Positions 1-64,000 are shown, counted from the first letter of the stretch. The stretch: DNA of 64,000 bases from Phaeosaccion multiseriatum (GCA_965112735.1 OZ218959.1:1364001-1428000), one strand, 5' to 3'. Notes: generated from the sequence alone by a model not told the origin. Program-made: numbers and translations.

Positions 1-377
1 GAGGGAGGAGAAAGGGAAGGAACGAGGGGGTGGGGTGGGTAGGGTGAAGGGAGAGAGGAAGGAACGGAGGGAGGGAGAGAGGGAGGGAGACACACGTGCC
101 ACCTCTGTATTTTGTCCTCATCTTCGGCCGTCGCCTTATCTTTTCCCGCTCCCTCCCTCCCTCCCTCCCCCCTCCCTCCATCCCTTCCTCCCTCCTTCCC
201 TCCCTTCCTCCCTCCCTCCTTCCCTCCCTCCCTCCTTCCCTCCCTCCCTCCCTCCCTCCCTCCCTCCCTCCCTCCCTCCCTCCCTCCCTCCCTCCCTCCC
301 TCCCTCTCTCTCTCTCTACCCTCCCTTCCTCCCTCCCTCCCTCCACCCCCTCTCCCCTCCCTCACCTCCCCCCCTAG

Positions 378-1051
378 GCCTGGGCAACAACAACCTCAAG
401 AAGCTTCCCTATGCGGTGGGCTTCCTCACGCAACTCACAGATCTGGAGCTGTATAACAACCCGCTCAAAGGGTTTCCGCCCGAGATACTCATGCAGGTCA
501 GTCCGTCAAATGCGATAGCATCCGTCTATCTACCTATTTGTCTGTCTATCTATCTATCTTCTATCTCTAGTGTATCCATCTATCATCTATCTTTCTATCT
601 ATCATTCTGTCTATCTATCTGTCTGTCTATCTATCCCTCTATCTATCTATCTATCTATCCCTCTGTCTATCTATCTATCTATCCATCCATCCATCCATGT
701 GTCTATCTATCTATCCATCCATCTATCTATCCATCTATCTATCCGTCCATCTATCCATCCATCTATCTATCCATCCATCCATCCATGTGTCTATCTATCT
801 ATCCATCCATCCATCTATCCATCTATCTATCCATCCATCTATCCATCCATCTATCTATCTATCCATCTATCCACCTGTCTATCTGTCCATCCCGCCCACC
901 CACCCATTTCCCTATCTGCGGCGTCCGTTGCCCCTGTGTGCCCCTTCACTGACTTACTGCAGGGCATGGACAGCATACTGTGGGAGTGCCGTCAGCGCTA
1001 TTGGGCCATCCAAAGAGGAGCCCCACCGGAGATGAAGGTCTGTGAGTGTGT

Positions 1052-1083
<32 letters not shown>

Positions 1084-4000
1084 CTGTGTGAGTGTGTGTA
1101 TGTGTGTATGTGTGTGTGTGTGTGTGTCTGTGTGTGTCTGTGTGTGTCTGTGCGTGTGTGTGCCTGTGTGTGTGCCTGTGTGTGTGGGTGTGTGCGTGTC
1201 ATCCACGCTTTAGTATCCGACCCTGCCTACTCCCACTCCTCTCCCTCCCTCCATCTCCCCCCCCCTCTCCATCCTTCCCTCAGGTCCATGGCTACGGTAT
1301 TCAGAATGAGAAGCTCCAACTGTACCCAGAGGTGCGTGATACTCTCGCGACTGTCCACTCCTGTAAAACGATGTGAATCAATGTCAAGCGTTCTCAAGTC
1401 CTTGCTAAAGCCCCACATTCTGAGGTGGAAGGAGGGGCATCCTCCTCCTCCTCCTCCTCTTCTTCTTCTTCTTCTTCTTCTTCTTCTTCTTCTTCTTCTT
1501 CTTCTTCTTCTTCTTCTTCTTCTTCTTCTTCTTCTTCTTCTTCTTCTTCTTCTTCTTCTTCTTCTTCTTCTTCTTCTTCTTCTTCTTCTTCTTCTTCTTC
1601 TTCTTCTTCTTCTTCTTCTTCTTCTTCTTCTTCTTCTTCTTCTTCTTCTTCTTCTTCTTCTTCTTCTTCTTCTTCTTCTTCTTCTTCTTCTTCTTCTTCT
1701 TCTTCTTCTTCTTCTTCTTCTTCTTCTTCTTCTTCTTCTTCTTCTTCTTCTTCTTCTTCTTCTTCTAACCTTCTTCCTCCTCCTCCCCCCCCTCCCCTCC
1801 CCTCCCTCCCTCCCATTCACACCCCCCTAAGTTCCAACGCAAAATCTCCGCGTCTGTGAAAGCGGCCAAGAATACCGGCTCCTTCGTGGAGATGATGGTG
1901 GGCCTCGCCTTCCTCCCTCTCGGCTTGTATGACGAAGACACCGCCCCCGAGCTCCTCACCATTGTGGTGCGTGATGCCTTACCTTCCCTGCTTACTCATA
2001 TACCCATATACCTGCCTACTTACATACCCATATACCTGCCTACTCATATACCCATATACCTGCCTACTTACATACCCATATACCTGCCTACTCATACCTG
2101 TAGGCCTGCCGCCCTGCCTACCCATACCCATACACCTCTGTCCTGACCCTTTGTCTCTAGCCACTTGGCCTGCTGCAGGTGGGCAGTAGTAACCTCTCCA
2201 CCTAACGCCTGTCCTCATGTCCATATGCCTACCTCATACCCATATGCCTACCTCATACCCATATGCCTGCCTCATACCCATATGCCTGTCCTCATGTCCA
2301 TATGCCTGTCCTCATGTCCATATGCCTGTCCTCATGTCCATATGCCTGTCCTCATGTCCATATGCCTGCCCTGCTGCAGGTGGACAGTAACGATCTTTCC
2401 GCCGCTCCGGTCGAATTCGAGAGGGAGTGGGAGGACTGGAAGGAGGGGGTGCTCGTGGAGCACAGCGTCACCTTCTCCAGGCTAGCCAGGTCAGTCAGGG
2501 GGGAGGGGTTGTTTACTGACTTGACACGGGAGGGGGAGAGACGAGGTCGGTCCGGGATCGGTCCGGGATCAGTTTCAGGTTCACTTTATTGGACCCACTA
2601 AGTACAACACCAATGGATATTTTCGATTGATGGGATCGATTTGTTGGATAATTCATAAAGGTCAAAATGAATTGAATTGAGACTTGAGCTGAGGTGAACA
2701 CCAATCAAATGTAGAGGATGTGGACATAATCGAATCTAGAGGATGTGGACATGTCGAGTTCTTCTGGTCAGTGTCAGCGGTCAGTGATCAGGGTTCAGTC
2801 AGTGCCTGTCAAGTCAGTGCCTGTCAAGTCAGTGCCTGTCAGTCCACAGAGAGACTGAGAGAGAGCGCCCTGTGCGTTTGCTTTGGCCAGCAGGCTTCTG
2901 CCACCCCCCTCCCCACCCACCCCCACCCGCCCCCTCCGCCCTGTCCACCCCTCACCCTCTCTACCTCTCCCCTCTCCCCTCTCCTCTCCCCTCTCCCCTC
3001 TCCCCTCTCCTCTCCCCTCTCCCCTCTCCCCTCCCCCCTCCCCCCTCCCCCCTCCCCCCTCTCCCCTCCCCCCTCCCCCCTCTCCCCTCTCCCCTCTCCC
3101 CTCCCCCCTCTCCCCTCTGCCCTCCCCCCTCCCCCCTCTCCCCTCCATCCTCTCCCCTCTCCCCTCTGCTGCCATCCCCCCCACCCCCCCTTCTCCTCCT
3201 TCAAACAGGCTCTCAATGCGAAGCTGCAAGATCAAGGAGCTTCACCCCTCCTTGGGTAGACTCGTCAAGCTCTCCGTCCTCAGGCTTGAAGCGAACAAGA
3301 TCAAATACTTGCCTGACTCCATTGCTCGCCTCAGGTCAGTCAGATGGCAGCAGAAGGCAGAGGGGAGAGGAGAGAGGGGAGAGGGGAGAAGGGAGAGGAG
3401 GAGAGGGGAGAGGGGAGAGGGGGAGATGGGAGGGGAGAGGGGAGAGAGGAGAGGAGGGAGGAGGGGAGAGAGGAGGGGTGAGGGGAGAGGAGAGGATAGA
3501 GGGGAGACGGGAGGGAAGAGAGGAGAGGAGAGAGAGGAGGGGAGAGGGAGGGGAGAGGGAGGGGACGGGAGAGGGGAGGGGAGAGAGAGGAGGGGAGAGG
3601 GGAGAGAGGAGAGGATAGAGGGGAGACGGGAGGGAAGAGAGGAGAGGAGAGAGAGGAGGGGAGAGGGAGGGAAGAGAGGGGAGGAGAGAGAGGAGGGGAG
3701 AGGGGAGAGAGAGAGGATAGAGGGGAGATGGGAGGGAAGAGAGGAGAGGAGATAGAGGAGGGGAGAGAGAGGGAAGAGAGGGGAGGAGAGAGAGGAGGAG
3801 AGAGAGGAGGTAAGAGTGGAGGGGAGGGCGTCGGACACAAGGGCAGAGGGATTCTTGGTCCGCCTTGTGAGGTCTTTGTGAGAAAGAATGGACGAAGAAA
3901 CCTTTTTCATACGCGTCCACCCCTCCCTCCCTCCCTCCCTCCCTCCCTCCCTTCCTTCCTTCCTTCCTCCCTCCCTCCCTCCCTCCCTCCCTCCCTCCCT

Positions 4001-7000
4001 CCCTCCCTCCCTCCCTCCCTCCCTCCTCCTTTTGGCAGGCTGCTAACTCGTCTGGACATGCGCAAGAACCGCCTGCTCGTGGTGCCCGACTGCATCTCTG
4101 CCCTCACCCTTCTCAAGAAGCTCGAGCTCGACGGCAACAGACTGGAGATGCTGCCGGACAGCATCTGCACGCTGCCGGCCTTAGAGGTGCTCACATTCAG
4201 CAGCAATTCAGTCTACACGCTACCGAACGACCTCCCCAAGATGCAGAGACTCCGGGTGAGTGGGGTGGAGTGGGGTGGAGTGGGTGGCTGTGGATGTCAG
4301 GACACTGGCTGGTTGGGTGCGTGTGTGTGTGTGGGTGGGTGTGTGTTTGTGGGCGGGTGGATGAGTGAATGAGTGAGGGGGTGGGTGGGTGAGTGAGTGA
4401 GCGAATCAACCTCATCCATCGAACTTTACCCTTAACTTACTCACCTTGCATATACGTACGATCGTTACGCGCGCGTGTATATATATATATGCATTATATA
4501 TGTATTATATATATGTGTGTGTGTGCGTATGCCTGTGTTGCGTGTGTGTGTGCGTGTGTGCCCCCCCCCCCCCCCCCCCCCCACTCTCCGTTTGGTGCCA
4601 TCCTGCCATCCCAGGTGCTAGACATGAGTTGCAACGATATCACGCTGCTGCCCCACGGAATGGGGGCCATGACACTGAAGGCTCTCAAGTTCTCCTTCAA
4701 TCGCATCGAGGTCAGGCATATGGGTAGTCAGGGCCTGATGTCAGTCAGTGCGTGTACTCTCTCAGGACGTGTAGCTCTCAAGCCGAGGTGGCTTTTAACC
4801 ACTCCCACTCACTGCGATCCCCACCCCTCCTCAACCAACTCATCCACCGCCATCCACTGCCATCCTCCCCGCTCCCAACCAACCCCAGATCCTTGAGGAC
4901 GACGTGTTCAGGCCAAACCTCACCAAGAGCCTTCGAAAGGTAAGCACTTCCTTACGTACTTGTGAGCGGAAGCGAGGAAGGAAGAAGGAAGGAAGGGAGG
5001 GAGGGAGGAAGGGAGGGAGGAAAGAACGGAAGGAAGGCAGGAAGGAAGGGAGGAAGGAAGGAAGGAAGGAAGGAAGGAAGGAAGGAAGGAAGGAAGGAAG
5101 GAAGGAAGAAAGGAAGGAAGGAAGGAAGGAAGGAACGGAAGGGAGGAAGGAAGGAAGGAAGGAAGGGAGGAAGGAAGGAAGGGAGGAAGGGAGGAAGGAA
5201 GTAAGGAAGGAAGTAAGAAAGGAAGTAAGGACCGGATGGAAGGAAGGAAGGGAGGATGGAAGGAAGGAAGGGAGGAAGGAACGGAAGGAAGGAACGGAAG
5301 GAAGGAAGGGAGGAAGGAACGGAAGGAAGATGACTCCTCTTGAAACGCTCCCGGAGGGGAGGGGGGGGGCTTGAGAAGACGACTGAGGAGAGGAGTGACG
5401 TATACGCATATGGGCAATGGGCATATGGGCAATGGGCATATGGGCAATGGGCATATGGGCAATGGGCATATGGGCATAGGACTGTGGCGGGCGGGTGCAC
5501 AGCTTAGCTCCCCACATCAGTCTGAACAAATCCCCCATCCTCTGCCATCCTTCGCTGTTTCAGTCTGCTCTCTCCCCCACTCACTCCCTCCTTCCTTCCT
5601 CCCTCTCTCCCTTCTACCCGTTGCCTCAGCTTTGGATGGCGTCGAACAACCTTTTGGAGCTGCCTCATTCGTTCACAGCACTGTCTAGATTCGAGGACGT
5701 GAAGATTGAGAACAACCCCTTCATCTCCCCCCCTTCACAGCTGCTCTCAGAAGGTAGGCGTAGACCTCTGGGCTTGACCATCCACCCCTCCTCACACACA
5801 CACCTCACCCATCCACCTACTTCACTCACCCATTCCACCCACCCAACCAACCAACCCAATGAAACCATCCACCCACTTTACCCACCCATTCCACCCACCC
5901 AACCAACCAGCCCAACCATCCCAACCAGCCCAACCAACCCAACCAACCCACCAACCTCCACCTCCGCCCACCCACCCACCCACCCACCCACTCACCGCCC
6001 CGACCGAACCCCCCCCCTGCAAACCCTCCACTGCCATCCCTCCACTGCCAACCCTCCACTGCCAACCCTCCAGGTATGGCAGTTGTGGTCCAATACATTC
6101 GCGTGCGGCGAGAGCGCATCGATCGCATGCTGGCCTGTATCAAGCAGCGAGGCTTTGACACGTCGAGGGAGAAGCTTGTACCCGAGGCCAGGCATGTGGT
6201 GCGGAAGAAGACCGGGTATCTCAAGCCTGATGATCTCCAGGTGCGTGGGTGGGTGTCAGGACAAGGGGCGGGAGGGTGTCAGGACAGAGGGTGGGTGGGT
6301 GGGTGTCAGGACAGAGGGTGGGTGGGTGGGTGTCAGGACAAGGGGTGGGAGGGTGTCAGGATTGAGGGAGGGTGGGTGGGTGTCAGGACAGAGGGTGGGT
6401 GGGTGGGTGGGTGTCAGGATTGAGCGAGGGTGGGTGGGTGTCAGGACAGAGGGTGGGAGGGTGTCAGGACAGAGGGTGGGTGGGTGGGTGTCAGGACAGA
6501 GGGTGGGTGGGTGTCAGGGCAGGGGGTGCGTGGGTGGGTGTCAGGACAGAGTGGGTGGGTGGGTGGGTGTAGGGGGGGTGTGGGTCAGTGGGTCGGTGGG
6601 GTTTGTGTGTGGCGCGTGTGTCTGTGTGAGTGTGATGGGTGTGTGTGTTTGTGTGAGTGTGATGGGTGTGTGTGTCTGTGTGAGTGTGATGGGTGTGTGT
6701 GATATGCGCGTGCGCGTGTTCGTGAGTAAATAAGCGTAAGCAAAGTGTATCGCCTCCCCTGATTCGAACAAGCAGCAGGCAAGTTGAAGTTTCAAACGTC
6801 AACTTATTCAGCCCCCCTCCTATCCACCGTCTTTCAGTTTTCTTAGGTGATTCCTTTTAAGTCAATAACCCCCCCCCCTTTATCCCTCCCCTTTGCAGGC
6901 CTTCGACAAGGCTGTGGACCGTTACCTTAACGCAGAGTACTACAAATATTCCATGCCGGTGAGGGGGGGAGGGCAGTGGATGGCAGTGGATGGCAGTGGA

Positions 7001-10000
7001 TGGAGCGCAGAAGGGAGGCAGTGGATTGCAGTGGATTGCAGTGAATGGCGGGGGGAATGGCAGGGGATGTCAAAGAATGGAGTGCAGAGGGAGGGCAGTG
7101 GATGGCAGTGGGTGGATATAGAATGGCAGTGAATGGCAGGGTGTTTATCCCCCTCCAGCCCTCCATTCTTTCACTTCTCCTGGTCACTGAATCGCTTCGA
7201 TTCCCTCCCTCCCTCCCTTCCTCCCTCCCTCCCTCCCTCCCTCCCTCCCTCCCTCCCTCCCTCCCTCCCTCCCTCCCTTCCTCCCTCCCTCCCTCCCTCC
7301 CTCCCTCCCTCCCTCCCTCCCTCCCTCCCTCCCTCCCTCCCTCCCTCCCTCCCTCCCTCCCTCCCTCCCTCCCTCCCTCCCTCCCTCCCTCCCTCCCTCC
7401 CTCCCTCCCTCCCTCCCTCCCTCCCTCCCTCCCTCCCTCCCTCCCTCCCTCCCTCCCTCCCTCCCTCCCTCCCTCCCTCCCTCCCTCCCTCCCTCCCTCC
7501 CTCCCTCCCTCCCTCCCTCCCTCCCTCCCTCCCTCCCTCCCTCCCTCCCTCCCCTCCCTCCCTCCCTCCCTCCCCACTCAGGTGGACACGCTGGTAGATG
7601 CCCTCCTCCGTCTCCGCGAAGACCGGCAATACGAGTTCTTTCACATCATTGTCGACGCCGTCATGCGCAAGGTGATACACTATACACTTGCTCAGTACTC
7701 TTTCTGTCTCTCATATCTCCTTCCCCCTCTTTCTCTTTCTCTCGCTGCTCTCTCTTTCTGTCTCTCATATCTCCTTCCCCCTGTCTCTCATATCTCCTTC
7801 CCCCTCTTTCTCTTTCTCTCGCTGCTCTCTCTTTCTGTCTCTCATATCTCCTTCCCCCTGTCTCTCATATCTCCTTCCCCCTGTCTCTCATATCTCCTTC
7901 CCCCTGTCTCTCATATCTCCTTCCCCCTGTCTCTCATATCTCCTTCCCCCTCTTTCTCTTTCTCTCGCTGCTCTCTCTTTCTGTCTCTCCATCTCCATCC
8001 CCCTTTCTCTCTTTCTCTCGCTCTCGCTCTCTCCCTCGCTCTTTCTCTCTGTCTCCACCCTCTTCTCTCGCTCATTCTCTTGATCTCTCTCTCTTTGTCT
8101 CTTCTCCCTCGCTTCTCTATATCTCCTCTCTCTTCCTCTGTCTCTCTCCCTCCCTCTCTCTTTACTTCTCTCTTCCCCTGTCTCTCCCTCCCTCTCTCTT
8201 TACCTCTCTCTTTGCCTCTCTCTTCCTCTGTCTCTCTCCCTCCCTCTCTCTTTACCTCTCTCTTCCTCTGTCTCCCTCCCTCTCTCTTAACCTATCTCTT
8301 CCTCTGTCTCTCTCCCTCTCTCTCTCTTTACCTCTCTCTTCCTCCGTCTCTCTCCCTCCCTCTCTCTTTACCTCTCTCTTCCTCTGTCTCTCTTTACCTC
8401 TCTCTTCTGTCTCTCTTTACCTCTCTCCTCCCTCTCTCTTTCCCTCTCTCTTGCTCTGTCTCTCTCCCTCCCTCTCTCTTTACCTCTCTCTCCCTCCCTC
8501 TCTCTTTACCTCTCTCTCCCTCCTTCTCTCTTTACCTCTCTCTCCCTCCCTCTCTCTTTCCCTCTCTCTTGCTCTGTCTCTCTCCATCTCCTCTCTCACC
8601 CCCTCTCCCCCCCTCTCTCTCCCCCTCTCTATCCCCTCCGTTTTCTGTAACGGTTGACCCTTTCCGACAAAACACCAACACGATGCACAATACAAACAAA
8701 CAAACATATATACATACATACATACATACATACATACATACATACATACATACATACATACATACATACATACATACATACATACATACACACATACATA
8801 CATACATACATACATACATACATACATACATACATACATACATACATACATACATACATACATACATACATACATACATACATACATACATACATACATA
8901 CATACATACATACATACACACAGGTGGAGGGCCGCGAGGGGGACACAAAGAGCTTCACCCCCAACGTGTTTAAGAGGGGAGAGACGCGCCCCTGGGGAAG
9001 GGATGGGGAGCCGATGAAGGTCAGTGGATGGCAGTGGATGGCAGTGGATGGCAGTGGATGGCAGTGGATCGCGCACAATCGTTCTTCACGTGGACTACGA
9101 CAAGTTTGAGGTTGCGCTTGCAAGCGCACTCGCCCCTGGACCACTCCGCAGCTTGCTGTCTTGTCTTCTCCCTCCCCTCTCCCCTCTCCCCTCTCCCCTC
9201 TCCCCTCTCCCCTCTCCCCTCTCCCCTCTCCCCTCTCCCCTCTCCCCTCTCCCCTCTCCCCTCTCCCCTCTCCCCTCTCCCCTCTCCCCTCTCCCCTGCC
9301 CTGCCCATACACCTCCTCCATCTCCAAGCCCTACCCATCCCCCCCCACGACACTCGCACGGACACACGCGCGCACACACACACAAACATATACGTAATGC
9401 TTAGGTTGATTCCTGCCACATATGTCAATAACCTTTCCCTCCTTAGCTCTACCCAACCCCTCCCGCATCTTGTCTTCTGCTCGTACCGTACACCCTTCTC
9501 ACCATCCCTCTCTGTCATACCCTCCTTCTCTGGTATTCCATCCCTCTTCCTCTCCACCCTCCCTCCCTCCCTCTCTCCTCTCCTCCCTCCCTCCCTCCTC
9601 CCTCTCTCCCTCTCTCCTCTCCTCCCTCCCTCCCTCCTCCCTCTCTCCCTCTCTCCTCTCCTCCCTCCCTCCCTCCTCCCTCTCTCCCTCTCTCCCTCTC
9701 TCCTCTCCTCCCTCCCTCCCTCCCTCCCATCCATCCAACCAGGTGAACATCATCTCCTGCGACGCTCTGTTCAAGGACTGCATGCCTAACGCCTTCCTAT
9801 GGGACCCCCGCCGCTCCGTGTGGAGCGAGGCTCTGGAAAGTCTGCCCCCCTCCATGTTTCAGTACTCCAAAGCTGTACTCACCAAGGCACTCAACTCTAT
9901 GCAGAGTCCCTACGGACCCGTTGCAGGTAACGTCGCGTTGTCCTGTTAACGTTTGAGAGTTTGCGTTTCCGTTCCGTGGGATGTCCGTTATGTCACGTTG

Positions 10001-13000
10001 CGTGAAGTGACTGTTAACGGCACCATCGTTAGGTGACGTTAATGTGTCGTATCGGTAGGCATATGCTTGTTTGTAGGATAGAAGTAGAGGGGTGATGACC
10101 CTCCTCCTCCTCCTCCTCCTCCTCCTCCTCCTCCTCCTCCTCCTCCTCCTCCTCCTCCTCCTCCTCCTCCTCCCCCTCCTCCTCCACCACCACCACCACC
10201 ACCACCACCACTACCACCCCCACGCTCCTCCTCATCCTCTTGTCAGAGTTCTCTGATCAGACATACCCCAGCTGCGAGTGCGTGGACCACAAGACGGGGG
10301 AGGAGCTCCGCCATGGTGTGGGTCAGTGCTGCCTCAAGTCACTCACCCTTGTACACATCATTTACACAGAGGCAGAGGCGGTGCGTGTGTGTGAGTGGGT
10401 AATTGCGTCTGTGTGTGTCTGTGTGTGTGTGTGGATGTGTGTGTTTGTGCGTGTGTGCGTGTGTGTTTTTATGTGCGTTTTGTTGCGCGTGTGTGTTTGC
10501 GTTTGTGCGTGTGTGTGCGGGTGGGTGGGTGTGCACGTGTATTTTAAGTGCGTGTGAGTGCGTGCATGGCTTTATGTGGGTGCGTGTGAGTGGATTGTGA
10601 AAGTTGGCAGAATACGCTAGTGCTCTGCGCTGCTCTCCTCTGTTTGTCCTCTCCTCTCTTCCTTCCCGTACTGCCTTGAAGAGAACATACGTCCATAGCC
10701 GTCCCCCCCCCCTTTCCTCTCTTCTCATACCATCTTTCTCTCCCTCTGTGTGTGTGTGTTTGTGTGTGTGTGTGTGACAAGATGCGGCGCGCTGCGGAGG
10801 AGGAGGAGATGTTCATGAGGTTCGATGAAATCGACGAAGAAGTCAACACCGCATTCCACTCCAAGGTGAGCCAGGGAGGGAAGGAAAGGAAAGGAGAGAG
10901 AGGGAGGGAAGTGAGGGGAGGGAGGGAGGGGAGGGAGGCAGAGGAGAGGAGGGAACGGGAGGGAGGGAGGGAGGGAGGGAGGGAGGGAGGGAGGGAGGGA
11001 GAGAGTGAGGGAGGGAGGGAGGGAGGGAGGGAGGGAGGGAGGGAGGGAGGGAGGGAGGGAGGGAACGGGAGGGAGGGAGGGAGCGAAGGAGGGAGAGGGA
11101 GGGAGGGAGGGAGGAAGGGGGCGGAGGAGGGAGGGGAGAGAGAGGGAGAGAGGAAAGAGAGTTAAGAGAGCCGCAGCAGGGGTGATGGGGAGAGACTGTC
11201 CGGCCTGTGGTCGTGAGCACACCCACTGGAGTCAACCAAAGAGCTCTACCTAACAAGCGGAAACTAGAAACTCAACTCGGATGGCTCCAGAAGGATGACG
11301 TGTTCATGTTGTCTGCCTCCGCTCAGTTCATTGATTGCCCCCCAACCCCGATCAAAACCTCTCACGCACCCCTCTCCCTCCCTCCCTCCCTCTCCCTCCC
11401 TCCCTCCCTCCGTCCCTCCCTCCTTCCCTTCCTCCCTCCCTCCCTCCCAATCAAACAGGAGGGAACAGTACTGGCGACGGACGAACTCAAACGCCGCAAA
11501 GCCAAGTACGGTGTGCGCATCCAAACGCTGGAGGTGAAGCTTGCTGAACTCAAGGCCACTCGCAGTGGCAAAGTGGAGCTTCACAACTTCGCCAAGCAGA
11601 GACAGAAGCAGTTCGAGTTGGGGGAGCCTTTTCACATGCACAAGATTAAGGACGTTGCACATGTGAGTGAAGCGGTTGGTGATACGGTACAGGTGGTTTG
11701 AGTTTTGAGTTTTTCGGATCCTCTCCCCCCTTGATTTTGTCCACACTCACATACATCTCTACACACACGCACACGCGCACACACACACACACACCCTACG
11801 CACCCACACAATATACATAATGGAATCCCCCCCCCTCCCCCCTCCAGAGCCTTGACGTGGGTGCTAAGGCCGCTCGAGCCGTCGAAACAGTGGACAAGAA
11901 GATCGCAGATGCGCTGGCCAAGCGCTCCTCTCTGCAGCAGAAGGCGAGCAACACACCTAAACAGCAGCTCTTCGCAGAGGCCCTTGATGACCTTGTCGCA
12001 AAGTACTCTCTCGATGCGGTGAGTGAGTGGGTGGGTGGTTGGATGGGTGGGTGGGTGGTTGGATGGGTGGGTGGGCGGGTGGGTGAGTGGGTGGGTGTGG
12101 GTGGGTGAGTGGGTAGTTGGGTGGATGGGCGGGTGGGTGAGTAAGTGGGTGAATGGGTAGGTGAGTGAATGAGTGGGTGGGTGGGTGGGTAAGTGAGTGA
12201 GTGAGTGAGTGGGTGGGTGAGTGAGTGGGTGAGTGAGTGGGTGAGTGAGTGAGTGAATGAGTGAGTGGGTGAGTGGGTGGGTGAGTGAGTGAGTGAGTGA
12301 GTGAGTGAGTGAGTGGGTGGGTGATTTAGTTTCTGAGTGAGATGAGTAAGGAAATGCCCAGTGGGGGTGCCCTGGGTGTGGAAAGCCTACTACCAAAGCA
12401 GCACAGTCATACGGGAGAGCACTCAGAAGGGCCATGTAGCCTCCCTCTCCGCCCTTCCTTCTTTCACTTCCCCTCCTCCCTCCCTCCCCTCACTTCCCCC
12501 CTTCCTTCCTTCCTTCCTTCCTCCCTCTCTCCCTCCCTCCCTCCAGAAGGATGACGTGTTCATGTTGTCTGTCTCCGCTCAGTTCATTGATTACCCCCCC
12601 AACCCCGATCAAAACCTCTCACGCACCCCTCCCTCTCCCTCCCTCTCTCCCTCCCTCCCTCTCCCTCCCTCCCCTTCTCCCTCCCTCCCTCCCTCCCTCC
12701 CTCCCTCCCTCCCCCCTTCCCTCCCGCCCTCCCTCCTTCCCTCACCGCAGTTCCATGAGGTGCAGAAGAACCACCGCATCAAAGCCATCAAGTACGGTTG
12801 GCGACGGCCCTGGGACGGTTTGGATGGGGAAGACTTCTCATTGTGGGCAGAGAGGGCAGGCTTTGTACCCGCCCGGAGGAGAGAGAGGCCGCAAAACGTC
12901 GGGCTGTACATGTTCGTTAGGGTAAGGGGCATCCACTGCTATCCAGTGCCCATCCACTGCCATCCCCTGCCCATCCACTGCCATCCACTGCCATCCCCTG

Positions 13001-14873
13001 CCCATCCACTGCCATCCACTGCCATCCACTGCTATCCACTGCCGTCCACTGCCGTCCACTGCTATCCACTGCCATCTATCCATCTCTCTCCACTGCAAAG
13101 CAATGCCCTCCCCCGGCACCCCCTTCTCCTCCCTCCTGCCTCCCTTCTCTCTCTCTCCTTCTGTCCCTCGCTCTACCTCGCTGTCTTTCCCCTTCATTTT
13201 CTCTCCCTCCCTCCCTCCCTCCCTCCCTCGTACCCCTCACCACCAACAAGGACCCGGACGAGGAAGACCCTAACAGCTGGGCGGTGCCGCGTCCTCCGCT
13301 GCTCAAGTACGATTGGGCCGACACAGAGGACATGAGTCGCTACGAAACGCCTCTCTTCACCAAGTGGCTCAAGGCCAAGAAGAAGCGCAAGAAGGCCAAG
13401 GCCAAGGCCGCACGGGAAGAGATGGTGCGTACGTGCGTGCGTGCGTGCGCGTGTGTGTGTGTGTGTGTGTGTGTGCGTGCGTGCGTGAGTGCGTGCGTCC
13501 TCACCGCGGTTCACCTGCCCCTCCCCCGCTCTCTCCCTCCCTCCCTCCCTCACTTCTCCTCCTCCCCCACCCGTCCCCTTCACTCTTGTCTCTCCGTCTT
13601 TTTGCCTTTGTTTGTTTCCCATTCTTTCCTGGTGGCCTACCCGCGCATTACTTTAATACGATCGGTACCTGCGTATGCGTACGTACCTACCTACGTACCT
13701 ACCTACGTACCTACTTACGTACCTACTTACGTACCTACTTACGTAGAGGGCGCGCGGGGAGGAGGTGGACACAGAGAGTGACTCAAGCGACTCCGACGAC
13801 AACAGCGACGCAGACAACGATGACTCCGACACAGATGGCAGTGACGCGGATGTCGAGTCAGAGGCCCTCCAAGACGCTGACAGCCTCGCCACGGCAGGGG
13901 CCAAGAAGGGTCGAGGGGGAAGGGGAGGAGGTGATGATGATGACGACGACTCGATCGATGACCTTGCGGCGGAGCAGGCCAGGCTTGATGCCCTCACCAA
14001 GCTGGACGAGGAGGAGGAGCGGCGTGAGAAGGAGGCGGAGGCGGAGCGGATGAAGGAGGAGGTAAGGGTGCGAGGGTTGGGGAGAGAGAGGTGGAGAGAC
14101 AGTGAGTGAGTGAGGGATGGGGTTTCCGTTTCCTCGTGCTTTGGAGGGTGGTGGGGGAGGGTTGGGGGTTGTTGTTGCCACTGCCCCGCACCCTCCAGAC
14201 GGTCATCGAGGCTATACTCAATTGAAACTACAACTGCCCCCGTCCACTGCCGTCCACTGCCATCCCCCCCCCCCCCCCCCTTTCGCTTAGGCCTGGGCCA
14301 TGCAGCCCAAGGATCGCCTCCTCTACAACAAATCCTTCACCAAGCTTGATAAGGTGGGCAACAGTGTCAGTATCAGTTTCAGTTCATTCATCCCTTCCCC
14401 CCCCCCGGGTCCCTCCGGGGGAACTTAGGAGCGCATTCGTCACCAACGAGGGCTTGGGCTTGTCGATCAGGGGAAGTAAACTGAAGCTCAAACTCCCCCT
14501 CCTCCCTCCCTCGTCTCCCTCCGCCTGCTCCCCACCCTCCCCCTCCTCCCTCCCCCCGGCGCTCCACCCCCCCCCCCCCAACAACGACCCATGCATTCAG
14601 GACCTGAGTAAGTCAGTGGACTTCTCCGAATGCGAACCCATGTTCCGTAAAGCCGGGCTGTCCGAGAGTGCCATCTTGCAGCTCTTTGGCCTGTCCCTCA
14701 GCCTCAACGGCACCCCCCAGCCCGACAAGGTGGAGAGCGATGCCGCAGCCATTCGTCACGGGGCACTCTCGCAGTCACAGTTCGCGGTATGCTTCCATAT
14801 GCTGCGGTGTGTCACACAGAGAGGCATGGTGCTGCCCACAGAGCTGCCCGTGCCGCTGAGGTTGGTCGACTGA
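378..14873 (+). CDS. Leucine-rich repeat protein with charged/coiled-coil region and C-terminal EH-like domain (5' end lies upstream of the window; 24 exons seen)
   Basis: In-frame GT-AG exons approx. 378-496, 963-1037, 1284-1331, 1832-1966, 2380-2489, 3209-3334, 4039-4255, 4615-4710, 4889-4939, 5630-5753, 6074-6240, 6899-6958, 7582-7671, 8924-9019, 9743-9926, 10247-10380, 10782-10865, 11459-11692, 11848-12018, 12751-12921, 13251-13424, 13747-14061, 14291-14353, 14601-14873 (TGA). Typical LRRs: [63 protein letters not shown]. The C-terminus [21 protein letters not shown]...[15 protein letters not shown]...[12 protein letters not shown]...LPTELPVPL fits the EH consensus. Confidence 0.85.
1459..1764 (+). 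repeat. Perfect (CTT)~102 trinucleotide tract in an intron
   Basis: Uninterrupted CTT from 1459 to 1764, preceded by (CCT)6. Confidence 0.97.
7203..7571 (+). repeat. (CCTC)n tetranucleotide tract, intronic
   Basis: Near-perfect CCTC run just upstream of the acceptor at 7581. Confidence 0.95.
8711..8916 (+). repeat. (TACA)n tetranucleotide tract, intronic
   Basis: About 50 TACA units immediately upstream of the acceptor at 8923. Confidence 0.95.
11285..11373 (+). repeat. ~90-bp intronic direct repeat, copy 1 (copy 2 at 12541-12630)
   Basis: CTCCAGAAGGATGACGTGTTCATGTTGTCTG...AACCCCGATCAAAACCTCTCACGCACCCCT occurs in two different introns with about 3 differences. Confidence 0.93.
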
Positions 14874-15938
14874 TGGGTTGGCGGATGGATGGACGCGACG
14901 GACGCACAGACGGATTGGCTGACAGGAAGACGGACGGACTGGTTGGCTGGCAGGCACGCAGGCAGACGGACAGACTGGTTGGTGGCAGGTAGACAGACAG
15001 ACGGACTGGTTGGCGGACAGGAAGACGGACGGACGGATTGGCTGACAGGAAGACGGACGGACGGGTTGGCTGGCAGGCAGGCAGGCAGGCGGACAGACTG
15101 GTTGGTTGGCAGGCAGGCAGACAGACGGACAGACTGGTTGGACATATGATACGATGTGTATGGATGTGGCACAATGGACGTCTTACGGTGGGGGCATTGG
15201 AGAGGCGGAAGCGACGCGTGTCGCCAGCTGCGGTGGGAGTCTGTACAGGCGTATGGAAAAGGGCTTATTCTTTCTTTCCTTTTTGATGTTTATTACTGCA
15301 CCTCGTTTCTGTGCGCCACACATACATAACCCGCCGCATCACTGACGGATTGCTCTCAAGCATGGCCCAAACCCGAAAGATAGACCTCATGGATCCCCAA
15401 TGTCGAGGTGTTGCACCTCAATGTCGAGGAGTTGCGGCTTCCATCGGATTTCGGAAACGATTTCATTACTTTTAGGCAGATCCCCGATGGCACTTAAAGG
15501 TTTTGGCGGAGATCAAATCGAGCGGGGGGTGAGGAAGTGAGAAGAAAAGAATATCAAGCACAGACAAGGGCGCCTGTGAGGGAGATACCGAAGGCGTGGA
15601 GACAGGGTGGGTTTTCTCGTCGATGGGCATGTGAAAGCGGCACGGGGGAATGGGGAACGGGATTATTTTCCGTCGAATCCGTGCCTACCTTCCCCCCCCC
15701 TTCTCCCTCCAACTCCTCCTCACCTCCCTTTTCTCGTCGCTGACTGCTCTTACCACCTGCTCCGCTGTGCACTACCACACTGCTCCGCTTCGTGTCCCAC
15801 TCCAGACGTCTTGGGGGATTCACGAGGAGCGGAAGCGCTCCCCCCGGTCATCAGTACTTCTAGATCTTAGTTGGTTCCCCCCAAAAGCAGGGAGGGAGGG
15901 AGAGAATTGCCAGGGGCGTTCGCTGCACACGTGCAACA

Positions 15939-18900
15939 ATGAGCGTTGCCACTCTGAACAACCTCCTAGTGAAGGCTGCGGACTGGGACAAAGATGAGAG
16001 ATACATGGCCACCAGCGACCTTTGCGGCGAGCTGCAAAAGGTAATGGACGACACCTGATTCTTTTATACCCCATCCACGTCTATCCGCCCTGCATGTGCT
16101 GTATAGACCCACGTCTCTCATGCTGCGTGTACTTGTGCGTTCCGCCTCTTTTATCTCCTCGTTGCCGCCGCGAGGACCTTCTCTCTCCCGCCCTCCTTGA
16201 CCCCCCTCCCCCGCCGCCACCTCCTCCTCTTTTTGACGTTCATCAGGAGCTCAAAATAGACGCCGCCATGGAGCGCCGCATCTGCGCAGCTGTCCTGAAG
16301 CAGCTGGACGACACCTCCAACGACGTGCAGTCCATCGCCATCAAGTGCCTGGGCATCTTGCTCGAGAAGGTGCAAGAGGCGCAGGCGGGCGAGATTTGCG
16401 ACAAGCTCTGCACCCTCATCCTGGAGGGCAAGCAGGAGCTCAGGGACATATACTCCATCGGTGAGTGAGTCAGAGAGTGAGTGAGTGAGTCAGTGAGTGA
16501 GTGAGTGAGTGAGTGAGTGAGTGAGTGAGTGAGTGAGTGAGTGGGGTGAGTGAGTGAGTGAGTGAGTCAGTGAGTGAGTGAGTCAGTGAGTGAGTGAGTT
16601 AGTGAGTGAGTATGTGAGTGAGTGAGTGAGTGAGTGAGTGTGTGAGTGGGGGATGGAGGGAGTGAGTGGGTGAATGAGTGAGTGGGTGAGTGAGTGGGTG
16701 GGTGAGTGAGTGTGTGAGTGAGTGAGTGAGTGTGTGTGTGAGTGAGTGTGTGAGTGAATGAGTGAGTGACTTTCTGCAAGGTGGGGCGGTATGCGGCTGG
16801 TGCATATGTCCACGCTGACACCACACCGACACCATGGCACACACGAAACCAACAGGACAACACACACACACACAAACCGAAACGAACAGGCCTCAAGCTG
16901 CAGCCGCTATTTCACCTTCTTCTCTTCCCCTCACTTGTCTCCTTGCCTCCTTGTGTCGTTTGTCCTTCCCTTCACCTTCCCTCCCAAGACCTCTACACGC
17001 TCACCTAACCTCCCGTCCCCGCTTTCCCTCATGTCCATGTCTCCCCTCTCTCTCCTCTCACTCCTCCTTGCCCTTGCCCTTGCCTTCCTTGCCCTCCACA
17101 GGCCTCAAGACGCTCATCTCGGACGTTCCTGATGCCATGGGTCCGTCCATCGCAGGGTGAGTGAGTGGGGGATGAGTGAGAGGGTGAGTGGAGGGGTGAG
17201 TGGAGGTCTCCTCCTCTTCAGACAACTCAGGCGTATGGGCAAGAGGACACCCCAGGAGGAGAGAGATTTTCTCTTGAAACTGAATCTGCAACTACTGCCG
17301 CGTATGTACCCCTACCTCCCCACCTACCTACGTACCTACCTACGTACCTACCTACCCGTTTACGTATATACTTACGTACCTACCTACCTACCTACATACA
17401 TACGTACCTACATACCTACCTATCTCCCTATCTGCATACCTGCGCACCCACCCACCCGCCTACCTACCTACCTACCTACCTACCTGTCTGCCTCCCCTAC
17501 GTACGTACCTACCTACCTGCCTACCTACCTTCCTATCTACCTATCCATGTGCACAGGCGGCTGTCGAAGCGTCTGCTTGGCGGGGTGGAGCAGGACGAGA
17601 CGCTTGACATTAAGCTTGAGTGCCTCGAGAACCTCACTGACTTACTCAAGCGCTTCGGGAGGGAGATGGAGCCCGAGCACGGACACATCATATCGGTGGT
17701 CATGAAGCAGCTCAGCCACGAGAGGTAAGAAGGATGGGAGGGGACGAGAGGAGAGGGAAGGAGAGGAGAGGAGAGGAGAGGAGGGGAGGGGAGAGGAAAA
17801 GAGGGGAGAAGAGGAGAGGGGAGGAGAGGGGAGGGGAGGGGAGAAGAGGGGAGGGGAGAGGAGGGGCCCTTACCCTCACGCCCTCGTATATACCACCCTT
17901 CCCTGCCTCCACCAATCTCCCAACCACCCACCTGACCCCCCTGACCCCCCTGACCCCCCCCCCCCCCCCTCTTGTTCTCTGCCTCCTCCTCCTCCTCAGA
18001 CTGGTGGTGCGCAAGCGAGGAGCGGCGTGCCTGGGCTCAGTGGCGGTTGTGGTGTCGGACTCGCTGCTGAATCGCATGACGGAGACGCTGCTGGGACAGA
18101 TCGACTCGGAGGCCCACAAGAGGCCTGACATAGTGCGCACCCTCATCCAGGTATGGTATTGTAGGTATGGTGTGGTATGGTGTGGTATGGTGTGGGATAG
18201 AGTCGATGTTGTGTGTCGATGCTGTGTGTAGTATATCGAAGGTGTCGATGTTGTGTGTCGATGTTGTGTGTAGAAGATATCGATCTTGTATATCGAAGTT
18301 GTGTGTAGAAGATATCGATCTTGTATATCGAAGGTGTCGATATTGTGTATCGTATCGATGTCTTCGATATTGAGTATCTCGCCCCACACCCTAGCCACCC
18401 CATACACTCCAACCCCCACCCCCACACACCCACCCACACACACACCCACACACACACAGACCATCGGCACGATCAGCCGCACGGTTGGATATCGCCTCGG
18501 CCGTCACCTCGACAGCGTTGTACCGCTATTCCTCAAGTGTTGCGGAGACCCTGAGGATGAGGCGCAGCACACAGAGGCGGCCAACGAGCTCAGAGAGAAT
18601 TGCTTCCAGGTGGGTGGGGAGGGGAGGGGAGGAGAGGGGAGGGGAGGGGAGGGGAGGGAGGGAGGGAGGGAGGGAGGAAGGTTGGGGGAAGGCAGGGATG
18701 GGCGGGAGTATGGAGCTTTTCGGCTAACTTGGGCTGGCGTTGGCTTGGCTGCCTACTCTCTCCCTCTCTCCCTCTCCCTCCCTTGTGCAGGGCTTCGAAA
18801 GCTTCGTGACGCGCTGCCCGAGGGAGGTGACGCCCCACCTCGCTACCATCATCAGCGTGGCCCTGCAGGTAGGTGGATGGAGGAATATGGGTGGCTAGGG

Positions 18901-19433
18901 TGGGTGGATGGAGGCATATCGGTGGGGTGGGGTCGGTTAGGGCAGAAGGCGTATGCGTGGGGGAATGAGAGGAGAGAAGATGCCAGAGACAGAGACAGAG
19001 ACAGAGAGAGTAAGAGAGGCGAGGGAGAGAGCGAGAGAGCGAGAGATAGGGGGGGGTGGGGGGGGTTGAGTGTTGTCAGGCCTGTTGCTGGGCCTCGAGT
19101 GTGTCTCTGTCTCTCGCTCTCTCTTATCCTCTCCCCCTCGCCACCTCCCTCTCTCCCTCCCTCTCTCTCGCTTCTCTCTCTCGCCTCTCTTGTGCGTCCC
19201 AAATATTGGGTGCTCCTCTGCTTACATCTGCGTACAACAACAACACACACATACACACATACACACAGTACATCAAATATGACCCCAACTACAGTTACGG
19301 TGACAGCGACGACGAGGGGGCGGGGGGCGAGGGGGATGACATGGAAGACGACTTTGAGGACGATGAGGATGACTTCTCAGACGACGGGGGGGCGGGCAGC
19401 GATGATGACGACACTGGCTGGAAGGTAGGGGGG

Positions 19434-19467
<34 letters not shown>

Positions 19468-20724
19468 TCTCTCTCTCTCTCTCTTTGTGTGTGTGTGTGT
19501 CATTTCTCTCTGGCTGGATGGTAAAGGGGGGGGGCGTCTCTGTCTCTGTATCTGTGTATATGTGTCTGTCTCTCTGGCTGGAAGGTGTCTGTGTATGTGT
19601 CTTATGTCTCTCTGGCCGGAAGGTGGAAGGTGTCTGTGTATGTGTCTTATGTCTCTCTGGCTGGAAGGTGTCTGTGTATGTGTCTTATGTCTCTCTGGCT
19701 GGAAGGTGTCTGTGTATGTGTCTTATGTCTCTCTGGCCGGAAGGTGTCTGTGTATGTGTCTTATGTCTCTCTGGCTGGAAGGTGTCTGTGTATGTGTCTT
19801 ATGTCTCTCTGGCCGGAAGGTAAAGGGGTCTCTCTCTGTGTCTCTCTCTCTCTCTCTCTCTCTTCGATGTCGTGTCTCTCCCTCTCCCATTCCCTCCCCC
19901 TCCCCTGGCTGTGATGGCCCTCCCTCTAGCCACCAATCAACAAACCATCATATGTTTTGTGCTGTGTATCACCAACTGCTGGACATGTGACCTCCAAAAG
20001 GTGCGGCGAAGCGCAGTCAAGGTGCTCTCTGCGGTCATCATGAACAGACCCGAGATGCTGCAGGACCTCTACACAGGGTACGTACCATTACGTGGGTACA
20101 CAAGTAACACACACACACACACGCAAACGTACATACACACAAACGCACACAGGAATTACATAAAACACACCCACTCCCACCCACACACGCACCCTCTCCC
20201 CACAACACACACACATACACACGTTGGTGATACGCAGGTGCTGTGACGAGCTCGTGGGGCGTTTCAAGGAGAGGGAGGAGAATGTGCGAGTGGATATTTT
20301 GCTGTGCTTCAACAGCTTGCTGCAGGCCACGCTCAACACAGGTAAGTGCGAGTGGAGAATCGAGTGTGGTAGAGCTTTTATCAAAGTCTGCGTGTCCATC
20401 CATCCATCCATCCATCCATCTTTCCTTCCATATGTAACCCCGTACACACACGCCCGATTGCACCCCATTGAAACTGCACTACACAACACTCACGACCATT
20501 TGCTCCCCACTGGCACGATACTGTACACGATTTGGCACTGCACGCCACACTACAACATAATAACGCGTCATCACAGGAAGTCGCCGGAGCGCCACTCGAA
20601 GCACACAGAGCGCCGGGGGGGGGGACAAGGAGCTGCTGTCTCAGTCCCTGCGCACGCAGGTGAGGGACCTATCGGCTAGTAGGAGGAAGAGGAGGAGGAG
20701 GAGGAGGAGGAGGAGGAGGAGGAA

Positions 20725-20766
<42 letters not shown>

Positions 20767-20835
20767 CAGGAGTGGTAAGAGTAGTCGTCGTAGTATTGTA
20801 GTAGCAGCAGCAGCAGGAGTAGTTGTAGTAGAAGC

Positions 20836-20868
<33 letters not shown>

Positions 20869-21349
20869 CGTTAGTGGTAGAAGTTAGTAGCAAGAAGAAG
20901 AGCAGCAGCAGCAGTAGCAGTATCAGTAGCGGAAGTAGTGGGAGTAGGGTCTAGTCAACGGAAACTGAAACTGAAGCTCAAACTGAATCTGAAACTGTCA
21001 CTTTCACAGGTGGCGACGCGGCAGAAGTCGTGTGTGCACGAGCTCAGCGCCAAGCTACCGGCCCTGATTAAGGCCGTGGACAAGCAGCTGCAGAGTGAGT
21101 GGGATGGTTGGCTGGCAGCAGGGCTGGCTGGTTTGGTTGAAGGGAGGGAGAAGAGACGGGGGCGGGGAGCGTTGCTTGCCTCGCATGCTTGCCTTGCCCA
21201 TCCTCTTTTGTCTCTCTCTCTCTTTTCTTCTCTCTCGTTGTCCCCCAGAATACTCCTTTCTTCTCCCTCTCTTCTCTTTTTGGTCTTCTCCTCTGCTTGC
21301 AGCTCTCAGCCCCTGTTCTGACCTCGCCCCCCGTTCTTTCCTCCTCCTC

Positions 21350-21381
<32 letters not shown>

Positions 21382-24300
21382 TCTTTGAGTCAGGCAAGAG
21401 CCACAAGACGGTGGCCACAGTGTTCCAGATGCTGCGAACGCTGTGCCAAGTGCTGAACGGAGGGCTTGATGACTTCATGAATGGCCTCCTCGCCAACGTA
21501 GGGAGGTCAGTCACTGCAAGGGAGGAGGAGGAGGAGGAGGAGGAGGAGGAGGAGGAGGGTGACAGCTTGGAAGTATAAGGAGAGGGAGAGACTACCTGAA
21601 AGAGGAGGGGAAGAGAAGAGACAGAAACTGAGAACACGCGCACGAACACACTCAAATAGAGGACACACACACACACACAACACATAAACCCCCCCGAAAC
21701 AGGTCGCTGCAGGACCGAAATCACACACTGAAGCTCGAGGCGCTGCAGTTTCTGCGCCTTGCCATGGACCTGCACCCACCACGCGTGTTCCACCCCTCGG
21801 CCAGTAAGCTGGTGGAGCTCGTGACGGCATGTGTGGCTGAGGATTGGTACAAGATCATTGCCGAGGCGTTGCGCTGCGTGGGCTCTCTCGTGCATGTCAT
21901 TTGTCCGAGACCGGCTCTGACGGCTGCTGCGGCTGCGGCTGCGGCTGGCGGCGGTGGTGGTAGTGGTGGTAGAGGTGGTGACGTGGTGATGCCGCCTCCT
22001 GTGCCCGGTAGTGAAGGAGGCAGAGGCGGAGGAGGGGAGGATACGAGTGGAGAGCCCTTTGACTACAGCCCTTACGTCAAGCCGCTGTATGATGCGGTCT
22101 TGCCTCGACTAAGTGCGCATGATATCGACCAGGAGATTAAGGAGTGTGCCATCAACACCATGGGGCTGTTGTTGGCGCACATGGGAGACCAGTTAGGTAG
22201 GTGTATTACGTGTGTTCTGTCAGTCCGTTGGTTAGTCATTCAGTCAATCAAAATCACAGTGCAGGTGGAGGGAGGGAGGGAGGAAGGAGAGGAGGGTGGG
22301 GGCTGTGTGTCAAGTGTCAGGACATACAGAGTGACAGGACGTGTCAGGACGGAGAGAGAGTCACCAACGTGGAGCAGTACTCGTTTGCCTACCCTGCCCT
22401 ACCCTGCCCTACCCTGCCGTGCCCTGCACAGCGATTTCCACCCGTCCCCCTTCCCCACCCCCCACACCCTCCCCCCCCCCCCTTACCACCCCGACCCATT
22501 GACGTACTAACCACCCGTTGACGTACTAACCACCCATTGACGTACTAACCACCCATTGACGTACTAACCACCCATTGACGTACTAACCACCCACCCAACA
22601 CAGAGGCCGAGCTCCCCACGGTGCTTGAGCTTCTCATGGATCGTCTGCGCAACGAAATCACTCGCATGGCCACTCTCAAGACCCTCGCTTTGGTGTCGCA
22701 GAGCCCTTTGCGCATCGACCTTGGGTCCGTGTTGAATGACAGTGTCAAGGAGCTGGCCTACTTCCTGAGGCAGCAGAGCAGACCGCTCAAGCAGACCACG
22801 CTGCAGAGCCTCATCGCTCTCGTCGCCAGCAACGCGAAGCAGATGGACGGTGAGGCTAGTGGGGGGTGTAGTAAGTCAATGGGTGGGGGGTGGGTGGGTG
22901 AGGTGGCGAGAGTGGGGTGGGGGGGGGTGGGGGGTGCGTGTGTGGAGGTGGCGTGTGGTGGTGGGGAGGGTGGTGGCTGGGGAAGGGAAGGAGGGGAGGG
23001 AGGAGGGGCAAGTGAGTGATGGAAGGTGAGCCTCTCATGACGAGGCAAGGCCTAAGCTCTCCATTCATTCGTGTCCTGGCCAGGCTCATCGGGCATAAGT
23101 ATCTCTCATCTGACTTCCCCCTTGCTCCTCCTTCTCCTCCTCCTCCTCCTCCTCCTCCTCCTCCTCCTCCTCCTCCTTCTCCTCCTTCTCCTCCTTCTCC
23201 TCCTCCTCCTTCTCCTCCTCCTCCTCCTCCTCCTCCTCCTCCTCCTCTCTTGTCCTTTCTCCTCCTCCTCCTCCTCCTCCTCTCCTCCTCCTCCTCCTCC
23301 TCCTCATCCTCCTCCTCCTCCTCCTCCTCCTTCTCCTCCTTCTCCTCCTCCTCCTCCTCCTCCTCCTCCTCCTCCTCTCTTGTCCTTTCTCCTCCTCCTC
23401 CTCCTCCTCCTCCTCCTCTCTTGTCCTTTCTCCTGCTCCTCTCCTCCACCGGCGGCCCCTCTCTGTCCACTATCACCCTCACTTCTCCTCCTTCACGCTC
23501 CCTCTATTCAACCCCCCATCCACTGCCATCCTCATCCCCCCAACCCCAACACACACACATACACACATACACCCACACACATATATGTACACACACACAC
23601 ATACACACATACACCCACACACATATATGTACACACACACACTTACACACATACACCCACACACATATATGTACACACACACACATACACACATACACCC
23701 ACACACATATATGTACACACACACACACACACACGCAGAGGAGCTGTTCTCCCTGGTACTGCACGAGGCATCTTCGCTGGTCATCGACTCCGACCTCCAC
23801 CTTGCTCACCTCTCTCTGCGCCTCACCAGCGAGGTGCTAGCGGTGGCCACCGCAGTGAGCCCCACTCTCAAGAAGGATGTCATGCCACGCTGCTTCGATC
23901 TGGCGGCGAGTCCGTTGCTCCAGGGCCTTGCGTTAGGCTCTCTGCTCAACTTGTTTGAAGGCGTGGTGGTGATGGGGGCGGAGGGGCTTGGGTTTGAGGA
24001 GTTGTTGAAGGAACTGCAGCGGACGGTGGAGGAGGGTGGAGGGCACTTGCCGAAGCAGGCCATTGGGAATATCGCCAAATGTATGGCGGTGCTCTGCAGT
24101 AAGGCGGAGGAGGTGAGTGGGAGGGAGGGAAGAAAGAATGGGGAGAGGGGAGAAGTGGACTTTTCACCCTATATGCTACAACATATACCCTCTACCTTAT
24201 ACCCCATACCCTATACCCCATGCTCTATACTCTATACCCTATATCCTTTGTCATATAACCTATACCCTATACCCTGTACCATATTCCGTACCCCATATAC

Positions 24301-27300
24301 CCTATACCCTGTACCCCATACTCTATGCCCTATACCTTTAACCATAAAACCTATACCCTATACAAACCTATACCCTATACCCTGTACCATATACCGTATA
24401 CCATATACCATATACCCTATACCCTTTACCCTTTCCCCCCCCATTAACCCTATACCCTATACCATATACCCTATACCATGTATCCTATACCATGTACAAC
24501 CCTATTCCCTATGCCTGACCTATACCCCATACTCTATACCCTACACCCTGTACCCTATGCCCACCCCAAGGCCCAGCGGTCTCAGTCTGTGGCAGCCTTT
24601 GTATCCGACATGCGCGGGGATAACGCCGCCAAGAAACACCTCGCATTGCTTGTGATAGGGGAGCTAGGCAGGCACTCAGACCTGTCCGGGGTTGGGGACC
24701 TTCAGACCATCATATTGGGCACCTTCGACAGCGACAGCGGTAAGCAGTTGGTGATACAGCGCCAACAGTTGGGCGATAGATGGCCTACACTCCCCACCCA
24801 CCTAAGCCCCCGGTCATTCACTCACTCACTCACCCACCCGCCCACGCACTCTTGTTCCATTCCATTTCCCATCCTATGATCGCAACAAACAAACATGACA
24901 AACAAAACCACACGCACACAAACACAACAAACACAACGCTCACAGGGGAGGAGATGAAGACGGCAGCAGCCTATGCCCTTGGCCACATGGCAGTCGGAAA
25001 CATGTCTCTACTCAGCCCTGTCATCCTCACCGCCCTGAGCGGTCCTCGGCACCAGTACCTCCTCCTCTCGGCCGTGAAGGAAGTCATTCAGTGCCACCAG
25101 GACCAAGCCGACGTGTTTGATCCATACATGGAGCAAGTGCTGCCCCACATCTTCCGCCACACGGAAGGGGCCGAGGAGGTGCGTGCGGGGTGAGCTGCGA
25201 GAGGAGGGAAAGCCGAGAGTCCAAGAGAAGGGAAGGAAGGAAGGAAGGAAGGAAGGAAGAAGGAAGGAGGAAGGGAGGGAGGGAGGGAGGGAAGTTGATG
25301 TCAGTGTGAAGTATACTGACCTTTAACAACCAACAACCCCCCCCTCCCTCTCCATGGTAGGTGTAAGACTGCATCTGTACCCCTCAACCCCTGCCTCCCT
25401 CCCTCTTCCTCACGTCCCCCTCCTACGCACACCCTCCCCCCCCTCCCACCACCCCGTACCTTTAACAACCAACAACCCCCCTCCCTCCCTCCCACACACG
25501 CCCTCAGGGTGTGCGCAACATGGTAGCCGAGTGCCTCGGTGTGCTCGTGACCATGCGCCCCGAGCGAATCATTCCCAAGCTGCTGAAGCTGGCGGAGGGG
25601 GAGAGCGAGGGCGGGCAGGAGAAGGGGCCCCTCACACGTTGGACAATCGCCACAGGTGGGTTGGGGGGTTACTGGTGGGGTGGTGTAGGTGGGTGGGTGG
25701 TTGGGTGGGTGGTTGGGTGGATGGGTGGGTGGTTGGTAGGTCTTTTGGGTGGTTGGGTGGTTGGTTGGTTGGTTGGTTGATTGGTTGTTTGGTTGGTGGT
25801 TTGGTTGGGTAGTTGGTTGGTTAGTTGGTTGGTTGGTTGGTTCGTTGGTTGTGGATTGGTTGGTTAGAGCTGGGTTTGTGGTTGTGGGTTGGTTGGTTGG
25901 AGCTGGGGTTGTGCGTATGTGTGTCGGTGTACATACATGTGGATGTGTGCGGACCGCCTGCTGCAGCAAAGTTTAATTTATGTTTTGAAACGCCTCCCCT
26001 CCCCTCCCCTCCCCTCCCCTCCCCTCCCCTCCCGTCGCCCCCCTCCAACAGCTCTCAAGTACACCATGACGGGTGCCGCTCCTTGCGACGCCCTCCAGCC
26101 CTACATGCCGTCCTTCCTCTCCATGCTCAAGGACTCCGATCTTGACGTTCGCAAGGCCGCCCTGCTCATGGTCAATGCCGCCATTCATTATCAGCCACAT
26201 CTATTGGCAGAGCTGCTGCAGGTGAAAGACGAGACGCAAGGGAATGGCACCGCCCTCCTCCCTCTTTCTCTCCCTGTCCCTCTCCTTCTCCCTCTCTTGC
26301 TCTGTTTCTCTTTCTCTCTTCTCCCTCACTTCTGTCACGATGTCACTCTCCCCTCTCTGCTCTCTCTCTCCCTCCTCTCTCTCTCGTGTGTAACTCCCAT
26401 TCCCCACCTCTCTCCCCTCTCCCCCTCCTTACGCACCCCTTGCTCCTCCCCTCCCCTCCTCTCCTCTCCTCCCCTCACCTCTGCAATATATATATATATA
26501 TAATATATATATTATATATATATACAGGACCTCATTGTGCCGGAGCTGTTCACCACCATCGAGCTCAAGCTGGAGAGGGTCGTCGACTTGGGACCTTTCA
26601 AGCACAAAGTAAGGGAGCAAGAGGCGTATGGTTATGTGCGTGTGTTTGGGGGGAGGTGTAGGTGTGTTTGGGAGGGGGCCGGGGATGTGGGGCAATGAAG
26701 TGACCACCCTTCTCCAACCTCGCCAATGTACTGCATTCAAACCCCCTCCCCTCTCCACATCTCCTCTCCCCTCTCATCCTCTCGTTCCATCTACCCTCTA
26801 CTCCCCTCCCCTCCCCCCCCTCAGGTTGATGACGGTGAGCCCCTCCGCAAGGCCGCTCTGGCGTGTGTGGACACCATCATCGACACATGTCCTCAGCGCC
26901 TCGACATGGGTGCGCTCTTACCCCACCTCGGCAGGGGCCTCGCTGACTCCAAGTCTGACGTGCAGATCATCTGCCATCAGATACTCTCCAAGGTAAGTCA
27001 TTATGAGGACGCCGCCGTGCATACGTCACTGGCTTCCACTCCACTGTACGTCATTCTTATTCTTATGCGTCACTCATTCGTCCCCGCGTCGTACGTCAAT
27101 GCTCATACGTCACGGTCATGCGTCACGAGTACGTTCGCCCAGCTCTTCCTTCCTTCCTTAGCCTTGCCTTGCCTTGTCTGCCTGTCTGCCTGCCTGCCAG
27201 CCAATCTTGCCTCAACCCCCCCCCCCTCCCCCTCCTCCTCCTCCTCCTCCTCCTCCTCCTCCTTCTCCTCCTTCTCATCCCTCCCCCTCACCTTCTCCCC

Positions 27301-27852
27301 GTCCTTCCCCTCCTCCCTCCCACCCCCCCCATCCACAACCCCACCATACCGTGACAGGTGTGCGACTACTCCCCTGGAGCCGTCCTTTCTCAACTCGACA
27401 TCCTGTTGGAGCCGCTCGACAAGACCATCAACAAACAGATAAAGGACACACAGGTTGGTACAAGCTTGCAGTTACAGGCAGTTACAGGTAGAGCGTACAG
27501 TTTCCAATGCTGAACCAACCACTCTCATGCTTTTTCTTGGGTTTTTTTGCCCTGATCACACAAGACCTGATCAATTTCCGACCCAATGCGCTGAGTAAAA
27601 TAACAACCATTAACGATCTTACGCCTCTTACGCCCTGTATGCTACCTCAAAAATATATGTCAATGATACCAACAGGTTGGCACGGAGGTGGAACGCGCCA
27701 ACGACTTGATCCGCTCTGCCCTGCGCTGCCTGGTGTCTGTGTCTCGCATCGATGACGTTGAGGCTCACCCTAACTTCGCCATGTCGATGGAGCGCATCAC
27801 GAGGAAGGACAAGCTCAAGAATATGCTCGCTGCCATTACGCAAGACGCCTGA
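15939..27852 (+). CDS. CAND1: Cullin-associated NEDD8-dissociated protein 1 (CAND1/TIP120), HEAT-repeat SCF exchange factor; 24 exons
   Basis: Starts [28 protein letters not shown]. Conserved CAND1 segments: [45 protein letters not shown]...[90 protein letters not shown]. Exons approx. 15939-16040, 16247-16460, 17102-17156, 17557-17724, 18000-18150, 18460-18609, 18791-18868, 19269-19424, 20001-20077, 20238-20341, 20577-20659, 21010-21094, 21394-21506, 21703-22196, 22604-22849, 23739-24112, 24571-24739, 24946-25178, 25508-25655, 26052-26221, 26528-26608, 26825-26992, 27358-27453, 27676-27852. Confidence 0.97.
19569..19822 (+). repeat. 38-bp intronic minisatellite, about 7 copies, each containing a copy of the upstream exon/donor junction
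   Basis: Unit GTCTCTCTGGCTGGAAGGTGTCTGTGTATGTGTCTTAT; the real junction at 19424 reads CTGGCTGGAAG/GTAG. Confidence 0.92.
22496..22591 (+). repeat. 19-bp tandem repeat x5 carrying TACTAAC (branch-point consensus)
   Basis: Unit CCATTGACGTACTAACCAC, ending about 12 nt before the acceptor at 22603. Confidence 0.93.
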
Positions 27853-29396
27853 TTGCTGCTAAGGCTAAGGCTAAGCTGACGTCCATCGGTCATATGCTTC
27901 CTGACGGACTGACTGAGTCATTGTTTAGGCCTGAGCTGATGAAGGAAGGCATGCGTGAGTGAGGCCGAAAGCTTGCTTTTGCTCGCAGCCATCACGATAA
28001 GATAGAGGCCTTGAGTGAGTCAGACTTGGGCCTGGGCTGACTGAGTCATTCATGCCTTACTGAGCTGGCGGAGTTGACTGTTGAGTTGATTGATTGATGA
28101 GGTAGGGAGGTAGGGAGGAAGGGGCGAAGGGAGGGAGGGAGTGGGGGAGATGGAGAGAGAAGTACGCAAGAGTTGGAAGGGGGAAGACGTGGAGAGAGCC
28201 AAGGCAATCAGCCCAAAGGGAGCGAGGCACAGAGTAGGACGGGAGGAGAGGGGAGGAGAGGGGAGCGGGACCGGCTCGGCTCGGCATGCGCCAAAAGGAA
28301 TGGCGTGTAACCGTTATGTCAACGAACGGCCCTTCGGTTCTTGACAAGAGGAGCCCTGAGGCCGCAGGAGGAGGAGGGGAAATTTGTTGACTTAAAGGAG
28401 TTCACCGAAGTGTTACGTATTAATGAGGAGGGTGTTGCGATGGAAAGTACGTTCATCTCATTATCACAGCAAATGGAAAGACCTTGATGATGTATTTGTT
28501 GGCAAATAATCGCAGCAATTGGGATTTAAGATTTAAAAATCGAAAGAGGGGGGGGTAATTCCTTCAGGCCGGATCTGTTCTCCCTCTCGTGCCCTCATTC
28601 TTGCGCCCTTCTGAATAGGGTCAAACATGTCTTTGTTACGAAGGAAGGAGTTCTTTCCCAAGGCAACGGGTGTGTGTGTGTGTGTGTGTGTGCGTGGGGT
28701 GGTGGAGGAAGTGCTCACTGACTTACTGTCGCTGGCTCTGGGAGGTGAGAGAGGGAAGGCAGCGGCATGGCAGCGGCGAAGGATCGGTTAAGGAGCGATG
28801 GAGCAGAGCGGCAGAAGGCAAGGAGTGTGTGGGAATGGGTGTGTGTGTGTGTGTGTGTGTAGAGTGGCGAGCGAATGATACCCTACCTCTATGCAGACCC
28901 ACTCAAACCAACCAATCCATCAAAATCCTCTCTCTTTCCCATTATTATTACAATACCAGTATACAGACAAAAATGAGAGAGTACATGAGCGTATCCGGTC
29001 TCTCTCTCACACACACACACACCCTTTCTCTCTATTCTCGCTCTCCCCCTTCTCTCTCGCTCCCTCCCTCGCCTGCCTTGTCAGCCTCACTTGCCATCAC
29101 CCCTCTACCGCTGTTGAGGTTGCAGGCCGGCCGGCTGGCTGCCGACTGCCTATTCTTCGTGTGGGGTGGGTGCGTGCCAAGCAAGCCTCGGGAAGGGAGG
29201 GACAGGGAAAGCAACTTGGGAGGAGGCGGAGGAGGAGGAGGAGGAGGAGGGGCGAAGGGAACTTGAACCTCATCCACCAAGGAGTAAGTGTGTTCTCATT
29301 CCACCCCCCCTACATCCTCTTCTTACGCTTTTGTTCCTGCCCCTCCCTTCTCCTCGAGTGAGTCCTCTTGAACCCCCTCATCGCCCCCTCCTAACC

Positions 29397-31866
29397 CTAA
29401 GAGGAAGACGAAGGTGAAGACGGAGACGAAGAAGACGACATGGAGGTCATAGACGTCGACGTCGAAGAAGCAGCAGCAGCAGCAGCACCAGCACCAGCAG
29501 CAGCACCAGCGCCAGTTGGTGATACACCAGTTGGTGATACAGCAGCAGCAGCAGGAGGAGGAGGAGGAGGGCTGCCACTGAGTTGCCTGGCCACCAAGGA
29601 AGCATACTCCCCGCCTCTCTCCAGCAGCTCCTCATGCCTGCCCTGTTCCACTGCCATCCCGTCCCTCACCACCACAATGAGATCGGCCCCCTTGACAGTG
29701 GACAGGCGGTGTGCGATGACCAAGACCGTCATGTCTTTCTGGGCAATCATGCGGTCAATCGCCCCTTGCACGGCTTTGGGGTGATTGGGGGTGACGGTTT
29801 GAGTTGGGGCGTTGCGTGATGTTTGTTGTTGTTGTTGGTGGTGGTGGTGGTGGAAAGACAGGCAGGCAAACAGGCAAGCAGGCAAGCAGGCAAGCAGGCA
29901 AGCAGACAGGCAGGCAGGTAGGTAGGCAAGAGGCAAAGACGCAGGGGGGCGGAGGGAGGGGGGTGGGGCGTGAGGAGGTAGGAGCACCAGCAGTTGGTGA
30001 TACAGGCGGACACAGGTCTCCACAGGGCCAGACAGAGCGTTGTTGTTGCTCAAGGCTCTCGAGCACACCACCAACCACAGCGCCACAGCAGCACGAGGGC
30101 TCTTCACTACGCAACAATAGCAACAGCGACACTATCGGACGCTGTCCTGGCCTGCTTCGCTCCCTCTCTCTCCACCTCTCGCTCCCTCCACCCCTCTCTC
30201 CCCTCTTTCCCCTCCCTCCCTCTCTGACCTGCTTCGCTCTCTGAGTCCAGCGCAGAGGTTGCCTCATCGAGCATCAGGACCTTCGGATGCCGTACGAGGG
30301 CCCTCGCGATCTGTGTCACACACACGGATACACACACACAAACACACACGGACACACACACACACGCACGCACGCAGCAAAAGCAAAGCCAGCGTTAGAC
30401 AGGGTGACGGCACATCAAGAACACATCAAGAACACATCAAGAACACATCAAGAATAAGAAGAGAAGAGGGGATTGCGGGGCAGCGAAGCACATCAATTCA
30501 TCGCATTCGCAGGGAAAGGGCATATGGGGGGCGAGGCTTGAGCTATGCCCACCTAACCCAACTACTACTACCTACCCACCTAACCACAACTACTACTACC
30601 TACCCACCTAACCCCAACTACTACTACCTACCCACCTAACCCCAACTACTACTACCTACCCACCTAACCCCAACTACTACTACCTACCCACCTAACCCCA
30701 ACTACTACTACCTACCCACCTAACCACAACTACTACTACCTACCCACCTAACCCCAACTACTACTACCTACCCACCTAACCCCAACTACTACTACCTACC
30801 CACCTAACCCCAACTACTACTACCTACCCACCTAACCCCAACTACTACTACCTACCCACCTAACCCCAACTACTACTACCTACCCACCTAACCCCAACTA
30901 CTACTACCTACCCACCTAACCCCAACTACTACTACCTACCCACCAACCCACCCACCGACCCATCCATCCATTCACCCATCCTCCCTCCCTCCCTCCCTCC
31001 CTCCCTCCCTCCCTCCCTCCCTCCACCCCATCCACTAACCGCAATGCGCTGCTTCTGACCGCCGCTCATCTGCACTCCTCGCTCCCCCACCTCCGTGTCG
31101 TACCCCTCGGGGAGACCGCTGTAGAGAGGGACGGAGGGCATTGGGGGGGGGGGGGGAGGGGGAGATGGAGGAGGGAGGGAGGGAGGGAGGGAGGGGAGGG
31201 GAGGGAGGGATGGATGGGAGGGAGGGATGGAGGAAGGGAGGGAGGGATGGATGGGAGGGAGGGATGGATGGGAGGGATGGATGGGAGGGAGGGACGGAGG
31301 GAGCGTGGGAGGGAAGGAGGGATGGAGGGATGGGAGGGAGGGAAGGAGGGATGGAGGGATGGGAGGGAGGGATGGATGGAGCGAGTGAGAGCCGTGAGGC
31401 GTGATAAGATAGAGAGACAGAGGCAGAGACGGCGCCTTCCTTTCCCACGCCCTCACACACACACACACACGCCCTCCCACAAACCACCCACCCATCCATC
31501 CGTTGACTCACTACCTACCTGATGAAGTGGTGTGCGTTGGCGAGCCTGGCTGCCGACTCAATGTCCTCCATGCTCGGCTCCTGTTCAGTTTCAGTTGGAG
31601 TCCGAGTTGTGAGTTCTAAGCATGCGGTATGGATGTCCACACTCCGACATCCAATACAAACTCTCAGAGCATGAAGGACACGCACAAAGAAACATACACA
31701 CACTCACACACATACACGCACACACATACACACATGCGCACACACACACACACACACACATGCACACACACATGCACACACGCGTACACACACACGCACA
31801 CACGCACACATACACGCACACACACACACGCACACGCACACGCACACACGCACGCGCGCGCACTCA

Positions 31867-31910
<44 letters not shown>

Positions 31911-34451
31911 TACACACATACACACACACGCACACACACCTGCTCCCCCCCCTCCAGGCCGTAAACGATGTTCTGCCGGATGGTGCGAGCGAAGAGCACT
32001 GGCTCCTGCCCCACGATGGACACCATACGATGGAAGGACTCGTGCTCGTACTCGTGCACCGGAAGCCCGTCCAGCATCACCTGTTTGTTGACATAGGTAA
32101 AACGGGGTGGGAGTGGTGGGAGTCAGGGTGTGGGTGTGGGGCGCGCACACATGTACACACACACACGCACGCACGCACGCCCGCACGCCCACCCCCACAT
32201 ACACGGCTCTCACACCCTTCACACGATCTTACTCACCTCTCCCGACTCCGGCGAGTAGAATCTTTCGAGCAGGGACACACAACTGCTCTTGCCGCCCCCC
32301 GAGGGCCCCACCAGAGCAAGTACCTTCCCCCGCGGAATGTTGAAGCTCATTCCCTGCAGAACCGTCTTTTCGGGCCGGCCGGGGTATCGGAATCGGACAT
32401 TGTGGAGGGACACCTCCCCTCTGGGGGTTGCAGGCAGACAGAAAGGGAGGGGAGAGAGGGGGACGGGGGCTGTGTTTCAGGACAGCTTCCCGATTACGAA
32501 TACACACCCACACACACCCACACGCACACACGCACACACACGTACACGCATACGCAATGCTACCTGCAGTGGCTGGGTTCGCAGTGGACGCTCTTCCCCT
32601 CGCTGGCCACTCCAAGCTCCTTCCTTTGGGGCTCTCTCGCAATGAGCTCGAACACCTTGTCCGCAGCCCCCACCGCCTAAGAGGAAGGAAAGAAGGAAGG
32701 AAGGAAGGAAGGAAGAAAGGAAGGAAGGAGGGAAGCAAGGAAGGAAGGAAGGAAGGAAGGAAGGAAGGAAGGAACGAACGTAGAAAGGAAGAAAGGAAGG
32801 AAGGAAGGAAGGAAGGAAGGAAGGAAGGAAGGAAGGAAGGAAGGAACGAACGTAGAAAGGAAGAAAGGAAGAAAGGAAGGAAGGAAGGAAGGAAGGAAGG
32901 AAGGAAGGAAGGAAGGAAGGAAGGACCACACCGTAAGTGGACATGAGAGTGAGTTCAGTTTGGAGTAGAGTACAGTACACCCCTCATCTACGCCATGCCT
33001 TTCAGCCAACTAAGTACACTTCCTCCAAATACGAGTGTCAATCCAGTCAGACCCCTCATACGAGATGCGTTACAGTTACAGGTACATGATAGACCCCCCC
33101 CCTCCCCAGTACGAGTTTCGGTTGACTAGAGCGAGCCTACCCGTATACCCCCACCTGTGACATACTGCCGAAGATGCTTCCCATGCTGTCGAAGGCCGCG
33201 CTCAGGCTGCTCAGGTACAGCAGAAAGGTCACCACCTGAGTAGTAAATCAATGAGTAGTTACGTCAGTGGGTGAGTAGTAAGTCAAAGACGTCTGTGAGT
33301 GCGTAGTATGTCAGTGAGAGAGAGAGAGAAGGGACGGGACGGGAAGGGCACGAGTCACCTTGATTGAGTGGCAAAACAAAAATGGAACAACAGGACACAG
33401 AAATACGAACAGTGGAACAACAGTGGACCAACAGTGGAACAACAAAATACCCCCCCTACCTTGCCGCCGGAGAGTTGTCCCTCCATGACGAGCTTGCCTC
33501 CGTAGAATAGCACCAGAGCCGTGGTGAGCTGCGGGAGAAGGGTGGTGGTCGAGGCATAGGCCGCGTAGGCGAGGGCTTGTTTGCGGTTCAGCTGAGGATT
33601 GGGGGGGGGGGGGAGGTGGTGGTGGGTTGAAAGGGGTGGGGGGGCGGGAGGGAGGGAGAGAGGGAGGGAGAGAGGGAGGGACGGAAGGTGGGAGAGGGAC
33701 GTACGTGACCAAAAAACGGTGCAATGTTGGGGGGCGGGGCAAAAGCCTGCCTGCCTGCGCCCATATGCCTGCCTCCCCATGCCCTGCCCGTATGCCCACG
33801 CCCATATGCCCACATGCCCATATGCCCACATGCCCATATGCCCACATGCCCATATGCCCACATGCCCACATGCCCACATGCCCATATGCCCACATGCCCA
33901 TATGCCCACATGCCCACATGCCCACATGCCCATATGCCCACATGCCCACATGCCCACATGCCCATATGCCCACATGCCCCCATGCCCACATGCCCACATG
34001 CCCACATGCCCACATGCCCACATGCCCATATGCCCATATGCTCACATGCCCACATGCCCATATGCCCATATGCCCACACACATGCATGCCCACATGCCCA
34101 TATGCTCACATGCCCATATGCCCATATGCCCACATGCCCATATGCCCGTAGCGGCGCTTCCCTCTCCTCTCTCCCTCCCTCCCTCCGACTCACCGTGTAG
34201 TAGTGCTTGAGCTGGTCTTTGAACCTGTCCATCTCCTTCTCCTCCGCAGCGAAGGACCGCACCGTTGACATGTTGGCGAGTGTTTCCTCGGCCACCTGTG
34301 TTGGTGATGCGGCAGTTGGTGACACACCGCAGTTGGCGATACAACAGTTAGTGATTGAAGGAACACAGAAAACATCTCCCTTAGAGCAAGGCCAGGCAAG
34401 ACAGGCAGGACAAAACAGGGAGTTCCCTCTCCCTCCCTCCCTCCCTCTCTC

Positions 34452-34496
<45 letters not shown>

Positions 34497-36793
34497 ATCT
34501 CTCTCTCTCTATCTATCTCTCAGTCCCTCTTCCTCTCTCTTCTCCCCTCCCATCTCGTACCGTATTGCTCTCCGCGAGTGTGTCCTGCGTTTGCTTGGAA
34601 AGCTTCCTGATGATGATGATGGCCATCGTCATGATATGTGGTGGGACAGATTGGACAGCAGCACGATGGAGGGAAGGTGAGAATGAGGAGGGAGGGAGGG
34701 AGGGAGGGAGGAAGAGGGAGAGGAAGACATACACCACCAACGCAGACGCACGCACCCACGCACGCACCCACACGCACCTGATGTACGTGCCGTAGTAGTT
34801 GGACAGGAGCACGATCGAAGGGACGCTCACAAAGGCCACGAGAGAGAGGCGCCACGAGACAGTGAACATAAAGAGGAGCGTGCCCACGGCAAGCACGAAG
34901 TTGCGGAGGAAGAAGTTGACGTTCAGCGAGATCTGTGAGTGGTCAGTAGAGTTGCAGTTGAAGTTGGAGTTTCAGTTTCCAGTTGGAGTTTTCAGTATAC
35001 ACACAACCCGATGAAGGCCTTTCACACACACACACACACGCACGCACATACACACACACACCCATGTTGGTGATACACACCTGATCGGCCACCTTGGCTG
35101 CGTCGGCGGAGAGGCGGGACGTGAGGTCGCCCACCTAGGGACAGTTTCAGTTCCAGTTTGGCAGGACAGTGAGACAAGTGGCCAGTGTTCAGTTTCAGCA
35201 GAAAAAAGAGCACTCGATGGATGGATAGGTTGGTGTCAGCCCCTATCCGCCTGAATTCTTCATGCCTCCGAATGTACATGCTTACACTCACGCTGTATGC
35301 CCATACGCTTGTACACGTTTCGCTCCACTTACCTTGGACACGTCGAAGAATCCAATTTCTTGCCGCACCAGGGCGTTGAAGAGGCGCTGCCTCAGCCGCA
35401 CATTCACTTTGCCCCCCACCACTGTAAAGATGCCGCCTCGGAGTCCCGTAAAGACGGCGCACACCAAGGCCCCACACACCAGGTAGAGGGTGTTGGTTCT
35501 GAACTCGTCCTGCTGACCACCAGTGACTACGTTGTCGATCATGAGGCCTGTAAAGTGCGGCAGAGCCACGTTGGCGACGGCCGCAACGACCAAACACACA
35601 AAGGCCAGGGCCATGAGTAAGTAGTCCTCACGCACGAGATCGACAAGGTCCCAGAGAGAGGCCTTGAACTGCACCGGCTTGTCACCACCACCCTCCTCGT
35701 CGTCAGCCTCCTCGTTTTCGCCTTGTCTTCTTGCTGCTCTTGCTCTTGCTGCACTTGCCGAGGCTGCCGCAGTTCGATGATAATGATGCGCCCTGCCTGC
35801 CTTTTCCATCCCCATGTCCTCTCCTTCCTCTCTCCTCGCTCTCGCTCTCTCCCCTGCGGCGACTTTGCAGCCGGTGGCGTCGCAGTAAGCCTCGTCCTCC
35901 TCGTCCTCGTCCTCCTCCTCCTCGTCCAGGTACCAAAGACCGCCGTCGTCGAGCACAGCAGTCGCCAGCACACCGCTCCCACTCCTACGGTCACTGCTGC
36001 TACTACTACTGCTACTACTGCTACTGCTGCTGCTGCTGGTGGTGGTGGTACACAGGCACCGGGTGGCCAGTCTGCCCAATCGGGCCCAGAGGATCTGCTC
36101 TGTGGCGGAGATGCACGCCGTCCATGTCACCAAGAGCCAGAAGTCCCACATCGTCAGGCCCGCTCCCTGGCGGCCCGTGCCATCGATGAGGCGACCCAGG
36201 CACTTGGCCGTGAGGAAGAGGAGCGACAGGGGACACGTCAGTCCGCTCGTGTTCACCGCAAAGGACAGACACCTTCTTATCCAGAGCCCACCGCTGCTGC
36301 CGTTACTGTTGTTGTTGCAGCGGCTGCGGCGGCGGCTGCCTCGCCCGCCACTTTCTCGAAGGTCGAGGCAGTCCTCACTGTTGCTGCTCTCTTCAGTATG
36401 CCAACTACCACGAGACACAAACTCCCTCTTCCCTGACCACCGCAGGCCCAGCCAACCGAAGAACAACACCGAGACTCGGAGCCCGCACAGCAGGACGAGG
36501 TCGAGTGAGGAGGAGCCAAAAGGGTATGACGTGCCCTTCTTCAGCCCCATGCACTCTCTCCACTGCCTCCCGCAGCTGGTCACTCCCAGGGCGAGCGTGA
36601 CGCTCAGGTCCAGGACGAGGAGCGAAAGACAAGCCGCTCGGAAGTAGCTCAGTCTCCTCAGCGACCTCGCAGCGTCCCGCTTGATGGCCGCTCGACGGCT
36701 GCGCCTGCTGCTGATCCTACCACTGCCACCACGTCTACCCAGCAGGGGCTGATACCCGGTATCGCCATCTCCATTCGCCAATCCCTGCTCCAT
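29397..36793 (-). CDS. ABC transporter family B half-transporter, TAP/ABCB9-like, with N-terminal extra membrane domain; 14 exons
   Basis: Transmembrane-domain motifs [43 protein letters not shown]. Walker [11 protein letters not shown]-loop VGQEPVLF, signature [10 protein letters not shown], Walker [17 protein letters not shown]-loop IAHRLSTV. Exons (minus strand) approx. 36793-35333, 35134-35081, 34932-34778, 34606-34561, 34295-34194, 33591-33460, 33235-33155, 32677-32564, ~32420-32238, ~32080-31940, ~31580-31519, ~31119-31040, ~30311-30229, 29773-29397 (TAG). Confidence 0.95.
30548..30945. repeat. 28-bp intronic minisatellite, about 14 copies
   Basis: Unit CCTACCCACCTAACCCCAACTACTACTA. 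Confidence 0.93.
33760..34147. repeat. (CCCAYATG)n 8-bp tandem repeat, intronic
   Basis: Alternating CCCATATG/CCCACATG units; related arrays at 1995-2370, 5407-5477 and 59361-59525. Confidence 0.93.
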
Positions 36794-37165
36794 GTCTCTC
36801 TCTCTCCGCTCAAGGCAACGTACTCACGCTTGTGCGTTTTCCGCGACTATGGAACATTCCCCTCCGCCTCGTCTCCTCGCTTGGGACCAGAAGCAGCACC
36901 AGCAGGAGTAGCAGTTCAGCAAGGAGTTAATTGACGAGACAAAGCGATGCTTCAAAAGAGAGAATAGAGAGAGAGAGGAGGAGAGAAGAAAAAATGGATG
37001 AAATTCAAACTTTTTTTTCCCCTCCTCCTGCTCCCTCCCCCACCTCTCGGATGAAGGACCAGCAAATTGGAAGCAAAGAGAAGAAGAAGGATCGATAAGT
37101 CAACCATCTCGTGAATCTCCAATAAGAGGACCGGTGGAGCACTCGCGGTCTTGGAGGGAAGGGAA
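36794..37165. promoter_or_regulatory. Probable bidirectional promoter region (372 bp) between the ABCB gene and the oxidase-methyltransferase gene
   Basis: Divergent ATGs at 36793 (-) and 37166 (+). No specific promoter element identified. Confidence 0.55.
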
Positions 37166-37970
37166 ATGGGCTCCAGAGGAAGCACTGCTCGATTGGACTC
37201 CTCCTCGGTGCTGAGTCACACAGCCCCGTTTGGCCTGGGCAGCACCTCGGAGGACGACTGGGAGATGGAGGTGGACGACGACCACCACCAGGAGGAGGAG
37301 CAGCTGCAGATGAGCATGAGCCGTGCCGACGAGAGCGACCGGCCGCTCCGAGTGGCCGTGGTGGGTGCAGGGGTGGCAGGGCTAGGTGAGTGAGGTATGA
37401 GCCTTCTTCGCATGTGTGGCTGCTATGTCTTTGTCTTCCCTGTGTCCTGATGTGTACTACAGGCATACTCCTCCGCTTTCTCTGTCGTCTTCCTTCGGAC
37501 TTACGGGACAGTATTGGGTCCGCGAAAGATACGAGCACGTCGTCAAGGGGGTAGGGCAGCTCTCGTCGTTCGCGCTTGGACTCCAGTCTGAGCTCCTCTT
37601 TCTCACGCCCTTCCGTCTAATCTCTCTGCGAGAGGGAGTCGTAGTCGGGTGTGGAGTGCTGCTGCTACTGCTGCCCTGGCACGACAGTGGGCTTCCACAC
37701 TACGCCGCGACGAACGTGCTCCCTTAACTCTTCCTTCCTTCCCTCATGATCCTCTTTGTACCCCCCCCCCATCGATCTTGAAATGATTATGAATGAACGA
37801 CTGAATGGATGGGACCCCTTTTCCTCTATCGAGCAGGAGCGGCGTGGCACCTCAGCCACTGCCCCAACGTCGAGGTTGTCCTCCTGGAGGCAGGCGACAA
37901 GGCCGGAGGACACGCCAACACCATTAAAGTACAGCCGGTACGTGCAGGACTCCTATTATTCGGTACTACG

Positions 37971-38001
<31 letters not shown>

Positions 38002-41000
38002 CGTGTGCGGTGTGTGTGTGTGTTCCCCTGTCTGTCGCTTTCTCTTCCCCGTGTTGCGTCCTGTCGGTCCCCTCTTCGAAACCCCCAAGACACCGAAAAC
38101 TGCCGCTGTGGGCATTCCATGGCACCCCAGTCCACCCACCCACCCTCCCACACCCCACCCTCCCAACACTCTAGTCGGAGAGCGAGGGCGAGGTAGCCGT
38201 GGACACGGGCTTCATGGTCTACAATGCTCAAAACTACCCCAACATGGAGGGGCTTTTCGCAGAGCTCGGAGTGGAGGGAGAGGACTCCGAAATGAGTTTC
38301 TCCGTAAGCTTAGATGGTGGAGCTATGGAGTGGGGCAGCGAGGGGCTGGGCGCGCTCCTCGCCACCAAGAAGAACGTTCTCCGCCCCGCCTTCTATCGGA
38401 TGCTCAAGGACTTGGTTCGGTAAGTGGGTGTTTAGTATGTCAGTGGGTGGGTGGGTGTGACTTGAGTGGCCTTGGGCCTTGCTGTTGACGTACTTGAATG
38501 AATGCACTTGCGCCTTGTCGTCGTTGACTTTCTTGAGTCACCGCTTCCCCTATTGCGCCAGCCAAGCAAACCAAGCCCTCCCCAATGAATGCAGTTTACA
38601 GTTTCAAGTGTCTCTCCACCTCTAACCCCTCTCCTCTCTGGGTTGTTTTAGCTCATCGTACACGTCCTATCTCTCGCTCTCTCCTCTCCACTCTCGCTGT
38701 CTCCACTCTCCCCTCTTGCTCTCTCCCTCTCTTTCCTTCACCCTCCTCGACCCCGTCGCTCTCTCCCTCGCTCTCCTCTCCCTCCCCCCCCCCACCACCC
38801 CCCCACCCACCTACATACACACAAACCAACAAGGTTCAACCGCGAGGCCTCTGAACTACTCCTCTTGCACACCCAAGACCCGCGCAGAGCGGTCACAGTT
38901 GGCGAATTCCTGAAACAACACGGCTACAGCCCCGCCTTCACCAAGACATATCTCGTGCCCATGTGTGCGGCGCTGTGGAGCTCCTCCTCGGCAGATATTA
39001 TGAACTTCAGCGCGTTCACAATGGTGTCTTTTATGCACAATCACTCCATGCTTCAGCTGTTTGGCCGACCACAGTGGAAGACACCGGCGGGGAGGAGTGT
39101 GACGTACGTGCAGGCGATTCTGAAACGGCTGAGGAGGGGACAGGGGAAGGAGGAGGAGGGTGGGGTTGAGGGGGAGGAGGGGGGTGCGGAGGAAGGAGGG
39201 GGGGGGGCTGTGAGGTTGGGCACAGAAGTGACTTCGGTAGAGAGGCAAGGGCAGGACATGTGGACGGTGCGAGTGAGACGAAGAAAGCAGGGGGAGGAGG
39301 GGGAGCAGGAGGGGGAGGGGGAGCAGGAGTCCAAGGGAGAGGAGAAGATAAAGCGGGGAGGGGAAGGAGCGGCAGAGGGAGGGCAAGGACAAGGACAAGG
39401 GCAAGGGCAAGAAGAGGAGGGGTCTGGCGAGGAAGGCTCGATGGGCAGTGAGGCGGAAGATCTTGGAGCCGTCCCACTCAGCGAAGAGGTGACCGGTGTT
39501 GCGGCTGTATCACCAACTGCTGCAGAGGAGCAACAGGGAGAGGAGGGCGGGCGAGGTGGAGGCGGGAAGGAAGAGGGCAGCCCGAGCCCTGTCGACGGCG
39601 ACGACGACGCGGATGAGGAGGACATGCACTTCGACCAGGTGCGTGGGTGCGTGTGCGTGGTGTCGACGTCGATGTCGATTTTCTCTCGAGTGACAATTCA
39701 GTCAGTGTCCGTTTATCCTTCGTGGGGAGGGGGAGGGTGATGGATGCTCCACACCAACTCAAACACGGGATCATCAGCCTGAGACTCGGAATCGATCAAC
39801 TGGAACTGAAAACTGGCTCTGTTGATCTGAAACTGACAACTGTGGACAGGTGATCTTCGCCTGCCCCGCGGACGTAACGCTGCGGCTACTGCGCTCCTCC
39901 GCCACTGCCCATGAGGCAGCGGCGCTCGGGGCCTTCCAGTTCGAGGACAACACAGTCGGTGAGGGAGGGGGAGGGAGGGAGGGAGCGAGGGGAGAGAGAC
40001 GGGGGGGGGGGGGGGTGGAGGAAGGGGGGAGTGAGGGAGTGGGAGGGTAGGTGGGGAGGGTGGCAGTGAGTGAGTCAGTGAAGTGAGTGATTGAGTGAGT
40101 GAGTGAGTGAGTGAGTGAGTGAGTGAAGTGAGTGCGTGGGGCGTGACCTCGAAAACCCCACCCCAACCCGTCGTGCCTATCCCGCTCCCCAAACCAGTGG
40201 TGCACACCGACGAGCGCCTCATGCCCCAAAGCCGGGCTGCCTGGAGCGCGTGGAACTACATCGGTACCTCCGAAGGCATCGACCGGGCGGAGAGTAAGCC
40301 CGTCTTCGTCACGTACTGGCTCAACAGGCTACAGAACCTCAAGGGAAAAGACGGGACCCCCTTAACCACCAACATCTTTGTGAGTCTCAATCCCACCCTG
40401 GCTCCGAGCCGGGATAAGGTGTTGCGTGAGATTGAGTATCGGCACCCGCAATTCTCCCCTGCGGCGGATAAGGCTCGAAGACAGGTGTGTGTGTGTGGGT
40501 GGGTTGGGTGTGCTTGTGTTTGTGTGTTTGTGTGTGTGTGTGTGTGCATGGGCGTGTGGGCGTGTGCGTGTGGGCGGAGGTGTTGGTGTGGGTGGGGGCT
40601 GAGGCGGGGATGCGTGTGGTGGGTGGGTGGATGGGGTAGGTGGATCGATGGAACCTTTCCAAACTAGCAAGCTGAAGCTGAAACGCTCTCTTGCTCTCTC
40701 TCTCTCGCTGTGTGCACGTGTATGTATGTGCGTGTGTGCGTGTGTGCGTGTGTGTGTGTGTGCGCGCGCGCGTGCTCCAGGTGGCTGCCATGAGCGGCAA
40801 GAGGGGCTTGTGGTTCGCGGGGGCGTGGCTCGGCTACGGCTTTCACGAGGACGGTCTGAGAACGGGCTTGCAAGCAGCCACCTCCATCTCGGGCAGGCCC
40901 GTGCCATGGGTCCCGCAGCAACAACAGCAGCAGCAGTCAGTGATACAGCAGGAGGAGGTGAGAGGGGCGAGGGAGGGAGAGGAGAAGGAGGTGGTGGAGG

Positions 41001-43055
41001 TGGAGGAGGAGGAGGAGGAGGAGGAGGAGGAGGAGGAGGAGGAGGAGGAGGAGGAGGAGGTGAGAGGGGCGAGGGAGGGAGAGGAGAAGAAGAAGAAGAA
41101 GAAGAAGGAGGAGGAGGAGGAGGAGGAGGTGGAGGAAGAGGAGGAGGTGGAGGAAGAGGAGGAGGACGTGAGGGGGGCTCCTTGCTCATGTACCCCCCCC
41201 ATTCTTGGCCCTCCCCCCCCCTTACCTTCTCCCCCCCCCCCCCCCAGACGCAGACGGGCGGCAGTAGCCCCCTCAGCAGCAGTGCCATTGGTGCAACGGT
41301 TGATGGCGTAGAGCCCGCCCCCACCGGGCCGTCGCTAATGTCAAGCAGCATGTCCAGCAGTGGCAGTGGCAGCAGCAGCAGCAGCAGCAGCAGGGGGCGG
41401 CAACACCGCTCCTCCCTTGTTCTCCCCCAGCCTGCACTCCCCACATCACACTCCGGTACGTCACTGTTTGTATGTCAGTTTCATTCTCAGTCGTGTCTTA
41501 GTATCAGTTTCAGTTTTGTGCCCCCCCCCACCTCCCCTAGTCTCCCCTCCCCACACCTCCCTCCGGTACGTCATGTTACGTACGGAGGTGTACGATCATG
41601 CCGTGCGCTTCTGTATCACCAACTGCTATCCTCTGCCGTATCGCCAACGCCGTTTTGCTCCACTGTGTCACCAACTGCCATCCTTTGTTGTACCACCCCT
41701 CCTTCTCCCCCCAATCCTTCTCCTCCTTCTCCCCCTCTCCTCCAGGCCTGCGGGGTGGAGTCAGTGGCCTGCTCCGCTCCGCAGTCACAGGCCTCGCTAC
41801 ACGCAGCGTATGTGCTTTCCTACGCCACACTATCTCAGTCGGGCAGCTTACACTCATCTATCCCGATGGACGGACGGTGCGGTTCGGAGAGGGTATGGCA
41901 GTGGATGGGATCACCCCTTGCAGGGAGGAGCAGAACATTGCGGTGCGCGTGTTCGATTGGTGGTTCTTTGTTCGAATCGCTCTTGAATACGATCTCGGCC
42001 TGGCCAGGTGAGGGAGGGGAGGGAAGGGGAGAGGAGGAGAGGCGAGACGAGGGGAGGCGAGACGAGGGGAGGGGAGGGGAGGGGAGGGGAGGGGAGGGGA
42101 GGGGAGGGGAGGGGAGGGGAGGGGAGGGGTGATGCTTAGTAAGCGTGAAGTTCGTCCCTTTGTCTTGTCGCCTTGATCGACTGACCTTCACTCTTTCCTT
42201 CCCACTCTCTCACTCTCTCCGTCCCTCCCTCCCCTCTCTGCCGCGGGGCGCAGGTCGTACATAGCTGGGGAGTGGATGATTGAAGGAGACACCCGGTACG
42301 CAGACGGATTGCGAAGGCTCTTCCTCCTCTTCGTGGACAATAGAGACACCTCCAAGAGCAACGCCTTGTCGCCGGGTACGCACATGCACTCACGCACATA
42401 CACACGCTAACGCACACACACATTCACACACACACACACACACGCCACTGCTCTTCTCTCCTCCCTCCGGCTCACCCTCCTCCTCCCCCCCCAACCCACC
42501 TTCAACACCTTCGACAGCCAAACTCTTCACGGCGTGGATAGGCTACGGCTTGAACTTCCTTCGCTACAAGCTCTCCATGGACAACAGCATCCGAGGTGCG
42601 CCATTTGTGATGTGTCGGTGTGGGTCCGCGTGTGGGCCGTGCGTGTACCCCTTGGGTCCAGTCCCCGCTCCCTCCTCCTCTCTGCACTCTCGGCACTCTC
42701 TGCGCAGGAAGGAAGTGTGACGCGGACGTTTTCCTCCCTCCCCTCTCTCTCAAGGTATTCCTGTAAGTCAATAAAGTTCCCTCCCCTCCTTCCCTCCCTC
42801 CCTCCCTCCCTCCCTCCCTCTCTCTCCCTCCCTCCTGCCTCCTCCTCCTCCTTGCCCCCCAGGCTCTCGCAGCAACATTGAGGCCCACTACGACCTGTCC
42901 AACGATTTGTTCACCACCTTCCTCGACACTCGGCACCTCATGTACAGCAGTGCCATCTTCGACGCTTCGCTAGACGTCGCCAAGCCGGGGCGGAACTTGG
43001 TGTTTAGAGATACGCTGGAGGCTGCTCAGGTGAAGATGGAAGTTTCCTCGCCCTC

Positions 43056-43101
<46 letters not shown>

Positions 43102-43935
43102 TCCCTCTCCTCTCGCTCGCCCTCTCTCTCTCTCTCATCCCCGTCCCTCCGTCTCCCTCCCTCTGTCCGTCTCCCCTCTTCTCTCAATTCTCTCCTCCCA
43201 GACGCGCAAGATCGACTTGCTGATTAAGCGCTCTCGCGTGGAGGCCCACCACAAGCTGCTGGACATTGGCTTCGGCTGGGGGGGGGTGGCCATTCGGGCA
43301 GCGGAGACCATCGGCTGCCAGGTGAGGCTTGACCTGGCCACTGCCATCCTCAGCTTTGTTTCCTTTGGTTCTTTCTCTAGTCACCGACTGATGCCTGTGT
43401 GGGTGCGTGCGTGGGTGCGTGCATGGGTGCGTGCGTGAGCTGCGTGCCTGCCCTGGGGTGGGCCTCTGACTTGCTCCACCCCCTCCTCCCTCCTCCTCCT
43501 CCTCCTCCTCCTCCTCCTCCTCCTTCTCCTCCCCCTCCTCCCCCTCCTCCTCCCCCTCCTCCTCCTCCTCCTCCTCCTCCTCCTCCTCCTCCTCCTCCTC
43601 CTCCTCCTTCTCCTCCTCCTCCTCCTCCTCCTCCTCCTCCTCCTCCTCCTCCTCCTCCTCCTCCCCCTTACCCCCCTCCTCCCTTTTCCTCCCCAAGGTG
43701 GTAGGCATCACCCTCTCTATCGAACAGAAGCAGCTGGCCGAGCGCCTGGTGCGTGAGAAGGGCCTAGAGCACCTAGTCACCTTTGAACTCGTGGACTATC
43801 GCATCTTTTCCTCGCAACACAAGGCCGAGTTCGACAGCATCATCTCTTGCGAAATGATTGAGGCAGTGGGTCACAGGTGAGTGCGTTGGTGGTACGGAAG
43901 ATGTGGTTTATTATGTTTGTTTGGGTGTCAGGACA

Positions 43936-43997
<62 letters not shown>

Positions 43998-45777
43998 GTC
44001 AGAGACAGACAGACATTTGGTGTCGAGACAGAGAAAGAAGACAGAACAGAGAGTGTCGCTATGGACCTGGTGGGAAGGGATGGGTGTTCGCTCGCGCGGC
44101 TCCTGTTTAAGAGCATATCGGCCCTGCCTTTGCCCCATTCATTGCCGGGCCTTGCCTGTCCCCCACTTCTTTCCCTTCAACCCGGCCGGAACCATCCCCC
44201 TCACTTCCCCCCATCCCTCCCTCCCCGCCTCCCTCCTCCCCCGCCTCCCTCCCTCCCTCCCTCCCTCCTTCCCTCCCTCCCTCCCTCCCTCCCTCCCTCC
44301 CTCCCTCCCTCCCTCCCTCCCTCCCTCCCTCCCTCCCTCCCTCCCTTCCTCCACTCCTGTCCCTCGGTCCGTCCCTCCCTCCCTCCACTCCACTCCTCTC
44401 CCTCCCTCCCTCCCTCCCCCCCCCCCCCAGGCACCTGGGCAGCTTCTTCGAGAGTGTGAACACTTTGCTCAAGCCCAACGGCGTGTTTGTAATGGAGGCC
44501 ATCACCACTCCGGAGAGCAGATATGAGGTACGGCTCTGTCTCCTCCCCCAAGGCAACCAACCAACCAACCAACCAACCAACCAACCAACCAACCAACCAA
44601 CCAACCAACCAACCAACCAACCAACCAACCAACCAGCCAACCAACCAACCAACCAACCAACCAACCAACCAACCAACCAGCCAACCAACCAACCAGCCAA
44701 CCAACCACCCACCCAACCAACCACCCATCCATCCACCCACCCACTGATCCACCCACCCACTGATCCACCCACACCCACCCCTCACCCACCGACCCTGTAT
44801 CACCAACAGGAGTACCTCAAGAGCACGGACTTCATCAACACCATCATCTTCCCCGGCAGCTGCTGCCCCTCCCTCACGGCCCTTCTCGAGGCCATGAGCA
44901 AGCGATCCGAGCTGTCTCTGGAGGGCTACGACAATATTGGGATGCACTATGCTGAAACGCTGAGGATGTGGAGGATGCGTTTCAACAACAGCGAGACGAG
45001 GGTGCGTAGTAAGAGGAGAGGAGAGGAGGGGAGGGGATGGAAGGGAAGGGAGGGAGGGGGGGGGAAGGGGGGGGGAGGGAAAGGGGAGGGGAGGAGAGGA
45101 GAGGAGGAGAGGAGACAAGCCTTTATGTGAATCGCATCCTGATGCCACGCACTTTGTTGGGATCCCTCCCTCCTTGCTTGCTGCGCTTTGGTCCGCTCAG
45201 GTTCGCTCGTTCGGCTTCGACGGCATGTTCATTCGCTGCTGGAACTATTACTTCACCTACTGCGAGGTGAGGGAGTGAGTGAGGGAGGGAGGGAGGGAGG
45301 GAGTGAGTGAGTGAGTGAGTGAGTGAGTGACTGAGTGAGTGAGTAAGGGAGTGAGGGAGGGAGTGAGTGAGTGAGTGAGTCAGTCAGTGAGTGAGTGAGT
45401 GAATGAGTGAGTGAGTGGGGGAGTAGGGGGGCTGGCCCGACTGTGTCACCCCTGTGCAAAACACACGATAGAAAAGCCGAGGGAAGGAGAGTACACATGT
45501 GCTCTGCTCTCTTCCTCCATCATGTTGGGTTGGGGTGCCAAATGCTCACAGGGCACCGCCCACTCCGCTCCCTCCCTCCCCTCCCTCCCTCCCTCCCTCC
45601 CTCCCCTCATCTCTTCCCTCTCCCCGCCTATCTCGCCTGCTGTTACTCACTGGCCACCCTCATCAGGCGGGCTTCCACAGCCAGACGGAGGGCTGTCTCA
45701 TTCTCACCTTCTCACGACCGGGCAACGAAAGGCTGCTCGACTCCTCGGATGTGCTCTCCATACTGGGCCACCACTGA
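37166..45777 (+). CDS. Fused FAD-dependent oxidoreductase (amine-oxidase-like) + cyclopropane-fatty-acyl-phospholipid synthase family SAM methyltransferase; 18 exons
   Basis: N-half: [18 protein letters not shown] (GxGxxG), [77 protein letters not shown]-half: [79 protein letters not shown]. Exons approx. 37166-37385, 37837-37937, 38175-38419, 38834-39638, 39850-39958, 40198-40484, 40781-40957, 41248-41455, 41746-42007, 42254-42375, 42518-42595, 42863-43029, 43202-43321, 43698-43876, 44431-44527, 44810-45001, 45201-45266, 45667-45777 (TGA). No stop codon between the two halves. Confidence 0.93.
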
Positions 45778-46248
45778 GACCCGCTCAGAGACCCACATTG
45801 TGTTGGGCGGCCAGAGACCCAATCAGGGTAAGGATAGTAGTAGGTGGGGAGAGAGATGAAGATGGAGATGGAGATGAGGCCCACCTCCTTTCTTCTCGGA
45901 GGTCCGTGCGTGGAGTGAATGAATCAAGTAGTATTATGTAATGGGGGGAAGTAAGGAATAAGATCCGATAGATACATGCCTTTTGGTGCCATAGGATGCC
46001 ATAGGATTCGTAGCATGGTAGAGGACATGACGGGCTGTGTCCGTTTGCATTCATGCATCTCTCTTTTCTCTCTCTCTCTCTCTCTCGAGTATGAGATATT
46101 TCGATTCATGGAGCGAGTTTATTTTTAATTAAAAATAATTACAGTTTGATTAATCTTTGGCACAGTTTTTGTGTCTACTGACTGGACTCTCGTGTCCAAT
46201 GCATGTTTTTGCATGTGCGGCGGCAGCGCGTGGAGGTATTCACACGGC

Positions 46249-46380
46249 AGCGGACAGCGCCTCTCCCCACACAGCCCAACCACTGCCCAACCCTGCTCAC
46301 AGGGAGAGAGAGAGAGAGAGTGTGTGTGTAAGTGTAAGGCCCCTTCCTCCCTCCCTGTGTGGGGAGAGGCGCTGTCCGCT
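46249..46380. repeat. 132-bp element with perfect 26-bp terminal inverted repeats (MITE-like or RNA hairpin)
   Basis: AGCGGACAGCGCCTCTCCCCACACAG (46249-46274) is the exact reverse complement of 46355-46380. No clear target-site duplication. Confidence 0.85.
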
Positions 46381-46510
46381 AAGGCCCAAGCCTCCATTTA
46401 TGTTCCATGGGCCCATGATATGTGTAAGTCTCCGATGCGCTCAGGCGCACGAGTACTCGCACGCACCGGGGGCCATCATCACAAAACTCCCTTCCCCCCT
46501 CTTCTGTAGC

Positions 46511-46545
<35 letters not shown>

Positions 46546-46547
<2 letters not shown>

Positions 46548-47833
46548 ATGACGACGACGACGACGACAATGATGGTGCTGATGCGGGCCTGGGCAGCCAA
46601 GGCAGCCCGGGCCTCAGGGGAGGGGGTAAAGCACCGGTGGAGTAAAGCACCGGTGGCACCGGCTGTACCGAGGTGACGAGAGCCGTCGCCAGGTCCAAGG
46701 CGGGCGAGAAGGTGTAGTCCGGCAATAAACCAGTGATGACGTGGGTCACCGCTTGTGGAGACAGCGGCACCGTGGCCACTGGTGATTCAACAGTCGTTGT
46801 CGTCGTCGTCGTCGCCCCACCCCCCACACCTCCGAAATGGGCCGTGGTCGGGAAAGCAAGCTCCATTCCTCCTCCTCCCCCCGTCATTCTCCCTGGACAG
46901 CTCCCTCGGCGTCTTGGAGGCGGACAAGGAGAAGCAGGAGCCATGCTGGGTGGTAGGTGCTGGTGCACATGTCCCACATCCCCGCCCTCACACGGAGGGA
47001 GCAAGGCCAACGCAGCGGCAGCAGCAGCGACGGTCCGCTTCTTACTGGCCACAAACTCGGTGTACATGTGACCGTACAAGTCCGGTGAGACTTGCTGACG
47101 AGAAGGCACGTGCATATAGACAAGACGCCCGTCAGGCAAGGTGCGGCCGCTACGGACAACGCCTGTAATGGCACCCAGCTCGAGATGGTCCGTCCGGTTC
47201 TCCACGCCGATGCTACTCAACACATTAGTCTTGGCCTTAATGAGTGCGCGGCAGGCGTCTCGGCAGGAGGCCACTCGGGGAGGGGAGGTGCTCAACCAGT
47301 CGAGTGGCTTGTTCGTGTGTTGCGAGTCGGAAGGCGGAGAAAGAGCCCACAACATGCTGCCATTGTTGGCGGCTCTCAACTGCAGCGCATCGAGAGTAGC
47401 CGAGGCACTGATAGCGTAACCTGATGAGAGGGCGGAGGTGGGGGGGGAGGCAGGCACTGGTGAGCACTGCGCCAATGCGCTGTTGGGCAAATATAGAAAA
47501 ATAGAGCGGGTGGTTTGGGGTGCTTGTCCGGTACGTACCGTGCAAGACGAGGAGCCTGGCCGCGATCCTTCTGGCCCGCTGGCTGTGCTGCGAGCCTTCC
47601 TTTGCATATGCCCGGCTGAGCTCGGAGACGGAGTTGCCGGGCAGGGCATGCAATCCCGCAGCGCGAGCGTGGGAGCGAAGAATCTCGACCACGGAGGAAG
47701 AAGTCACCCTCAGGAACTGGGCCACCACAAACTGAGCGCCCTTGCCCCCAGTGTCTTGTCTGCTGCTGCTAGCTCCGTACGGCCTCTTGCCCATGCCCTC
47801 TTGCCGGGGGAGCGGCCGCTTCCTGCCGCTCAT
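46546..47833 (-). CDS. Hypothetical protein, about 389 aa, two exons
   Basis: Exon 47833-47539 (MSGRKRPLPRQ...LLVLH) joins exon 47420-46546 (GYAISASATL...TAG) in frame across a GTACGT...CTCATCAG intron of 118 nt, linking two separate ORF-track ORFs. Start codon uncertain; no family recognised. Confidence 0.6.
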
Positions 47834-48211
47834 GGCACTCTCTTCGGCCCGCACGACACCCATCCAAACGCAACGGCACTGCAAAAAAACACGATATCAA
47901 AACTGTTCTTCAGCAAGCACCCCATGTCCCTCGAGCAGCGGCCATGGCAGGTAGGAGGACAAAGCCCTAAGGAAAGGCGTGTACTGGTAATATAGAGAGG
48001 GTGAGGTTCGATGATCGGCGTGTGCCGTTGCGGAGAAAGGGGAAAGGGTGGGGGGGGGGGGGTTCCATTTTTCTCCCGCGCGAACGTGAAATGCCAACGA
48101 ATGTCAACGTAAATGCAAATTAGCACCAAAAGGTGGTGACGTAAAGGCGAAAATGTTGAACAAATTTTGCCGTCTTTTTGCAGCTCTATTTTCCAGTTTG
48201 AATGTGTGAGA

Positions 48212-48565
48212 ATGGAGAAGGAGTTGAAAAGAGCATCAAGAAAAACAAAAACAGCAGCAGCACGCCTTTTAACCCCTACATCGCACGCACTGTTTTTTGC
48301 TGCCGCTGTCGCTGCTGCTCCTGCTGCTGCTTCTGCTGTAGCTCCACCTGCGGAGGAAAAGAGGGAGCGAGGACGTCCGCGAGGGAGCAAGCAAGAACAA
48401 AACAAGGCGCATGGAGCTGCAGCGCCGGCAAAGAAGGCTGCTGAACCAGTAGTAAAGAGACGGCGAGCACGACCCGCAGGGAGCAATAGCGCGAGGGGAA
48501 GTGCAAAGCCGGGTCCTGTACAGCATGTACGCAAGCAAAGTCCGTTTTACTTGCAGGTAGGCTAG
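48212..48565 (+). pseudogene. AT-hook-containing Lys/Ala-rich ORF (HMGA/histone H1-like fragment), possibly decayed
   Basis: KRERGRPRGSK is a canonical AT-hook; KRRRARPAGS is a degenerate second copy; AAAPAKKAAEP linker; possible donor CAG/GTAGGC at 48556. Confidence 0.35.
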
Positions 48566-49569
48566 CTAGCTCTGGGCTGAGGAGGGAGGGGTCACAGTTG
48601 TGGGCTCTCCATTGTCATCGGTGGCACCAGCGAAGACGTCTACTCCGCCCGTCCCAACCTGAAGGAGCCCCTCTTCCGTCCGAAGGCCATGAAGCAGGTA
48701 GCTGCCATTTTCTTTTTCCAGTTACACTGCTTTGTATTCGTTTCGTTCGCCCCCCCTTGCGTTTGCTTCGCTTCGCAATGCTTTGATGATCCCCTTCTTC
48801 CCTTCCTTGCCCCGCTGACCCAATCCCGCCTGTGCCTCCCTCGTGTGGGTGAATTCGTGTGGACGAATTGTCGTGTTGGGATATCTCCCTCTCTGGAGAC
48901 TAGCGTCGTACTTGCACGGGTTGTGGGAAAGCGTCTTATTAACTCATTACCAAATCAAGGGAGTGATCGGATATGTACCGGCGATATAGAGATCGATATC
49001 CAGTGTCGACATCGATTTATCTCAACATAACATTGCTGCCTCAGAGGCAGCAGAGCGTAGCGCAAATGTTGAGGAGTCGCTGACTGCACTCAAGAGCCTC
49101 TCGCCTTCTGCGCAGTTTCCAGCAAAGTTGAGGAGTCGCCAGTTGTGGTAGGGGAATTTGAATTTAATTGGCTGGCCCTGTCGGGCCAGCTCTATTATCA
49201 CGATACTCGCCTTCCAGATCGCAAGCAATGACTGCGACTGCTCGGCGATATGCCGCCGTTGCTGTGGCTGCAACGGTCAACGTTCACACATGTGTGGATT
49301 CAAATCTGTCACCCCCGATGTGTGGAGAGACACCGTGGACCGTGGATGGCGGGGTTTTTTTTTTTGAAGGCGTGAAACCGAAATCATTGACTTATGTACT
49401 CCGGTGTCTCGACGTTTCAAAGAATATGTCAGCAAAAGAGAAAAATCGAAATGTCTCTTTCTCTGCCCACACCACATGTCTAAACCACGTAAGCTTCTGG
49501 AGTACGTGAGGGGGTAGGGTTCCCGTGAGCGTGCCTCTCTCTTTATCTCTCTCGCTGACGGGTGGCACA

Positions 49570-52500
49570 ATGCTGGGTCCTCCTCGTCCTCAGCAGCAGG
49601 CCCAGCAGCGGCAGGCCCAGCTGCTGAAGTCCCCACCTCCTGCTGCGGGCCGTGGTGGCCCTGTTGGTGCTGGAAACTCCAAGTCCATGGCCATGGGCTC
49701 CCTCTTTGAGTTCCTCGCGCAACAAGCCGAAGAGGAGCAGCCGCAGCTCATCGGGAGGGGGGGTGCTTCCGCAGCAGCAGCAGCTACCGCGGCCGGCGGG
49801 AAGCTGGCAAGGTCTTGCCCGCCTGCCCTTCAGCAGCAGCAGCAGCGCAGGAAAAGTGCGACGCTTCCAGGTGCAGCAGACGCCCCAAATCGCTCGAGCG
49901 TTTCCATCACTCGTCGTGGTACAAATCCCAAGATTGGCAGTCGCGGCAGCAGGGCCTCCTTGCAGCGACTCACTTCCCAGGTTCAGGGAGGAGGCTCATC
50001 CACAGCAGAGGAAGCAGCAGCAGTAGTAGCAGCAGCAGCCGCAGCAGCAGCAGCAGGAGGAGGAGGAGGAGGAGGAGGAGGAGGGGGGGGGGGAGTAGAC
50101 GGCTCTTCGTGGACGTGCGTGGAGACGGTTCTGCACAACAGCAGAGTCCTTGGCCACACCGATTTGGTCATGAAGGAAGCGTTGGCTATGCTGCAGCAGA
50201 GAGATGCCCTGTACCCGGCGGTGGGCAGTGTGAGGCCGTGGGTCGACGGTGAGCGGAGTGCCGCGGGGAGGAGTATGTGGAAGGCCTCGTTGGTTGACGC
50301 CGCTGACGGAGAGGAGGAGCTCGGCGTGGAGCAGCGAGCAGAGGGGCTGCAAGAAAGGGAGGAGTGGCGTGAGGTGCGGCGGAGAGAAATATTGCACCAG
50401 GCAAGTCTCCCCAAGCTCAAGAACCGTGTGTCGCCGCAGCACCCCCGCTACGGCTACCACAGATGGCAGCAAAAGCGACAATATCAACAGGAGCACCCAA
50501 AGCCGCATAGTCATCAGCGGCAGCCGCATGGAGGGTATGGGTATGGCGGAGGAGACAGATTGAATCGAAGCCAACAATATCAGTACATCCGCCACCCATA
50601 CGAGTACTACCAGGATGGTGCAGCAGAGACGCAGAGGAGCGGTGAGGAGGGCAGCCTTGAGACTTTGGAGAAACTCGCGCGGTTGGGCGGGGGGGGGGGA
50701 GAGGAAGACCGATATTCATGGATAGACATTGCAGAAACGCTGCAGATGGGCGACGACAATACTAGTATCGCCACCACTATCACCTCTGCGATGGGCCTGA
50801 GCAGTGGAAGGAGGAGCGGGTCGCCTTTGTCCTCTTTGGAATCATCGCCGAGAAGCACTGAAGAAGGAGGAGAAGAAGAAGAGCAGGAAGGACCGCAACA
50901 AGCAGATGCTGAAGAAGACGAAGACGAAGATGGTCAAGAACAACAGCAACGAAGCGAAGGAGAAGGGAGAGAAAGAAGCGAAGTAGCAGAGGCAGAAGAA
51001 GTCGAAGGAGAAGGAGAAGGAGGAGGAGGAGGTGGTGGTGGTGGTGGTGGTGGTGGTGGTGGAGGAGGAGGAGGAGGAGGAAGAGGAGGAGGAGGAGTAG
51101 AAGGAGGAGGAGGAGGAGGAGGAGGCGGAGGAGGAGGAGGAGGAGGAGGAGGAGGAGGAGGAGGAGGAGGAGGAGGAGGAGGAGTGGGAAAAGGAGGAGT
51201 AGAAGGAGGAGGAGTGGGAGAAGGAGGAGTAGAAGGAGGAGGAGGAGGAGTGGGAGAAGGGGGCGAAGCAGCAGAAGCAGAAGCAGCACACCTGATGAAA
51301 GAGGCCTTGATGAAAGAGGCAGTCGAGTCCACCGTGGAGGCCCGATGTGACTTCTTCCGAAGGTTTCGGAAGATGAATCGCGTAGAGGAGGTATGTGTGC
51401 CCAGTCGCTTGCCCTTTCTCTTTCTCATTCTCTCTTTCTCTTGTTCTCGATCGCCCTCTCTCTATCCATCTCTTTATCCCTCTCGCTCTTTCTCTTTCCC
51501 GCTTTTTCGCTATCTTATCTCTCGTCCTCTCTGCCTGTCTCTCTCTCTCATGTCTCTCTCTCTCTTTCTTTCCGTCTTTCTCTCTCTCCCTCGCTTCTCT
51601 CCCTCTTACCCTATCCCCCGTCCCACCACACACACACACACACATAGGTAGTGGATGACGAGGAGTACTTGATCAGCGGCTCTCAGTCCCCTCGCTCTTG
51701 CTTTATCCGCCACTTGAAGGAGCAGGGCCTCCCACCTCAGCCCTCCATCCTTCGTAGCCCCGCTAAGCCACACCACCTTTGTCTAGAGCATCAGGGCCTC
51801 GGGGACAGGTGAGAGGGGGGGTCGTGGATGGCAGTGGATGGTTGTGGAGAGTGGTGGATGGTACTGGGAGGTTAAGATACCTACAAGCCACCCCACAAAG
51901 CCCCCGAGCCCACTCGGCATGAATGCATAACTGTATGTATGTGTGTGTGTGTGTGTGTGTGCGTGTGTGAGTGTGTGCGTGTGAGTGTTTGCCGCTGCCT
52001 CTTCTCTCCATATCGACCTCTACCCTTTCTCCCTCCCAACGTCCCCTACCTCCCTTCCTTACAGGGTGGGCAAGGCCCTCGCCCGAGTGCTCCAAGACCT
52101 GCCCATGCTTCAGTCACTCAACATCCGCGGCAACAGACTCACAGACGACAGCTTGTACAACATCGCCGTCGCTGTTGCCAAGATGGGCAGCCTCTGGCAG
52201 CTGGATTTATCCAACAACAAGGTCAGTAAGTCAGTTGGGGGGTGGGTGAGTAAGTGGGTCACCACACCACACCCCACCTCATCTCACCTCACCTCATCTC
52301 ACCTCACCTCCCTCTGCCCATCCCTCCACCACTTCCTTTGTCCCTCGCTCTCACCCTCTTCTTCCCCTCCTCCTTTCTCCTCCGTACTTACGTACCCTTA
52401 CGAATGGTCTGTTCCATATACCTCCATCTTGCTTCAGGTGGACGAGAGGGCATCCCTGGCCCTGCGCGAGTACATTGCCGAAGGGCACTGCAAGCTTCGC

Positions 52501-53325
52501 TCCCTCAGCCTCTGTGATGCAGATGTCGACGACGATGAATGCACACTCCTCATGGAAGCCATGGTCGACAATAAGAGCATCGAACGCCTCCTGCTCAGCC
52601 ACAACAAGATCGGAGAGAAGGAGACGTTTAACTACGTGCAGCCGGACTACGTGACTGGGGGAGAGGCCATCGGTACCATGCTGGAGAGCAACACCACACT
52701 CACACTGCTCGATGTGTCTTGGAACTGGTGAGTGAGGAGAAGAGAGTGAAGGAGGGAGGGAAGGGAGGGGATAAGGGTGGAAGGTGGGCGACAGGGAGAG
52801 CGACCCCCCCTCCCCCCCTCTTCTCTTCTCTCCCTCCCTCCCTCCCTCTACCTATCTATCTACCTAACTACCACCCTCCCTCTCTGCTCTCCCCTCCCCT
52901 CCCCCATCCCCCACCCCCCTCGCCCGCCCTCCTCCTCCTCCCTCCCCTCCCCTCCCCTCCCCTCCCCTCCCTCCCCTTCCCTCTCCCCCTCCCCCCGACC
53001 CTACCCACCCACACAACAGCATTCGCCAAGACAGCGCGGCTGCCCTCGGCAAGGCTCTCGCTGCTAATCAAACTCTCCTTGTCCTCAACCTCTCCAACAA
53101 CTCATTCTCCTGCGCGGGTTCTCAGTCCCTCGCCCACGCCATGCGCTTCAACGACGCTCTCCAACTTCTGGACCTCTCCTTCAATCGAGTCACCCCCAAG
53201 GCCTGTGTGGTGCTTGCCAATGCTCTGCTGGACAATGGAGGACTCACAGATTTACGCTTGGATCACAACTCCCTCGCACTCAACGGAGCAAAGGTATCTT
53301 ACGCGTATGCAACTGGTGTGCGCTC

Positions 53326-53360
<35 letters not shown>

Positions 53361-53977
53361 TGCCTGCCTGCCTGCCCATATACCTGCTTACCTGTATGCC
53401 TGTCTACATATCTGCCTGCATGTCCATATGCCTGTCTGTCTGGCTGTCTGCCTGTCTGGCTACGCGTGCCTGCCTACCTCCCTCCCTCCACTCAACCCCT
53501 CCCTTCCTCTCCTCAACCCCCACCCCCTCCCCCCCAAGGTGCTCTTCCAAGCCCTTCGACAACGCGCTACCGCCGGCAAACAGCTCATCATACACATGGA
53601 GAGCTGCGATATGAGTAACGAAGACACGTCCCTCTTCCAAACCAACAACCCTTCTGGCGCGTATAGCCTCAATCTCGCTGACCCATATGACTACTCACAG
53701 GTGGGTGTAGTATGTCAATGGGTGGGTGTAGTATGTCAATGGATGTGTGTGTGTGTGGGTATGTGTGTGTGTGGGTATGTGTGTGTGTGCGTGTGAGTGT
53801 GTGTGTGCGTGTGTGTGTGAGTGTGTGTGTGTGCATGTGCATGCGTGTGTGCGTGTGCGAATCAAGCCACCCCATACACCCCAATAGGGAGGGCGGGCGG
53901 GGTGAATCACCATCCACTGCCATCCTCTGCTTGACGGGTTGTGTGTTCTTCGCGAGGCATGGCTTTGCAAGTTGATG

Positions 53978-54009
<32 letters not shown>

Positions 54010-55044
54010 CACACACTCGACCCCACACACACACAGGCTCGGATGCTGCTGGCGATGGCGAACACACGCGCGGCTTCGAACTTCGTCGGTGACGTACAGT
54101 TTCGAGCCCCGGGCACGAAGCCGTGGCGGAAGCTTGTGCTCAGTCGGGGCTCCACACGGAGCAGCAGCGAGAGAGCGCAATGGAAGAGCGCCGCGAAGGC
54201 GTTGCTGAGGGATGTGTGGGTGAGCCCTCCTGCTGCTGCTGTATCACCAGCTGCTCTGGCTGCGGCGGCTACTGCGGCTGCGAAAGCGGCTGCGGCTGCG
54301 GCTGCGAGAGCTGCTGCCAGCCCTAGTGCCCCAGTAGACAGTGCTACGCAAGTAGGTGATACAGCAGGAGGAGGAGAAGCAGCAGCAGCAGCCGCCGCCG
54401 CCGCCGCAGCCGCAGAAGGAGGAGGAGCCAGACGGAGTAATAGCACTACTAGTATGGCCAGAAGAGGAAGTGCTAGCATTAGCGTGAGCAGCAAGGAGGG
54501 CGAGCAAGACCCCCCCCCACCCCCACTCGTGTGCCGGGAGCAGGTACGGGCCCTACTCAACGCGCTCACTCTCCATCCAGAGGAAGCTTACCTCCAGGCA
54601 GTTGTAGAGCGGTTCTGTGAGCGGCGAGCGACGGAGCTACGAGTGCAGGCCAGGCAAAAACAGCGGCTGGAGAAGCAGCTTCTCGCGGAGAAGCGGAGGA
54701 AGGAGAAGGAGGCGGCAAGGGTACGGCGAGAGGCCAAGAAGCAAGCGAGGGAGGAGCGGCGAAGAGCCAAGCTTGCGGCAGCGTTGTTGGGGTATGCTGA
54801 CGGAGGAGGAGGAGCAGCAGCAGGAGGCGGAGGAGGGATAAGTGAAGGTGGTGTTAGTGTTGGTGGCGATGGCAGTGGACAGATGTCATCCTCCATCGTG
54901 ACCGCATCTTCTACGACCATTGGCACCACCAGTAGCGGCATCGATGGAGGCGCCAGTGGGGGGGGCGTTCATGATGGCGACGACGACGACGATGATGATG
55001 ATGATGATGGTGATGGTGATGATGATGATGATGATGATGATGAG

Positions 55045-55075
<31 letters not shown>

Positions 55076-58000
55076 GAGGATGGGGCGAGGAGGAGGAGGA
55101 CGAGGATGACGACGAGGACGAGGTAGACTCGAGCGGTCGACGCATCGTTCCAGACGTTGGTGGAGCAGGAGAAGGAGCAGGAGGAGGAGGAGGAGGAGGA
55201 GGAGCAGGAGGAGGAGCAGGAGGAGGAGGGGAAGGATCAGCAGGAGCAGGGGATGACACAGACTCCGTCACTCGTCGGAGCAAACACAAGCACTATCACG
55301 TAACCGTGCAGAACGAGGGACAGGTGGTGGGGTATCTCTTCGAAGTCATGTTTCGAGTCGCAGATGTGGATGGGTCGGGTTTCATTGACTGCCGAGAGTT
55401 CACCTCCTTACTGCAAGGGATGGGGTATCACATCACGCTGGACGTGGCTCGACACTGTATCGCGGAGTACGACATTGATAAGTCGGGCACCATCGAGACG
55501 GAGGAATTCACTGACTTCATGATGAATGAGTATCTTGCCGCACCCCCGCAGAGCCCCGGGGTGGTGATGGAGGGGGGCAGGGAGTGGGAGGTGAGAGTTT
55601 GAGTGTGGGTTTGGAGTTTGGAGGGAGGGGACAGGGGGGGGAGGGAGGAGCGCGGAGGGAAGGAGAGAGGGACAGAAGATGAACGAGGGAGGGAGGGAGG
55701 GAGGGAGGGAGGGAGGGAGGGAGAGAGGGAGGGAGGGAGGGAGGGAGGGAGGGAGGGAGGGAGGGACGGAACCTTCGAAAGACTGAGGTGGAAGGCCGAA
55801 TTGCGCACCACAGTTGTCAAATCGCGGCTCTGAATCCCGTCCAACCTACGTAAAGCCTTCTCTTCCTCCCTCCCTCCCTCCCTCCCTCCCTCCCTCCCTC
55901 CCTCCCTCCCTCTCTCCCTCCCTCCCTCCCTCCCTCCCTCCCTCTCTCCCTCCCTCCCTCCCTCCCTCCCTCCCTCTCTCTCTCCCTCCCTCCCTCCCTC
56001 CCTCTCTTCCTCCCTCCCTCCCTCCCTCCCTCCCTCCCTCCCTCTCTCTCTCCCTCCCTCCCTCCCTCCCTCCCTCCCTCCCCCCCCCTACCCGCAGATG
56101 CCTGAGGCCGGCCACCTCCGCTTCACCTTCGAGGTCGAACCGAGCCAACCCGGAGCCGTCGAGATCGCCTCTGACCAGGCCGTCGAGGCTGTCATTAAGA
56201 ACATCTCTCTCACTGCCCAGACCGAACAGGAGAGACTGAGGATGTTTCAATTGGCGTGTGAGAACACAGACTTCTATATGACCTCTCTCAACGCGCAGTC
56301 CATCTTGCAGGAGGTAAGAAAGATGTGACGGGAAACACTTGCTGCTCCTCCTCCTCCCTTCCTCGCCCTTCTCCTCCCCTCTCCCTCCCCTCCCGGAGGC
56401 CGGAGGGTTCGCTTGAGCTTGACAATATATATATATATATATATACGCTTTCGTGTTGAGTGACTCCCACTCACTCTCTCTTACGATTCCTCTCTCACTA
56501 CGGTTTCACTTACTGCCTAACCACAACCGACCAATCAACCCACCACCCCTCCACCCACCCAATCAACCAACCCACACGCAACCCAACTGTTAACACCACC
56601 CCTCCACCCACCCAATCAACCAACCCACACACAACCCAACTGTTAACACCACCCCTCCACCCACCCAATCAACCAACCCACACGCAACCCAACTGTTAAC
56701 ACCACCCCTCCACCCACCCAATCAACAAACCCACACGCAACCCAACTGTTAACACCACCCCTCCACCCACCCAATCAACCAACCCACACACAACCCAACT
56801 GTTAACACCACCCCTCCACCCACCCAATCAACCAACCCACACACAACCCAACTGTTAACACCACCCCTCCACCCACCCAATCAACCAACCCACACACAAC
56901 CCAACTGTTAACACCACCCCTCCACCCACCCAATCAACCAACCCACACGCAACCCAACTGTTAACACCACCCCTCCACCCACCCAATCAACAAACCCACA
57001 CACAACCCAACTGTTAACACCCCCCCTCCACCCACCCAATCAACAAACCCACACGCAACCCAACTGCTAACACCACCCCTCCACCCACCCAATCAACAAA
57101 CCCACACGCAACCCAACTGTTAACACCACCCCTCCACCCACCCAATCAACAAACCCACACGCAACCCAACTGTTAACACCACCCCTCCACCCACCCAATC
57201 AACAAACCCACACGCAACCCAACTGTTAACACCACCCCTCCACCCACCCAATCGTCATAACCTATCTGTTACTGGCGTTGCTCTCTCTCTCCCTCCCTCT
57301 CCCTCCTCTCCTCTCCTCTCCTCTCCCCCTACAGTGGAACAACGGCCTTAACGTGTTGGACATCATGGAGCTGCTCCTCCCCCAACTGGCATCGGCCAGG
57401 AACGTCATTGCACTTATTGAGAACAACTTGGATTTCGCTCAAAAGCTGGAGCTCAGGAAGCGATTGGGGCAGGCGTGGATGCCGCTCATTGGGCTACCCA
57501 CGGGCTTCTACTCGCTTGATCTCTCCAATAGGGCGGATCGCACGGCAGCCAAGGTGGGGAGGGTATGTGGGTGGGGAGGGAGGGAGCGAGGGAGGGAGGC
57601 GGGAGGGAAAGGGAGGGAGGGAGGGAGGGAGGGAGGGAGGGAGGGAGGGAGGGAGGGAGGGAGGGAGGGAGGGAGGGAGGGAGGGAGGGAGGGAGGGAGG
57701 GAGGGAGGGAGGGAGGGAGGGAGGGAGGGAGGGAGGGAGGGAGGGAGGGAGGGAGGGAGGGAGGGAGGGAGGGAGGGAGGGAGGGAGGGAGGGAGGGAGG
57801 GAGGGAGGGAGGGAGGGAGGGAGGGAGGGAGGGAGGGAGGGAGGGAGGGAGGGAGGGAGGGAGGGAGGGAGGGAGGGAGGGAGGGAGGGAGGGAGGGAGG
57901 GAGGGAGGGAGGGAGGGAGGGAGGGAGGGAGGGAGGGAGGGAGGGAGGGAGGGAGGGAGGGAGGGAGGGAGGGAGGGAGGGAGGGAGGGAGGGAGGGAGG

Positions 58001-59685
58001 GAGGGAGGGAGGGAGGGAGGGAGGGAGGGAGGGAGGGAGGGAGGGAGGGAGGGAGGGAGGGAGGGAGGGAGGGAGGGAGGGAGGGAGGGAGGGAGGGAGG
58101 GAGGGAGGGAGGGAGGGAGGGAGGGAGGGAGGGAGGGAGGGAGGGAGGGAGGGAGGGAGGGAGGGAGGGAGGGAGGGAGGGAGGGAGGGAGGGAGGGAGG
58201 GAGGGAGGGAGGGAGGGAGGGAGGGAGGGAGGGAGGGAGGGAGGGAGGGAGGGAGGGAGGGAGGGAGGGAGGGAGGGAGGGAGGGAGGGAGGGAGGGAGG
58301 GAGGGAGGGAGGGAGGGAGGGAGGGAGGGAGGGAGGGAGGGAGGGAGGGAGGGAGGGAGGGAGGGAGGGAGGGAGGGAGGGAGGGAGGGAGGGAGGGAGG
58401 GAGGGAGGGAGGGAGGGAGGGAGGGAGGGAGGGAGGGAGGGAGGGAGGGAGGGAGGGAGGGAGGGAGGGAGGGAGGGAGGGAGGGAGGGAGGGAGGGAGG
58501 GAGGGAGGGAGGGAGGGAGGGAGGGAGGGAGGGAGGGAGGGAGGGAGGGAGGGAGGGAGGGAGGGAGGGAGGGAGGGAGGGAGGGAGGGAGGGAGGGAGG
58601 GAGGGAGGGAGGGAGGGAGGGAGGGAGGGAGGGAGGGAGGGAGGGAGGGAGGGAGGGAGGGAGGGAGGGAGGGAGGGAGGGAGGGAGGGAGGGAGGGAGG
58701 GAGGGAGGGAGGGAGGGAGGGAGGGAGGGAGGGAGGGAGGGAGGGAGGGAGGGAGGGAGGGAGGGAGGGAGGGAGGGAGGGAGGGAGGTGGGTCTCTTTG
58801 CAACTCACTCCCCACCGCCCCCCCCGCACCATCACGCGTATCACCACCACACTCACCACCGTCACCGGTGCCTGCTGTGGCACTACCTGCTGAACGTCCG
58901 CTCCCCCGCTTCTCCACCCCTCCCCCCTCCCCTTTCCTGCCTCTACCCAAGCGCCTCGCTATCATCTCTAACGCAGAGAGGGCTCTCCATGACACCGAGG
59001 ACCAGCAGGCCCCCTTCAAGAAGGACATTTCGCAGAAGGGCAATCGGGAGAACTTTCGCAGTGAAACGCTCAACGGAATGCCCCTCCGCCTTGACAACAA
59101 GTTCTTCATCCACCTGCCAGCCCAAGGTGAGTGAGGGGGGCGTGTGGTAGGACAAAGTAGTCACAGACGCTTGAGTTTGAGTTTTGGGTATCAGTTTGAG
59201 TTTTATACGCCCACACTCACTCACTCAATCACTCATCCGCAGGCAAGCTCCGTTTCGATTACACCTCCACCGTCCGCCGCCGGAGCTCCACCAAACCCAT
59301 GAGCGAGCGGCGCTTCTGCCAGGTACCGACAGCACCTGCCCAATTCCCTTCCTTCCTCTACCCATATGCCTGCCCATATGCCTGCCCATACGTCTGCCCA
59401 TATGCCTGCCCATGTGCCTCCTCATACGCCTACCTATATGCCTGCCCATGTTCCCGCTGGCCCATACGTCTGGCTGCCCATATGCCTGCCCGTACTCCTG
59501 CCCATACGCCTGCCCATATGCCTGCCAGTTGCTGGACAATCTCTGCCTGGAGGACCTGTACATGGCTGCCAAGGAGAAGCGCCACTTCGTCAACCAAGGA
59601 GTGCCCACAAGGAGGAGGCTTAGAGCGAACCTTCGGGCCACCAACACCGCGGAGGATAAGAAGGTCAGGGCCGCGATGCGGTGGG

Positions 59686-59716
<31 letters not shown>

Positions 59717-60273
59717 ACACACGCACACACACACACACACACATACACACACACACACACACGCATTCACACACACTCTCCCTCCCTTTGTGTCTAAACC
59801 TTTCTCTGTCTTGTGAATGTCTTGTCACTGGGTCTCTCTTGGGCGCACATGCTCTCTCTTAGCCAATCATAGATGGCACTTAAGGGTGTAATATTTATTG
59901 TTCTCTCTTTCTCTCTCTTTAACCTCCTTCTCCCTCTCTTCCTCTCCCCCCCCCCCCCCCCCTCCCCACCTTTTTTCTCTTCGTTCCCTTCCTCCCCTAT
60001 TAATCCACTCCCCTCATCACCACCACACCAGGCTGCCCAAGAACTGCTGGAGGTACGGCGGCAGATGCAATTGGGTACCATCGTGCCCATCCCTACAGAC
60101 CAAGTCCTCGCCTACCACAATGACTTTGATATCACATCCAAGGATATGCGGCGAAGGGCTTGGGAGAAGGCCGAACTCGGCAGAGTGGTGACTCCGGAGG
60201 AGAAGATCCTCACCCGACAAGAGGTGTGTATGTGTGTGTGTGTGTGTGTGTGTTGTGTGTGTGTGTGTGTGTA

Positions 60274-60318
<45 letters not shown>

Positions 60319-63207
60319 ATCCAGACTGGCTGAGTGGTGCGCTGTCCTCATGGGGCCCACCCGCTTGCTAAGTAGTCGCCAGCCTGTTACTGATGGGCAA
60401 TACAAGACTGTATTCGCTTAGCGAACTGCCTCCACTCAAGCCAAGACGAAACAACCGTAGAGCCTGACTGACCATCATTCCTCAGTGGCTTAATGCGACA
60501 AACTTGCAACGTACATACACTGACACTCAGTGACTTACTCCCATGCCTTCACTGACTTAATCCTTCCTTCACTGACTTACCCCTTCCGACAGGTGCAGGC
60601 CCTGGAGGAGCAGTCGGCTATGGAGCAGCTCAAGGGCACGGGTGCAGGCGGGCATATGGGCATAATGGGCATGCTCGATAGCAGCGCACTGGCCAGTCGA
60701 GCCGCGCACATGGGCTTTCGTAGTGGAGGCTTCATGGTTGTGGGGAGCAGCAGGCGGCGGCCCCGCACCAGTCACAGCAGTAGTAATAGTAACGGCAACG
60801 GTAACGACAACGGTAACGGCAACGGTAACGGTAGTGGCAGTGGCAGCGGTAACAGAGACCATCCGGCGTTGAGGGTGGGGAGACGTGCGCTGCGTGGAGG
60901 TGGGGGTGGGGGGGGCGCCGGTGGACGCGTCTCGAGCGTTCCGGGGGGGGCGGGGGGGGCAGGGGGGGCAGGGGGGGCAGGGGGCAATGCGCCGATGGAC
61001 GAGGTCTTACCGATTGAGGTCCGACCTCAGCTGCAGCCTTTGCAGGAGTCGGAGGGGGGCGGGGGGCGCAGGGAGCTTCACCAGCAAGGGGGGGGCAGCC
61101 ACAGCAACAGCAGTAGCACGAATTCGACGCCCAGGGCTTCACTCGCCCCACTGACAATGTCACAAATGGCTTTGTCCAACGCAGGAGAGTTCTCCGCGAT
61201 AGACTTGTCGGAAGTGGGTCCTCCCGGGGGCGGCGGCGGTGAAGGAGGAGGAGGAGGAGGAGGAGGGGATGGGGACGAAGAGGAAGAGCTGAAACCAACC
61301 TCGTACGAGCGACAACGTTCGTTGTGGGCGGTGCCGCTCATCAGCAGAACAACGCCCATCGCGCCTCAAGCGGGTGTGAGGGACTACCTGCTGGCCTGGT
61401 TCAAGCTCTGCGAGCTACAGGTGGTGCTGAGTGTGTTTACGCTGACGGTGGAGCAGGTGGTGGCCATTATGAACAACTTCCCGACATGTTCTTTCCTCCG
61501 TGTGGCGGCCGTACTGGTCATGTTCGACTCCATTATCGATGTGCAGAATTTGGATGAGCTCATGGACGAGCTTACGCCGGCGGAGGAGCAGGTATGAGAG
61601 AGGGAGGGGAGAGAAGGGGAGGGAGAGAGGGAGGGGGGGAGGGAGAGAGGGAGGAAGGGAGGGAGGGAGGGAGGGAGGGAGGGAGGGAGGGAGGGAGGGA
61701 GGGAGGGAGGGAGGGAGGGAGGGAGGGAGGGAGGGAGGGAGGGAGGGAGGGAGGGAGGGAGGGAGGGAGGGAGGGAGGGAGGGAGGGAGGGAGGGAGGGA
61801 GGGAGGGAGGGAGGGAGGGAGGGAGGGAGGGAGGGAGGGAGGAAGGGAGGGAGGGAGGGAGGGAGGGAGGGAGGGAGGGAGGGAGGGAGGGAGCGGAGCA
61901 AGCAAGTGATGCCAAGCAGACTGATCTGGTATGCTCATGCTCATAGCCTTGCCATGCAGTCATCGGCTTCTCCTGCAAACATACATACATACAACACAGT
62001 ACAATACAACAACTCACTAACAACAACAGGAACTCGGAGCCCCGCACGTCTATAACACTTTCTACCCTCATGCCTTGACATGCCTCACTCCTTCGTTCAT
62101 TGACTTACCTTCACCGCTCATTCATTGACTGACTTACCACCAACAGGAGCTGGTATGGCGACTCGGAGTCCTACACGTGTACAACCCCATCCGCCCCGAT
62201 CGCTTCTATGACCTTGACCTCACCTCTTATGAAGACCGCACATGGTGCAAGATACTCATTCGGATGGCAGTGGAAGAGCCGGGGGAGAACTGGGACGGGG
62301 AGGAATACTCTTGGTCACAGTGTCAGAAGCCTGTGCCCGGGTGGGACTTGCCTTTAAGTTGGACTACACCGGATCAGAAGCACAAGGTGAGGGGGGAGGG
62401 AGGGAGGGAGGGAGGGAGGGAGGGAGGGAGGGAGGGAGGGAGGGAGGGAGGGAGGGATGGAGGGAGGGAGGGAGGGAGGGATGGAGGGAGGGAGGGAGGG
62501 AGGGAGGGAGGGAGGGATGGAGGGAGGGATGGAGGGAGGGACGGAGAGAGGGAGAGAGGGAGGGAGGGAGGGAGGGAGGGAGGGAGGGAGGAAGGAAGGA
62601 ATGAAGGAAGGAAGGAGTGGTGAAGGGGAGGGAGATGCACGGATCAATTGCTCACTTCCGTAGCTCAGCTCTGGGCCCCAGTCCCGATCTGTCCGTTCCG
62701 CCCTTTCGCGAGGAAGCACCACATTTAGCGTCCTCTTGTCCACACCAAGCCATAGCTGACCTGCCACACACACCTCTCGCACACCTAACTGCCCACCTAC
62801 CTCCCTCACTCCCTCCCTCCCTACCTTCGCGTGTACCTACCTACCTACCTACCTACCTACCTACCTACGTACCTCCCTCCCTACCTATCTACCTACCTAC
62901 GTACCTCCCTCCCTCCCTCCCTACCTACCTACCTACGTACCTACCTACCCACCTACCTGTCTATCTACCCACATCCCTGTCCAACCCACCCACCCACCTA
63001 CTCACCCACCCACCCACCCACCTACTCACCCACCCACCCACCCACTGACGCCCTCGCGTCCCTCCCCCCCAGGGCGGCCCCCGTCGCTTCGGCAAGTTAA
63101 CCCTGCGCTACTCAAGTGACCCCCGGAGGGGCTGCAGGCCCAATATAGCACTCAGGGAGGAGCTTTGTGCGCTCGTGCTGGCGGGCTTTCCCATGCCGGA
63201 AACCTGA
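49570..63207 (+). CDS. Large RNI-like (NLRC3-type) LRR protein with an EF-hand pair and repeated C-terminal modules; 16 exons
   Basis: RNI-type LRRs: [91 protein letters not shown] loops [12 protein letters not shown] and [12 protein letters not shown] (~55348-55525). Exons approx. 49570-51390, 51648-51808, 52065-52221, 52438-52727, 53020-53293, 53539-53700, 54037-55590, 56098-56313, 57335-57553, 58952-59126, 59243-59322, 59529-59663, 60032-60223, 60593-61591, 62147-62386, 63073-63207 (TGA). Start and the long low-complexity first exon are less certain. Confidence 0.85.
56543..57252 (+). repeat. 53-bp intronic minisatellite, about 13 copies
   Basis: Unit CAACCCAACTGTTAACACCACCCCTCCACCCACCCAATCAACCAACCCACACG; GTTAAC recurs every 53 nt from 56588 to 57225. 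Confidence 0.95.
57611..58788 (+). repeat. Perfect (GGAG)~294 tract, about 1.18 kb, intronic
   Basis: Uninterrupted GGAG run. Confidence 0.95.
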
Positions 63208-63637
63208 TGTGATGGAGGCATATAGGCATACGTAGGCATACGGAGGCATACAGAGGCATACAGAGGAGGGCTTGACGACATGGGGTAGATGGATATGTAC
63301 ACTGTACATGGAGTATTCCCGTGGTGAAGTGGTGAAGGGACGGAGTCGCGTAGGCGAGATGGAGAAGCAGATGGGAGTTGAGTGTGTTTCCAGCTTGCAG
63401 GTATGACTTGAGAGGAGGTTTTGGGTCTGAATTGATCCCAATCAGAACATTCGCATTCCACCGAGCAACTCGGCTGACTTGAGATGTCTAGCTAGGGCCT
63501 GTTGATGGCCTATGACTCAACCTCAACTTCACCTAGCTAGGGCCTGTTGATGGCCTATGGCTGAAGAGAGCGGTGCTGACAGACGAACATTAACATTAGA
63601 GGGATGAGATGGCGAGGGAAGGTGAGCACCACACCAG

Positions 63638-63838
63638 ATTGCTTCGTCTGGACGTGTCTTCTGCGCCATGTATGGTATGGAGAACCGTAAGGCCCCCGAG
63701 GGGACCACCGCCAACATGGAGGACCGGCGCAGCTTCAAGGCCTGGATTGGCGACGTCAAGGACGGGCAGGTGGTGGACCATCCACTGGTGCCCCTTGCTT
63801 ACGACAAGGATGGGCTCATGACCACGACCAACATGTGA
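63638..63838 (+). pseudogene. Isolated coding-like fragment (orphan exon or gene remnant)
   Basis: After CACACCAG/ it reads IASSGRVFCAMYGMENRKAPEGTTANMEDRRSFKAWIGDVKDGQVVDHPLVPLAYDKDGLMTTTNM* with GC3-rich codons. No upstream exon found. Confidence 0.3.
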
Positions 63839-64000
63839 CGAGCGAGGGCAGTTGTTGGGAAATCTGTAAATCCGAAGCAGGTAGTCTTACCGTCGGAGGT
63901 GAAACGTCAGAGGGCCCCGGCCCCTTGTGCCTGACTGGCTGAGAGCCTCGTCATCATGCCGACTGTGGCTGTCTCTCGGAAAGCCCCTTCAAGCTCCGTC

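What the first reader, a model, noticed from the sequence alone, without database searches (positions are those of the whole stretch)
37166..45777. Oxidoreductase-methyltransferase fusion: candidate algal furan fatty acid (UfaD-UfaM-like) enzyme
Seen: one spliced ORF joins a complete FAD oxidoreductase to a CFA-synthase-family methyltransferase. Established: in Rhodobacter sphaeroides, furan fatty acids are made by UfaM (CFA-like methylase), UfaD (FAD desaturase of this type) and UfaO (DUF1365); plant cyclopropane synthases (Sterculia, cotton) carry a similar N-terminal oxidase domain; algae make furan fatty acids. By eye, motifs deviate from true cyclopropanases: YSSA instead of YSCA, VMEAIT where the bicarbonate-ligand His usually lies, and DIGFGWGG instead of DIGCGWGG. 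Inference: methylation plus desaturation rather than ring closure. No UfaO-like gene is in this window.
Basis: partly seen in the sequence, partly recalled or inferred. Interest (0 to 1): 0.72.

Follow-up and report, generated by a model that had tools for sequence, protein, structure and literature searches.

The report
Algal oxidase-methyltransferase fatty-acid enzyme gene
This alga has a real 18-exon gene that joins a flavin oxidoreductase to a fatty-acid methyltransferase, but the same fusion is already known from plants and many algae, and its product (furan-fatty-acid precursor or cyclopropane fatty acid) cannot be told from the sequence.

Summary
Window 37166-45777 (+) carries one 18-exon gene (about 1,139 aa, or 1,017 aa with a shorter exon 4). 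It joins a complete UfaD-type amine-oxidase-fold FAD domain to a complete CMAS/CFA-synthase-family methyltransferase. A linker exon carries the motif LVLPQP, which relatives share.

The three motif deviations are real: Ser at E. coli C139, Glu at H266, and DIGFGWGG. They do not argue against ring closure:
- Proven cotton cyclopropane synthases have Ser and Gln at these positions.
- All 78 bacterial CMAS genes encoded beside UfaD/DUF1365-like genes have Gln at 266.
- The Ser/Phe/Glu signature is the usual state in ochrophyte algae (50 of 131 fusions).

The fusion has been known since 2002 as plant "CPS". The furan-fatty-acid reading was published for its Arabidopsis member (UFAM1/UFAD1) in 2024 and is still untested. 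The gene groups with Tribonema and Chrysoparadoxa, next to brown algae.

I found no RNA evidence for this organism, and no DUF1365 gene in the window. The rest of the genome could not be searched.

Verdict: a new member of a known kind. The product is undecided. I favour methylation plus desaturation (about 0.45) over cyclopropanation (about 0.3). Earlier notes of this scan hold nothing on this gene family.

The parts
37166..45777 (+). Whole coding region of the fusion gene: 18 exons, about 1,139 aa (1,017 aa with the shorter exon 4)
   Evidence: Spliced model is colinear with relatives' fusion proteins; all junctions GT..AG; one open frame
37166..37385 (+). Exon 1: start codon, acidic N-terminal tail, FAD-binding motif [11 protein letters not shown] (37349-37381)
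   Evidence: First ATG after an in-frame stop; donor GTGAGT
37837..37937 (+). Exon 2 (donor uncertain; three options score alike)
   Evidence: Pfam NAD_binding_8/Amino_oxidase; junction scores
38181..38419 (+). Exon 3, oxidase domain
   Evidence: tblastn 60-64% identity to brown-algal proteins; donor GTAAGT
38834..39638 (+). Exon 4, oxidase domain, with a roughly 160-aa acidic/Gly low-complexity insert (about 39132-39623). An alternative donor at 39272 would skip the insert and the conserved 'FDQV' strand
   Evidence: Open frame 38865-39740; 'MHFDQ|VIFACP' fits relatives' 'FDNVIFACP'; the alignment score alone prefers 39272
39850..39958 (+). Exon 5, oxidase domain
40198..40484 (+). Exon 6, oxidase domain
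40781..40935 (+). Exon 7: end of the oxidase domain ([12 protein letters not shown]) and start of the linker; donor uncertain (40909-40939)
   Evidence: 83% identity to P0007; junction options
41346..41455 (+). Exon 8: Ser-rich linker exon with the conserved motif LVLPQP (41416-41433); acceptor uncertain (41314-41358)
   Evidence: The motif is shared with P0156, P0157 and P0007, and is degenerate in P0158 and P0159; coordinates
41746..42007 (+). Exon 9: N-terminal (lipid-binding) part of the CFA-synthase-like half
   Evidence: Aligns to E. coli Cfa from residue 28 and to relatives
42254..42375 (+). Exon 10 (donor uncertain)
42518..42595 (+). Exon 11
42863..43029 (+). Exon 12: start of the CMAS catalytic domain; YSSA at 42943-42954, Ser 42949-42951 at the place of E. 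coli C139
43202..43321 (+). Exon 13: SAM-binding motif DIGFGWGG (43262-43285)
   Evidence: Pfam CMAS
43698..43876 (+). Exon 14: [10 protein letters not shown], Glu 43860-43862 at the place of E. coli E239 (kept)
   Evidence: Pfam CMAS 6.7e-10
44431..44527 (+). Exon 15: VMEAIT (44489-44506), Glu 44495-44497 at the place of E. coli H266; Ile268 kept
   Evidence: same placement for relative P0158 by HMMER against 6bqc and 5z9o
44810..45001 (+). Exon 16: Tyr 44948-44950 at the place of E. coli Y317 (kept)
   Evidence: Pfam CMAS 1.1e-10
45201..45266 (+). Exon 17
45667..45777 (+). Exon 18 and stop codon

Best explanation
This is one nuclear gene of an ochrophyte alga. It is closest to Tribonema and Chrysoparadoxa and is sister to the brown-algal copies. 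It is the local member of the eukaryotic 'plant-type CPS' / UFAM1-UFAD1 family.

Shown:
- The protein has a complete FAD-binding amine-oxidase-fold domain of the kind that bacteria encode beside DUF1365 and a CMAS gene.
- A conserved linker follows.
- The C-terminal half is a complete CFA-synthase-like domain. It has the SAM motif and three of the five bicarbonate-site residues (E239, I268, Y317). Ser replaces C139 and Glu replaces H266.

Inferred mechanism:
- The C-terminal domain transfers the methyl carbon of SAM to a cis double bond of an acyl chain on a membrane or storage lipid.
- The resulting carbocation is deprotonated to an allylic methyl-branched trans-alkene, as in UfaM.
- The fused FAD domain then dehydrogenates the neighbouring C-C bond to a methylated conjugated diene, as in UfaD.
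- A separate DUF1365 (UfaO-type) oxygenase would close this diene into a furan fatty acid.

The fusion itself is the main argument. A redox domain kept intact next to the methyltransferase from bacteria (as an operon) to plants and algae (as a fusion) suggests that it works on the methyltransferase's product.
For: Gene and fusion:
- Domains by Pfam.
- End-to-end alignment of each half to stand-alone bacterial proteins.
- 18 canonical introns and one frame.
- A linker motif shared with relatives.
- 51-59% identity over the aligned parts to fusion proteins of brown algae, Chrysoparadoxa and Tribonema, and 38-48% to land plants.
- Transcriptome-derived (MMETSP) fusion proteins of Rhizochromulina, Octactis and Detonula carry both Pfam domains.
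- Placement inside a well-supported stramenopile clade of fusions.

Link to the furan-fatty-acid pathway:
- In 79 of 80 bacterial loci found with the oxidase, it is followed by DUF1365 and then a CMAS gene.
- Lemke 2020 (PMC7380195) showed that such an oxidase (UfaD), a DUF1365 protein (UfaO) and a CMAS-family methylase (UfaM) make 9M5 furan fatty acid.
- In R. palustris the three genes have consecutive numbers (RPA2569-2571).
- Omata 2024 (PMC10940516) reports 34% and 38.5% identity of the Arabidopsis fusion to UfaM and UfaD. It also found the fusion on lipid droplets together with a DUF1365 protein.
- In Chlamydomonas, CFA1, CFA2 and a DUF1365 gene are induced together by singlet oxygen (PMC4067076).
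- A eukaryotic CMAS homologue, C. elegans FCMT-1, makes methyl-branched rather than cyclopropane products (PMC10876521).
- Furan fatty acids occur in algae (PMC6213525).
- The widespread plant clade (GhCPS3 and the Arabidopsis homologues) gave no cyclopropane product (PMC3132707).
Against: - The only members of this fusion family with a demonstrated product (Sterculia CPS, cotton GhCPS1/2) make cyclopropane fatty acid, and GhCPS1/2 share the window's Ser at C139 (PMC3132707).
- No enzyme with Glu at position 266 has been characterised.
- No DUF1365 gene lies in the window or beside the orthologues examined. The rest of the genome could not be searched.
- UfaM and UfaD themselves were not on hand, so orthology to them was not tested.
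- In R. sphaeroides the CMAS gene inside the UfaD operon (RSP1089) is dispensable for furan fatty acid (PMC7380195).
- The plant hypothesis is still listed as putative in 2026 (PMC13247531).
- There is no RNA evidence for this organism.
Confidence: 0.45

Rival explanations
1. It is a cyclopropane fatty acid synthase, like Sterculia CPS and cotton GhCPS1/2. The C-terminal domain closes the ring on a lipid-bound monoene. The oxidase domain only stabilises or enhances the enzyme, or desaturates the ring to a cyclopropene.
For: All biochemically proven members of the fusion family are cyclopropane synthases. GhCPS1/2 have Ser at C139 and lack His266, as the window does. Deleting the oxidase domain leaves 30% of activity (PMC3132707). 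E239, I268 and Y317 are kept. The best solved-structure matches are CFA synthases.
Against: The proven enzymes form a Malvales-specific group. The widespread plant clade gave no cyclopropane product (PMC3132707). The window has Glu, not Gln, at 266. An auxiliary role does not explain why an intact FAD domain is kept across kingdoms. The relatives P0158 and P0163 score far below the cut-offs of all NCBIfam Cfa equivalogs.
Confidence: 0.3
2. It makes another modified lipid. Examples are a mid-chain methylene or methyl-branched fatty acid that the FAD domain reduces or isomerises, or a C-methylated non-acyl olefin such as an isoprenoid or a polyene.
For: The CMAS family gives varied outcomes (methyl-alkene, hydroxy-methyl, cyclopropane); solved relatives include MmaA1, MmaA4 and UmaA. 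FCMT-1 gives methyl-branched acids (PMC10876521). The Ser139/Glu266 pair has never been characterised and tends to change together with Cys/Gln.
Against: No specific evidence points to another substrate. The N-terminal lipid-binding part of CFA synthases is conserved. The bacterial operon context matches the furan-fatty-acid genes.
Confidence: 0.15
3. The two halves are separate genes or transcripts, or the gene is a silent pseudogene, and the single ORF is an artefact of my splicing model.
For: No transcript evidence for this organism. Four junctions are uncertain (2, 4, 7 and 9). The linker and the exon 4 insert are low-complexity sequence.
Against: There are 18 in-frame exons with canonical sites and no stop. 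The linker motif is conserved in relatives. More than 130 relatives, including transcriptome-derived ones, have the same architecture. Conserved residues of both domains are intact.
Confidence: 0.05

Closest known systems
Plant-type cyclopropane synthase family / Arabidopsis UFAM1-UFAD1 (AT3G23510, 'AtUFAMD1'); Sterculia foetida CPS; cotton GhCPS1-3
   Same: Same two-domain architecture and order. 38-48% identity to land-plant members over the aligned parts. Same clade of eukaryotic fusions. His266 is lost. E239, I268 and Y317 are kept. Ser at C139 as in GhCPS1/2 (PMC3132707).
   Different: Glu instead of Gln at position 266 and Phe in the SAM motif. A long acidic insert in the oxidase domain and a Ser-rich linker. 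About 270 aa longer than the roughly 865-aa plant proteins. Plants and this alga sit in separate subclades.
Bacterial UfaD / UfaO / UfaM furan fatty acid pathway (Cereibacter sphaeroides RSP1091, RSP1090, RSP2144; R. palustris RPA2571-2569)
   Same: The N-terminal half is 37-40% identical to oxidases encoded in oxidase-DUF1365-CMAS operons, and the C-terminal half is 34% identical to the operon's CMAS. The proposed chemistry is the same.
   Different: Two of the three activities are fused here. No DUF1365 partner was found nearby.
E. coli cyclopropane fatty acyl phospholipid synthase (Cfa, PDB 6bqc)
   Same: Same fold family, including the N-terminal lipid-binding part. 30% identity over residues 28-372. 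SAM motif, E239, I268 and Y317 are conserved.
   Different: No oxidase domain in E. coli. C139 is Ser and H266 is Glu here. Close relatives of the window protein score 186-202 bits against the Cfa equivalog model, whose cut-off is 400.
Chlamydomonas CFA1 / CFA2 (singlet-oxygen-induced 'cyclopropane fatty acid synthases')
   Same: Algal genes annotated as members of the same enzyme family. They are co-induced with a DUF1365 gene (PMC4067076) and are suspected of a furan-fatty-acid role (PMC8491031).
   Different: Green lineage. Their sequences, and whether they carry the oxidase domain, were not examined here. No expression data exist for the window's gene.

Membership tests
Eukaryotic oxidase-CMAS fusion (plant-type CPS / UFAM1-UFAD1) | N-terminal FAD/NAD(P)-binding amine-oxidase-fold domain, complete | tested here: met
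   Pfam hits. Bacterial oxidases align over residues 15-414. GxGxxG, GGH, RPxW, HTD and GxxxGxGFHEDG are conserved when compared with the invariant columns of A1.
Eukaryotic oxidase-CMAS fusion (plant-type CPS / UFAM1-UFAD1) | C-terminal CMAS (PF02353) domain with the N-terminal lipid-binding extension | tested here: met
   Pfam CMAS on three exons. E. coli Cfa residues 28-372 are covered.
Eukaryotic oxidase-CMAS fusion (plant-type CPS / UFAM1-UFAD1) | Both domains in one polypeptide | tested here: inconclusive
   The genomic model gives one frame with a conserved linker exon, and relatives' transcripts are fused. No RNA of this organism was found.
Eukaryotic oxidase-CMAS fusion (plant-type CPS / UFAM1-UFAD1) | Phylogenetic placement among the fusions | tested here: met
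   The methyltransferase-domain tree puts it inside the stramenopile clade (SH-aLRT 99) of a eukaryotic fusion clade (94).
Bona fide cyclopropane fatty acid synthase (E. coli Cfa type) | Bicarbonate-site residues C139, E239, H266, I268 and Y317 | tested here: not met
   Ser at 139 and Glu at 266; E239, I268 and Y317 are kept (relative P0158). Proven plant cyclopropane synthases also fail this test (PMC3132707), so failure does not exclude ring closure.
Bona fide cyclopropane fatty acid synthase (E. coli Cfa type) | Score above the NCBIfam equivalog cut-off | tested here: not met
   Tested on the close relatives P0158 and P0163: 186-202 bits against a cut-off of 400 (NF008686), and 224-232 against 600 (NF053839).
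UfaM (unsaturated fatty acid C-methylase making 11Me-12t-18:1) | CMAS-family methylase functionally tied to UfaD and UfaO | tested here: inconclusive
   It is tied to a UfaD-like domain by fusion. No UfaO/DUF1365 gene is in the window. The genome was not searchable.
UfaM (unsaturated fatty acid C-methylase making 11Me-12t-18:1) | Orthology to RSP2144 / RPA2569 and a methyl-alkene product | not tested
   The reference sequences were not obtainable: the genome scan returned only gammaproteobacteria. The product needs an assay.
UfaD (FAD-dependent acyl desaturase) | Member of the oxidase family encoded next to DUF1365 and CMAS | tested here: met
   37-40% identity to oxidases that lie in oxidase-DUF1365-CMAS operons in 79 of 80 loci.
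UfaD (FAD-dependent acyl desaturase) | Desaturates a methyl-branched monoene to a conjugated diene | not testable with these tools
   Needs an enzyme assay. Direct comparison with RSP1091 was not possible.

The most novel reading that the evidence does not exclude
The Ser139/Glu266 form that dominates in ochrophyte algae could be a distinct catalytic variant. In it the enzyme's own glutamate would take the place of the bicarbonate ion as the base. Together with the fused UfaD-like domain it would make the methylated conjugated diene that leads to furan fatty acids. These genes in diatoms, brown algae and their kin would then be the long-sought source of the furan fatty acids that accumulate in marine food webs and fish oil.
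Probability: 0.2. Interest if true: 0.7.

Novelty: new member of a known kind. Interest (0 to 1): 0.32.

Why it matters
Furan fatty acids are radical scavengers found in fish and fish oil. They are made by plants, algae and bacteria, but no eukaryotic biosynthetic enzyme has been demonstrated. The plant candidates are still called putative in 2026 (PMC13247531).

This gene shows that the candidate methylase-desaturase fusion is present and intact in an ochrophyte alga. Comparison with relatives shows that ochrophytes mostly carry an uncharacterised active-site variant (Ser139/Glu266). That gives a concrete target for expression and mutagenesis.

The gene itself is an ordinary member of a widespread family. 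The motif-based argument for its product does not hold.

Tried and rejected
- RNA support. The 5-6% word shares were therefore repeats, not transcripts.
- Getting UfaM, UfaD and UfaO themselves. The single genome-contig scan returned the 80 best matches to a gammaproteobacterial query. No Cereibacter or Rhodopseudomonas was among them. PMC4143029 and PMC7380201 are not held.
- DUF1365 in this lineage. A profile built from 79 bacterial DUF1365 ORFs found nothing in the window (best E = 6.2). It found nothing beside the orthologues in Discosporangium, Tribonema, Fragilariopsis or Chrysoparadoxa. The profile is weak on split eukaryotic genes. The Atlas look-up gave only bacterial clusters. No long DUF1365 fusion ORF existed that would have let the word search skip the bacterial length range. 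Earlier scan notes hold none of the words duf1365, cyclopropane or furan.
- Triple fusion with DUF1365. The long relatives P0097, P0122, P0130 and P0088 have no such domain; three of them have C-terminal extensions without a Pfam match.
- A conserved neighbour. A fatty-acid desaturase gene sits just upstream of the Chrysoparadoxa orthologue, but nothing like it is in the window.
- Coupled change of residues 139 and 266. It always goes in the same direction, but with too few independent events (sign test p about 0.125).
- I left the third word search and the structure predictions unused. Neither could decide the product, and the spliced protein cannot be handed to those tools by reference.

Full report
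**What is in the sequence**

The window is eukaryotic: GC is about 58% and the introns are full of microsatellites. Between 37166 and 45777 on the + strand, stop-free stretches carry two families in order. NAD_binding_8/Amino_oxidase lies at 37809-37997. CMAS (PF02353) lies at 43217-43435, 43698-43877 and 44456-45127.

Stand-alone bacterial oxidases found with one exon (P0002-P0006, 414-426 aa) align over their residues 15-414 to 37839-40894. E. coli Cfa (L001:2414-3559) aligns from residue 28 to 328 over 41892-44983. With the spliced model the match runs to residue 372. Both halves are therefore complete.

**Gene model**

A profile-free search of 1.84 billion representatives with exon 4 (window:38832-39137) gave 2,208 relatives. 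In all, 155 proteins had been fetched by then (P0001-P0155). Of these, 29 also carry a Cfa-like domain and are 539-1,227 aa long.

The best long one is P0007, from the brown alga Discosporangium. It and five other full-length fusions align colinearly across the whole interval. I resolved each junction by listing GT/GC donors and AG acceptors that keep the frame open, and scoring the joined peptide against five or six relatives.

The result is 18 exons, all GT..AG, many with GTGAG/GTAAG donors. They form one frame from the first ATG after an in-frame stop (37166) to the stop at 45775-45777.

Four junctions are uncertain:
- The exon 2 donor.
- The exon 4 donor. Position 39638 keeps a roughly 160-aa acidic insert and the conserved 'FDQ|VIFACP' strand. 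Position 39272 skips both.
- The exon 7/8 junction.
- The exon 10 donor.

The protein is 1,139 aa, or 1,017 aa with the short exon 4.

Between the domains lies a small exon (about 41346-41455) that encodes a Ser-rich linker with LVLPQP (41416-41433). The motif recurs at the same place in P0156, P0157 and P0007, and in degenerate form in P0158 and P0159. A conserved, in-frame linker is the best evidence within the window that the halves form one polypeptide.

**Transcript evidence**

There is none for this organism. The RNA runs offered (word shares 0.05-0.06) matched only 37-45-base microsatellite pieces inside introns, with no exon coverage and no intron joints.

Indirect support comes from relatives. 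Transcriptome-derived (MMETSP) proteins of Rhizochromulina (P0161), Octactis (P0020) and Detonula (P0176) carry both Pfam domains in one ORF. P0161 and P0020 align along the whole gene.

**Who else has it**

A word search with P0007 found 210 proteins at E of 1e-20 or better. They come from:
- brown algae (Pylaiella, Ectocarpus, Sphacelaria);
- Chrysoparadoxa, Tribonema, Fibrocapsa and dictyochophytes;
- diatoms (Fragilariopsis, Amphora, Detonula);
- land plants, where the proteins are about 865 aa and often named cyclopropane-fatty-acyl-phospholipid synthase.

The window's model has these identities:
- 51-59% to the brown-algal, Chrysoparadoxa and Tribonema proteins;
- 38-48% to spinach and moss;
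- 34% to a bacterial operon-linked CMAS;
- 30% to E. coli Cfa;
- 37-40% to bacterial oxidases.

In a maximum-likelihood tree of the methyltransferase domain (73 rows) the window groups with Tribonema and Chrysoparadoxa. That group is sister to the brown-algal copies, inside a stramenopile clade (SH-aLRT 99). The eukaryotic fusions form a clade (94) apart from the bacterial operon-linked enzymes.

**Bacterial context**

A genome scan with an alignment of the bacterial oxidases (A1) returned 80 gammaproteobacterial loci. In 79 of them the oxidase gene is followed on the same strand by a DUF1365 gene and then a CMAS gene.

In Shewanella (L003) the row reads: SnoaL-like, short-chain dehydrogenase, amine oxidase, DUF1365 (E = 1.3e-80), CMAS, DUF2878, chalcone-isomerase-like, DUF3833.

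This matches the operon that Lemke et al. dissected (PMC7380195):
- RSP1091 = UfaD, an NAD/FAD-binding desaturase.
- RSP1090 = UfaO, a DUF1365 protein that inserts O2.
- The methylase UfaM (RSP2144) lies elsewhere in R. sphaeroides, but in R. palustris its gene number is consecutive with the other two (RPA2569-2571).
- The CMAS gene inside the R. sphaeroides operon (RSP1089) was dispensable.

**The motif argument**

By MAFFT against E. coli Cfa:
- Ser (42949-42951) stands at C139.
- Phe stands in DIGFGWGG (43262-43285).
- Glu (44495-44497) stands at H266.
- E239, I268 and Y317 are kept.
A HMMER alignment of the relative P0158, which has the same signature, to solved CFA synthases agrees.

The deviations do not separate 'methylase' from 'cyclopropanase':
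- Yu et al. 2011 (PMC3132707) report that the active cotton cyclopropane synthases GhCPS1/2 have Ser at C139, and give Gln at H266 for GhCPS1 and GhCPS3.
- GhCPS3, which keeps Cys, produced no cyclopropane fatty acid.
- In my table, all 78 operon-linked bacterial CMAS have Gln at 266, with Ser 53, Ala 17 and Cys 8 at 139.
- Among the 131 eukaryotic-type fusions that could be scored, the pairs are Cys/Gln 58, Ser/Glu 50, Ser/Gln 21 and Cys/Glu 2.
- The full signature Ser-Phe-Glu-Glu-Ile-Tyr is the standard state in Chrysoparadoxa, Tribonema, Fibrocapsa, Rhizochromulina and diatoms (49 proteins).
- Phe in the SAM motif also occurs in ferns and brown algae.

So loss of His266 marks the whole oxidase-associated clade, and the window is typical of its lineage. 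What remains open is Glu rather than Gln at 266, because no Glu-type enzyme has been characterised. Glu/Gln changed about six times on the tree and Ser/Cys about 18 times. Where both differ between independent pairs they go the same way (3-4 against 0), but the events are too few (p about 0.125).

**What it most likely does**

Shown: an intact SAM-dependent CMAS domain fused to an intact FAD oxidoreductase of the UfaD family. Everything about the product is inferred.

I favour methyl transfer to a lipid-bound cis-monoene, then FAD-dependent dehydrogenation to a methylated conjugated diene, the precursor that a DUF1365 oxygenase turns into a furan fatty acid. The reasons are:
- The redox domain is conserved next to the methyltransferase, as an operon in bacteria and as a fusion in eukaryotes.
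- The bacterial pathway is proven (PMC7380195).
- The Arabidopsis fusion and a DUF1365 protein lie together on lipid droplets (PMC10940516, PMC12712439).
- Chlamydomonas CFA1/CFA2 and a DUF1365 gene are co-induced by singlet oxygen (PMC4067076).
- A eukaryotic CMAS homologue is known to do C-methylation (PMC10876521).
- Furan fatty acids occur in algae (PMC6213525).

Against this:
- Every member of the fusion family with a measured product makes cyclopropane fatty acid, and these members share the window's Ser139 (PMC3132707).
- The plant proposal is still 'putative' in 2026 (PMC13247531).
- I found no DUF1365 gene in the window or beside four orthologues, and no triple fusion.
- I could not compare with UfaM and UfaD themselves.

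My odds are about 0.45 for the methylase-desaturase reading, 0.3 for cyclopropanation, 0.15 for another product and 0.05 for an artefact or separate genes. The remainder is unassigned.

**Comparison with what is known, and novelty**

The fusion has been described since the Sterculia enzyme (Bao et al. 2002, cited in PMC3132707). Its link to the bacterial oxidase/CMAS gene pair was noted in 2011. The UfaM+UfaD reading of the plant fusion was published in 2024 (AtUFAMD1), and the algal angle was raised for Chlamydomonas (PMC8491031).

NCBIfam models place the window's close relatives below the cut-off of every Cfa equivalog. This fits a separate subfamily, not E. coli-type Cfa.

The gene is therefore a new member of a known kind. 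I found no paper on the stramenopile members or on the Glu266 variant. Only eight papers in the library mention DUF1365, none about stramenopiles. That is the modest new point. Earlier notes of this scan hold none of the words duf1365, cyclopropane or furan, and notes near this window are unrelated.

Noticed in passing
window 35291-36823 (-): First large exon of an ABC transporter gene (ABC_membrane, E = 7.7e-15) lies head-to-head with the fusion gene. Its start codon at 36793 is about 370 bp from the fusion gene's ATG, so the two may share a promoter region.
   Followed up: partly
window about 39132-39623 (+), inside exon 4: An acidic/Gly-rich low-complexity stretch of about 160 aa stays in frame inside the oxidase domain, between two conserved strands. 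Relatives, including transcriptome-derived ones, also carry 80-126 extra residues here. Whether all of it is translated is unsettled (alternative donor at 39272).
   Followed up: partly
methyltransferase domains of 131 fusion proteins (alignment): Residues at E. coli positions 139 and 266 occur almost only as Ser/Glu, Cys/Gln or Ser/Gln; Cys/Glu appears twice. Glu/Gln switched about six times, always together with Ser/Cys where both differ, but the events are too few for significance (p about 0.125).
   Followed up: partly
L085:7576-9256 (+), Chrysoparadoxa australica: A fatty-acid desaturase gene (PF00487) sits directly upstream of the orthologous fusion gene on the same strand. Nothing similar is in the window.
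   Followed up: partly
L003:5818-11826 (+) and 78 other bacterial loci: The bacterial oxidase-DUF1365-CMAS core is very stable (79 of 80 loci). In the one locus annotated (L003, Shewanella) it sits in a longer row with SnoaL-like, short-chain dehydrogenase, DUF2878, chalcone-isomerase-like and DUF3833 genes. ORFs of matching sizes flank the core in five other loci examined.
   Followed up: partly
P0097, P0122, P0130 (1,161-1,224 aa): Three deep-branching fusion proteins have 300-370 extra C-terminal residues with no Pfam match at 1e-5.
   Followed up: no
window 40100-45850, introns: Metatranscriptome runs listed as holding 5-6% of the gene's words matched only microsatellite tracts, for example 43396-43437, 41698-41737 and 42191-42239. 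This warns that small word shares on this repeat-rich genome are not evidence of expression.
   Followed up: yes
window 53935-55599 (+): A long open frame with an EF-hand pair near its C-terminal end (E = 1.9e-11) after a low-complexity acidic region. It appears unrelated to the finding.
   Followed up: no
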